From: Octopus vulgaris
Taxonomy: Eukaryota
NCBI GenBank assembly: GCA_951406725.2
Contig: OX597814.1
Span: 136,772,001-136,836,000 of the forward strand
Length of the DNA: 64,000 nucleotides
Reading direction: 5' to 3'
The notes under the pieces were generated by a model. It made no database searches and was not told the origin of the DNA. It worked only from the letters and a program-made list of their open reading frames with translations. Below, one piece after another: positions 1 through 64,000 of the stretch (within the stretch, counting starts at the first letter, position 1; each line of letters begins with the position of its first letter). The position numbers were made by a program, and so were the translations under genes.

Positions 1-204
1 TGCACTAACGCCACCGACATGATTTAATACACAAACAAGTGCGCATGCGCTCGCGTGCACACACACACACACACACGCACACATGCATACAAATGTATAG
101 ACACAAACATACATAACATGTACATAGATACATATATGCATATATATTTCTGTATACATATACACATATATGCATATATATATATATATACATATATAAA
201 AAAA

Positions 205-455
205 CAAAAATGGAACAAGATCGTAGCAGGCGACAGCAAAACATCAGGACAGTTGGACGATACAAAAAGTGGACAGGAGAAAACATGGACGGGTCATTTG
301 GAGCTTTCTTTCATCAATCAAATTCCATATCGTCGTTACAGTTTCGGCCGGTTACACTCGAGACTGCTCCAATCTGGCCGGCCCCAACAAAATCTAAGCT
401 AAGAACTCTAGATTCTTTGGAAGAAAGCAAACGCGTGTATACGAAAACAAGGACG
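205..455 (-). repeat. Dispersed repeat, probable PLE-derived tail (related copy at 23185-23293)
   Basis: It shares the GGACGGG...GCT..C..TCATCA.TCAA...TTTC layout with 23185-23293. Both copies are embedded in (TA)n/(CATA)n. Confidence 0.45.
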
Positions 456-636
456 ATATATATTTATACATACACACACACATACATACATACATACATA
501 CATACATACATACATACATACATACATACATACATACAAACTAATACATAAATGCATAAAAATATATACCTATAGATATGTATTTGCATAAGTTTATACA
601 TGTGTATATATATATATACCAGAGTAAACACATAAA

Positions 637-821
637 TGCGAAACAAGGTGAAAAATTAATAGTCGAATTCCGGAGGTAGAGTAATATGTTTTATTAAAAA
701 GCAGCAAAAATGCCTCAAAGACTCAGAGTTTCACGTTCCCGTTCGTCGGACAGTTTTGTTTAGATTTTGTTTAGTGAAACTCTGAGTAACAGTATTTGTG
801 ATATCTTTGCTGCTTTTTAAT
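637..821 (-). mobile_element. PLE-like tail with fold-back inverted repeat (arms 693-734 and 774-821)
   Basis: ATTAAAAAGCAGCAAA...ACTCAGAGTTTCAC is the reverse complement of GTGAAACTCTGAGT...TTTGCTGCTTTTTAAT, with a small deletion in the left arm. Confidence 0.6.
720..797 (-). ncRNA. Minimal hammerhead ribozyme motif split across the two arms of a fold-back
   Basis: The minus strand reads AAAACTGT-CCGACGA-AC(GGGAAC)GT-GAAA-CTCTGAG-T. The plus arm keeps GAAA-CTCTGAG-TA-ACAGT, which restores helix I (ACTGT/ACAGT). Confidence 0.6.
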
Positions 822-827
822 GATGAT

Positions 828-1084
828 GACCCCCTTCGGTCAGACACTGACCATGGGTTTGCACCTAGAGAGTTACCCTCTGAGGCACAAGTCTGGGCAA
901 GGTTGTTTTATAGAAGACCAGCAGTCGCCCATGCATGCCGGCCTCCCCTCTCCACGTCACCGATGTTGTCCAAGGGAAAGGCAAGGGCCGATACAGCTTG
1001 GCACCTATGACGTTGCAACTCATTTCTACAGCTGAGTGAACTGGAGCAACGTGAATTAAAGTGTCTTGCTCAAGAACACAACAC
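828..1084 (-). mobile_element. tRNA-derived SINE, family C, 5'-truncated
   Basis: Colinear with copies at 1918-2204 and 43549-43883. Confidence 0.85.
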
Positions 1085-1125
1085 TTTTTAATAAAGTGTA
1101 TATAAATATATATGTCTGTGTGTGT

Positions 1126-1165
<40 letters not shown>

Positions 1166-1277
1166 TGTGTGTGTGTGTGTGTGTGTATGTACAGAAATAC
1201 ACGCACACACACACTCACTCACACACACTGACATCTATCTATCTAATTAGCTATTTATCAGTTTCTCTCTCTCTCTG

Positions 1278-1331
<54 letters not shown>

Positions 1332-1726
1332 TCTGTCTTTCATCGATCTATCTATCTATCTATCTACCTATTTGTATATGCGTGTGTATAAAAATTTGAT
1401 TTTAGAAACGAGAGAAATAAAATTCAATACATAAAACAGAGTATTTATATTTTTTTCTTACTCGAGGAGTGACATAGACTTAAGAGCGTACAGTTTCACG
1501 CCAATGATAAGTGCTCTGGCACTAAACTGTAGACCCCTTGAAACAGCGTCGCTCCTGAATTAATGAAAAATATATCAGTGTATGCGTTCGTAGGTTCCGC
1601 TTTCAATCTGACTCTATGGCAACTTGGGAAAATGGTCATCCACTATAGCTCCGAGGTGAACAAAGTTTTGTGAATGGATTTCGTAGACGATAACAGAATG
1701 AATACCCACGTGTGTGTGTGTGTGTG

Positions 1727-1883
1727 TACTAGCGTAGCTAGAGTGTGTGCCGCCCGGGGCCGACCTTCAGTTTCCGACCGCGGGCCCCACGAAAAAAAAA
1801 TTTGCTTACAGCAAACTCCATAAAAGTGCCGCCCGAGGTGGACCGCCCCCTCCACCCTCTTGCTCCCTCTGGCTAAGCTAGTG
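1727..1883. mobile_element. GC-rich hAT-like MITE nested in the (TG)n of a SINE
   Basis: 17-bp TIRs TACTAGCGTAGCTAGAG / CTCTGGCTAAGCTAGTG (3 mismatches) and internal GTGCCGCCCG twice. The TSD is obscured by (TG)n. Confidence 0.6.
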
Positions 1884-1917
1884 TGTATGTTTGTATGTAC
1901 GTATGAACGTGCGTATA

Positions 1918-2204
1918 GGGTAAATACCCCACTTCGGTCATGATTGACCGTGAGTGAGTTTGCACAAGTCCGGGCAAGGTTGTTTGTGGAAAAACCAGCA
2001 GTCGCCCATGCATTCCAGCCTCCACTTCTCACTGCCGTTGATGTTATCCAGCTTGGCACCAGTGACGTCGCTACTCATTTCTACAGCAGAGTGAACTAAA
2101 GCAACACGAAGTAAAGTGTCTTGCTCAACAACACAACACACAGCCCGGTCCGGAAATCGAACTCACAACCTCATGTAACTGTTCTAACCACTAAGCTATG
2201 CGCC
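1918..2204 (-). mobile_element. tRNA-derived SINE, family C
   Basis: Minus-strand head GGCGCATAGCTTAGTGGTTAG (A box) and GAGTTCGATTTCC (B box); the body matches the other family C copies. Confidence 0.85.
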
Positions 2205-2224
2205 ATATATGCGCGCGCGTGCAC

Positions 2225-2263
<39 letters not shown>

Positions 2264-3515
2264 TGTGTGTGTGTGTATTAGTGTGTCTGCGTTTGTATTT
2301 GCCCTCCACCACCGCCTTGACAACCATATAAGTGGTTCAGCAAAATGGAACGGTAGAATAAATAGCAAGCTTAAAAATAAGTATCGGGGTTTGTTTGTTT
2401 GACTGACCCCTTCAAAGTGCTGCCCCAGTATGGCCGCAGCAATCCAAAAACTGAAATAAATAATTGACAAAAGCTAAAGGATATATGTGTCTATGTAAGT
2501 GTATGCGTGTATGTAAACTAAAATATTCAATGAAAGATGAGTTCATATACACGTATACGCGTGCCTAAGTATGTGTGTTTAATTAATTCTAACTGTGTAA
2601 TATCGTTTCTTTTATATAAGCGTTTGACCCTAAAATATTGATGCATACACTTATACACACGCGAGCACACATGCAGATACATGTGTGTCTGTGTTTATCT
2701 GCCTGTGTCTATCGTATTATTTCTTACATATATATACATACGTTTATGCCTCTGTATGTGTATGCATGTGTGTATTCGTATGTATATATACTGCATATGT
2801 ACTCCTATGCCTAGACACATTTATATCCAAACAGAGATACAATCATCGCATATTTGAATACCTTCTATCGCGCCAGTTTTGTGTCGTTTTTTTATGCATA
2901 CACGTATATGCATCTACAACTATATGTATATATATGTAGATGTACACAGGTACATACACATACATTTACACACAAAGTCAGATACTTTGAAATGAATATA
3001 TATTCATGTCCACTTTTAGCATTGCATATTCAGTAAACACCAATAAGATTTCCATTAAGCCAAATCAATCAAACTCTTGTTCGGGACCTATAAGAGTTGG
3101 GTCTTTGCTGGTACATATGTCCCAGAACATTAAAAGTGAATAAGGGTCCTTTAAGTGCCTAGCAGATCCTTTCTTAAAAACCTTCCTCCCCTACATCGTA
3201 CACTTGTGATCTCTCGCCCTTGAGATCTTGGCAAAAGCATAGCTCTTAATATCAGCGACGGGTATAAGAACCACTTAGCTACTTTGTCCATATGTCAGCA
3301 CTATATGTCTGTCATTTCTAGAATTGACGTTTCTTTATAATAGCACAAAAGATGCTCTCTCCCTCCAAACTGCATTCTTTTAATACTGGCCGCGCCAAAA
3401 TGTCGAGTTAAGCCTTTAACCTTCTCTTTTCTGTACATTAACGATCTACTCATTTTCTATCCTATCTAACAACTCAGGCCTATACAGATATTATCACCCT
3501 TCACTACATCTTAAT

Positions 3516-3870
3516 GGCGGAGGAGTGGCTGTGTGTTAAGTAGCTTGCTTACCAACCACATGGTTCTGGGTTCAGTCCCACTGCGTGGCACCTTAGGCAA
3601 GTGTCTTTTACTATAGCTTCAGGCTAAAGCCTTGTGAGGGATTTGGTAGACGGAAATATATATGTATGTGTGTGTATACGTTGTGTGTCTGTGTTTGTTC
3701 CCCCAACATCGCTTGACAACCGATGCTGGCGTGTTACGTCCCAGTAACTTAGGGGTTCGGCAAAAGAGACCGACAGAATAAGTACTAGGCTTACAACGAT
3801 TAAGTCATGGGGTCGGTGCTCCAGCATGGCCACAGTCAAATGACTGAAACAAGCAAAAAGAGTAAAAGAG
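3516..3870 (+). mobile_element. tRNA-derived SINE, family A
   Basis: Head GGAGTGGCTGTGTG.TAAG...GGGTTCAGTCCC, internal (TG)n and tail ATGACTGAAACAAG.AAAAGAG. More than ten copies or fragments occur in the window. Confidence 0.9.
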
Positions 3871-4902
3871 TTCCGTACATGGACCTCATCAACATGCGAC
3901 TCGCGCCCTGCTTGCATTAATGCCATTTCTAAGACCTTGAAAACATGCTTCGGGTGAAACAATCTTTCTTCTTTCACTAGAACAAAGACACTAAAGATGC
4001 TCTTCCTCAAAAATGCATTCCTAATATATATTAGTATGTCTGTATACGTATGTATGTAGGATCAATTAAACTGTTATGCACTACAGTTTAACTTAACATG
4101 GACAGTGTACACCTTAAATTACTACAAATCCTACACCACACAAAGTCCGGTGATCTCTCAAGGCAAGTTGATCTCAGTAAAACATTAACAGCTCCTTAAA
4201 ATCTCAGACTGAAACCAGCTATGATCAATTGCTGAATCTTCATCATATGTCGAGTGTTACCACACAGGAATATTAATTACATATCTGGGACGGTGTTGCT
4301 GTTGTTGCTGCTGTGGCTGCTGCTGCTTCCAATGTTGCTGTTATCCCACCACGCACGCGCGCACACATACATACATGCAGTTTGTAGACAGAATCCAAGA
4401 AGATCATCCGAATAATTAGTAAGAATTTATTCAACTGATCAAACACTTTATTTCCATTTTATCATAATCAAACTTAACATATCAGACTTTTTTGTGCATT
4501 TGTACATGCATAAATAGACACATACATACATACTGAAACTAGAATCAATCAATCAATCAATCATACATACATACATACATACATACATACATACATACAT
4601 ACATACATACATACATACATACATGCATACTGACAGACATGCAAATTTACAAACATACAGATATACATATGCACATACAAACAAGCCTATATTCAAATGC
4701 ATGTGTGCCTGTGTATGTGTATGTGTGCTTTGAGTCGAATATTCGCATGGAAAGTTATTCGTTGACTAATCGGAGAATACTTCTCTGACATTAATGTGAC
4801 AACTATCAACTTATTTTAAATAACTGGTTATTCTTCTGATCATATTCATTGAATCATTGAAGAAACCGTCGCGATATTCGTCTCAGACTTGAATACACCA
4901 CG

Positions 4903-5081
4903 CAGAGAGAGAGACAGACAGACAGACAGAGTAAATGTCTGAGAGAGAGAGAGAGTGGGAGAGAGACAGACAGACAGAGTGAATGTCCGAGAGAGAGAGA
5001 GAGAGACAGACAGACAGAGTGAATGTCCGAGAGAGAGAGAGAGAGAGGCAGACAGACAGACAGACAGATAGACAGACAGAC

Positions 5082-5116
<35 letters not shown>

Positions 5117-5126
5117 GTAAATGTCT

Positions 5127-5178
<52 letters not shown>

Positions 5179-5187
5179 TAGACAGAC

Positions 5188-5218
<31 letters not shown>

Positions 5219-5228
5219 GTGAATGTCT

Positions 5229-5268
<40 letters not shown>

Positions 5269-5330
5269 TAGACAGGCAGACTGATAGACAGAGTGAATGT
5301 CTGAGAGAGAGAGAGAGAAGGAGAGAGAGA
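4903..5330. repeat. Compound minisatellite: GAGT(G/A)AATGTC anchor plus (GA)n plus (CAGA)n, six units
   Basis: The anchor recurs at about 4929, 4977, 5017, 5115, 5217 and 5291. Confidence 0.85.
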
Positions 5331-6621
5331 TTAGCTACAAACAACATGACTGGAAACGACAACACCAACACTACTGAAAACGAGTCGGAGAAAAACATCA
5401 AGAAAGCTAAAATGATCACATTTTAGTTGTCAAAGAAGAAAATGAAAGTATAAAATGCATTTTTCTTGGAGTTATGAACTCAATAACGACTTACTTAATT
5501 GCAAAACAAGATCTTTCTGTTGGTTTATATGCCATTTTTCTTGGAATTATAAACTTAATAATGACTCACTAAATTGCGAAAAGAGGATCCCGGTGTTGGC
5601 TGTATGAAAAGAATGAAAACATACTGAGATGACTACCACCCGCAGAACTTAATTTAATCATTTTACATCAAAACAGTTACGTCGAGCGATATTTGTTGAA
5701 TGCAAACAAAGAGTCGGTTATTGTAATTACAATTCGAAAAATTATGAGTATAGTTTTATTGCCCAAAGTGTAAACACTACATAAATAATACTGCGTGAAC
5801 ATTCTCCTAGAACAGACATCCTTTCAAACATATTGACACCATATGTCACAGTAAACCAGATTCTTATTACTACAGCGTTACCTCACAATCATGTTGTTCG
5901 TTTTACTGCAGCTATGGTAACTCGTGCTAAGTCCACTGTTCACAAACTACTGCCAGCAGACTAACAACAAAAGTGACGATAAATGAAAATATATATTATG
6001 AACTGGAAGAGAAAGGTCTGAAAACAACAGCAATGTATTCTCAATGAAATCTTTCAAGGAAAGATTACTTCACAACACATCAGAATGGGCTGCTATTAGC
6101 AACATTTCTCCGGACATTTTGCTTGTTTATATTTGATAAGGGGAATCTTTCTCGAAATATTGTATAAATAACTTATGTTAGATAATACAATATTTTCTCT
6201 TTATTTTCGTTTGTTGACATTCACTTTACATATTGTGCCTAGCATTTCACCTGCATTGCTCAAAGGTATTTTTAAACATTTATATCAAAGACTATTTCAT
6301 TTTTAAAGCTGTCTTTTTCTTTACAAGGAAGAACACACATGACAGTCATTAATATGAAACCAAATGATAGATTCTAACGGGGATTAACGAAACGGGAAAT
6401 ATCGTGAGGTTACTGAAAAAAAAAAGAAACAAACATGTGCCATCATGAATTTAGGAAAATAGAAAAACTTGTCGATCAACGGAAAACTACCAATTATGTA
6501 GTTTGCTTATATGAAATAAAACATAAAAAAATAACTACACCTTCTGTCAGCAAAGAATAAAAAATAAAAAAGGAACACTATTTGGAGACAGCAAAAAAGA
6601 ACACTTTTTCATCCTCAAAGG

Positions 6622-7045
6622 CTCAGGCGTGGCAGTGTGGCAATAAGTTTGCTTACCAAATATTTGGTTCCAGATTCAGTCATACTGCGTTGAACCTTGG
6701 GCAACTGTCTTCTACTATAGTCCCAGGGCGATTTAAGCCTTGTGAGTGGACTTGGTAGAGGGAAACTGAAAATAGCCTATCATATGTGTGTGTTATGTGT
6801 GTGTGTGTATGTGCGCACGTATGCATGTGTGTTTGTCCCCTGCCAAAGTTTTACATCTACCATTTGTTTTGTTTATGTCCCCCACAAACTAGCGGTTCGG
6901 CGTAAGAGAACGATAGAATAAGTACCAGCTTAAAAAGAAATAATTACTAATTCCTGAGAGATGTTTGTTCAACTAAGAAAAAAACCCTTGAAGGCTGTGC
7001 CCCTGCATGACCGGAATCCAGTTAGTGAAACAAGTAAAAGATATC
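6622..7045 (+). mobile_element. SINE family A, diverged
   Basis: GCTCAGGCGTGGCAGTGTGG head through GTGAAACAAGTAAAAGA tail. Confidence 0.8.
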
Positions 7046-7678
7046 AATTTTTAAAAAATAGAAACAACGTATGGAACGAGCAAAATGAAAGAACACTTGA
7101 GAATAAATTAATCAGCGTCAAACAGGGGTTAAAACAGCTGTCAGGGAAAAAATCTGGCACCAGAAGAGAGTAGCTAAAAGAATAATAATTAACAAGAAAT
7201 TTAATTGAAACCAATCAGCTGCTTATAGATTTAAGGAGACACTCAATTAATGTCACAGAGGTTCCTTCTCAGAAAGATACTGATTAATTCTGGAGGCAAA
7301 TCTAGTGTGAGGAAAAGAATGTTTAACCAGGATGAAGTGTTGCTAAAAGAAATCCTAAATAAGTATTTTTTTTTCTTATAGACAGAGTCAACATCCATTG
7401 ACTAGGTTGCAAAAACAATGAAAATTTTGGGAGAAAAAATATAAATACTAAATGAGTGTAAATCGAACTGGTGAGTGTGTTAGATAATAAAGCATTAAAA
7501 CAATATGACTCTCACCAGACACAAAAATTTACTTCAATACACGACTTCACATAAACAATCTTGCCAACCTAATACAAATACGAAGTATTTTCTCTGTGTT
7601 TAACCAAAAGTACACAACGTCATTGATAGAGCCCTTGAAACTGTGGATCAAATACAGGATAGAAAAGCGACAGGAATA

Positions 7679-7898
7679 CAAGAGGCTGCTGAAAAGTTCC
7701 TGACTTTAAGGGTATCACGAAAGTCCTGGTTGGAGGCCCAACCTTCCAAATTCCTTTACGGGGCTTAGAAAAACTGAAGGGCCACTGCAATAAGTGTGTG
7801 TATCTGAGAGAGGCATATGTTGAATATAATCATAATTAACTGATCCTCCTGCATCATTTTTTTTTACTCAGAGCCAAGAACTTTTCAGTACCCCTTCG
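7679..7898 (+). mobile_element. Mariner-derived MITE (220 bp)
   Basis: TA on both sides; TIRs CAAGAGGCTGCTGAAAAGTTCCTGACT / AGCCAAGAACTTTTCAGTACCCCTTCG; retains the transposase C-terminal remnant GLEKLKGHCNKCVYLREAYVE. Confidence 0.8.
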
Positions 7899-10646
7899 TA
7901 CGTATATTTGATTGCCAGGTACTTGTATCAAAGCATTGACTTATTGCTGGTATGTTACTGACTTTTGCCAACAAGTTCTCAATGTAGATATAAACATGCG
8001 AAGCTAGTTGTCGCTGAGAGAAACAGCACTGGTATCCCCAAAGAAAAATATTCATGTTGCGGAAAACTACATGCCAGAATTTAAAATATAAAATATGCAC
8101 AACCTGTTCGAATGTATCCCACCAGTGTTACTGTGGTAGAGTGCTGAACAAACACCTGGGAAGAAGGAAGCTTAGGTATGTATTGAACAAGATTTGGTTA
8201 ACGAAACAGTTATGTTAAGAGTGAAGCATCATTAAAGGATATTGGTAATAGTTTGGCTTGATTACATAACAGCATTCGGTTCTATTCCTCGTTCGTAGAT
8301 GCTAGGATCGCTTTAACTTGCTAAAGTTACAGGTACGATAATCGAGGACATAGACAACGCAACTTTGTCCTGGGAAATAATCTTGAAATTATACACAAGA
8401 AGTGGTTCTATTGTCACTAAGATACAGCATAACATGAGTCTGTTTGTAGGCAGCAGTCTATGATGATCTTTATATTTTCAGTAAATCTCTAGTCCTTTTG
8501 TTTAGATAATCTGAAGGGCCGTGCGGCTGGCTCACAAAAACATAAAGACGTCAAGCTAAAATATTACTTCTTTGCAGACGACCTGAAAGTATTTGCCAAG
8601 AACATGAAGGCTATGGAAAGAAACTTTGACCTACTCACAAACGATATAAGGTATGAAATTTAGCTAGGTTATAAAAGCTCAGTCTATCAACATTTCTATC
8701 AAAGGCCTGGTTATTTCTTCTGTACTTGTAGAGGAAAGAGACAAGAAAATAGGGATGATCAGAACATGTACTGTCATGGCATTATCTCCAGGAATGCGTA
8801 ATCAGAATATAGCACCAGGTTCAGATAAGTATGGTCGTCTGAACTTTTTCCATACAATGAAACAAAATCCAACAATGTTTTTCCGGTGCCACTTTGGTGT
8901 GTGATCTACAATTTAAAGGGAGATTACTTTAGGTTACTTTTTAGTTTACTTTGTGTTAGAGCTACTTTGCTGTCTGAGCTACGGCAGCAAATTAACGTGT
9001 GATCTACGTGCTTATTTTAATTTTTATATTGTTTATTCTTGGTTTCTTATTACAATTTACTAAGACATAAATGAAACATGGTTTTCTTATTATTAAAATA
9101 GTAAGAATTTAGAAAAAATACATTTACATCGCTAAGTATGACCTACAGTAATCTCCCTTGTAGATCACACTCCAAAGCAGCATAATTTTTTCTCATACCA
9201 CTATTTATGCCAACATTTGGACTACTCCATTGAACACTAGATGAAGTCCGAACTGCTGATGTTAAAACCCGAAAATTAGTAACCCACGTCAACAGCAATG
9301 TAAACTGTCTCAACTCAAATGAAAACAAACAGGATGAGGATTAACGTTGATTCGAACAACCTTTGGATGTCGCATCATATCCATTCAACAAAATCTACTA
9401 ACTATCAAGTGTCGAAGTTCAAACCTTGGATCAAATCTGCATACATGACGTAGATAACATGAGAGCTGAAAATCAGCTCCTCCGAAAAGCATTCCGTGGA
9501 GTTAATTTCATTAGGGATATATACCCATGCAAATTGAAAAACGCTATAGCAACAGGTCATGAGAATGAAAATCTGTATACATATCAACAGAAGACCATGC
9601 ATACCTACATGACCAGGAAGGTGCAGAGTAACAGCAACATAGTAACCAAGCCAGACTATTTTTGCATCAGTAGTAAGGATATTAGCCCTAACTTCGTAGT
9701 ATATACTATCGCATATATCTCAAAGAACAGAAACTAGCAACAACCAAAATGGATGCAAAATAAGGTTAGAGCTACAGTTAAACCAACCTAAACGCACCAA
9801 CTGATGCAGATTCTGTGAAATGAATTCAGACGATGTTACTTCCATCGCTTAGCGGTCGTCCAAAAATGTCATCATATTATGTGATGTCAAGGCCAGGACA
9901 TTGTACAACACAAACCACAGAAAAGATAGTTCTGAGGACACAAGGTTACAAACATAAGAGGCTACCATGAATGGGGTGGGGCACAATCACATAATACAGA
10001 AGAATACTGATAGCGTACTTCTATCAAACTAACAATAAGACGCGAGCATAACAACCAGAAGTAGCCAAAATAAGTGAAAAAGAAGACACCTATGCAAAAC
10101 TAATGAGAAGTCTATAGATACTTCAAGGCTATAGCTTTAGGTTTTTACCCGTAATTATTGAAGTACTTGGATACTGAACTCGCAGCTTCTGAGAAGATAC
10201 ACTTCACAAAATGAGAAAGAACATGGTTCATGAAGAAACTACAGCTACATACCATTAAAGGCACTGTAGAAATATGCAAAACATTTCAAAAGTTTAGAAT
10301 GTGATAATACACACCTGTTGACGTGCAAACACACACATACACACGCACACACACGCATAGACGCGTGCGCACACACTAACATTAGCTGGGCATCCCATCA
10401 TTGCTGGGAAATTTTCACTATAGAATGCCTTTATTTCAATGTAAATTTTATTCCATGTCAGACTATGTTTTCTCTGATGGATAGGCCTCTTGATCAGAAG
10501 AGATTTGAGGCAATTTATAATGTATCTATAAACTGCTTTTGTTTTACCATTTGACGCATAGATGTAAAGATTTTTCTTAGCTCGCTGCTGATGCTTTGTG
10601 GGGGTTTTTCGACTTTACTGCCCTAATGAAATCCCTTACGCACATG

Positions 10647-10714
<68 letters not shown>

Positions 10715-10845
10715 GCATGAGCAATATAGATTAGCAGAGAGTGAGAGTGTGATAAATATATCGAGAGACTGGGGACGTTTACAATGAGAAAAACGTAAAT
10801 GAAAGAGACATACAGACAGACAGATAGACAAACAGACAGACAGAC

Positions 10846-11278
<433 letters not shown>

Positions 11279-11374
11279 TATATATATATATATAATATTA
11301 TGGAGTATAACTCCAAACTTACAGGGAAAAATTCAATTTAGTATTAAATCAAATTTCACAATATAAATATATAA

Positions 11375-11523
11375 TATATATAAATTAGAGAAAAACCACT
11401 ATTATTCATTTTTGCACTTTTTGGTGATTTAGTTATATGGTTTAAAATATATTTATTTTTTATTTATGATTTGGTTTATGTCTATCATTGTTTGAATTGC
11501 ATAATAGTGGTTTTTCTCTAATT

Positions 11524-11530
<7 letters not shown>
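11375..11530. repeat. AT-rich inverted repeat within (TA)n
   Basis: TAAATTAGAGAAAAAACCACTATTAT / ATAATAGTGGTTTTTTCTCTAATTTA. Confidence 0.75.
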
Positions 11531-11570
<40 letters not shown>

Positions 11571-12499
11571 AGAGGGTAATATAGAGTGATTACTATATAG
11601 AGGGAAAGATGTAAAAGGGACGGAAAGGCGCAAAAGAGAGAGAGAGAGAGTCTGATGGAGATAGAAAGTGAGAGATTTGTCGAACTAAAAGTTGAGTTAT
11701 TTCTCGTATTAAATTATATTTTTTGATTAGTTATAACTGAATACGTTCCTGTTGGGACGCAGATTTCGGGTAGAAATCGAAGCGATATCATTTGGTGACC
11801 GGCTACGTATATTGTCACAATGGTACCAAGCATCGATTTTTCAATCTCGTTATAGCTACAAAAATTTACTCACATACCATTAGAAAAATTCCATATTAAT
11901 TCTAGTGTAGCATCTTGCTATCTTGCTTGAACAAGCTGAGATTGTTTGTTCTCTCTGTATGAGTACATCTAAAAAATTATTTATGGAATAAAAATGTATC
12001 TAGATATATGACCACGGGAAATATGTGTGGAAATTAAAAGAAATAACAAAAAGGTGGGAAATAATTCCTTACTACTACGACTATAATAAAACGGAGTGTC
12101 CGATAACGAAACAAACCAAATGTATAATAGTACAAATATAGATATTACATTGTGTAAGTAGATGTTGATCAGTGTGGATATTATTTTCACTTCTGCATTG
12201 GTAACTAAGGCTGTAATAAGATAAGAGACAATATTTTGTTTCACTACAATGACCAGGTATATAAATGCGCGCAGCGTTAAACGCACTCTTTCCTCCAGCC
12301 AGCCATTTTCTTCGCACTATCCCTGGGAGAGTCGTGGTGGTAGAGTCCTTCACAGCTCATATCAGAAGCAACTGTCATTAGACTTTCCTACAGGTTTCTC
12401 AAGTGTGACTAACTAAGACTATGGATATTATCCAACCATCCTAGGATTCCTGCTGGTTGACTTGGCTCTAAGAAGCCGTCTTACGATCCTTTCTTGCGA

Positions 12500-13270
12500 C
12501 AATTTTAATCACAATTCGTTGCCTAATTTGTGCAGGCGTCTGGAGTGTCGGATTTATTCAAGAACGTCCTGCGTTTCAGTGCTAGTGGGTGACTGAAATG
12601 CCAGCTTGGATGCACGGCCGGATTTTGTGGGGATAGCTAAAATGAAAAGTAGGCGTAAAAGCCTTCGCAAATCTTCTCATTCATTTCTTGTGACATTCTA
12701 ATCACATACCCGTAGTAGCTACGGAATGTCACAAGAATTCTAATCACAGCTCCTCGCCTAATTTATTCAAATGTCTGATAAGTACCGACTGCAATTTCCC
12801 GTATGAGCCAGAGAGGACTTGGACAAACAGTATCAGGTAATCCAGATTGCATCCAGACAAAGTACTCTGTAGGTTAGCAGATAGGGATAGCATTGGTTGT
12901 CCATAATTCAGCAAGATCGGCTATATAGACGACAAATTTGTGATCTGTACCATCAATCTAAATAGGTTGTATAGACAAAAACTGGAGACTGAACGCATCT
13001 TTCCCGGCGTGCCAAGTTTACAGACACTGGATTAGAGAACTAGTTATTAGTCATGAAGGAGTTGACAACTGCAATCATCAACAAATGATTGTAGTTAGCT
13101 TCGAAAAAGGGTATTCGTTTTGAATCGATGTGCTTTAGTGGGAAACTAGTGATTGGCAATTCTAGAGCACAACCGGAGATAGTTAGAAACCTAATACAGG
13201 CGCTAAGGGAAGCTATTGCGACTGGCGTGCTAGCGCGAGATTTACTTTTCAACGCTAAGCACGAAGATTG
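12500..13270 (+). mobile_element. Older fragment of the L1/Tx1-like endonuclease region
   Basis: Colinear similarity to 13650-14280, for example GTGCTAGTGGGTGACTGAAAT vs GTACTAGTGGGGGATTGGAAT and CTGATAAGTACCGACTG vs CTGACAAGTATCGACTG. Confidence 0.7.
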
Positions 13271-13317
13271 TTGTTGTCAGAGCTAGGATACTCGAAGGAG
13301 TAAGGGAACGAAATGTA

Positions 13318-16300
13318 AATGTTCGGGGCCTGGCTTCGGCTTGGAAGCAGGGGCACCTCCGCAACGATTTCAGGTCCCCAAATTTAGGTGTGACAGCAAT
13401 TAGTGAGACGAGAATTGCTGGGAAACATGCTCTTGCATCGATTTTTGAAGACTACGAGGTATTCTCGTCTTGTGGTCTGTCGGAAACGGACGGTGGTGTA
13501 GCAATGTTATTCCGAAATTCCTTTGGTCACAAAGTAAGAGCAATTTTCTTGGACCCGGACAGTAGGTTGGTGGTCCTAGATGTGAATGCTGGTGAAGATG
13601 GTACCTTTAGATTGGTGGCCGTGTATGCTCCGACAGGGGCTGAGAGGCCAGATTTCTTCAGGCGTCTAGAAACATTCCTGGGAACGTCTCGCACTTTAGT
13701 ACTAGTGGGGGATTGGAATAGTATTTTGGACGCACGGAATGACTGTGGGTTTTGTACATAGAAGAAGAGGATGCAAAAACCTCGAAAACCTGCTCAGAAA
13801 TTTCCAGCTATCTGACAAGTATCGACTGGATTTCCCTGATGTGCCATTGGAGCAATCACAATGGGTCATCCAGATTGTATCTAGATAGAGTATTTGTTAG
13901 GTCAGCTGATAAGGATAGCATAGGGAGTCCCCTATTCAAATTGGTCGACTACACTGACCACAAATTTGTGATCGTCACAGTCGATTTAGATAGGATGCGT
14001 AGACAGGGACCTCGTTACTGGAAGTGGAATGCGTCCTTTCCGGGGTGCAAAGACTACAGGGACCGGATTAGCGAACTAGTTAAGCGGCAGTTGACGGAGG
14101 CAATCATCACAATCGGTGGTGGATAGCCCTGAAAAGAGTGATTAGAACCGAATAGGTAGAGTTTAGGAAAGAGTTAGCAATAGAAAGAAACAGATTAGAG
14201 GGAGAACTAGTTAGATGATTAGTAAAAGCATCGCGATTGACGTGGGGTTCGGTAGCGGACGTGGGGTTCTGCGAAAAGCCGATAACGGCCACTGAAATAC
14301 GATAGACGATGAGCGATTGCATAAGTCACAAATCACTACGTTTAGATGGTCTGCCCTATGAATTCCATGCCCGATTTGTTTAGCGATTTGTTGGCAAACA
14401 TTTACCGCAACTGGCAACAAAACGGGAGAATTCTTGATGTTATTAGTCTGGGTGTGGTGATACTGCTGAAGAAGGACGCCGACAGTGGGGGCACACTAGG
14501 GAATTTTCGGTCCATAACTCTGCTAAACACAGAGGTGTAAGCGAAAAGATTGGTGATTATCGTTGGTAGTCTAGTAGGGGAAGCTCAAACGTGCGCAATC
14601 CCAAACAGATCTATCCACGACAACCTCCACCTTATGCGATACATCATAGAGAGGGCTGGGACAAAAGCTAGCTTCTACGGGGCCCTGATCAATTTGGATC
14701 AATCGAAAGCATTCGATAGAGTCGATCATTGCTACAGAGAAGCTGTCCTTAAAGCGGCCGGTTTCGGACCCGTTTTCAGAGGCTAGATCGCTGCAATGCA
14801 CAGCGGCACCTGCTCGGTGGTCAAAGTTAATTACCATCTATCGGAACCGTTTAGCATCGCACGTTCGGCCCGTCAGGGCTGCCAGCTGTTATCTCTTCAG
14901 TACGTGCTGGCTCTCAAGCCACTGCTGCGGGACCCTATTGAATTAGAATACGGAAGGGCAGAGTCTGCATGCGCGGATGACGTTACCGTCATGGTGTCGA
15001 GCACCTCCGAAGTGAAGATGGTCGGCTCCATTCTAGAGGAATATGAGTCGGTTGCGGGGAGCAAAATGAATGCCGTAAATTCGGTGGGCTTGCGACTGAG
15101 AATCTGGAGAAGCAGGTCGATGCCGTCATACAGCGTCGTCGGATGCTGGACTGACAGACCAGTTAAACTGGTCGGGGTCTGGTTCGATCCTGATCTCCAG
15201 GTAGATAAGAACTAGGACGAGGTACAAACAGAATGACCAGTCATACCCAGAAATGGGCTGAGAGGAAGCTGTCCTTGAAAAGTCGGGCAGAGGTGGTGAA
15301 TGCCCACAGCGTATTCGTTATCATCTATCGTCTGACCTTCGTGCCTTTCCCCAGTTATTGCTTGATGAATTTGGGGCGTCTTTTGTTCATGTTCTTGTGG
15401 AAGAAACACGTTCCAATGGTTAGTCTGCTGCCAGCTCCCTCTGAGTGGCGGCTTAGGTATGCCGTGACTTTTGATGCGCAGACATTCGCTTAGGTTGCGC
15501 CACCTGCAACGATTTCTTGAAGGTGAACGTGTGTGGGCTCCGTTTCTGAGGCACGTATTTCCGCAACTCGTCTCTAGGACGGAGTTGATGTTCTAGGTGA
15601 AGAATAGACCAAGACTGGGTACCTGGCACCTAGAATATTATCGGGCGCTCACTATTCTCCACCATTCGGGCAATAGGATCGGTGAATGTTCCACTTTAGC
15701 TATTTAAGGAGGATGTTCTAGGTGAAGAATAGACCAAGACTGGGTACCTGGCACCTAGAATATTATCAGGCGCTCACTATTCTCCACCATTCGGGCAATA
15801 GGATCGGTGAAGGTTCCACTTTAGCTATTTAAGGAGGATTAGTGGCGGCAAAGTGTGACGGCGTGCTAGGGGAGACTATGAACGTTGACGAAAACGAACT
15901 GGCTAGTCTCTTCCGGGGAACTTTTCGGTCGGGGACTATTATGGATAATTTCCAGATGTCTTTGGCTTAGCGGTGATACCGAAGAGCACTATCCGGTTCG
16001 AGATAAACCCTACAGACACGGATGTGCTCTGAGACAGGCTTGTACAAGGTGCGCGTCCAGCGACGAAACTGTTGTGCATGCACTCGTTAAGTGTCCGGGC
16101 ATTACTGACTTTTGGAGTTATGTCGAGCAGCTGCTGTCGTGTGTGGGACGGATCCGTCTGTAGTCCGAGTCCATAGTGATAATTGCTCCGCCGCCTTTCT
16201 GTAATCGGGCAGGCAAGGCAGTTTTCCTTTGTCTAGTGGCTGTAGCGAAAGAGGTTATCTGGTGGACGATGCTGAAAGGAATGAGGACAGAGACATTCCT

Positions 16301-16457
16301 CTTTGGTAAAACCCTCATCGACTTTTTCAAGTTTCACTTGAAAAGGAAAGTGAGGTTGAAGAGGGAGCTGCTGTCCTCGAGTGAATTTATGAAAAGGAGG
16401 GTGAAAGTTGCGAAAAGGGCAAGAGTGGATGGTACCACTCTCAGTGTAGACCTGTGA
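13318..16457 (+). pseudogene. APE-RT-CCHC ORF2 pseudogene
   Basis: Broken into ORF-track pieces 13390, 13752, 14346, 14550, 14796, 15233, 15885 and 16176 by stops and frameshifts, with a deletion near 14300. Confidence 0.9.
15587..15836 (+). repeat. 125-bp tandem duplication inside the LINE
   Basis: Units start at GATGTTCTAGG 15587 and 15712 and differ at two positions. Confidence 0.95.
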
Positions 16458-16729
16458 GTTGAAAGAAAGGAGTTGGAGAGGGTTCTCATCCTTGGTATTC
16501 AGGGCGATCTTGGATGGTGGGATTCCTCCCTAAAGGTCCTCCTGCATCAGGGTCAATGCATCACTATCACTTTCACTTTTTTCTTGTGTCGTATACTATG
16601 TATACTTCCCTTCTTCTACTGTGTACCGTGTATACTTTTTTATCATTCCATCATATGTAACCCTCCATACTTTATGTCTGTCTTTGTATTGTCCCCCTCA
16701 TCCTTAATCCTGGTGGCAAATAAAAGGAA

Positions 16730-16743
16730 TCATTATCATTATT

Positions 16744-16808
<65 letters not shown>

Positions 16809-16826
16809 CATCATCACCATCACCAC
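16730..16826. repeat. (CAT)n microsatellite, LINE tail
   Basis: Direct reading; it is the source of the poly-His and poly-Asp pseudo-ORFs. Confidence 0.95.
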
Positions 16827-16828
16827 TA

Positions 16829-17025
16829 AGGCGGCGATCTGGCAGAATCGTTACCACGCTGGTATTTCGCACGTCGCTACGTTCTGAGTTCAAATTCTGC
16901 CGAGGTCAACCTTGCCTTTCAACCTGTTGGGATCGATAAAACAAGTACCAGTTGAGCACTGAGGTCGACGTAATCGACTATTCCCCTCCCCCCAAAATTC
17001 CAGGCCTTGTGCCTATAATAGAAAG

Positions 17026-17089
<64 letters not shown>

Positions 17090-17310
17090 GTTACTCAGGT
17101 GTTGAACTGGCAGAGTTGTTAGCACGCTGGACGAAATGTTTAGCGGTATTTCGCCCGTCGCTACATTCAGAGTTCAAATTCCGCTGAGGTCGACTTTGCC
17201 TTTCATCCTTTCGGGGTCGATAAATAAGTACCAGCGAAACATTTGGATCGACGTAATCGACTGTTCCCCTCCCCTGTAGTTTCAGGCTTTGTGTCTTTAG
17301 TAGAAAAGTT
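16829..17310 (+). mobile_element. Two tandem SINEs of family B (Nin/Deu-like core) separated by (ATT)n
   Basis: GGCGGCGA.CTGGCAGAATCGTTA head, GAGTTCAAAT B box, and core GCCTTTCATCCTTTCGGGGTCGATAAATAAGTACCAG. Confidence 0.88.
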
Positions 17311-18119
17311 TATTGTTATTACCACCATCACTACCTCCGCCGCCGCCACCATCACCATCACCATCATCATTATTTGCGACGCAATTGAAATAAAATAGTC
17401 CGACGAGAAGTATTTATTTACATGTCTGGTGCTTTGGGGAATGATCTGAGAGTCACAACATCTTGTGTTCAATGATCTATTTAATAAAATATAGCATCTC
17501 CAGTTTATTTTTAACAAACCACTGTTATTGTGGCGAGAACCGTGGAATGGAAAGGTTAACGTCCCAGATAAGTAAGAGTGCATTTCCTTCAATTTCCTTG
17601 CTATTACTTTTGGGAAATGTATGAGCGCCCCATCATTTTTATTTCCGACACTATTATAAACATTCACTCAACCCACCAAAACCGCCGCCAACGCTACCAA
17701 TACCACCGCCGCCGTCTACAAAGCTGCAACCTTGTGCCTAGTCACAAAAAGAAATATTCATATTACACTGTTGTAGCCGTAGGAGGATGTGAAGGCGACG
17801 GAGAATGCAGAAGTGCAGTGGTGCAGAAGGTAGATGTGGGGAGAAGCAGGGTAGAAGTGGTAGAAACAGGGTAGAGACTAGCTGGTTAGCAAGCTGGCTG
17901 GTCGGCCTCTTGGTTTGTTGGTTGGTTGGTTGGCTGGCTGGCTGGCTCACTCGCTCGCTGGCTGGCTGGCTGGCTGGCCGGCCGGCTGCATGACTGGCTG
18001 CTTGGTGGAGTAGGTGCAAGTGGAGGTGCAGGTCGGTAGTTTTGCGGCGGCAAGCAAAGCAACAGCAGTAGAAACTAGGTTACGACGACCGAGAGCAGAG
18101 TGACCTTGCCTTATCGCGA

Positions 18120-18134
18120 GGACATGAGAGGAGC

Positions 18135-18165
<31 letters not shown>

Positions 18166-18211
18166 CAGAGAGAGAGAAAGAGACAGAGAGGAAAAGAGAG
18201 ACAGAGACAGA

Positions 18212-18253
<42 letters not shown>

Positions 18254-19429
18254 CAGACAGTCTGACAGAAGCAGACCGGCAGCAGTCGGTGGTGGCGTTG
18301 ATAGCGAGAGGGGAGTTTACTGCTGCTGCTGCTGCTGCTGTTGTTGTTGCGGCGCCTCTGTCAGTTAGAGTGACGGAGTGAGTGAGTGAAGGAGTGTTGT
18401 CGGTAGAGAGTTGGGGAGGAAGGAAAATTAAATTTTGTAAAATAAAAAAAGAGAAAGACGAAACAGAAAGAAGATAAGCAACACAGACGGCTTGAGGAAC
18501 GAGTTGGTGAGGTTGTGGGGGGAGACGTATTAAGTAAGAGCAAATAGAAGGATAAGGAGTAAGAATGAAGTCACTGGAATGTCTGTCTGTGAAGTGTCGG
18601 CAGAGGAAGAGCGGGAGGAGAACGAGGAGCAGGAGGTAGGGGAGGAGGGAAAGAAGGACGGAAGTGGTGGGAGTAGGTGTATAAGAAGTAAGAGAGAGAA
18701 AAATGCTGAAGAGAAGGAAAAGAGGAAGTAGGAGGAGCAAACGTAAAGACTGACTTGAACTACAGAGATGGAAGGGGAGACAATGTAGAAAAATACAAGA
18801 GAAAGAGATGTGGAGACAGAGTGAGAGAAAATATAAGAGAATGGTTTTCTGAAAGAGCGTTGGAGATAGAGATATAGAGAGAGGATAGAGTGAGAAAATT
18901 AGAGTGATAGAAATTATAAGAGGGCACAGAGAGGGTGAAAGAAAAGTGAGTGATAGAGTGAAGAGTTGTAGAATTTTGATGAAAAGTAAAATATATGACG
19001 GAGAAATTAAAAATTAGACTGAGTGAGTAATGTGTTAAGAGAAAGGATGAAAAAATAACGAAAGAGTGAAAGAATGAAGGGAAGAAAAGGAAATAAGAGG
19101 AAATGTAAGAAAGAAAAGAGAAGAAAGAAGGAAAAAAGGAAAGAAAGTAAAAGGGAAGAAAGAAGGAAAGGGAAATGAAGGCAAGAGAGAAAAAGAAATA
19201 GAAAAGGAAAGAACAAAAGATAGAAAGGAATAGAAACGGAAAGAACGAAAGAAGGGAAGAGAGAGAAAGAATGAAAAGAAGGAAAAGAGAATGTGTAAAA
19301 GAATATCTACGAATGACAGAGATTAAAGAGAAAGAGAAGGCCGTACGAAAAGAAAGTTATGGCAAAATTGGCGAATAAAAGTGAATGAAAGAAAAATAAG
19401 AGGAAAAGAAACAATGTGAAAGTGCATGA

Positions 19430-19470
<41 letters not shown>

Positions 19471-20430
19471 TGTGTGCGCGTGTGTGTGTGTGTGTGTGTT
19501 GCGCGTACTTGTGTTTGCTGTGTGTGCTTGTGTCTGTGTATGTTTGTGTATGCGTGTAATAGAGGAAGAAAGAGTGAAGATAAAGAAAGAGAAATATATA
19601 GACAAAAAGAGACGGAAGAGAGAAAAAGAAGCAGTTAATATAAGAGAAAAGAGAGGGAGAGAAGCGTGAGATTGCAATAAACGGAAAGAAAGCAATGGTA
19701 GAGGGAAACAGAAAGAGGTAGAGAGATATACAGAAAGAGATAGAGAGACAGACAGTGTGTGCAGCCAGACAAAAAAAAAGAAGAGGAGAGAGAGAGAGAG
19801 AGCATGAGAGAGAAAGTGCGCAGACGACAGACGAATAAAGGCGGGAGTGAGGGGAGAGGGAGAGAGAGGAAATGAGACTGAGAGCGAGGGGGAAGAGATG
19901 AGAGAGAGCGTTCGTAAATAACAGACGAAAAAAGGCGAACAGAGTGAGAGAGTGACAATGAGAGTGAAAGAGATTGAAACCGTGCGCAGACGAATAAAGA
20001 CGAAGAGAGGGAGAGAAAGCACAGACGGAAGACGAATAAAGACGAAGACAGAGAGAGACTGAGAGCGTGCGCAGACGGCAGACGAATAAAGGCGAAAACA
20101 GAGAGAGATAGAGAGAGATATGGAGAGGGAAAGAGAGAGAGAGAGAGAGAAAGAGAGAAAGAGCAGGGACGGAGGTTGGAATAGAAACAAATATATTTGA
20201 ACAGGAAGTGTTAGAGAGAGGGAGACGGAAAGAAGGCTAAAAAGGGGGGAAAGAAAGAGGGAAGTAAAAAGAATTGGAGAAAGTAAAATAAACATTGAAG
20301 GAAATGAAAATAAGAGTCAAAATTAAGAGAGAGAGGGGGGAGAGGGGGGAAAGAGAGAGAGAGAGAGAAAATATAGTGGAATGTGAAGCGCATGGAAAAA
20401 GAGGAGAGAAAAGAAATGGGAAAGATGCAT
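18120..20430 (+). repeat. Purine-skewed (GA-rich) low-complexity tract with embedded (TG)n
   Basis: About 2.3 kb of mostly A/G on the plus strand; source of the L/S/F-rich pseudo-ORFs. Confidence 0.9.
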
Positions 20431-21378
20431 ACATACACTTATATACATAGAAGCACAAATATATACATGTCGGCATATACACACACATACAAAAGCACAT
20501 GCACACACTGACAAATATACCTGCACACAAATATTCATTCATTTCATTCATATATTTACTCACACACACACGCATATCGTTACATAGATACACTGATTTA
20601 CACACGCGCTCATATATACACACACATACACATATATATATATACACGCATGCACACATACACACATGTCTCTGTGTCCACTTTGACACGTTAAAAACAA
20701 TATTTTCTGAATGAGGGAAAGAGCACTTTAAAAAAATAACCGAATCGAGATGGCTGAGAGTTGATTGGTTGACAAACAGAAAAGTCAGGTCGACTGTATC
20801 TATGAGCGAAGAAGTTACAGAAGAGAACCGCTTGGTTATTAATACAAACGGTTGGTGTTGATGGAAGGCAGGTTGCGGAAAATGATGAATAGTTACCTTA
20901 ATTGCTTATAAGACAAAAAAAAAAGAAGAAAGAAAGAAAAAATTTATTATTAACGCTGTCACATTTCCCTTAAACTGAGTTTTTTCGAAATTGCCGCATA
21001 CCTGGATATAACACCTGTTAATTAATATTCAGGTTTCGTTTTTATTTAATATTTAGGTGGTGTTGGTGTGTTTGTGCGTGAGTATGTGTGGAGGTAAGAT
21101 GTAATAATATATATATATATAAAAAAAAAAACTACTGTAATATTCTGGTTAGTTGTGTCAATAACTTTGAACACTTGTCCAATTAACGTGTCGCAACATC
21201 CTTACAGAATAGTTAACACGGGAAATAAAATACATAGCTGTATTTCCTTCCGGCGCTTTACATTTCGAGTTCAAATTCCGCCGAGGTCGACTTTCCTTCT
21301 TCATCCATATGGAGTAGACAAAATAAGTACCAGTTGAGCGCTGTGGGTCGATCCCATCGACTGGCCCACTCCCCAAGA

Positions 21379-21425
<47 letters not shown>

Positions 21426-21850
21426 TGCATTTGCAAATGAAAGACATCGTTTTGGAGCTTGTAAGGTGTTTTTGAATTTTATTGTTTTGAAAAAAAAATT
21501 CCGGCTTTTGTTGTACCATTTTGTTATTAAGACAGAGTGAAAGAACGAAGACAGAGCTAAGGAACTAGTTGACGTTATTCTTTTATTCTTTTATTCTTTT
21601 ATTCTTGTACTTGCTTCAATCATTTCACTGCGGCCATGCTGGAGCACCACCTTTAGTCGAACAAATCGACTCCAGGACTTATTCTTTATAAGCCTAGTAC
21701 TTATTCTATTAGTCCCTTTTACCAAACCGCTAAGTTATGCAGACGTAAACACACCAACATCTGTTGTCAAGCGATAGTGGGGGAACAAACACAGACACAC
21801 AATGAATACACACACACACATACACACACACACACGCGCGCGCACACACA

Positions 21851-23125
21851 TTAGGTCGTCAAGTATGAAATTTGTAGAAAAGAAAAAAGTGTACTAATAT
21901 TTTATAAATACAAGGAATAGTTTTATTCATCAAAGTATGCACCTATATTGTCAATACTCTTTTGCCATTTCAGCGGTAGCTTGTCCTGCGCAGAACTGTA
22001 AAAGCTTGGCAATCTAGTGTCAATAAAATCTTAGAAGCCCTGTTTCACAGCATCGTCGGGATTAAATTTTTTCCTCCCAAAAAGTTATCCGAATTCTGGA
22101 AGAAGTGGTAGCCAGTGGGTACAAGATCAGGTGAGTATGGTGGGTGATGGAGAGCTTCCAACTTCAATTCCTGTATTTTCGCCAATGTCATTTTTGCGAG
22201 CTGTGGTCTGGCATTGTCTTGCAATAAAAATAGGAGTGGATTTGTTGCCTAATCCAGTCTAAGTTTTTTTTGTTTTTTTTGTGAGTTTCTGCATAATTTG
22301 GTCCAGCTGGCTGCAGTATACTTCGGCCGTGATTGATGATCATAATGGATCACACCTGCGCCAGTGCACCAAATACACACCATCAGCTTCTTTTGATGAA
22401 TTTTGCTTTTTGGACTGTGTTTTGGAGGTTCGTCTTTGTCCAACCATTGAGCCGAACGTTTACGGTTGTTGTATTCGATCCATTTTTCATCATATGTTAC
22501 AATTCGATTAAAAAATGATTGATTTTTGTGACGAGAAAGTAGCATAATGCAGGCTTCCAAACGTTGCTGTTTCTGATTTTCATTGAGTTCATGTGGAATC
22601 CACTCATTCAACTTTTTCACTTTACCGATTTGAACTAGGTAAATCAATATTTTTGCTTGCTAACACCAACCAACAATGATAATTCACGGGCCCTTTGGGA
22701 TGGATCTGACACGACGTTAGCTTTCAGTTCGTCATTATCCACCTTTGTTTCTGGTCGACCGCGTTGCTCATTTGTGAGATGAAAGTTACCAGAACGAAAT
22801 TTTACAAACCAATTTGATACTGTCTGTGTAATAACATTAGAAGGAAATACTCCATTACTATTCCGAGCTGTTTCTGATGCTGCATTTCCAAGAAAGAACA
22901 CATATTTCAAAACTGTACGAATTTCCGACTTATCCATCTCTAAACAAAAATAGCAAAAAACGATTTATAAATACTTTATAAAGCGCAAAATGAGTTAGAA
23001 TAAAGAAACAGATGTCAGCTTTCTAACAAAAAATACAGATTGTCAAAATATAATAATGGCGCAAAATGAGAAGCTGTCAAACTTTACCATATACCTTACT
23101 ACAAATTTCAGACTTGACGACCTAA
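21851..23125 (-). mobile_element. Full-length mariner transposon (1275 bp), Hsmar1/cecropia-like
   Basis: 27-bp TIRs TTAGGTCGTCAAGT(A/C)TGAAATTTGTAG; TA on the right flank and CA on the left. Confidence 0.95.
21923..22937 (-). pseudogene. Mariner transposase pseudogene
   Basis: MDKSEIR start, WIPHEL, TYDEKW, LQDNARP, HPPYSPDLVPTGYHF (third catalytic D now G) and GAYFDE* end, with frameshifts. Confidence 0.93.
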
Positions 23126-23184
23126 TATACATACAAACATACATACATACATACATATATATATATATAAAAGTAAAAAAATAC

Positions 23185-23288
23185 ACAAACTGGGACAAGA
23201 ACGTGAAACATTTTGAAGACGACACAAAAAACACGGACGGGACTTTCGAAGCTCTCAGTCATCAGTCAAGAACCGGATCATCTTCGCA

Positions 23289-23293
<5 letters not shown>
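23185..23293 (-). repeat. PLE-like tail fragment related to 205-455
   Basis: The minus strand has CTGATGA...GAAA...GTC in order; flanked by (TA)n. Confidence 0.5.
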
Positions 23294-23363
<70 letters not shown>

Positions 23364-23514
23364 GCATACATATACATACATATATAATTGACATACGTAT
23401 ATATATACATCCATATATACATCTACATATACATGTATATATGTGTATATATGTGTTTGTGTGTGTGCGTGTGTGTGTGTATTTGGTAGACGTAAACTGA
23501 AAGAAGCCCGTTGA

Positions 23515-23573
<59 letters not shown>

Positions 23574-23617
23574 CGGGCAGTAATACTGGCAAAAACTGCA
23601 TTATGCTTATGAAAGGG

Positions 23618-23844
23618 AAGGCGGCGAGCTAGCAGAGTCGTTAGCACGTCGGGCAAAAATGCTTAGCGGCATTTCCTCTATCTTTACGTTCTGAGTTCAA
23701 ATTCCGCCGAGGTCGGCATTGCCTTTTATCCTTTCGGGGTCGATAAATTAAATACCAGTGATGCACTAGGATCGGTGTATTCCTTTGGGGAAGGGGACTT
23801 ATCTCATCCCCCAAATTTCAAGCCTTATGCCTATAGTAGAAAGT
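23618..23844 (+). mobile_element. SINE family B with an 18-bp target-site duplication
   Basis: ATTATGCTTATGAAAGGG at 23600-23617 and 23845-23862. Confidence 0.92.
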
Positions 23845-23869
23845 ATTATGCTTATGAAAGGGCAGGTTA

Positions 23870-26700
23870 GTGTTTTCATCGTTGACAGTTCAAAGTTCAA
23901 AAATTGAACGACTTCTGAAACGACAAAAGAGAGTAGCAGAAACTACAAGATAGACAGCCACAAAAGCAACAACATTAAGAAAAGTAAGAACATCAACAGC
24001 AGCAACGATTTACAGCAAATGCAACCACTGCCGCAGCAGTGAAATCCCGGCGAAAAATGTTCTCTTACCAAGATTACAGACGTCCTCGATGTTGTCTCAT
24101 TGGACAAAAGCCACGAACATTTACAAAAGGTGGTAAAACACATCAAAAGACTACAACAGAAAAATTACGCTTAATATACTGCAACACCTTCTAGGGTAAA
24201 CTGAAAGGAAAATACTTTCTGTATAGATGCTTTTCGACGAAAAGACACGAATTAGAGCGTATACGTTCAGGCCAAACTGAACTCTGTTTTGAAGACATAT
24301 GGAGCTTAATATTAATTTTGTGGAGTATGCCCATAAGTTCGGATTCATCCAGAAGCACTTGACACTTCCACAAAACAAAACAAAAAAGATAACCCGAAGA
24401 TTTCTCACTGATGCCGATCAACCTGAGACGGAGAGTAATCCGAGTAAAAATCCTAAACAAACCACCAGATTTCTAGTGAGTGAGGAATTTTGTGGTTTTG
24501 GAAGACACGATGGTAGAAATAAAAAGATTCCGGAATGAAATTTTGGTTGTGATGAGGCCGGGGTGTTTAATTCAGTTGTAAACTGAGATACTAGAAAAAG
24601 CCCTACCCTAAGAAATCCTAGGAGCGTAACAACTTCAGATAGTAGTTAAGGATAGAAGGCCTTGATGCTTTAATTTTAGAAATACTAATCACCCTAAGGT
24701 TTTCTTTCTCCAGCAGCCACAGAAAATAACAACGCAATAAAAACAACTGCAACTACAGTCGTTGAAGCTACAAGACTGGAAGCAGAACGTACAGCTACAG
24801 TAGCAAACAATTATGCTAAAAGTGGAAACAACATCAAGAAAAACAACAAAGCAAACACCTCCCTCAAGAGCCACCACATCACCAACAACAATAGCAACTG
24901 AAAGCCTCTAAATAATAACAGTAAAACAAAAAGACGATGATCCATCCGAGAAATGCTTTGAACCATCTAGATTTGTCCTGTGGAGAAGGTGACGGTGAGG
25001 AGCCAAAATAGTAAACAAACAGGCGAGATGCTTTTGAGCAACAACGAACCAACACCGGCCCAAATAGCACCTATACTAATACTATCGACACCATGACCCC
25101 ATGATTATCACTACTAATACTATATTTGGATCTTTTCTGTTTGAACGGCAGTTTTTAACATAAATTCTTGGTAACTAAAAAAATTTAAACTTCGTATACT
25201 GGTAGAATGTGTTTATAAAAAAACTTTTTCTCTTGGCTTTATTGAGAAAATTCTGAGTTAAAAAAACATTCTGTGCCGTATGAATATGTCCCTCGTTTAA
25301 GAAACAGATTGGGTTTATTTACATTTCTGAAGAAAAAAGATACCCTTCCCCCCACTCCTAACCCTAACTAACCCTAACCTTAAAACAGATTGAAATGCAA
25401 TAGATCGATACTAGGGTCATAATTATGGGTGACAATTTCATATAACACCGCTAGAAAAAACTGCTGTTCAAACCGAAAAGATCCCTATATTTAGTATATA
25501 TAATACAATTCTATAACTGACACCATCATTACAACCACAGCCACAACTTAACTTATACACACTAACTACATCAATCAGAACACACAACCCATCGCGAACA
25601 AAAAAAAAAAAAAGAAATCATTAACTACATGACTATAATCAGAAATAATAAAAAGACCCAATTGGTCACATACACCAACAAACAAGCAGTACAATCAATA
25701 ACTACATGGCATTAACAAATAACATACATGCACATAAAATAAATACCCCAAAGGAGAAGGAGACTTCGGGGGGAATATAAACAAATGGCTATATAAAGAA
25801 CTGCATGTAGAATCAACCACAGCCAAACGGAGGGAAGAAATATCTGTCTCTCCATAGAAATAATCTAAGTAGGGTTTTTCGATTTCCTCCTTCCGTCAAA
25901 TGGACTTAATTAGAACAAGCAGTGTATGTGTACGTAGCTTAGTATCACCATGGAAGCAGGGTCATCTACTCAGTGACCACAGACCACTAAATAAAGATAT
26001 AGTCAGCAAGACTAAAGAATCCTGTCTACATACCTTCATGCCCATCTTCGATGGATACGAGGTCTATTTATCTTCAAGTTGAACGGATTTGGGAGGTGGA
26101 GTTGCCATGTTGCTTCGGAAGGTACCCGGAAAGTAAGCTGGTGGTTCGTGATGTCAACAGTAATGAAGAAGGTGCTTTCAGATTAGTTGCTGTCAATTCG
26201 CCGCCGAAGATGGGGTAGTTGGATTTCTCCAGGTGCTTGGCGGTTTCTATGAACGACCCGCTCTTGGATGCACGCTTTGGATTGTATGGGGCAAACTGAT
26301 AGAAGAGAGATTTTAAAAACCTTGCTAACGTGCTCAGATGTTTCTAATTCTCTAACAGGTGCCGATTAGATTTTCCGAAGGTGCTAATGTAGATATGGAC
26401 AAACTGCATCTAATCAGCCAGATCGTATGCAGACAGAGTATTCTGAAGTCGAATCGATGAGGATAATATAGACTGTCAACAATTTAGAACCATCACATAT
26501 TGGTGATCCGTACGATCGACTTACTAGAAGCTGAACGCGTCACTCCCAGCGCGCCAAGTTTACAGAAACTGAATTATCGAATCAATTTGGTGTTGATGGG
26601 AGCAACCGTCAACAACCAATGGTGGTTCGTTGCGAAAAAGGCGATTTGTGTAGCATCACAAAGGTTTGGTAAGGCTATAACGACTGAGAAAACTTGAAAA
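23870..26700 (+). mobile_element. Old L1/Tx1-like element: ORF1 remnant and start of ORF2
   Basis: Eroded zinc knuckle IVVKDRRP*CFNFRNTNHPKVSF at 24639-24710; CVRSL (NVRGL equivalent) near 25926; 26040-26600 aligns with the APE region at 13440-14130. Confidence 0.65.
25128..25484. mobile_element. MITE with GGATC TIRs and 8-bp TSD (Merlin-like; hAT or P not excluded)
   Basis: TIRs GGATCTTTTC(T/G)GTTTGAAC(G/A)GCAGTTTTT; TSD CTATATTT at 25120-25127 and 25485-25492. Confidence 0.9.
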
Positions 26701-27008
26701 CAAAAGAGACTGAGTGAAAATTTTTGAAGAACCCCTTCTGCAACCGACGCCTTGTCCGTAACAGTAACTTCAGCAACATCAGCAGTCGTAGCATCAACAG
26801 CAACAGTGTCAGCGGCAGTTGTACATGTAGCAGCAGCATCATAACAAACAGGAAAAAAATACTCAGCAACAACGACGTTCAGCAGGAAAAAGACACTCAG
26901 CAGACACTAGCGTCACAACCCCACAAAAAGTGTCGCCAACACCAACACAATCCAAAGAAACCCCATCCACACCAGTCAATCACACTACAGACAAACATAG
27001 TCAGTTAC

Positions 27009-27064
<56 letters not shown>

Positions 27065-27066
<2 letters not shown>

Positions 27067-27412
27067 TCGCTCAAGCACATATATCTTCGGGTGAGAATAT
27101 ATGGAGTAGCTGTGTTGCTTCGGAAAGGGCTGTATCTTTGGATGAGGGTCCTTTTCCTGGATCCAGAAGTTAAGTCGGTGAAGCAGGGCATCTCCAGCAG
27201 CGTTGTCTTTCCCTTCAGACAACTAACCGTCCATGTTCCGACAGGGGCGGAGCTCCCGAATTTCTTCAGGCACCTGGAGGCCTTCCTGTGAACGTCCCAC
27301 TCTTTAGTTCTGCTAGAAGACTAGAACAGCACCTTATATGCATGGATGGTCTGTGTGGGGCATATGCATAGATGGTCTGTGTGGGGCTAGCCGATAGGAG
27401 AGGGGTTTCAAA
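27065..27412 (+). mobile_element. Further L1/Tx1-like APE fragment
   Basis: GVAVLLRKG...FLDPE...HVPTGAELPNFFRHLEAFL matches ORF 13390; includes a short tandem duplication at about 27336-27386. Confidence 0.8.
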
Positions 27413-27467
27413 GCACTTTGCCTTTCCCTATTCCAGAGCAGATGAAATAGGTTTATTTCAAGGAATG

Positions 27468-29660
27468 AAGACAGCAAGCCAGCAGAATCGTTGGCACACC
27501 GGCTAAAATGCTTAACGGCATTTCGTCTGCCTTTGTGTTATAAGTTCAAATCAACCGAGGTTGACTTTGCCTTTGATCCTTTCGGGGTCGATAAGATAAG
27601 TACCAGTTGAGAACTGGGTCGATGTAATCCACTAGTACCCTCCCACTAAATTTCAGGTCTTGTATCTATAATAGAAAGGGTTATTTCAAGGAATGTTAAG
27701 GCGATGAGCTGGTTGAATCGTGAGTATGCTGGACAAAAAGTTTAGCGGTATTTCGTCAGTCTTTACGTTCCGAGTTCAAATGCCAGCGAGGTCGACTTTA
27801 CCGTTCATCCTTATGAGGTCGATAAAATATGTACTAGTTGAGCAGTTGGGTCGATGTAATCGACTTCCGCCTCCTCTAAAATTGCTGGCCTTATACCAAA
27901 ATTAGAAACCATTACTTCATTATTTAAAAGAATGTTGGGTTGGGAAATTGACTACATTTTTAGAGCATGGGAGAAAAATACGTTGCTTTTTATCTTTCAG
28001 GAGGTCAATGGAATAAAAAAAAAGAGACAATCAAGTAGCGAGTTCGATAATCGACCTTTCCTTCATCCCCAAAATTCTGATTGTGTGCCTATATTAGAAA
28101 ATATTCTTTAAAAGATTGTTCCGACTGCTGTTGTGTCTGAAATTTGTTGCGTCTGAAGACATTTCGTATTCTTAGAACTAGAGTATTCTTTAAAAATGCA
28201 TTTAAGTTATTATTTTGTGCAAGGGATGGCACAATTGGAAGAATATGAAACAAAATAGTTTATGGTACATTTTGACAATTTCGAGTCTGATTTAACTATT
28301 TTTTCCAGAATCGGCCTTATTTTACTATCTTCCCGAAATCTATAAAATATATACAGTGAAGTGCTGGGATCGATTCCATTGCTTTTCTACATTAGTGTAG
28401 ACCTAGTTTTATGGTTGATTAAGTTCATTACTCGCTCCCGGTGTTGATAAAATAGGTTACCGGTCAACTATTGGGGGTCGGTGGTATCAACAAAATCCTT
28501 TCCCCAAAAATTCTTGTTTCTGTGCGTAAAATCAGAAACCGTTAGTCCCACTGAGCGGCTCCTTGGGAAAATGCCTTCTATTTTCACCTGTGAGTGGATT
28601 TTGCTAGATGGACAAACTGCTTCAGAGGCCTAACTTGTGTGGATGTACGTAGTATGTATATACATATGCGTCACACGTGTGCATATTTGTCTGTATATCT
28701 ATACATGTTCATGGTTGTATCTGTTTGACACAATGGCGCCAGTTGAAATAAGACAGATATCCAGTCAAACTGCTATCGCAGACAATCGCCATTATATAGA
28801 ACTAGAAAATATATGGAGTGAAATAAGTACTGAGATTGCTACGATCGGCTATAAATAAATGCTGAAGGTTGTGACTCAATGTGACTACAGTCTGATGACT
28901 GAAACTAACAAAAGAATTTATATCAATACTAAAAATAACATTTTGGGGTCTGCGGAACAAGTATCACAGAGATAAGCACCCGGTGATTTTGTTTGATGTC
29001 AATTGAAAATATTTCACCTCGGACAAAAGGTATGCATTTACGATTTTTTCCCTTGTTTTGAAGGCATCTAGTTCAAAGAACTCACTGTTTTAAATCGATG
29101 TCTAACAACATTTGCCAATGTATTTCATTTTAATTGTTGATATAATAATTAGAGTGTTGTTAAGGCAGCGAACTGACAGATACGTTAGTATCTCCAGCAA
29201 GCTGTTCAACGGTATTTTTTTCCCTAGCTCTTTGCGCTCTGAGTTCAAATACCACTAAAGTCAGTTTATAAAATACCAGTATAGTATTGAGATTGCTGGT
29301 CTCCACTTTATCTAAACCATCAAAATTTATGGTCCTGTATTTAAATCAGAAATAATTACTGAAGTAAGTAATTCATTTGAGCAACGTACAAAATGCTCAA
29401 CGGTATTTTTTCTAGCTCTTTACGTTCTCAGTTTAAAATATCCCCGAGGTCAGCTTTGCTTTTAATCCTTTCGGGATCTATAAAATAAAGTACCAATCAA
29501 AATTTATGGCCTTGTACCTTAATTAGGAAGAATAAAGACAGTAGACTGGCGTCTGACAAAATATCTTGAAGTATTTGTTCTAGCTCTTTATGTTCTGTGT
29601 TCATATCCTGCCGAAGTCAACTTTGCTTTTCGTTCCTCCGGTATCGATAAATTAGAGGAA
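27468..29660 (+). mobile_element. Head-to-tail stack of about seven family B SINEs plus one decayed family A copy
   Basis: The core and tail recur at about 27470, 27699, 27970, 28230, 28420, 29163, 29380 and 29540, with increasing divergence. Confidence 0.75.
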
Positions 29661-30414
29661 CTGTGAAGTACAAATGTCATTGACGGAGGACTGAGTTCTA
29701 AATCCAGTTTTGAATTTTAGTGATATTCATTCCGCATTACATTCGCTATGCATCTCTACGCGCACGCGTAAGAATGGCATGAAAGTCATATCATCCTAAT
29801 TTCTCATTTGTTATAATTTCAGTCTTCGTATAAAAGTCGGTGCTAAGACTAAACGAGTTGGCATAAATATTTTACAGTATTCAGTTGATTACATCAATTG
29901 TTTTTTCATTCAAAATCCCGTTTTGGTTGATTGCGTTTGCTGCTTGTTTCCTCCATGACTAATGAAATGAAGATCAATAAGATACAGAGATATATTAAAG
30001 CAATTATGATTTTAAATGATCTTGTGTTTAGACCAAACAAATATTATTGATTTGATTTTTTTAATATATAGACGCAGGCGCAGCTGTGTGGTACGAAGTT
30101 TGCTTCCAGGTCACATGGTTCCGGGTTCAGTTTATCTTTTACTTATTTCAGTCATTAGACACAAACCATGCTGGGGCAACGCCTTAAAGACATTTTAATC
30201 GAATGAATCGATCCCATGACTTATTTTCTCTTTGCCGAACCACTAAGTTACGGATACGTAAACACACCAACACCTGTTGTCAAACGGTGGTGGGGGACAA
30301 CATAGACACAAAGACACACCCCTCACACACACACATATGTATATATAATAAAAGAAAGAAAATGCACGCACTTTACATAGCTTTAATATATTTCTAATAT
30401 ATTTTATATTATGC

Positions 30415-30448
30415 TTGTCGTCCGGTTTCGCTTTCGCTAGTCATGACA
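30415..30448 (-). ncRNA. Mirror copy of the A3-U8 hammerhead
   Basis: The minus strand reads TGTC-ATGACTA-GC(GAAA)GC-GAAA-CCGG-AC-GACAA; U16.1 is changed to A. Confidence 0.65.
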
Positions 30449-30475
30449 TTGAAATTATCGTACTTTCGTATTTTC

Positions 30476-30512
30476 TTTGTCATGATTAGCGAAAGCGAAA
30501 CCGTTCGACAAA
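30476..30512 (+). ncRNA. Minimal hammerhead ribozyme, A3-U8 variant
   Basis: TTTGTC-ATGATTA-GC(GAAA)GC-GAAA-CCGT-TC-GACAAA: 6-bp helix I, 2-bp helix II, and helix III one mismatch from ACCGGT. Confidence 0.75.
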
Positions 30513-30675
30513 CACAATATAAAATATATTTTAAAATATATTAAAACTATGTAAATTGTGTGCATTTTCCTTCTTTTATTATATATATATATGTTGCATT
30601 ACAACTCACCACGTGTGGATAATCGAAATTCTTCCCTTTGTGTTTTATATATATATATATATAACACAAAGTAAG

Positions 30676-30707
<32 letters not shown>

Positions 30708-30743
30708 CTTACTTTGTGTTATATATATATATATATATATATA

Positions 30744-31452
30744 TAACACAAAGTAAGTTAGGGGTTATGGGTGCAACCCACTAAGGGATAGTATTTATCC
30801 AATATATTGTTGGTAAACTACCCAAATTCTTAAACATAAATGTTTAATTGCAATGCATAACTTATTTATTGTATTAAACGGGTGAAGGCAAAGAAATATT
30901 TTATTGTTAATTTATAATAAAAATAAGAAAATGGAGAAACAATTTAGTTTGTTCATCAACTTTCGGATATTAGAATGTTGAATTATTTATTCATTTAACA
31001 AAATGAGAACCTTAATAGCATACATATATACTTTATAATTCAATACATATAAGATAAGAATACAAATTATAAAAATCATAATATAAATTATTGAAATCAT
31101 TAAAATCACTTCTTACAGCTGTTTCAGTCTATGGTTAAAAGTATTTTTTTTTATTTTTATTGCCTATAGTTGTCTATTATATTGAGATTATAGACATTTA
31201 AAAATAGGGTACTTATATATATAACCATAGGCCTCGTCAGAGATTATAAAGAATTCCCAAAATATTAATACATGAAACAGGATACACTTATAATTTAATA
31301 TATATAAAAATATGAACAAATATTCATATAGATTTATACGTATACATATATACCTATACACATGCATAAGCAGGGTGTATATACTTTTACATGTGTAAAA
31401 ATATATAAATAAACACAATAAAAAATAGATCCAAGTAAATAGAACATTCGTC
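30744..31452 (-). mobile_element. AT-rich PLE-like tail carrying a hammerhead
   Basis: Bounded by (TA)n on both sides and contains the ribozyme motif at 31111-31243. Confidence 0.6.
31111..31243 (-). ncRNA. Hammerhead ribozyme with canonical core and extended helix II
   Basis: The minus strand reads TCT-CTGACGA-GGCCTATGGTTA(84 nt)TAACCATAGACT-GAAA-CAGCTG-TA-AGA. Confidence 0.8.
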
Positions 31453-31482
31453 ATATATATATATATGTGTGTGTGTGTGTGT

Positions 31483-32747
31483 ACCCGGTAATTCCCGGGG
31501 GTAAAGATATTCTATTGAAACGCCTTATTACTCTGATATCAAAAAGCAATTTCGTTATAACTGCCACAAAAGTATATTTTCCATCGGAAAAAAGTACAAA
31601 AAACTCTCAGCTGGAGGAGGGAAGAATTGTTGGAGGTTGACGAGAGAGGTTTTCGGAAGTTGGCGGGAAACATTGTCGGAGGTTGGCAAGAGAGGTCATC
31701 AGAGGTTGTCGAGAGAGGTTATCGGAGGTTGTCGAGAAAGGTTTTCGGAGGTCGGCGAGAGAGGTTGCCAGAGGTTGGCGAGAGAGATTGTTAGAAGTTG
31801 TCAAGAGAGGTTTTCCGAAGTTACATGGGAAAAACGCGGTTGAAGTGTTAAGTTAAATTTGGCAATCGAGGATCGAATCCATGCTGTGCCTGCATGAAGC
31901 CACTACAAATACGTTGTGGAATAAAAAAAATTATCTACTGTTATAGAAAAAGTGTAACTGTAAAAATGAAGAATTATCGGAGTAATGGGCATTCAAAAAA
32001 AGTATGTATGTATAGAAATGTGTGAATGAAGTCTTTAAGGTTTAGGATTAAAATCAAAGAAGTGCGATAATGTTTAGCAGTTAAAAACTGAGTAGTGAAA
32101 TGCAGAATTAGGTCGGCTGATCGTGAGAATCAAATATTGATCGCTTCGCTAGAAACTGCAGGTGGTATGGGTTATTTCCCTTGAGTTCTTTAAATATGAT
32201 ATTAGTAATATTTAGTAGATAGAAGGACCGATTGGAGGGGCCTTGTTATCGATATTTTTCAACAATCTAAGTATGTCACGAGGTTTCCAGACATGAGTTC
32301 TACGTCTCAAATAAAGTATAAAAGTGATATTATCTTCAAAAATTAGAAATTGGACACACAAAGAATCAATATTCAAAGTAATCGAGCATAAACAATAAAA
32401 CCTGTAAAATATTTCTAAATTCGATGGCTCAATTAGTTTCGCGAGAATATTGATCGCTCCGCTAAAAACTAACTACTGTAAATGCAGGTGTTATGGGTTA
32501 TTTCCCTTGAGTGTTTAAAAATAATTATACAGGTGCTATGAGTTATTTCCCTTGGGTGTTTAAAAAATTAGTTAACTGAGGTAGATATAAAGATTCCTTC
32601 CAGGGGCCGAATTATCGAGTTTTTCAATAAGTATGTTACGAGGTCTCCACTCACATGTCAAATTTCATCAAAATCAATAAAACGATGTAGGCGGAGTTAG
32701 CTAACAACGCCACAAACAAACACACACCGATTTTCCACATGTGTAGT
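31483..32747 (+). mobile_element. Non-autonomous Helitron/Helentron-like element
   Basis: 5' CCCGGTAATTCCCGGG hairpin, internal tandem repeats and duplications, and a 3' AAATTTCATCAAAATC...GGAGTTAG...ACAAACAAACACAC signature typical of such elements. Confidence 0.6.
31633..31822. repeat. 23-bp minisatellite, about 8 units (GAGGTTGTCGAGAGAGGTTATCG)
   Basis: Direct reading. Confidence 0.9.
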
Positions 32748-32766
32748 GTATATATATATATATAAA

Positions 32767-33656
32767 AAAGACACCACCATCACCACAGATATATACTATA
32801 AACACACAGACACACATCAATACCTAAATTTTAAGTCGTGCCATCCACCACATACAAAACGTAACATCCCAGTAGCCAGAAGAATTTGTACTATTGTAGA
32901 AGATGCAAATATCAGGAACAAACGCCTAATAGAACTAAGAGAATTTTTGCTCAAACAAAAATACCCATCTCTACTTATAGAAAATGGCATACAGCGGGCT
33001 ATAAAAATACCTATACAACAACTTAGGACAACCCAAGGAAGAGGAAAACAAGAACAAGTCATACCATTCATAGTGACACACAACCCATGTCACCAGAATA
33101 TCTTCAACATTGCCAAAGCAAACCTACCAATCATTGCCCAAAGTAATGAATTAAAAGACATAATCAAGGATCGAGCTATGGTGCTTAGTAAAAGACAGCC
33201 TAAAAACTTGAAAACATTACTAACAAAGGCAAAATTTGACCTCAGCAACAAAGACCAAACATTCACGGTATCTAAATGCAATGATAGCCGATGTGGCACA
33301 TGCCAATTCATACATACCGGTCAATATATAAACACAAAAACCGGGAAACATTCACAAACGCGAATATGAACTGCAAAAGCAGAAATTTAATTTACTGCAT
33401 CAAATGCCCAAATTGTGAAGAAATATATGTAGGTCAGACGGGAAACGCACTATTAGAACGCTCACGTGTACACCGGCAACAGATTAGAGACCCAGAGGTC
33501 CGTCAGATACCTTTGAGTAACCACCTAGCAACATGTGGTCGGAAAATATATATAATATTTCCATTCTACAAATTACACAGCCCAAGTGAAATCGAGAGGA
33601 AAATCAGAGAAAAGAATTTTATTGATAAATTCGAACCCAAGCTAAATAAGCAATAA
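32767..33656 (+). pseudogene. PLE RT C-terminus and GIY-YIG endonuclease, frameshifted near 33350
   Basis: TDIYYKHTDTHQYLNFKSCHPPHTKRNIP; CNDSRCGTCQFIH; NLIYCIKCPNCEEIYVGQT...RVH...NHL...E...LN. Confidence 0.92.
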
Positions 33657-33971
33657 TAATAATACTTAGAGGTATTACTTCCACTGCTACGACCATGACC
33701 ACTAACAACAACAACAATACTAAAGGTGATCAAGACGAAGATAGCAGGAAAATTATCTTATTTAGGGTTAAAAGTTCTATTGCCACCACCATCACCACTA
33801 GCAACAATAATTAAGGTGCTGACAATGATGATGATGACAATTGAAATATAAAAATATAAAAATCTCTGACAAAGGATATTTACAACATTTCTAAAAATAA
33901 CCCAACAATTGCTGCTTCGGCCAGGGTCAAGATACAGGACTCTTGACCTGTCCAACAAAGCGTGATGCCTA

Positions 33972-34090
33972 AACCAATCAGCTCAACCAACCAATCAGCT
34001 TAAGTAATTGAGTGATACTACACACTGATTGGTCAGAATACAGTTTGCAAAACCTAGCACTCTGGAGCCTACCCAGCTGTATTTATAGCA
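33972..34090 (+). promoter_or_regulatory. PLE pseudo-LTR promoter
   Basis: AACCAATCAG twice, one inverted CTGATTGGT, then TATTTATA at about 34080, upstream of the ribozyme. Confidence 0.6.
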
Positions 34091-34150
34091 CAGAATCACT
34101 CATCTTGCTACAGTCAAAAATTGTGAAGCATGACTGTCAACACTACTACA

Positions 34151-34195
34151 TGAACCCGAAGATTGCAGAATTCAATGCATGAAAGTACTAGTTCA
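34151..34195 (+). ncRNA. Minimal type-I hammerhead ribozyme of the PLE
   Basis: TGAAC-CCGAAGA-T.TGCA(GAATTCAA)TGCA.T-GAAA-GTAC-TA-GTTCA: 5-bp helix I, palindromic AGTACT helix III, U4C. Confidence 0.85.
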
Positions 34196-34419
34196 ATCAG
34201 AATGAATATTTAACATTCTACTATTTCATTTTATTTTATTCAATTATAATATATTATCTTATAATATATCATTATAAGATTGTAAATAAAACGTGAAAAT
34301 CAGACAAGGTTGGAATTCTTTTTATTAATATATTCTTCTATACACAATCACACACACCCATATATATATATATCTATATATATATATATATGCATGTATG
34401 ATGTGGGATAGGGACAGAT

Positions 34420-34607
34420 AGACACAAAGACACACACACATAACTATTCGGCGGGATTCTTTCAGTTTCTGTCTACCAAATCCACTTAGGAGGCTTTGGT
34501 CGGCTCGAGGCTATAGTAGAAGACATTTGTCCAAGGTGCCACATAGTTGGCTTGAACTCGGAACCATGTTGTTGGTAAGCAAACATCTTACCATACAGCC
34601 ATGCCAG
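34420..34607 (-). mobile_element. SINE family A, 5' half
   Basis: Reverse complement of the family A head. Confidence 0.8.
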
Positions 34608-35570
34608 TTATCAATAATTCTAGTGGTGTAAACGTCGGGACAAAGTTTGTAATTAAAATAAGCTAAGGGAAACTCTATATGTAGGGAAATGATGGCTTAT
34701 ATTCGTACGGATCTAATAAGCAAACGTGGTTGTGGTGGTGGTGGGATATTGGTGGTGGTGGTGCCAGCGGCAGAGGCAGTGACAATATAGGAAATCATTT
34801 AAGAAATCAATTGGAAACCGTGGGAAAAATCATTGAACTGTTTTCGCGATTCAGTTTTGATTTCCATCCGGGATCCTTTCTGCATCATTTCTGTTTATCT
34901 ATTTGGAAAGACGTTAAAGACATAATATCTATTTTGCTTCAGCCTTAAATATATCTTCTTGGTCTTAGTGCTTTTAAGAACATAGTTATTACGATGTATT
35001 AAATACGAAAATAAATCGATATTGCATTATAATGGTGATTACAAAAGCTTTACACTAATCTTGTTCGGATCATCGCTCAACTTAACTTGGATCAAACCAG
35101 GCTCAACTGTGTCTTTTCAATATTGTCTAAGAACAGGTGAAATCAAAATGTATGTAGTCAATCGGTTACTTTAGATATAACAAGCAAATCTTCCTCGTAT
35201 CACATGGGTTATAAAAGAAAAAAAACGCCGGACAGGATGTAGTATGTATTTGTTCATATAAAAATGACGGTTGGGCACAGATGTTATTCTTTGAAATCAG
35301 TATCAATAAAGAATCTTCTATGTGGAGTCTGAAACTGGATTTGATGGTGCATTGCTGGAAACATGGATTTGCTGTAAGGATACCAGTGACTGACATTTAA
35401 GCGATGTTATTTTGGCGAGGTTCAGCGGTCCTCCACAATACAGTGGAATTCACTTACTATAACCTTTGATTTTAAGAAAATGACTTTCATAATTTGCCTT
35501 ATGACTGTGAGCAGAGCACAGAGGTGAAACTCCCGAGTAGATGACTCTGTGTGTGTGTGTGTGTACGTAT

Positions 35571-35601
<31 letters not shown>

Positions 35602-35720
35602 ATGTTATATATATCTAATATATAGAATATGTATGCGTGTATGTATGTATGTATGTATGTATGTATGTATGTATGTATGTATGTATGTACAGGGTGTCCT
35701 AAAATGTATGTGTGTATGTA

Positions 35721-36587
35721 CAGGGTGTCCCAAAAGTCACTGATGGGTGCCAACTTTTAGTAACTTCCTTAACCTTACAAATAAATTCTTGATATTTTGA
35801 TACAACATAAAGGACATAATGGAAATTAATATACATAAGTCAAATTTTGCACCACCACTACATCACATATGAAAAATGATATCGCTTAAATTGCAGCCAT
35901 TCTCGCCTTCACACACCCATGCTCTTTCAAAAAACTTGCACCATAATACCCTTGTGAATTTCAGACCCCACTTCTCTGATTTCTCTATTGATGTTCTCCT
36001 TCAGTTGCACCAGGGTCTCCGGCTTGTTACCGTAAACCCTCTCTTTCAGGTATCCCCACAAGAAAAAAATCCAGGCTAGTTAAGTCTGGGGAACATGAAG
36101 GCCAGTTAACAATGACATAGCAGGAGATTATTCTCTCTCCAAAGCACTGCCATAGAAACTGCATTGTTTCTCTTGCGGTATGAGCAGTTGCCCCACCTTA
36201 CTGGAACCATGTGTTAGGTCTACTTTGACTGGCCGGGCGCAAAACGGTCTCAATCATGGATGCCTGAAAGAGGGGGTTTATGTCAACAAACCGGAGATCT
36301 TGGTGTAATTGAAGAACATCAATAGATAAATCAAAGTAGTGGAGTCTGAAACTCGTGAGGGTGTTATGGTGCAAGTTCTGGAAAGCGCATGGATGTGCGA
36401 AGCCGAAAATGACTGACATTTAAGCGATGTTATTTTCCATATGTGATGTAGTGGTGTTGCAAAATTTGACTTGTGCATATTAATTTCCATTATGTCCTTT
36501 ATATTGTATCAAAATTTCATGCATTATTTGCAAAGCTAAGGAGGTTATTAAAAATTGAAATCTATCAGTGACTTTTGGGACAACCTG
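35721..36587. mobile_element. Fold-back derivative of a DD41D (rosa/Visitor) Tc1/mariner transposon
   Basis: TA-flanked CAGG(G/T)TGTCCCAAAAGTCACTGAT termini; inverted arms of about 330 bp; the minus strand encodes WFQ*GGATAHTA...WPSCSPDLTSLDFF/LWGYLKERVY with 41 residues between the second and third catalytic positions. Confidence 0.88.
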
Positions 36588-38629
36588 TATGTATGTATGT
36601 ATGTATGTATGTATGTATGTATGTATGTATGTATGTATGTATGTATGTATGCATGCATGTGTGTATGTGTGTATAGAGAGCGAGAAATGTCGAATTAGGG
36701 GAAAACAAAGTGAGCTGAGGTTTGTGCCCAATTTCGGTTCCCACTTAGTATTATTAATTCATTCCATTCTCACAGTTAAAAGGCTTGGAAAGTGCATGAA
36801 TATCTCAACATTATATTTCCAGGTCTACTAGAAATCTGAGCTCTAATTATTTTCTAAGAATCCATATAGTTGAGTGATGGACATAACTGGAATAGTTATA
36901 GGTCGAACTAAATATTTTAACGTGTTTAATTTCGTCATTCTTGATCACGAATTCAAATCTCATAAACGTCAATAAAATACTGCATCACAGGTTTATCATT
37001 CAATAAGTGACTTCGTCAATGTTCAAACATCACAGAAATCGACTTTACCAGGGTCTGTATGATATATACCTGCCAAATAACTGGATCGATTTAACAGAAT
37101 AAGGAAATACGTAATGTTGAACCAGTGTTAAAAGCCATTATCACAGTACATAAGGGCGGTGAATTGGTTTTTTACCTTTCTGGTTTCACATCTCACTAAA
37201 GTCAACTTTGCCTTTCATTACCGGCTCCTAAGGTCGATAAAATAAGGTACCATTCAATTACTGAGGTCGGTGGTATTGGCTAAACCCCACCTATAAAAAA
37301 TGTTGACTTACTGCCTAAATCCGAAATTAATATTACAATACATAGTCGAGGGAAAGAAAGAGTCGTTAGAACACAAGACAAAATGCTTAACGGTATTTGT
37401 TCCGGTTCTCTCTGACGTGTTTAATTCCCGCTGAAGCCAACTTTGCTTTTCATCCTTTCAGCGTCGATAAAGTAAAGCAGCAATGCAGGCGATAGAGCGG
37501 GGTCATTGTTAGATTGCAGGACGAGATGCAGGACTTTAATTTGATTTTTATTATTTTTATTATTAATTTTGCGTTCTGAGTACTGAGTTCTTGAGTGGTA
37601 CACTTAATCTGTCGTCCCGGTTTAATACCAACATCTGAACTTTTGGTGCTTCTAGCGGAGTTTATTCTGTTGCAGGCATTCGGGCACATTTCGATCTAAC
37701 GGTAACTGGCACTCTTTTTTATACCAATTCTGGAGAGAGACTAAAAACAAAATAAAATGTAAATAAAGAGTCATGAGCGCTGCCCTTCTAATTGTAACTA
37801 AGTTTCTTCAAAAACAGTTGAGTACTTCATTTAAAAATGTCATAAAAGCATTGATATACATCTTTAGGATAACACTCTTAGAATAGTATATATCTCACTT
37901 AACATAGATATTCTGTAGAAAGCCACAACACTCTAGTATCCGTCTTGAGAATGCGTCTCGTATAAACATTTAGCACTAAATAGCACAGGGATGTAATTAG
38001 TAGCAGACAAAAAGTGTCCAGCAGCGGCAGAGAAATTGCTAAATTCGGATTTCTGCGTCTTTGCGCATCATCAGTAGCAAGTATCAACTAACAACCGCAT
38101 AGTTAAACAAATGTTGCTTCTACTGAAATAGAAAAACAGTGATTAACAAATTCCGCCGAGAGCAACTTTATCTTTCATCTTTTCGTAATCGGTAAAAATA
38201 AAGCGCCAGTCAAGAAGAAGAAGAGTAGTGTCGATATAATCGATTACATAACCCAGCATCACACTGTGTGACTTTGTAACAAGGTTAGAAATCATAATAA
38301 TAATTATAATACAGTATAGAGAAAAAGGCGTGGTAGAAGAGCCAGAAGTAGATTCCTGGCAAAGAGACACGACAACGCGGTTTCCATCACCTGTTGGAAC
38401 TATTTTACTTTGCTGACGTCAGTTTGGGAAATGCGTAAACATAAAAGCTTCCCAATTAAGAAAGAGAGAGAAATGGAAGATGGTGTGAGATGCAGCTTCA
38501 GAAACAGTAGAAAATCAACGCTTAAATATCCCTCCATATCAAAAGTAAAAAAAAAAAACACAGGACGTGGGAAGACTTCAAGAGTCTATTTTGGGCTTCT
38601 CGCCCCTTCGAACTCGATGAAATATCAAC

Positions 38630-38660
<31 letters not shown>

Positions 38661-38781
38661 CTCTGCATCAGCTCTGATGAAGCTGATTGTATCTAAAACT
38701 ACAGTCCAATGTGTACAACCGTATATATTTTTATACTGTCTACTTCGAACAAGATTTAAGGAAGATTTGGCTGTCTTTGTG

Positions 38782-39127
<346 letters not shown>

Positions 39128-39131
<4 letters not shown>

Positions 39132-39351
39132 TCTTTTGGTGCCTTATAATTTAACACACTAACCGGTAAAATTTCCACGTATTTCTTTTTTTATTTTTCT
39201 AAAATTTTCGTTGCGTCATGCAACCTTTTCAGTAGTTTTGACTCTATTGAAAAGGTTGCCAGAAGCAACGAAAAGTTTAGAAAAATAAAAAAAGAAATAA
39301 GTGGAAATTTTACCGGTTAGTGTGTTAAATTGTAAGGCACCAAAAGCGAAT
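39128..39351. repeat. Fold-back inverted repeat, 108-bp arms, 8-nt loop, with a hammerhead-like motif at the turn
   Basis: 39128-39235 is the reverse complement of 39244-39351. Confidence 0.92.
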
Positions 39352-39703
39352 GACATTCCCCAAACACAACAGAATATGCTTCAACACACGAATTCACATA
39401 AAGAATCTTGCAAACCAGATCCAAAAATGATATATATATATATCATCCGTAAGTATTAATCCGAAAATAGATAACTTAGAGTGTCTGTGCATATGTGTGT
39501 GTGTGTGTGCATGTCAAGAAAACAGGGATTTAAGAACTCCCTTACCAATGGTAATACTGTCATATACAGTCTTTTGCTTCTCTCTCTCTCTTCTCTCTTT
39601 CTTTCTTTTTTCTCTCACTCTACATACACGCATATATGTATATATATGTATGTATGTATATATGTGTGTGTGTTTGTGTCGTATGTGTGCATATATATAT
39701 ACA

Positions 39704-39737
<34 letters not shown>

Positions 39738-39887
39738 TGTGTGTGTGTGTATATATATAAACATATGCATATACACATATACATATACATATACATATAC
39801 ACATATACATATATATATATATGTATGTATATATAGATATGTATATATACATATTCATGCATATATACGTATACATATATATCTACT

Positions 39888-40249
39888 CTCTTTACCCTTT
39901 TACTTGTTTCAGTCATTTGATAGCAGCCACGCTGGAGCACCGCCTTTAGTCTAGCGAATCGATCCCGGGACTTATTCTTTGGAAGCCTAGTACTTATTCT
40001 ATCGGTCTCTTTTGCCGAACCGCTAGGTGACGGGGACATAAACACACCAGCATCAGTTGTGAAACACAGACACACAAACATACACACACACATAAATATA
40101 CATATATACGACGGGCTTCTTTCAGTTTCCGTCTACCAAATCCACCCAGAAGGCTTTGGCCGGCCTGAGGCTATAATAGAAGACGCTTGTCCAAGGTGGC
40201 ATGCCGGGGGACTGAACCCGGAACCATGTGGTTGGTATGCAAGCTACCT

Positions 40250-40256
<7 letters not shown>
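39888..40256 (-). mobile_element. SINE family A, near full length
   Basis: Reverse complement of 3516-3870. Confidence 0.9.
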
Positions 40257-41436
<1,180 letters not shown>

Positions 41437-41809
41437 CAGATGAGTATATGTTTGTGTGCGCATGTGTTCTGTTTGTGTATGTGTGTGTATGTTATGTACA
41501 GGATGAGGGTGATGATGATGATGAGGTGGAGGAGGAGGAGGAGGAGGTGGTAATGCAAACTAAATGGCGATGGCGATTTTTTTGTTGTTGTTTTTTTTGG
41601 TTTTTCTTTTTCGCCGACTGCATGCAAGCTGTAAATGAGATGCTTCACAGTTTTCAGAAACCTAGCAGTGGCTCGATGACGTCACTAGTTAAGGAGCACT
41701 TTTACTGCAAAGTCGAACGCAGCAGACAGAACAACTTGAAGGTGCTTTACCGCTAGGATAAGCAATTACATTTTTTTTACAACATGCATGCATATATACT
41801 CACACAAAC

Positions 41810-42610
<801 letters not shown>

Positions 42611-43465
42611 GCGCTTGAGTGTGTGTATGTGTGTATGTGTGTGTGCCGGTTTTGAACTAAAATCGGTTGGGGTTTTTTCCTGTTTAATCGATTTATACTA
42701 TTTCATTCATTCGATTATGGCCATGTTGGTACTACAGTGTCAAATGATATCAATGTCAGTGATTCACTTACAGGTGTGTGTGTGTGTATGTATATGAATT
42801 ACGTTGTTGTTTTCGTTAAGGCCTGAAACATCGCTAATTGGACGAAACTATCATCAAAGACACCAATCCATAGTTATACCATCTCTGTTCATTGTTTGTA
42901 CGCTTTTCTCTTAATCAGGAATAATGACTTCCCAGGCTTCTATCATCTAGTGCACTTCGGTTCATATTGAAAATGAAGCGTACAGACTTACATGATGACC
43001 TGGTGTGATTTGAGAGATATTTGTCTTCCAAAACTATCTGATCGAGTGATCACACTGTGGCTTCTTCATTGGCTCATGTTCAAGGTGTTATTGTTGCTGA
43101 TATTGTTGAGCCCCAGAGGAACCGTGATTATACAAAACAAGGATCAATGACATTTCACCTTAATTGTTCCGATCATTAGAGGTATTTATGACCACATCAT
43201 CTAAATGTACGTATACCCCACTTAAAAAAAAATTTAGGGGAAAATTGGTGACTATTTTCAGCATGTCACAGATAGCGAGTCCTTAAGCTCTGATAGAATC
43301 GTCGAAATGCCATCGTGACATGCAACATGTTTTGTACACTTAAAACCGTACGGAATCCGCCTGTGTCCAAGACTGAATCACAATCGATTTCTTCCCGACA
43401 GAGATTGAGAGTAAAAAATAGGAAACAAAAGGAAACAAAAGATAATATATTATAATAATAATAAT

Positions 43466-43548
<83 letters not shown>

Positions 43549-43882
43549 GGGTAAAGACCCCCTTCGGTCATGAATGACCATGGGGATTGCACCTAGAAAG
43601 TTACCCTCCTAGACACAAGTCCGGGCAAGGTTGTTTATGGAAGACCAGCAGTCGCCCATGCATACCAGCCTCCCCTCTCCACGCCACCAGTGTTATCCAA
43701 GGGAAAGACAAAGGTCGATACAGCTTGGCACCAGTGACGTCGCAACTCTTTTCTACAGCTGAGTGAACTGGAGCAACGTGAAATAAAGTGTCTTGCTCAA
43801 GAACACAACACGCAGCCCGGTCCGGGATTCGAGCTCACAACCTCACGATCGTAAGCTCGACGCTCTAACCACTGAGCCATGC

Positions 43883-43883
<1 letters not shown>
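43549..43883 (-). mobile_element. SINE family C, near full length, flanked by (AAT)n
   Basis: Minus head GCATGGCTCAGTGGTTAGAGCG...GAGCTCGAATCCC with A and B boxes. Confidence 0.92.
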
Positions 43884-43958
<75 letters not shown>

Positions 43959-43965
43959 AAGAATT

Positions 43966-44172
43966 TCTACTAAAGGAACAACCCTGAAATTTGGGAAGAA
44001 GGGACAAGTCGACTATATTGAGCCCAGTGCGTAACTGGTACTTAATTTATCGATTCCGAAAGGATGAAAGGCAAAGTCGACCTCGCCGGAATTTGAACTC
44101 GGTACGTAGCGGCAGAGGAAATACCGCTAAGCATTTCGCCCGATGTACTAACGATTCTGCCAGCTCACCGCC

Positions 44173-44173
<1 letters not shown>
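43966..44173 (-). mobile_element. SINE family B
   Basis: Reverse complement of the family B consensus. Confidence 0.88.
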
Positions 44174-44235
<62 letters not shown>

Positions 44236-44237
44236 TA

Positions 44238-44890
44238 AATCATATTATCTCTAGCTGCCCAGTCCTGGCTAAGAAGGAATATATTCACAGACATGACAGA
44301 GTTGGAACCTACATACATTGGAAGCTATGCCAACATTATGGAATAACAACAGAAAAAAGATGGTATAGGCACACACCAGAAAAGGTCACAGAAAACGAGA
44401 AAGCAGCCATACTCTGGGATATGCCGATACACACAGATAGAGAAATTAAGGCCAACAGACCAGATATAGTTGTCAGAGATCATGAAGAAAAAAAAATGCT
44501 TTCTAATTGATGTATCAATACCAGCAGATGACAACGTGTCTCTAAAAGAAATGGAGAAACTCTCAAAATACAAAGACCTGGAAATAGAGGTAACTAGAAT
44601 GTGGAATCTGAAAACAGAAACAATTCCTATCATAGTAGGTGCATTAGGCATGATAAAAAAATATTCAGACAAATACATAACAAAAACACCAGGACTTACA
44701 AACACATATAACATACAGAAAATTGCACTACTAGGCACTGCACACATCCTACGCAGAACACTTTCCATACAATAACCATCAGAGCATCACAACAAATCAC
44801 AGCACATACCCAAGGCACACAGAGCTGCGCTCGGTAGTGAAGTGAAAGCACGCTATAAAAATAAAACTACTGAATAAAAATAATAATAAT
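44238..44890 (+). mobile_element. 5'-truncated R4/Dong-like LINE (RLE domain) in (TAA)n
   Basis: HIISSCPVLAKKEYIHRHD...ILWD...NRPDIVV...LIDVSIP...EKLSKYKDL...IIVGALG; one frameshift in an A run; ends in TAA repeats. Confidence 0.92.
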
Positions 44891-44891
44891 A

Positions 44892-45310
44892 AAGTACCAG
44901 ATAATTGACTTTACAGTCCCAAATGATGAAAAAATTAATATGAGAGGTATAGAAAAAATAGCAAAGTATCAGGACCTAGCTATTCAATTACAGAGACTAT
45001 GGAAAGTGCGGGTAAAATGTGTCCCAGTAGTTATAGGTACATTGGGAACTATCCCTAAATATCTGAACAGATGGATAGAGGAAATAGGCATAAGACCCAG
45101 TTTAGTACAGCTCCAGAAAACAGTGTTAACAGGGACAGTTAGGATACTTAAGAGGGTTCTTGGCATCTAAGGTTACTGGTTGCAAACCAATAGGAAGATT
45201 CTTGGCATCTAAGGCTACTTGTTGTAGCCCGATGTTAGGATTCTTTTCTTTTTCAACAGTCTAATCTGTTGAATGTATATGAAAATAATAAATAAATAAA
45301 TGAATAATTA
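44892..45310 (+). mobile_element. Second, different R4/Dong-like RLE 3' fragment
   Basis: IIDFTVPND...EKIAKYQDL...VPVVIGTLG...LKRVLGI*; short duplication TTCTTGGCATCTAAGG; TAA/TAAA tail. Confidence 0.88.
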
Positions 45311-45867
45311 CAATGATAATGCAAAGGGGTCGAAGCCAGTACTGACTGGTGTTTTATTTGTAGATCAATAGGACAGAAAGACAATATTGACCTCGCTGGG
45401 ATTTGAACTCATTGGAAAGATCCGATGTGCAACTAAGTCTGTCAAATCACCGCCTTAATTCCCTCAACCAGATCAACTAAAAGATCGGGGTCCAGTTATC
45501 AAAATGTTATTAAAAATACGCTAACCTGAAAAATATAGCTAAATTTGTTGAATGTTAATAAGCTTAAACTCTAAACTTTAGCATCATATATATTTCTTTA
45601 CTACCCACAAGGGGCTAAACATAGAGGGGACAGACACACGGATTAAGTCGATTACATCGACCCCAGTGCGAAACTGGTACTTTATTTATCGACCCCGAAA
45701 GGATGAAAGGCAAAGTCTACCGTGACGTCGTGCGATGCTGTGTTATATATATATGCACAAAAATGCACACACAAACACACACACATATATGTATTATGTA
45801 ATGTATGTATGTGTATATATATATATATATATATATACTGAGAGAGGGAGAAAGATAGACAAATGAT

Positions 45868-45965
<98 letters not shown>

Positions 45966-46111
45966 TTAGAAATGGGAGCAGTATTAATACCGAACAGCCA
46001 TCTTTGTATCCTACTCAACGTGGATGAATTATTAGAATGCCGAATACTACGGTATTCACCTTCAGAGATCTCATAGAGATGCTAATATCGTTAGCAGACG
46101 AGAACCGTACA

Positions 46112-46156
46112 GACCACTGAGGAAGCGCAGTACACTGAAATCACGTGATCTAGCAG
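46112..46156 (+). ncRNA. Minimal hammerhead ribozyme motif, canonical core
   Basis: CCA-CTGAGGA-AGCG(CAGTA)CACT-GAAA-TCACGTGA-TC-TAG: 10-nt palindrome ATCACGTGAT, with single mismatches in helices I and II. Confidence 0.72.
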
Positions 46157-46239
46157 TTTCAGCGTCCATTACATACTGTACAATCTGAGGATTATTTAGC
46201 TGCCCTTTCTAAGAAGGTGTACTACCACTTACATACATA

Positions 46240-47331
46240 CAGGGGTTCGACAAAATAATGGAAACATCTTAAAATTTCAAACAAATTTATACTAATATGA
46301 AGTAGGACCGCCTTTGGCAGTAATTACAGCTTGAATTCTACGAGGTATGGACTCGTACAAAGTTTGAATTGTTTCCGAAGGAATGTTTGTCCATTCTTCA
46401 ACTAAAACGGTCTCCAATTCTTGTAGCGATGATGGTGGAGGATATCGACTCCTTACTTGTTTTTCTAAAATGCACCATAAATGTTCAATAATATTGAGAT
46501 CTGGGGTGCCAGATAAGATGTTCAACTTCACTAGAATGTTCCTCGTGCCATTCAGTAGCAACTTTAGCTGTGTGAATTGGTACATTATCATCCTGAAAGA
46601 TTGCGTTTTTCTCCGGAAACAGTTCTGCAACCATAGGATGAATTTGGTCAGATAAAATGCTTAAATAGTCTTGATTAATTCTGACATGAAGGAAAACCAT
46701 TATGCCGGCGGATTTCCAAGATATAGCCCCCACCCCACCCCAATCATCATAGATCCTCCTCCATGTTTCACAGTTGGAAGAAGGCAGTCTGGGTCAAATG
46801 CGTCTTTTGGCTGCCTCCACACGTATACTCGGCCGGTGGAAGGAAATAAGGTAAAGGATGACTTGTCCGAGAAAGTTACATTCTTACACTATTCTAGGGA
46901 CCAATTCTATAGGGGTTTACTCCACTCTAAATGCTTTCTACAGCACCTGGCGAACAGTTTTTGTGGAAACTGGGTTCTCGAGGTGGTCATTAAGCTCTGC
47001 AGAAATTTTGGAAGCTGAACTTTTGTGATCCTTTCTAACAATTCGTAGAATAGTCCGACGGTCCCTATCTGAAAATTTTAGGTTTCTTCCGGAGTTTTGT
47101 TTCGACGAGAAGGTTTTTCCCTCTTTCTCAAAGACTGTCATTACTTTCAAGACATTACTTCTTAATACACCAAATATTTCGGCTGTTTTCGTTACGTTAG
47201 CGCCTGCCATACGAGCACCAACAATTTGACCTCTTTGAAAGTCCGGTAGATCTATCATTTTAATGAATTTTAATTAACTTTTTCTGATGATATCTGAAAA
47301 GAAGCAGCAATTTTAGTAAAACATATTAAGC

Positions 47332-47381
<50 letters not shown>

Positions 47382-47495
47382 TAATAATAATAAATCAAAG
47401 AACACAAAAATAAAAAAGTTTTTGATGGCTTTATAGACATTTCAAAATTATGATGCTAAGATGCTAGATGTTTCCATTATTTTGTCCAACCCCTG
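46240..47495 (-). mobile_element. Full-length Tc1-like transposon (1256 bp)
   Basis: 30-bp TIRs CAGGGGTT(C/G)GACAAAATAATGGAAACATCT with TA on both sides. Confidence 0.96.
46292..47258 (-). pseudogene. Tc1 DDE transposase pseudogene
   Basis: FQRGQIVGAR HTH, FSDKSSF, WGAISW, FQDDNVPIH and PDLNIIEHLW...AKGGPTSY*, with frameshifts. Confidence 0.94.
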
Positions 47496-47844
47496 TACAT
47501 GTGTGTGTATATATATATACATACATAGACATATATATATATTCACACATATATATATATGCATACATATATGTATGTGTGTATGCACACACACGTAAGG
47601 CAACAGATAAACAGTTATGCAAATTCTGTAATTTGTAAGTGTAATCGTTGCAGGTCTATTTCTGTAGAAAATACTCTGCGTGGCATGTTGTTTTCTGTAT
47701 TTAATGTAATGAACATGCCTTACTGGTGGTATTGGTAACCTCAATAAGGGCATCACAAAGTCACACTATTAAAAAGGGACTTCTGAAAACTTTCTTTGGT
47801 ATGAAGCTCTCCATCTACCAGATCCAGAGCAATCGCGTCTGGAT

Positions 47845-48197
<353 letters not shown>

Positions 48198-48403
48198 CCT
48201 TCTACTATAGATACAAGGCCTGAAATTTTAGGGGAGAGGACTAGTCGATTTCATGGACTCTCGTGTTTCACTGGTACTTAATTCATAGAACTCGAAAGGA
48301 TGAAAGGCAAAGTCAACCTCGGCGGAATTTGAACTCAGAACGTAAGAACGGGTGAAAAGCCGCTAAGCATTTTGTACAGCGTGCTAACGATTCTGCCAGT
48401 TCA
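48198..48403 (-). mobile_element. SINE family B
   Basis: Reverse complement of the family B consensus. Confidence 0.88.
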
Positions 48404-48881
48404 CTGCGTAATACATGTAAAATATATATAAACGCGCATACTCGCTGGTATTTGAAACCACTTTCCGCCGTTTATGTGACTAAATAGTGGCCCATATATA
48501 TACACATACATACATGCATACATATATTTATATAATGTGTGTGTGCGTGTGTCTGTGTGCGTGTGTGAAGTGCGTGCGTGAGTATTTTGGTGGATGGAAA
48601 CACGCATTGATGGATGTCCATGACAGGAATACATCCGTCCCCACCACTACCACCACCATTCCCCCCACTGTCACATCAACCGATTTCTACTACCACGTAT
48701 CGAATATTGACATCAGCTTGAATCCTTGCACATGCGCAATTCGTGTCTCACTTGTTTGGATCCAAAATCGATATCCAAATTCGATGCGCGCTGATACAAA
48801 AATGCCGGCGCGATGGCAGTAGTGAAGAAGATGGTGGCGGCAATGATGGTGATGGTTATGTTATTGTTGTTGTTGTTGTTT

Positions 48882-48968
48882 TTGGTGGTGGTGGTGGTGG
48901 TGGTGGTGGTGGTGGTGGTGGTGGTGGTGGTGGTGGTGGTGGTGGTGGTGGTGGTGGTGGTGGTGGTA
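48882..48968. repeat. (GGT)n microsatellite
   Basis: Direct reading; source of the poly-G/V/P/T pseudo-ORFs. Confidence 0.97.
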
Positions 48969-49272
48969 ACGTTGGTAGTTGTATGGATGCATTGTAGGTT
49001 GTGAATGCCGTATCGAAGACACACCCTACATAGTGGTCATTATGTTGATGCATCAACGTAGAGATCTGGGTGTGAATTCCTCAAAGATTTCACATTTTTA
49101 TTCGCTATCGTGAGCAGTATTCATTGTATTATTAGCGCATATCCCTTTGTTTAGAATGTAATCATACGGGCATTCAAACATCCATCCATTCATCTTTCCA
49201 TCCGTACCGACATACACATGTGTATACGTTCATACACACATACATACATACACATATACATGTACATATATA

Positions 49273-50030
49273 TAGGAGTGGCTGTGTGGTAAGTAGATTG
49301 CTTACCAACCACATGATTCCCGATTCATTCCCACTGCTTGGCACTTTGGGCAAGTGTCTTCTACTATAGCCTCGGGGCGACCAAAGTATATGTTTGAAAA
49401 CTGATGCTGGTGTGTTTACGTCCCCGTAAATTAAGGTTCGGCAAAAAGAGACCGATAGAATAAGTACTAGGCTTCCAAAGAATAAGTCCTGGGATCGATT
49501 TGCTTGACTAAATGCGGTGCTTCAGCATGGCCGCAGTCAAATGACTGAAACAAGTAAAAGAGTAAAAGAGAATATATATATATGTAAGTATAGATACACA
49601 TACACATGTATGTATGTATGTATGTACGTATGTATGTATGTATGTATGTATGTATGTATGTATGTATGTATTCATGTATGTATGTGTGTGTATGTATGCA
49701 TGTATGTATGAATAAACATGTTCTTTTATTCTTTTGCTTGTTTCACTCATTGGACAGCGGCCAGCTGAGCACCACGTTAACTCGATTTAGTGGAACAAAT
49801 CGACCCTCTATACTTATTCTTTTAAAGGCTGATACTCTATTCTATCGAACTTGCCTAACCGCTAAGTTTAGTGGCATGTAAACAAAACAGCTCCTGTTTT
49901 CAAGCGATATGGGAGACAAGCGCAAAGACACACACATATACGCGCGCACACATACACACACTCACACGCACGCACACACACATGCGCGCACACATATGTG
50001 GCAGGCTTCCCGATAGTTTCCATCTAAAAA
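49273..50030. mobile_element. Convergent pair of family A SINEs (plus 49273-49572, minus 49722-50030)
   Basis: The tails face each other across (TATG)n. Confidence 0.8.
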
Positions 50031-50568
50031 TTGTATATTCTATTCTATAATTTTAATTAAGTTCTATATTACATAATGTTTCAATCAGCTTTAGTTTATC
50101 CCTTTTATAAGTGAGACACTATACACTGCGAAATATAATATATGGTCAAGTGGTTAACACGTTTGCTTCTCAGCCATGAGATTCCTGTTTCGATCACATT
50201 GCACGTCATCTGAAGCTAGTATCAATTTTTGTAACTTCGAACTGACTATATCTTCTGAATGAAATTCTTTTGATGTAAACTATAAAAACTATACAGAAGT
50301 CAGTCAGATTTCACTTGTATTTCAAAGGTATAGACTTATCATGCACCAACAGATGGTTCGTTCCCTTGTGTGGCTGATGACGTTTATTGATACAGAAACA
50401 CAAATCAACAGCTGTCCTTATGGGCATGTCATTATTCTACTTCAGAATTACGTTAAGGATACACGTGTTTAAAGAATACTCAACCACGTACATGTTATTT
50501 CAATTAGTGCAATTGGCTGAAATGAAACCATCCATCCATCCAGCCTTCCATCTATCCATCCATATGTA

Positions 50569-50634
<66 letters not shown>

Positions 50635-50654
50635 TCTGTGAGTGTGTGTACGTA

Positions 50655-51087
50655 TCTGAAACAGAAATTACGTAAGAGAATTGGCTCAGCATATCCAAAT
50701 AGCCAATGACCTGCTTCAACAGCAAAGAATCATAAAGGTATACTACATACTATACAAGACAAATTCGTGGCGCATTGAAATTATCTCGGCTCCCAAGGAA
50801 TGTAGAAGAATCACAATTGGAGCCAACTCCAAACAAGAAGTAAATATATAGTCAAGAACTAACAATTCTCTACAGCTGAGATACTGGTAAGGAAAACAGA
50901 ATTTCATTGTCTGGACACAAGAGGAGTATCAGGTTTATAGGCGTCATCAGCCATGCAAGCTAATGAACCTCCTATTAGTTGTTGTTGATCTACCATATGG
51001 TACCTATTTAAAACAAGATGGAATGAGAGAGTTGAGTGCCTTAGGCACGGACGAAGACAGTATATATATATATATATATGTCTGTGG

Positions 51088-51168
<81 letters not shown>

Positions 51169-51640
51169 TGCATATATATACATACAAACATACGTACGTA
51201 CGTATTAACATGCATACAACCATACATACATACATACATACATACATACATACATACATACATACATACATACATACATACATACATACATACATACATA
51301 CATACATACATACATACATACATACATACATAGAACCTGTGTGCGGTTGTGGAAATCAGCCGCCCTACGGATGTTAACAACACTAAAGATCAACGAGAAA
51401 GAGAATACCTACGCTGAACTATTGAGAAATCTAGTCACTCAATCCAGGTTACAAGTTCAAGTTTATACCTGTAATTATTGGGGCACCGAGATATGGAACA
51501 CACTGCCTAAATAGCAAGCTTGAGAAATTAGGCTTCTCAAAACCAAAAAGGAGAAAGCTGATTCAAAGACTACAGATTCAAGCCAACACTGGAACTCTAA
51601 AAATCTCTAAAACTTTCCAGAAGTTTAACATTTAAGTATA
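50655..51640 (+). mobile_element. R4/Dong-like 3' fragments split by microsatellites
   Basis: 51335-51630 reads CAVVEISRP...EKENTYAELLRNL...FIPVIIGA...GTLKISKTFQKF, homologous to 10080-10304; 50730 reads GILHTIQDKFVA. Confidence 0.7.
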
Positions 51641-52109
51641 TATGAGCGTGTCTAGATATGCAACTATATGCATGAGAATACATACATAAAACAAAACACA
51701 AATCTTGAAGTAAAACCGAACAAACATACATAGATACATATGAATCAAAAGTTCAGGGCTTGCATATCTCAGCAAAAACCTGGAAATACTGTCTACATTG
51801 TATCTTATTTCTTGTATATCTCTCCCTCGTCACAAAAACTTCTAAAGAAAATGAACTCCACTAATTTCGATTGAAGCACTTTTAACTCGTCTCTGATGAT
51901 GTGATATCATTTATTTCCCTGTAAGACCACCTTTCTATTTATAAAAGTCCTAGGTATATCAAACTGCCTTGGCCTTGTTATCTTGTTTTATTTAACATAT
52001 ACACGCTCACACATGACCTGCCTCAGACTCCTCACTCATGCTATTATTGAACCGGGAGCTTAGCAGCGGTACTTCCGTAGTAGTTACATATCCTTACCTG
52101 CCTTTTGTA

Positions 52110-52162
52110 TCTTCTGGATACCAAAATACATACACGCGCACACACACACACATACACACATG

Positions 52163-52215
<53 letters not shown>

Positions 52216-52372
52216 GACGGGTTTCTTTCAGTTTCCGTCTACCAAATCCACTCACAACGCTTTGTCGGCCCGATGCCATAGAAGACACTTGCCGAAGGTG
52301 CCATACAGTGGAATTAAACCCGGAACCATATGGCTGTGAAGCAAGCGTCTTACCACACAGCGCCGCCTGCAC
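52110..52372 (-). mobile_element. SINE family A, 5' half
   Basis: Reverse complement of the family A head. Confidence 0.85.
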
Positions 52373-53633
52373 CTATGCATATATACCTATCAGCACAAAG
52401 TATATTGGTGGAACATTCTCATCAAAACCTCTACAAAATTCAAATGTAGCAGATCTGACATAGTTGTTTGAGACATAAAGCTTTGTATTGTCATGGAAGG
52501 TAGATTTTCTGCAGCTGTGAACAACTCTTCCAAAATCAGCGAATTCTCATGGAGTCGTACGCACACTGTCGGGAAATGTGGCGTGTCTTGGGATTTAAAC
52601 ACGAAGACCATTCTTCCTCAGCTGATTACAATCTATTGTTCGCAGAAAGAGAATGTACGGACGAAAGCGCGAAGTATCGACACCGGTACTGAACTGGTAC
52701 TTTATTTATCGATCCAGAAAGGATGACAGGCAACACTGACCTCCACCTGATTTGAACTCAGAACGCAGAAAGAAGGTATGAATGAATGCCGCAACACATT
52801 CTATCCGACTCTCTAAGGAACCAGCCAGTTTTCCGCCTTAGTTCACTTACAGAAATTCAAGTGCAAAAAAAAAGTGTACTGGAAAGTAACTATAGGATTT
52901 GCATGAAATGAAATGAGAAATGTGTCTTAAAAACTTAACCATTCAAGGAAAGATAAATTATCTATACAGACAGATACTGCAAGCATCTAAATATGATACG
53001 TGTCTGAAAAAAACTTAAATGTATTAACGACATCATTCCCAGAGCTAACAAATGATTATACGAAAAGAAATAAGCTGGCAAAATGAATAAGAAATAAACT
53101 TCTTGTGCAACATCAAGTCGCAAGATAAAAACTTGCTAAAATAAGAAATATTGAAAAAGAACTGAAATATAAAGTTTTTTCGATGTTGGAAATGATCACA
53201 CCAATTCACAATAAAAGAAGCAGGTCACTTGCCGATAACAAGTTCGTATCTCTCAGCTCGTACTTCCCACTTTGAGCATTGCAGGTTCGTATTTCTCACC
53301 TTGGCCCAAAACTAAAATACTGGAACGCATCCGAGAAAGTTAGTTATTGAGAAAGCTTCTGTATAATCGCTCTGCTTGACAGAAATAGTAGTCAAATCTC
53401 CCTCATATCACACACATTTAAAAATTTTAAAAAATGGATATATCAAACAGTAAGACCTAGATAAAATATGTCCGAAAAAAAAAAAAACAGAAACGGAATT
53501 ATCACGGTTAAAATATCTTTGACCATAAGCCTGCAGGGTAAAATACTGACATAAAAGCTAAGCAACAAAGTAACAACAAACAACTGAATGAATGGGTTTC
53601 AACTGAAAGATCTTGAGATATTAGAACAACTCT

Positions 53634-53900
53634 ATCTGGCTCTTTGTCGGTTACGACGCTAAGTGTTCCAGCTGATCCAATTAAAGGAACAGCTTGTTCG
53701 TGAAATTAATGTGCAAGTGGCTGAGCACTCCACAGACACGCGAACCCTTAGCGTAGTTCTCAGGGACTTTCGATGTGACACACCGAACGTGACAAGGATG
53801 GCCTATTGAACTACTAGTACAATTCATTTTTGCCAGATGAGTGGATTGGAGCAACGTGAAATAAAATGTCTTACTCAGGGATACAACGCGTAGTCAAGTA
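53634..53900 (-). mobile_element. SINE sharing the family C core with a different tail
   Basis: GAGTGGATTGGAGCAACGTGAAATAAAATGTCTTACTCA matches the family C core. Confidence 0.7.
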
Positions 53901-53904
53901 TCGA

Positions 53905-54115
53905 ATTTTATTCAACTGAATGCACGTCATTGATTGGTTGAAATTACCGAAATAGGACTACTTTAACGTGAAATTACTTCGTAAATATAAGTTTTTCTCA
54001 AAAATGCTAAGAGTAAAAGATGTTTTATATGACACATTCTACCAGTGTCCGAAGTTTGAAAGTGTTTAGTTACAAAAAATATTTTTAAAATCTGTAGGTC
54101 AAAAGGTAAAGATCC
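53905..54115. mobile_element. One-ended relative of the GGATC-TIR MITE
   Basis: 53990-54115 is a diverged reverse complement of 25128-25255 and ends in AAAGATCC. Confidence 0.75.
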
Positions 54116-54121
54116 GAATTC

Positions 54122-54335
54122 AGCGAGCTGGCAGAAACGTTAGCACGCCGGGCGAAATGCTTAGCGGTATTTCGTCTGTCTTTACGTTCCTAGTTTAAAT
54201 CTCGCCGAGGTCGACATTGTTTTTCATCCCCTCGGGCTCGATAAATTAAGTACCAGTTGCGTACTAGGGTCGATCTAATCGACTAGCCCCCCTCCCCAAA
54301 AATTTCGGGCCTTGTGCCTATAATAGAAAAGAATA
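54122..54335 (+). mobile_element. SINE family B, well conserved
   Basis: Complete head, core and tail. Confidence 0.92.
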
Positions 54336-55429
54336 TAGAAATTTTCTGCTGATATAATCAATTGCTTTCAAATCTAGCAGTGACAAATGATAACCAGGAG
54401 CTTCTATGTGGTGTCTAGATCGGCTAAAAGTAGCAGAGAGATTATCAGCAAATTACACTCCACCGTCTAATGAAAAACAATAGAGATAATGAGTCCAAGG
54501 TATACACAATGAAGAAATGGTTTCGACTTGAATGCTGTTGCCTATAGGTCTTCTTAATCAGGTTTAGCCAGTGGCTAAACAACAGCAGCAACAGAACCAG
54601 CAGCAGAAACAACAACAACAGCAGTAGCGGCACCAGTAGCGGCAGTAGCAGCAATAAAGAGAAGTGACACCGATATTCATTGGCAATGCAGTCAACAAGA
54701 ATTCGCTGTTGCTGATAAGATTAAGATAACAGGCTTCCGTCTGTAAAGCCGTTCTCTAATCAGCATACTCCAGCCTGGCAACAATGATGTCTGTATGATA
54801 GACATTATATAATGTTGTAATGACAGGTGCGTGGCCTAATGGCAAGGGTGTTGCCCTCGCGATAAAGAAATCGTGGTTATCGATTTTGGGGCCGGGCAAT
54901 ACGCTGTGTTCTCGACGAAACACTTCATATCACGTTACCCAAAAATTACTTCGACATTGGACCTGTGGCACACTGTGCATCTATACAGACAATGCCAATT
55001 TGTCACAATAAACAGACCATCTGTGCACGGTTTTTTCAGCAAGAAACTGTGGATTCTTCATCAGTTGTTTACGACAGAAGAGTCCACCATCTCTATGTAT
55101 ATGTATATATATATGTATATATATATAATGTATTTAGTATAGTATTATATAATACACGTACATGTATAAGTGTATATACATATTATATATGTTCTTTTAC
55201 TTGTTTCAGTCATTTGACTGTGGCCATGCTGGAGCACCGCCTTTAGTCGAACAAATCGATCCCAGGACTTACTCTTTGTAAGCCTAGTGCTTATACTATC
55301 GGGGTTTTTTGCCGAACCGTTAAGTTACAGGGACGTAAACACACCAACATCGGTTGTCAAGCGATGGTAGGGGGCAAACAAAGACACACAAATACATACA
55401 TACATATATGTATATATGTGTGTATGTGA

Positions 55430-55462
<33 letters not shown>

Positions 55463-55521
55463 TATGTGTGTATATATATTTATATATATATATACACATA
55501 TATGTGTATTATGTGTATATA

Positions 55522-55701
55522 CATATAAATACAGTGTACATTTAAACACATAAGAGGCATCCATCATAGGACTCCTTGCACGCTAGAGAGAACAGTTAAA
55601 TTCCAAACCACTATTAGAGATAGAATTTCGAAGGGAATGAAATAAGAGGCATCCTATGATGGATGCCTCTTATGTGTTTAAATGTACTCTGTATTTATAT
55701 G
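55522..55701. repeat. 50-bp inverted repeat with a nested 13-bp hairpin
   Basis: 55522-55571 pairs with 55652-55701 (1 mismatch); ATAAGAGGCATCC/GGATGCCTCTTAT at 55642-55673. Confidence 0.9.
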
Positions 55702-55799
55702 AATAATATATAGTCTATTGACTAAATGTTTACAAGCTAGGCCACTGGTAATGGAAATTTCTAATATTTCTGATTACCCTTTAATATTATATATATATA

Positions 55800-56340
55800 T
55801 ATACGACGAGCTTCTTTCAGTTTCCATCTACCAAATACAATTACAAGGTTTTGGTCGGTCCGAGGCTATAGTAGGAGACACTTGCCCAAGGTGCTACGCG
55901 GTCGGACTGAACCTGGAACCATGTGGTTGAGAAGCAAGCTTCTTACCACACAGCCACTCCTGCGCGGGCGTGGCTGTTTGGAGAGATGCTTGCTTCCCGA
56001 CTACATGGTTCGGAGTTCACTCCTACTGCGTGACACCTTGGGCAAGTGTCTTCCACTAAAGCCTCGGGTTGACCGAAGCCTTGTGAGTGGATTTGCTAGA
56101 CGAAAACTGAAAACCCATCATATATATCATGTGTGTGTGTGTCTTTGTGTCCGTGTTGTCACTCCACCATCGCTTGACAACCACTACTGGTTTGTTTACG
56201 TCCCGGTAAATTAGCGGTTCGGCAAAAGAGAACCGATAAAATAAGTACCAAGCAACATAAAAAGTAGTGAGATCGACACATTCAACTAAAAATTCCTCAA
56301 GACAGTGGTCCAGACTGAAACGAGTAAAATATAAAAGATT
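55800..56340. mobile_element. Head-to-head family A SINE pair
   Basis: The minus copy ends ...CAGCCACTCCTGCGC and is followed directly by the plus copy GGGCGTGGCTGT... Confidence 0.88.
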
Positions 56341-56699
56341 TATGTATATATGTATTTGCTTAACGTAGTATTCTTTTGGGGGTAAGAACTACCGGGGGAT
56401 GTTTGTGTATTGGGTGGCAATGTCCGTAGGATGTGACTCAACCCACGTAGATCTAAATTGGTAACATATATTCACCACTTTAAATAAAGTGCAAAACAAA
56501 AGAGCAGAAGAAGGAAACTCAATCTGTTAGAAATAGCAACCAAATTCTTTCACATTACACGTAATTGTGAAGGACACACATTAAGTAATGTAATAATCCT
56601 ACCAAAACATGGGATACACATGGCTGGAATAGCTTTAATGATCAGGTCTGCTCGATCAGGTTTAACTTTGAAAGTGCAACAAGAAGTGATCTGTGGCTC

Positions 56700-58300
56700 T
56701 TTAGTTTTTTTAATTCGATTGGTCGAGGGGAAGAATTGGTGATCATTTCCTTCGTAGGCCCTTCAGAGTTGGTGAAACGACGCGTTCAACATTCGTCTCG
56801 TAAGGAAAGTATATACGGAGAGTGAATTCTAGAGTGACGATGCTCTAGAAAGAAACGAATGGATGTGGTTGTTAGTGTGGGACCAGGGGTGGAATGACCA
56901 TAATATGGCTGATGAGAGACGAGTGAGTCGGTAGTGCCTAAGTTCGAACATGAGCGAAAGCGGTAGGAGAAATATTTCTTGGAGGAAGAGTGTAGAGAAA
57001 CAGGAAGAGTCGTGGCAGTGGAAAAGGTCGGGAGGGAAAGCAGTATGTCTGTGCATCAGATTTATGTATGTGAGGTACTTTATGCTTGTCAGTCGGGTGA
57101 GCTTATTTCGGATGCGTTCGAGAATATTTGCGTTTACAGAAAGGTTAAAAAAAAATCACCCCTTGTAGGATTTAAACTCAAAACACGTGGCATTTTATCG
57201 CGTTCTCTGCTGGTTCTATCAGTCACCACCCCGTTCCGACTATGTAAAAGAAAATAGAATAAAAAGATATGGAACTAAAAAAAAGAAAAAAATTGAATGA
57301 GGGAAAAAAAATCACTTCAAAAAGCAATGAAGAGCAAGTATTAAAATACCGAAAAATTGCATCAATCAATAACTAAGAGCAAAATGTATATATTTTTATT
57401 TATTGTTAGTAATTAGTGTCAGTTAATTACCACAATTTATTTATTAATAGCAATTAATGTCAGTTAATTCTCACAATCTTTCATTGCTGTCAGGCTTCAT
57501 TTGTTAAGGGTCAGGGGCATTTTTCATCTACCATAATATGAGATAACACCGCGACGATGTGTCTATCGGTTAAACCAGTTGATGAAATCCTTATTCGTTT
57601 TAGTACTGCCGTCAGATGTGAGAGCAGTATTCCAGAATTTGTATTCTTTTTCTTTCTTTCTTTCTTAAAGAGAACGGCTAGTCTTTTTGATGTTGTCTTA
57701 GTTATGTTAAGATTGTGCGTTCCTTAGAAGAGATCACCAGTGATGGTGAGGTCTGGAATTTGTTACATCCTTCTGAATTCTAGCCGCGTATTGTTGAAGT
57801 TTAGAGGAGGGAGTGCGGTGAGATTTTCTTGATGTGTGTTGTATTCAGACGAACTAATAGATGAAGAAGCTGTAACGGTTTTGTAAAAGTTGTCGTTGCA
57901 GCTGAGAAAAGGATCGGGGTTGTTTGATCAAAGTTTCTGTGAGTTGGACAGGCCAATGAAGATTGGTTATAATTTTATGTGACCTGTCCGAACCAATACA
58001 CATCTCGTAAGATAACAACGTTCGTTTCTTATAACAACATTACAAAATGAGCCAGAAGAGGTCATATCCAAACGGAGAAATGGACAAACTGAAAGAAGAT
58101 CAATGGCAGTGTAACAGGTAGGAGTATGTTACGTTGCTGCCAGCAACAAAAGCCTTGGACACATTTATTAGGGTAAATCCTGTACAGTTATGTTAAAAGT
58201 CGCATGGTGAGAGAAACAGCTGTTACCTGCTATCAACAGCTGGCAAGAGAATCCTGCCAGTCCCGTCTTTTTGTACATGAAGGATTACTAATTGTCTAAT
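56700..58300 (-). mobile_element. Possible very old PLE remnant
   Basis: Weak minus-strand resemblance to a GIY-YIG C-terminus near 56930-57130 and to an RT N-terminal region near 57520-57960; no intact motif. Confidence 0.3.
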
Positions 58301-58998
58301 ACGTTCTTACTTTTTTTTTTTAAACCAAAAACATTAAAATGTAATTTGAAGAAATTTGGCTGACATTTTTTTGCAGAGTAAGCCACTGAGTAGAAGAAAC
58401 CTCAGGTGACACAATATCATAAATTTGACGAGGAATTAGTACATTAAAAGACAGTGTCGACCTCGTCGGCATTAAAATTCAGAATGAATTCTTACTAAAC
58501 ACTGTAAGTCACTCAACGGTTTCTGTTATCCACTACCTTCCTTCATCTAAGCACAAACCATACATTGTAGTGGATCGGTATAGTCGACTCAGATATCATC
58601 GTTACATATTTGAACACCCGCTTCGCACCCTAGAAGGATGAAAGATAAAATTAACCGCTTCACACCTCAACGCCAGGATTTAAACTCAAAATAAAGGTCT
58701 TAACTGTATCGCATTTTACTCATCTATCTGTTAATTCTATAAGCTAACTACCTACCCACTCCGATTAAGCAATTAAAATAAAAGGGTATTTAATAAGAAA
58801 AAATTCTGGATGAGAAAAAGTGCAGACAATTTAATGGAAGAGACGAAACGAAGAGGAATTGAAATGTCAAAACATTTCATCGTCTATATCTAAGAGTATA
58901 CATACATACATACATACATACATACATACATACATACATACATACAAACATACATGCATACGTACATACGTGTGTGTATGTGTGTGTGTGTAAGTATT

Positions 58999-59092
<94 letters not shown>

Positions 59093-61494
59093 CAGATAGA
59101 TTTGTATTCTTTTATTCTTTTACTTGTTTCAGTCATTTCAATAATTAGTGCCGGTAAACTACCACAATTTATTTATTACAAGAAATTAATGCTTGTTAAT
59201 TCTCACAATTATTTGATAGTTGTTAGGCTTCACTTAGCAGTTTCCCAATCACATTGCTTTGGGTTCAGTCCCGCTGTATAGCACCTTGGGCAAGTGTCAG
59301 CTACTATTGCTCTGGGCTGACCAATGCCTTGTGAGTGGATTTGGTTGACAGAAACTGAATAGGCTTATTGCATGTGTGTGTCTGTGTGTATGTGTGTTGT
59401 CTCTCAGCACCTCTTGACAACCGCTGTTGACTTATTTGCCTCGTCGTAACTTGGCGGTTTGGCAAAAATGAGATCGATAAAACAATTATTAAGCTTAAAG
59501 GCGAGTATTGGTATCGATTTTTTCGACTGAAACCGCTCAAAAATATGCCTCAGCATGACCGCTGTCTTGTGACTGGAATTTATAGCTTTGGCTTTTAAAT
59601 GCCACCGATGTCAACTTTACCTTTCATCCTTTCGCAGTCGATAAAATAAGTACCAGTTAAGCACTGGGGTCAATGTAATCGACAAGCCCTCTCCCACAAA
59701 ATTTCAGGGTTTGTGCCTATTGTAGAAGAGATATCTAGTTTTATCTGTTTCGAGTTTAATCGTCCTCAAAACAAGAATTATTTTCATTACTTATTTCCTC
59801 GACCTTGTAGTTGGTATAAACCATCGAAGTTGTTAAGTCCTAGCCATCCCCATAACCCTCTTTTAGTACAGTACGATAACTATTTTGTTGAGGGTAATAA
59901 TGGGAGGAGAGGCGGTGAGCAAATTACAAGAGATCAGTGATCTGATCTTGTATAGTAACACTCAGAACTGTCGCTCTCTAAACATGAATGATACACATTT
60001 GTCTGGTGCTTTGTCTCACACCAACAACCTTGTCTAGACACGCTTCATTTACTGTTTTACATTTCACGACCGTTGTAAACAAAAACTTAAAACAACAGAC
60101 ACAACAACAAACGCGTTGATGACGGCAACGACCTTTGCAGACAAAAGATTTCAAATTGAATTTATGAGTTGTGACAGCGAACAGAGTAAATTTAACGAGT
60201 CTATTATTCAAAACATATAAACTACTATACATTCCAACATGTTGACGGAAGTATTTTATTTAAGAACTTCTACGATGCATAATTTATTAGTTTCAATTGA
60301 AAGAGGTTGCCTTCTCTTATTTTTTATAGGTTTATTTATATATTTATTTATTATTATTTTTCTTTTTAAGTTGAATACAAAGATAGGAAATGTTATAATT
60401 TCATAACGAAGTTGTCACTGAATTTTAAAACATCGTTTCACATCCGCGAAACAAAGACGTCTGCTTTTATTGTATTTTTTCTGTCCATTTCTTTTTTTAC
60501 TATTTATCTTTCTTTTCCCCCAGTGTTCTTTTCTTATGTATTTATTTATTCTTTTATCATTTGACACGGCCAACGCCTGTGTCATTTATACACGAACTGC
60601 AAAAGCTATCTAGTTGATTTAGGGAAAGGCTACTTATGTATTGAATGTTCAATTATAAAAAGGCCAACACCCAATAACTGCGTATGTAGACAAGAAGATA
60701 TGATTACATTTGAATTCGCGTCGTATTCATTTCCCGACGCTGTTCACGCAGACGTTCAACCAAGCTTACAGTTCTGGTTTCAAACCTTATTATAGAAACT
60801 CTCATTCTATCTATACCTTCTCACTCGTTCTTTTTCTCTCTTTTCAGTTCAATCTATTCAACTAATGAAATCTAGTCCATATGAATCTTAAAAGCATTCG
60901 TGTTCATAATATGATTAATTATTGGGCAGATAAGGTGGAGAATAGAAATAAATTACTTCGTGATATTTTGCTTCTTTTTCTTCCCTTTTTTTTTTCTTTC
61001 ATCCCATCCCGATCGATAAAACAAGTACACCCTCAAATAATATAAGCCCCAATCATCGAACCGCCGCAAATATGTGACTCTGTACTAATCTAATAAACTG
61101 TTTATGATTTTTCTACTATAGGCACAAGGCCTGTAATTTTGGGAGTGGGAACTAGTCGTTTCCATCGACCCCATGGCACAGCATGTACTTATTTTAGCGA
61201 ACTCGTAAGGATGAAAGGCAGAGTCGACTACAGCGAAATTTGAATTCAGAATGTAAAACTAGAATCTATTTGTGATTTGTCACGATGTAGGAGGAGATAT
61301 TCAGTAAGCACATCATAAATCAAAAGGTAAAACGACTCATCTGTCACCTTGAACTTACATCTGACATATCCACTGTATATATCTACCTTCACCAAAACTG
61401 TTGTAACGCAGCTACCCCTAAAATACCAGGACATACACGCATTCCTACAGTATTTTGTCACTACATACATACATACATACATACATACATACAT

Positions 61495-61797
61495 TTTTTG
61501 TTTGTTCCTTCTCGAACCATGCCTGGCTCATAAGGGCCGGTTTCCTGGTTTTCTTGGCGTATAGGTTCCCCAGCTGGACGGGATGCCGGTCCGTCGCAGG
61601 TGAGCTGCAAGATGCAGGAGGAAAGCTTGAGAGAAAGTTGTGGTGAAAGAGTCGGCAGAAGTTCGCCATTACCCTCTGCCGGAGCCGCGTGGAGCTTAGG
61701 TGTTTCGCTCATAAACACACACATCGCCCGGTCTGAGATTCGAATCCACGATCCCTCGACCGCGAGTCCGCTGCTCTAACCACTAGGCCATGTGCCT
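61495..61797 (-). mobile_element. tRNA-Arg(TCG)-derived SINE with a V-domain-like core (family D)
   Basis: Head GGCACATGGCCTAGTGGTTAGAGCAGCGGACTCGCGGTCG...GGATTCGAATCTC; core CCTGCGACGGACCGGCATCCCGTCCAG; inserted in (CATA)n. Confidence 0.85.
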
Positions 61798-61848
61798 TCG
61801 CACATACATACATACATACATACATACATACATACATACATACATACA

Positions 61849-61879
<31 letters not shown>

Positions 61880-61949
61880 TTACATAATATCGAGGTCTCT
61901 TTCATTTTTTTGATGTCTTACCATTTTTATCAATTTGTATATATATATA

Positions 61950-62184
61950 TTCTTTTATTTTTTATTCTTTTATTTGTTTCGGCAATTTGACTGCGACCAT
62001 GCTGGAGCACCGCCTTAAAGGGTTTTTGTGGAAGAAATCGACCCCAGGACTTATTCTTTGTAAGCTTAGTACTTATTCCATCGGTCATTTTTGCCGATCG
62101 GCTAAGTAAGGGGGCTGTGAACACTTCAACATCACTTGTTAAGTGATAATGAGGGAACAAAGACAGACACAAAGACACATACAC

Positions 62185-62278
<94 letters not shown>

Positions 62279-62330
62279 GTGACGGGCTTCTTTCAGTTTG
62301 TTACACTCACAAGGCGCTGGTCATTTTACG
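61950..62330 (-). mobile_element. SINE family A with internal (GATA)n
   Basis: Reverse complement of the family A tail and middle. Confidence 0.82.
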
Positions 62331-62886
62331 TCTATAACACACCTGGCCACTGTACATTACTGACCCTACTCTTTCGCAATCATGTGGGATCTATTATATA
62401 TTAATCCAGTTTTAATTTTTTATTTTCTGATTGAGTTAAGCACAAAAGAAACAAAAGGTTTAATCAACTGAAATGAGAAACAAAACTTAATACTAGTCGT
62501 TCATTTGAGCTCCTCAAGATAAACTGATATTGCAGAATCATAGCTACCCGGTCTTATCGCTACCTATCCAAGTTAAATGAAAACGAAGAACATTTTAAAT
62601 CTGTGAGCAGTTAAAGCATCTGAAATGTTGCATTTACAATCCAGACAAATGGACAGTCAATAGAGTGTCAGCAGAATGCTTTGCGCTATCTATTTTGATA
62701 TCCTACACGCTGAATTCAAATCACGCCAAGATTAACTTTGCCTTTCATCCTTTACAAATCGGTAAAAGAAACTTATTAGTCTAAGGCAGTGGATTGATGA
62801 AATCGTAACAGCGTCGGACCAGATGTTTTGTAGTATTTGTTCTGAGTCTATGTCTTCTGAAGTTTAGATCCTACAACAGCTTATTG

Positions 62887-63085
62887 CGGAGAGTTGGCAG
62901 ACTCGTTAGCATGCCGAGCAAAATGCTTAGCGGCATTCCGTCGGTCCTTACGTTCAAATTCCGCCGAGATCGACTCTGCCTGTCATCCTTTCGGTGTCGA
63001 TAAAACAAGTACCAGTTGAACACTGGGGTTGATGTTGTCGATTTACCTCTTCTCCTGAAATTGCTGGCCTTGTACCATTTGAATA
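62887..63085 (+). mobile_element. SINE family B
   Basis: Head, core TCATCCTTTCGGTGTCGATAAAACAAGTACCAG and tail. Confidence 0.85.
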
Positions 63086-63435
63086 CTGCCAACAAACGAA
63101 ACTTCATGAATAACTTTAGCGGGATTCACTTTGTTACTAGTATTCAGAGCAGATTTCCTATTTGACGATACATTCTCTCTTCCCTTCCATCAGTCTCGTA
63201 GGTCCTGTAAAGGATAATGGGCACTGCCTTCCCTATCGACAAAAAGATAAAAAGGGCAAGTATCCAAAAAGATCATACATTAAATTATAAACTTCCGCTT
63301 ACGAATACATTATATGTAAAGGCGATAGACTGGCAGTCATCAGAGCGTCAGAGTGCTTTTGCAGTAATTGTTCCGGCTCTCAGCGTTGCCTTTTATCCTT
63401 TCGGGGGTCGATAGAGTACTAGGAGTTAATTCTAA

Positions 63436-63573
<138 letters not shown>

Positions 63574-64000
63574 AAATTGGCTGCGTTCATATCTGGAGAG
63601 GAATAGGATCCGCCAGGTTCATATACCCAAGTCACCGTATATCACGAGAGCATTCCTGTTACTCTATTAAAGCTGAGGACGCCATCACTCATCATTCCAC
63701 TTAACGTGGACGTCCAGTGTCCCACATTACATTAGTCCAGAGGTACTCATTAGATCGGTCCGGAGCCCTGAGAGCAGAGGAAGAACTCGTGACTTGAACT
63801 TTGCTAAAAAAAATTCACACTCCGCTTGAAATTTGAAAGGAGTCATTCTTTCTGGAGCCAGAATGAAGACATGTCCCGCTTCTCGGTGGCACTGTTGCAG
63901 GTTGCAAAAACATCAGAAATGGGTATAGTAACCTGTTGTGATAGAAGCAAGTGTACGGCGGCCAGGTATGATAAAGGTAAGTATTTAATGGTCAGGTATA

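What the first reader, a model, noticed from the sequence alone, without database searches (positions are those of the whole stretch)
30341..30586. Back-to-back hammerheads with an A3-U8 core at the centre of a palindrome
Both arms read AUGA(U/C)UA in place of CUGANGA, a double change that preserves the 3-8 pair, while the free position 7 differs between arms. The two-arm consensus is TTTGTC-ATGAYTA-GC(GAAA)GC-GAAA-CCGG-TC-GACAAA, a 37-nt motif with a perfect helix I, a GAAA tetraloop and palindromic ACCGGT. Each arm has one private lesion. Natural A3-U8 cores are uncommon to my knowledge; I cannot confirm novelty without a search.
Basis: partly seen in the sequence, partly recalled or inferred. 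Interest (0 to 1): 0.82.

Follow-up and report, generated by a model that had tools for sequence, protein, structure and literature searches.

The report
Retrotransposon hammerhead with flipped A3-U8 core
The palindrome is an ordinary, damaged, inverted end-fragment of a Penelope-like retrotransposon, but its whole family (at least 801 copies) carries a hammerhead-ribozyme motif with an unusual A3-U8 core pair, while its sister family has U3-A8, so the flipped pair likely still supports self-cleavage (untested).

Summary
Observation largely confirmed. Both arms (A3 at 30444 on -, 30482 on +) are 3' pseudo-LTR fragments of a Neptune/Nematis-type Penelope-like element (PLE; RT, CX4CX2C linker, GIY-YIG). 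A3-U8 is the family state: 801 A3-U8 versus 1178 U3-A8 among 2125 genome hits on one scaffold; no exact C3-G8 copy with this subfamily's helices. The A3-U8 clade is sister to a U3-A8 clade with a U3·G8 subfamily; outgroup PLEs carry C3-G8. Helix I shows compensatory changes among A3-U8 subfamilies, while N7 and loop 2 vary. Full-length-type copies have the motif in the same direction before the ORF, which would allow the known ACCGGU dimer. The back-to-back layout is a routine 5'-inverted insertion (10 such pairs in 100 listed hits). The arms lie on opposite strands, each has a helix III lesion, and they fold into one hairpin, so this locus is probably dead. The 6-bp helix I is a junction artefact; the family has 4 bp. 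Natural U3-A8 is published; I found no natural A3-U8 in readable papers (three key papers unavailable), and this scan noted A3:U8 earlier in a phage. Cleavage is untested. New variant of a known kind.

The parts
30336..30477 (-). Inverted, 5'-truncated PLE 3' end (pseudo-LTR fragment): starts 33 nt upstream of A3 and ends in (TA)n
   Evidence: BLASTN to L038 and L012, 83-88% identity
30416..30448 (-). Left hammerhead motif: helix I 30448-30445/30419-30416, core AUGACUA 30444-30438, helix II 30437-30430, GAAA 30429-30426, palindrome broken by U16.1>A (30421), C17 30420
30478..30645 (+). Direct, 5'-truncated PLE 3' end: starts exactly at the 5' strand of helix I and includes the family tail (about 135 nt) up to (TA)n
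   Evidence: family tail
30478..30510 (+). Right hammerhead motif: helix I 30478-30481/30507-30510, core AUGAUUA 30482-30488, helix II 30489-30496, GAAA 30497-30500, G16.2>U lesion (30504), predicted cleavage after C17 (30506)
30477..30478 (.). Inversion junction between the two 5'-truncated copies
   Evidence: read from the sequence against family upstream sequence

Best explanation
The window holds two 5'-truncated 3' ends of a Penelope-like retrotransposon joined back to back, and the family's hammerhead motif has a fixed A3-U8 core pair that likely still folds and self-cleaves as a dimer in intact elements (inferred, untested), while this damaged copy is predicted to be inactive. Shown: the motif lies about 300 nt after the stop of an RT + GIY-YIG ORF and, in full-length-type copies, also about 170 nt before the ORF start on the same strand; 3-8 pairing is kept as C-G, U-G, U-A or A-U across related PLEs. 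Inferred from known PLE hammerheads: two sense copies pair through ACCGGU to build helix III, A3 pairs with U8 in place of C3-G8 so that the residue-8 ribose and G12 are positioned, and the RNA is cut after GUC, processing the element out of longer or tandem transcripts. Inferred: the palindrome arose by a template switch or second priming during integration into a (TA)n tract, and later point changes hit both arms.
For: 801 A3-U8 and 1178 U3-A8 of 2125 scaffold hits, reversed-pattern controls 0. 0 exact C3-G8 and 6 single-mismatch hits with this subfamily's helices. Copies chosen without the motif: A3-U8 in 21 of 21 motifs scored in 30 protein-selected loci (its pattern skips copies with a deletion in the motif) and in 29 of 29 motif-bearing loci of 30 flank-selected loci. 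Pfam RVT_1 (28.9 bits, just under the 29.6 cut-off) and GIY-YIG (28.8, cut-off 22.6). Tree of 49 rows: A3-U8 clade and U3-A8/U3·G8 clade each supported 1.0 and sisters at 1.0. Outgroups L176, L179 and L262 have C3-G8; L176 has the same ACCGGU and a 2-bp helix II at both ends of its ORF. Pair 3-8 is paired in 14 of 14 hand-picked rows (AU 7, UA 4, CG 2, UG 1), and all 5 helix I pairs show two-sided changes. Same-strand upstream motif in 9 of 30 loci holding the ORF start. Co-folding two natural L271 motifs gives the double-hammerhead pairing as the minimum-energy structure, -15.3 kcal/mol. Back-to-back pairs: 10 opposite-strand (- then +) pairs within 1.5 kb among 100 listed hits, none in the other order. 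The window region folds as one hairpin, -137.4 kcal/mol.
Against: No cleavage data. In a comprehensive double-mutant scan of one type III hammerhead, only the G3-C8 swap rescued activity and all other core double mutants were low (PMC9901934 passages). PLE minimal hammerheads cleave only weakly in vitro (PMC4209133). Helix II is only 2 bp and helix I 4-6 bp. The covariation rows are related and hand-picked, so they represent few independent events; the U-A/A-U flip is one event. Only 1 of 30 flank-selected copies (L302) starts within 1 nt of the predicted cut, and none of 30 ORF-start loci starts at it. In four of five U3-A8/U3·G8 rows the first helix I pair is U·U unless one U is bulged.
Confidence: 0.7

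Rival explanations
1. The A3-U8 motif keeps the hammerhead fold but cleaves little or not at all; it is kept for a non-catalytic role (RNA dimerisation through ACCGGU, RT or template recognition) or cleaves only with protein help.
For: A3-U8 was not rescued in one type III scaffold. Minimal PLE hammerheads are weak in vitro, and their authors leave other functions open. There is no excess of copies starting at the cut site.
Against: All catalytic-core positions (U4, G5, A6, A9, G12-A15.1) are invariant across 14 rows, and the 3-8 pair, which is a feature of the active fold, is kept in 14 of 14 rows.
Confidence: 0.22
2. A3-U8 arose by two chance changes in an ancestral master copy whose ribozyme had become dispensable, and was carried along by amplification.
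For: It is a single phylogenetic event. PLE clades lacking canonical hammerheads proliferate well (Naiads).
Against: Within the A3-U8 clade the flanks, N7 (U/A) and loop 2 (GAAA/GAUA/GAUU/ACAA) change and helix I is rebuilt by paired changes (GTC/GAC, ATC/GAT, TGTATC/GATACA, AGTC/GACT), while the core stays fixed.
Confidence: 0.06
3. The back-to-back palindrome is itself a functional unit (paired ribozymes, or a hairpin/miRNA precursor).
For: Strong hairpin (z -25.7); a weak Rfam miRNA hit far below the gathering score (34.7 against 100 bits).
Against: The motifs are on opposite strands and each is damaged in helix III. The hairpin sequesters the sense motif. Such inversions are common, with variable spacing of 84-1476 nt, and are described for PLEs.
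Confidence: 0.02

Closest known systems
Minimal type I hammerheads (min-HHR) of PLE pseudo-LTRs (Cervera and de la Peña 2014, PMC4209133; main text parts 1-2 of 4 and supplement parts 1-2 of 3 read)
   Same: Located in the pLTR of an RT + GIY-YIG PLE; no stable helix III, palindromic 15.1-16.1; G10.1-C11.1; short helix I; mostly solitary truncated copies, with opposite-strand pairs close together; U3-A8 variant known.
   Different: A3-U8 core (0 of the 56 representatives in their Fig. S3: 53 C3-G8, 2 U3-A8, 1 U3·G8). Helix II of 2 bp instead of their larger helix II. [quoted passage not shown]
Natural U3-A8 hammerhead core variants (Perreault et al. 2011, PMC3088659; passages read)
   Same: Watson-Crick covariation at the 3-8 tertiary pair; helix II often only 2 bp.
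   Different: Here purine-3/pyrimidine-8, fixed in an animal retrotransposon clade of hundreds of copies, with a U3-A8 sister clade.
Neptune/Nematis clades of EN+ PLEs (PMC8557442; passages read)
   Same: C-terminal GIY-YIG, CX4CX2C linker, (TA)n insertion context, partial tandem pLTR, 5'-inverted copies.
   Different: Clade assignment between Neptune and Nematis was not tested against reference elements.
Small stem-III-deficient hammerheads that cleave as dimers (Lünse, Weinberg, Breaker 2017; title seen in reference lists only, content recalled)
   Same: PLE-associated, dimer cleavage through a palindrome.
   Different: I could not check whether their collection holds A3-U8 cores.

Membership tests
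PLE minimal type I hammerhead | Core CUGANGA with a 3-8 base pair | tested here: inconclusive
   The literal sequence C3/G8 is not met (AUGANUA); the 3-8 Watson-Crick pair and U4, G5, A6, A9 are met. Filed as a variant.
PLE minimal type I hammerhead | GAAA (G12-A15.1), U16.1 and H17 cleavage triplet | tested here: met
   Family reads GAAACCGGUC; the window's left arm has U16.1>A
PLE minimal type I hammerhead | Helix I and helix II with G10.1-C11.1 | tested here: met
   Helix I 4-6 bp with two-sided changes; G-C closing pair in 14 of 14 rows
PLE minimal type I hammerhead | Palindromic helix III region allowing a dimer | tested here: met
   ACCGGU; duplex -8.3 kcal/mol and double-hammerhead minimum-energy structure for natural L271 copies; broken in both window arms
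PLE minimal type I hammerhead | Located in the pLTR of a PLE, same strand at both ends | tested here: met
   3' of the ORF; same-strand copy before the ORF start in 9 of 30 loci
Hammerhead ribozyme | Site-specific self-cleavage | not testable with these tools
   No raw RNA reads were available
EN+ PLE (Neptune/Nematis type) | RT followed by C-terminal GIY-YIG | tested here: met
   Pfam, (RVT_1 just under cut-off in L100, above it in L117)
EN+ PLE (Neptune/Nematis type) | CX2-5CxxC linker between RT and EN | tested here: met
   CX4CX2C in the L100 ORF; motif definition from PMC8557442
Neptune versus Nematis | RT phylogeny with reference elements | not tested
   No named reference PLEs were at hand
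Non-LTR retrozyme | Head-to-tail tandem array of 150-400-nt units, each with a hammerhead | tested here: not met
   The window has two inverted fragments; only 1 same-strand pair within 5 kb among 100 listed hits, 3.47 kb apart around an ORF

The most novel reading that the evidence does not exclude
An animal retrotransposon lineage runs on a working hammerhead with a purine-3/pyrimidine-8 (A3-U8) core, reached by flipping the pair against its U3-A8 sister lineage. One genome thus holds a natural C-G, U·G, U-A, A-U series, and CUGANGA-based searches miss whole PLE ribozyme families.
Probability: 0.5. Interest if true: 0.58.

Novelty: new variant of a known kind. Interest (0 to 1): 0.42.

Why it matters
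The role and activity of PLE minimal hammerheads is an open question (PMC7761336 calls it a mystery). A tertiary core pair kept through a double transversion between sister retrotransposon clades is evolutionary evidence that these tiny motifs must reach the catalytically active fold. The four natural core states on nearly the same scaffold give a ready test panel. It also means that descriptor searches fixed on CUGANGA or UUGANAA undercount genomic hammerheads (801 or more here). The locus itself is unimportant.

Tried and rejected
Rfam found no hammerhead at E<=5, only sub-threshold miRNA models. Search for a cleavage footprint in genomic 5' ends: 1 of 30 (L302, one nt past the predicted cut, at an inversion junction) and 0 of 30; no signal. 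Expression: no RNA holder listed; all runs were contigs, so RNA ends cannot be seen. Run X20 gave one contig only. An apparent G3-G8 copy (L280) is a truncation junction. The repeat at 30720-30990 matches only the flanks of one duplicated locus (L323/L324), so it is not part of the element. Canonical-core families of this genome (1308 hits against 122 control hits) could not be tied to this clade: only 2 of 30 loci had a weak 34-35% ORF piece. IQ-TREE timed out; FastTree was used. The cores of the nearest outgroups (P0001-P0008) are unknown, so the order U-A/A-U is not resolved. Literature searches for a natural A3-U8: 'hammerhead'+'A3-U8' 0 papers, +'A3U8' 0, +'C3A'+'G8U' 1 irrelevant, +'octopus'+'Penelope' nothing on this; the PMC8557442 supplement had no match to four motif strings. 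Lünse 2017, Przybilski and Hammann 2007 and Arkhipova 2017 were not held, and they or their supplements may already show A3-U8. That any Watson-Crick pair at 3-8 can cleave in some scaffolds is recalled; one search confirms only that covarying pairs were shown active in vitro.

Full report
Observation. Window 30333-30594 is an imperfect palindrome. Each arm holds TGTC-ATGAYTA-GCGAAAGC-GAAA-(CCGG-TC, damaged)-GACA, with A3 at 30444 (-) and 30482 (+). The left arm has U16.1>A (30421) and the right arm G16.2>U (30504). Rfam gives no hammerhead hit.

Family. With positions 3, 7 and 8 free, the motif has 139 exact matches in the 2.8-Gb genome and 0 for the reversed control; 89 of the 100 listed are A3-U8 and the other 11 differ at one of the two positions. 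A C3-G8 version with the same helices has 0 exact matches and 6 with one mismatch. A DNA search with the right arm gave 1514 candidates, 40 scored; apart from the self hit, the copies were 77-93% identical. Upstream of the motif lie ORF pieces with RT, a CX4CX2C linker and GIY-YIG (Pfam). The named relatives are bivalve proteins at 45-46% identity. This is an EN+ PLE of Neptune/Nematis type (features from PMC8557442, passages). The host is likely an octopus; that label is recalled from the neighbouring SINE and the genome size and comes from no call. Copies picked without using the motif confirm the core: 21 of 21 motifs scored in 30 protein-selected loci (copies with deletions inside the motif are skipped by its pattern), and 29 of 29 motif-bearing loci among 30 picked by the 3' flank. 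In 9 of 30 loci holding the ORF start, a same-strand motif lies within 260 nt upstream of the search match, which is about 170 nt before the ATG where the tail is intact. Full-length elements therefore carry it at both ends.

Covariation. A looser scaffold pattern gave 2125 hits: 801 A3-U8, 1178 U3-A8 and 146 others. The others include a U3·G8 subfamily (L118-L120); I did not class the rest. The U3-A8 elements are about 61% identical in protein to the A3-U8 ones. A FastTree tree of 49 rows, rooted on L262, puts the A3-U8 and the U3-A8/U3·G8 clades as sisters, each with support 1.0. Outgroup PLEs from metagenome and genome contigs carry C3-G8: L176 (both ends of the ORF, same ACCGGU, 2-bp helix II), L179 and L262. 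Ten of the 23 outgroup loci scanned gave a paired-core hit and 13 gave none. C3-G8 is thus likely ancestral; the order of U-A and A-U is unresolved. Within the A3-U8 lineage, helix I reads GTC/GAC, ATC/GAT, TGTATC/GATACA or AGTC/GACT, loop 2 reads GAAA, GAUA, GAUU or ACAA, and N7 is U or A. On 14 hand-picked rows pair 3-8 is paired in 14 of 14, and 8 of 11 pairs show two-sided changes (0 of 500 shuffles; related rows, so descriptive only). Contigs of two further coded organisms (runs X16, X17) show no listed difference (5% threshold) at the core positions of L172, while loop 2 and distal helix I vary; X20 gave one contig.

The palindrome. Among 100 listed hits there are 10 back-to-back opposite-strand pairs, 84-1476 nt apart, and none in the other order. 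PMC8557442 describes an inverted 5'-truncated copy adjacent to the 5' end as common in PLEs, and PMC4209133 reports opposite-strand min-HHR pairs. A transcript through the window locus has only one motif in sense and folds into one hairpin of -137.4 kcal/mol. With both helix III regions damaged, the locus is predicted inactive.

Mechanism. Shown: position, architecture and pair conservation. Computed: two natural L271 motifs co-fold into the double-hammerhead pairing. Inferred from known PLE hammerheads: dimer cleavage after GUC to process the element RNA. Against: PLE min-HHRs cleave weakly; in one type III scaffold only G3-C8 rescued among core double mutants (PMC9901934 passages); genomic 5' ends show no pile-up at the cut (1 of 30 and 0 of 30). 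I put working cleavage at about 0.65-0.7.

Novelty. Natural U3-A8 is published (PMC3088659 passages; PMC4209133). None of 56 PLE hammerhead representatives has A3-U8, and four term searches found no report. Three key papers could not be read. This scan earlier noted A3:U8 in one phage hammerhead (e1-3482507; unchecked). Verdict: new variant of a known kind; the family, not the locus, is the finding. Interest 0.42.

Noticed in passing
L165, L323-L342 (G000:C2:181372189 and others): A further, older A3-U8 family (helix I TAGTC/GACTA, loop ACAA) of about 270 nt with fairly sharp ends and no PLE ORF hit within 1.5 kb in 20 of 20 loci; 393 candidates. Possibly a non-autonomous SINE-like derivative.
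   Followed up: partly
L106-L125: The sister PLE clade with U3-A8 (1178 hits) has short branches and looks younger; it includes a U3·G8 subfamily, and several subfamilies have an extra unpaired U between helix I and position 3.
   Followed up: partly
G000:C1:20002278-20004542, 44912338, 92886705-92887859 (L140-L146): Tandem arrays of about 359-nt units, each with a canonical hammerhead and ACCGGU, some switching strand: non-LTR-retrozyme-like.
   Followed up: no
L302 around 1500 (+): A sense copy starts one nucleotide after the predicted cleavage site, at an inversion junction; the only such case in 30.
   Followed up: partly
window 30478; L018, L265, L274, L276: Several copies are 5'-truncated within about 15 nt upstream of the core, hinting at RT stalling at the motif; selection bias not excluded.
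   Followed up: no
window 30646-30990: Three alternately inverted copies of a 15-nt unit between (TA)n runs, leading into another dispersed repeat (30720-30990) that is also found beside L323/L324.
   Followed up: partly
window 30070-30330: SINE-like repeat directly left of the palindrome (label recalled, not tested).
   Followed up: no
window 31604-31833: 23-nt G-rich minisatellite, about 10 units.
   Followed up: no
L256-L262: PLE ORFs on mostly short contigs filed in bacterial MAGs; likely animal host DNA in those bins.
   Followed up: no
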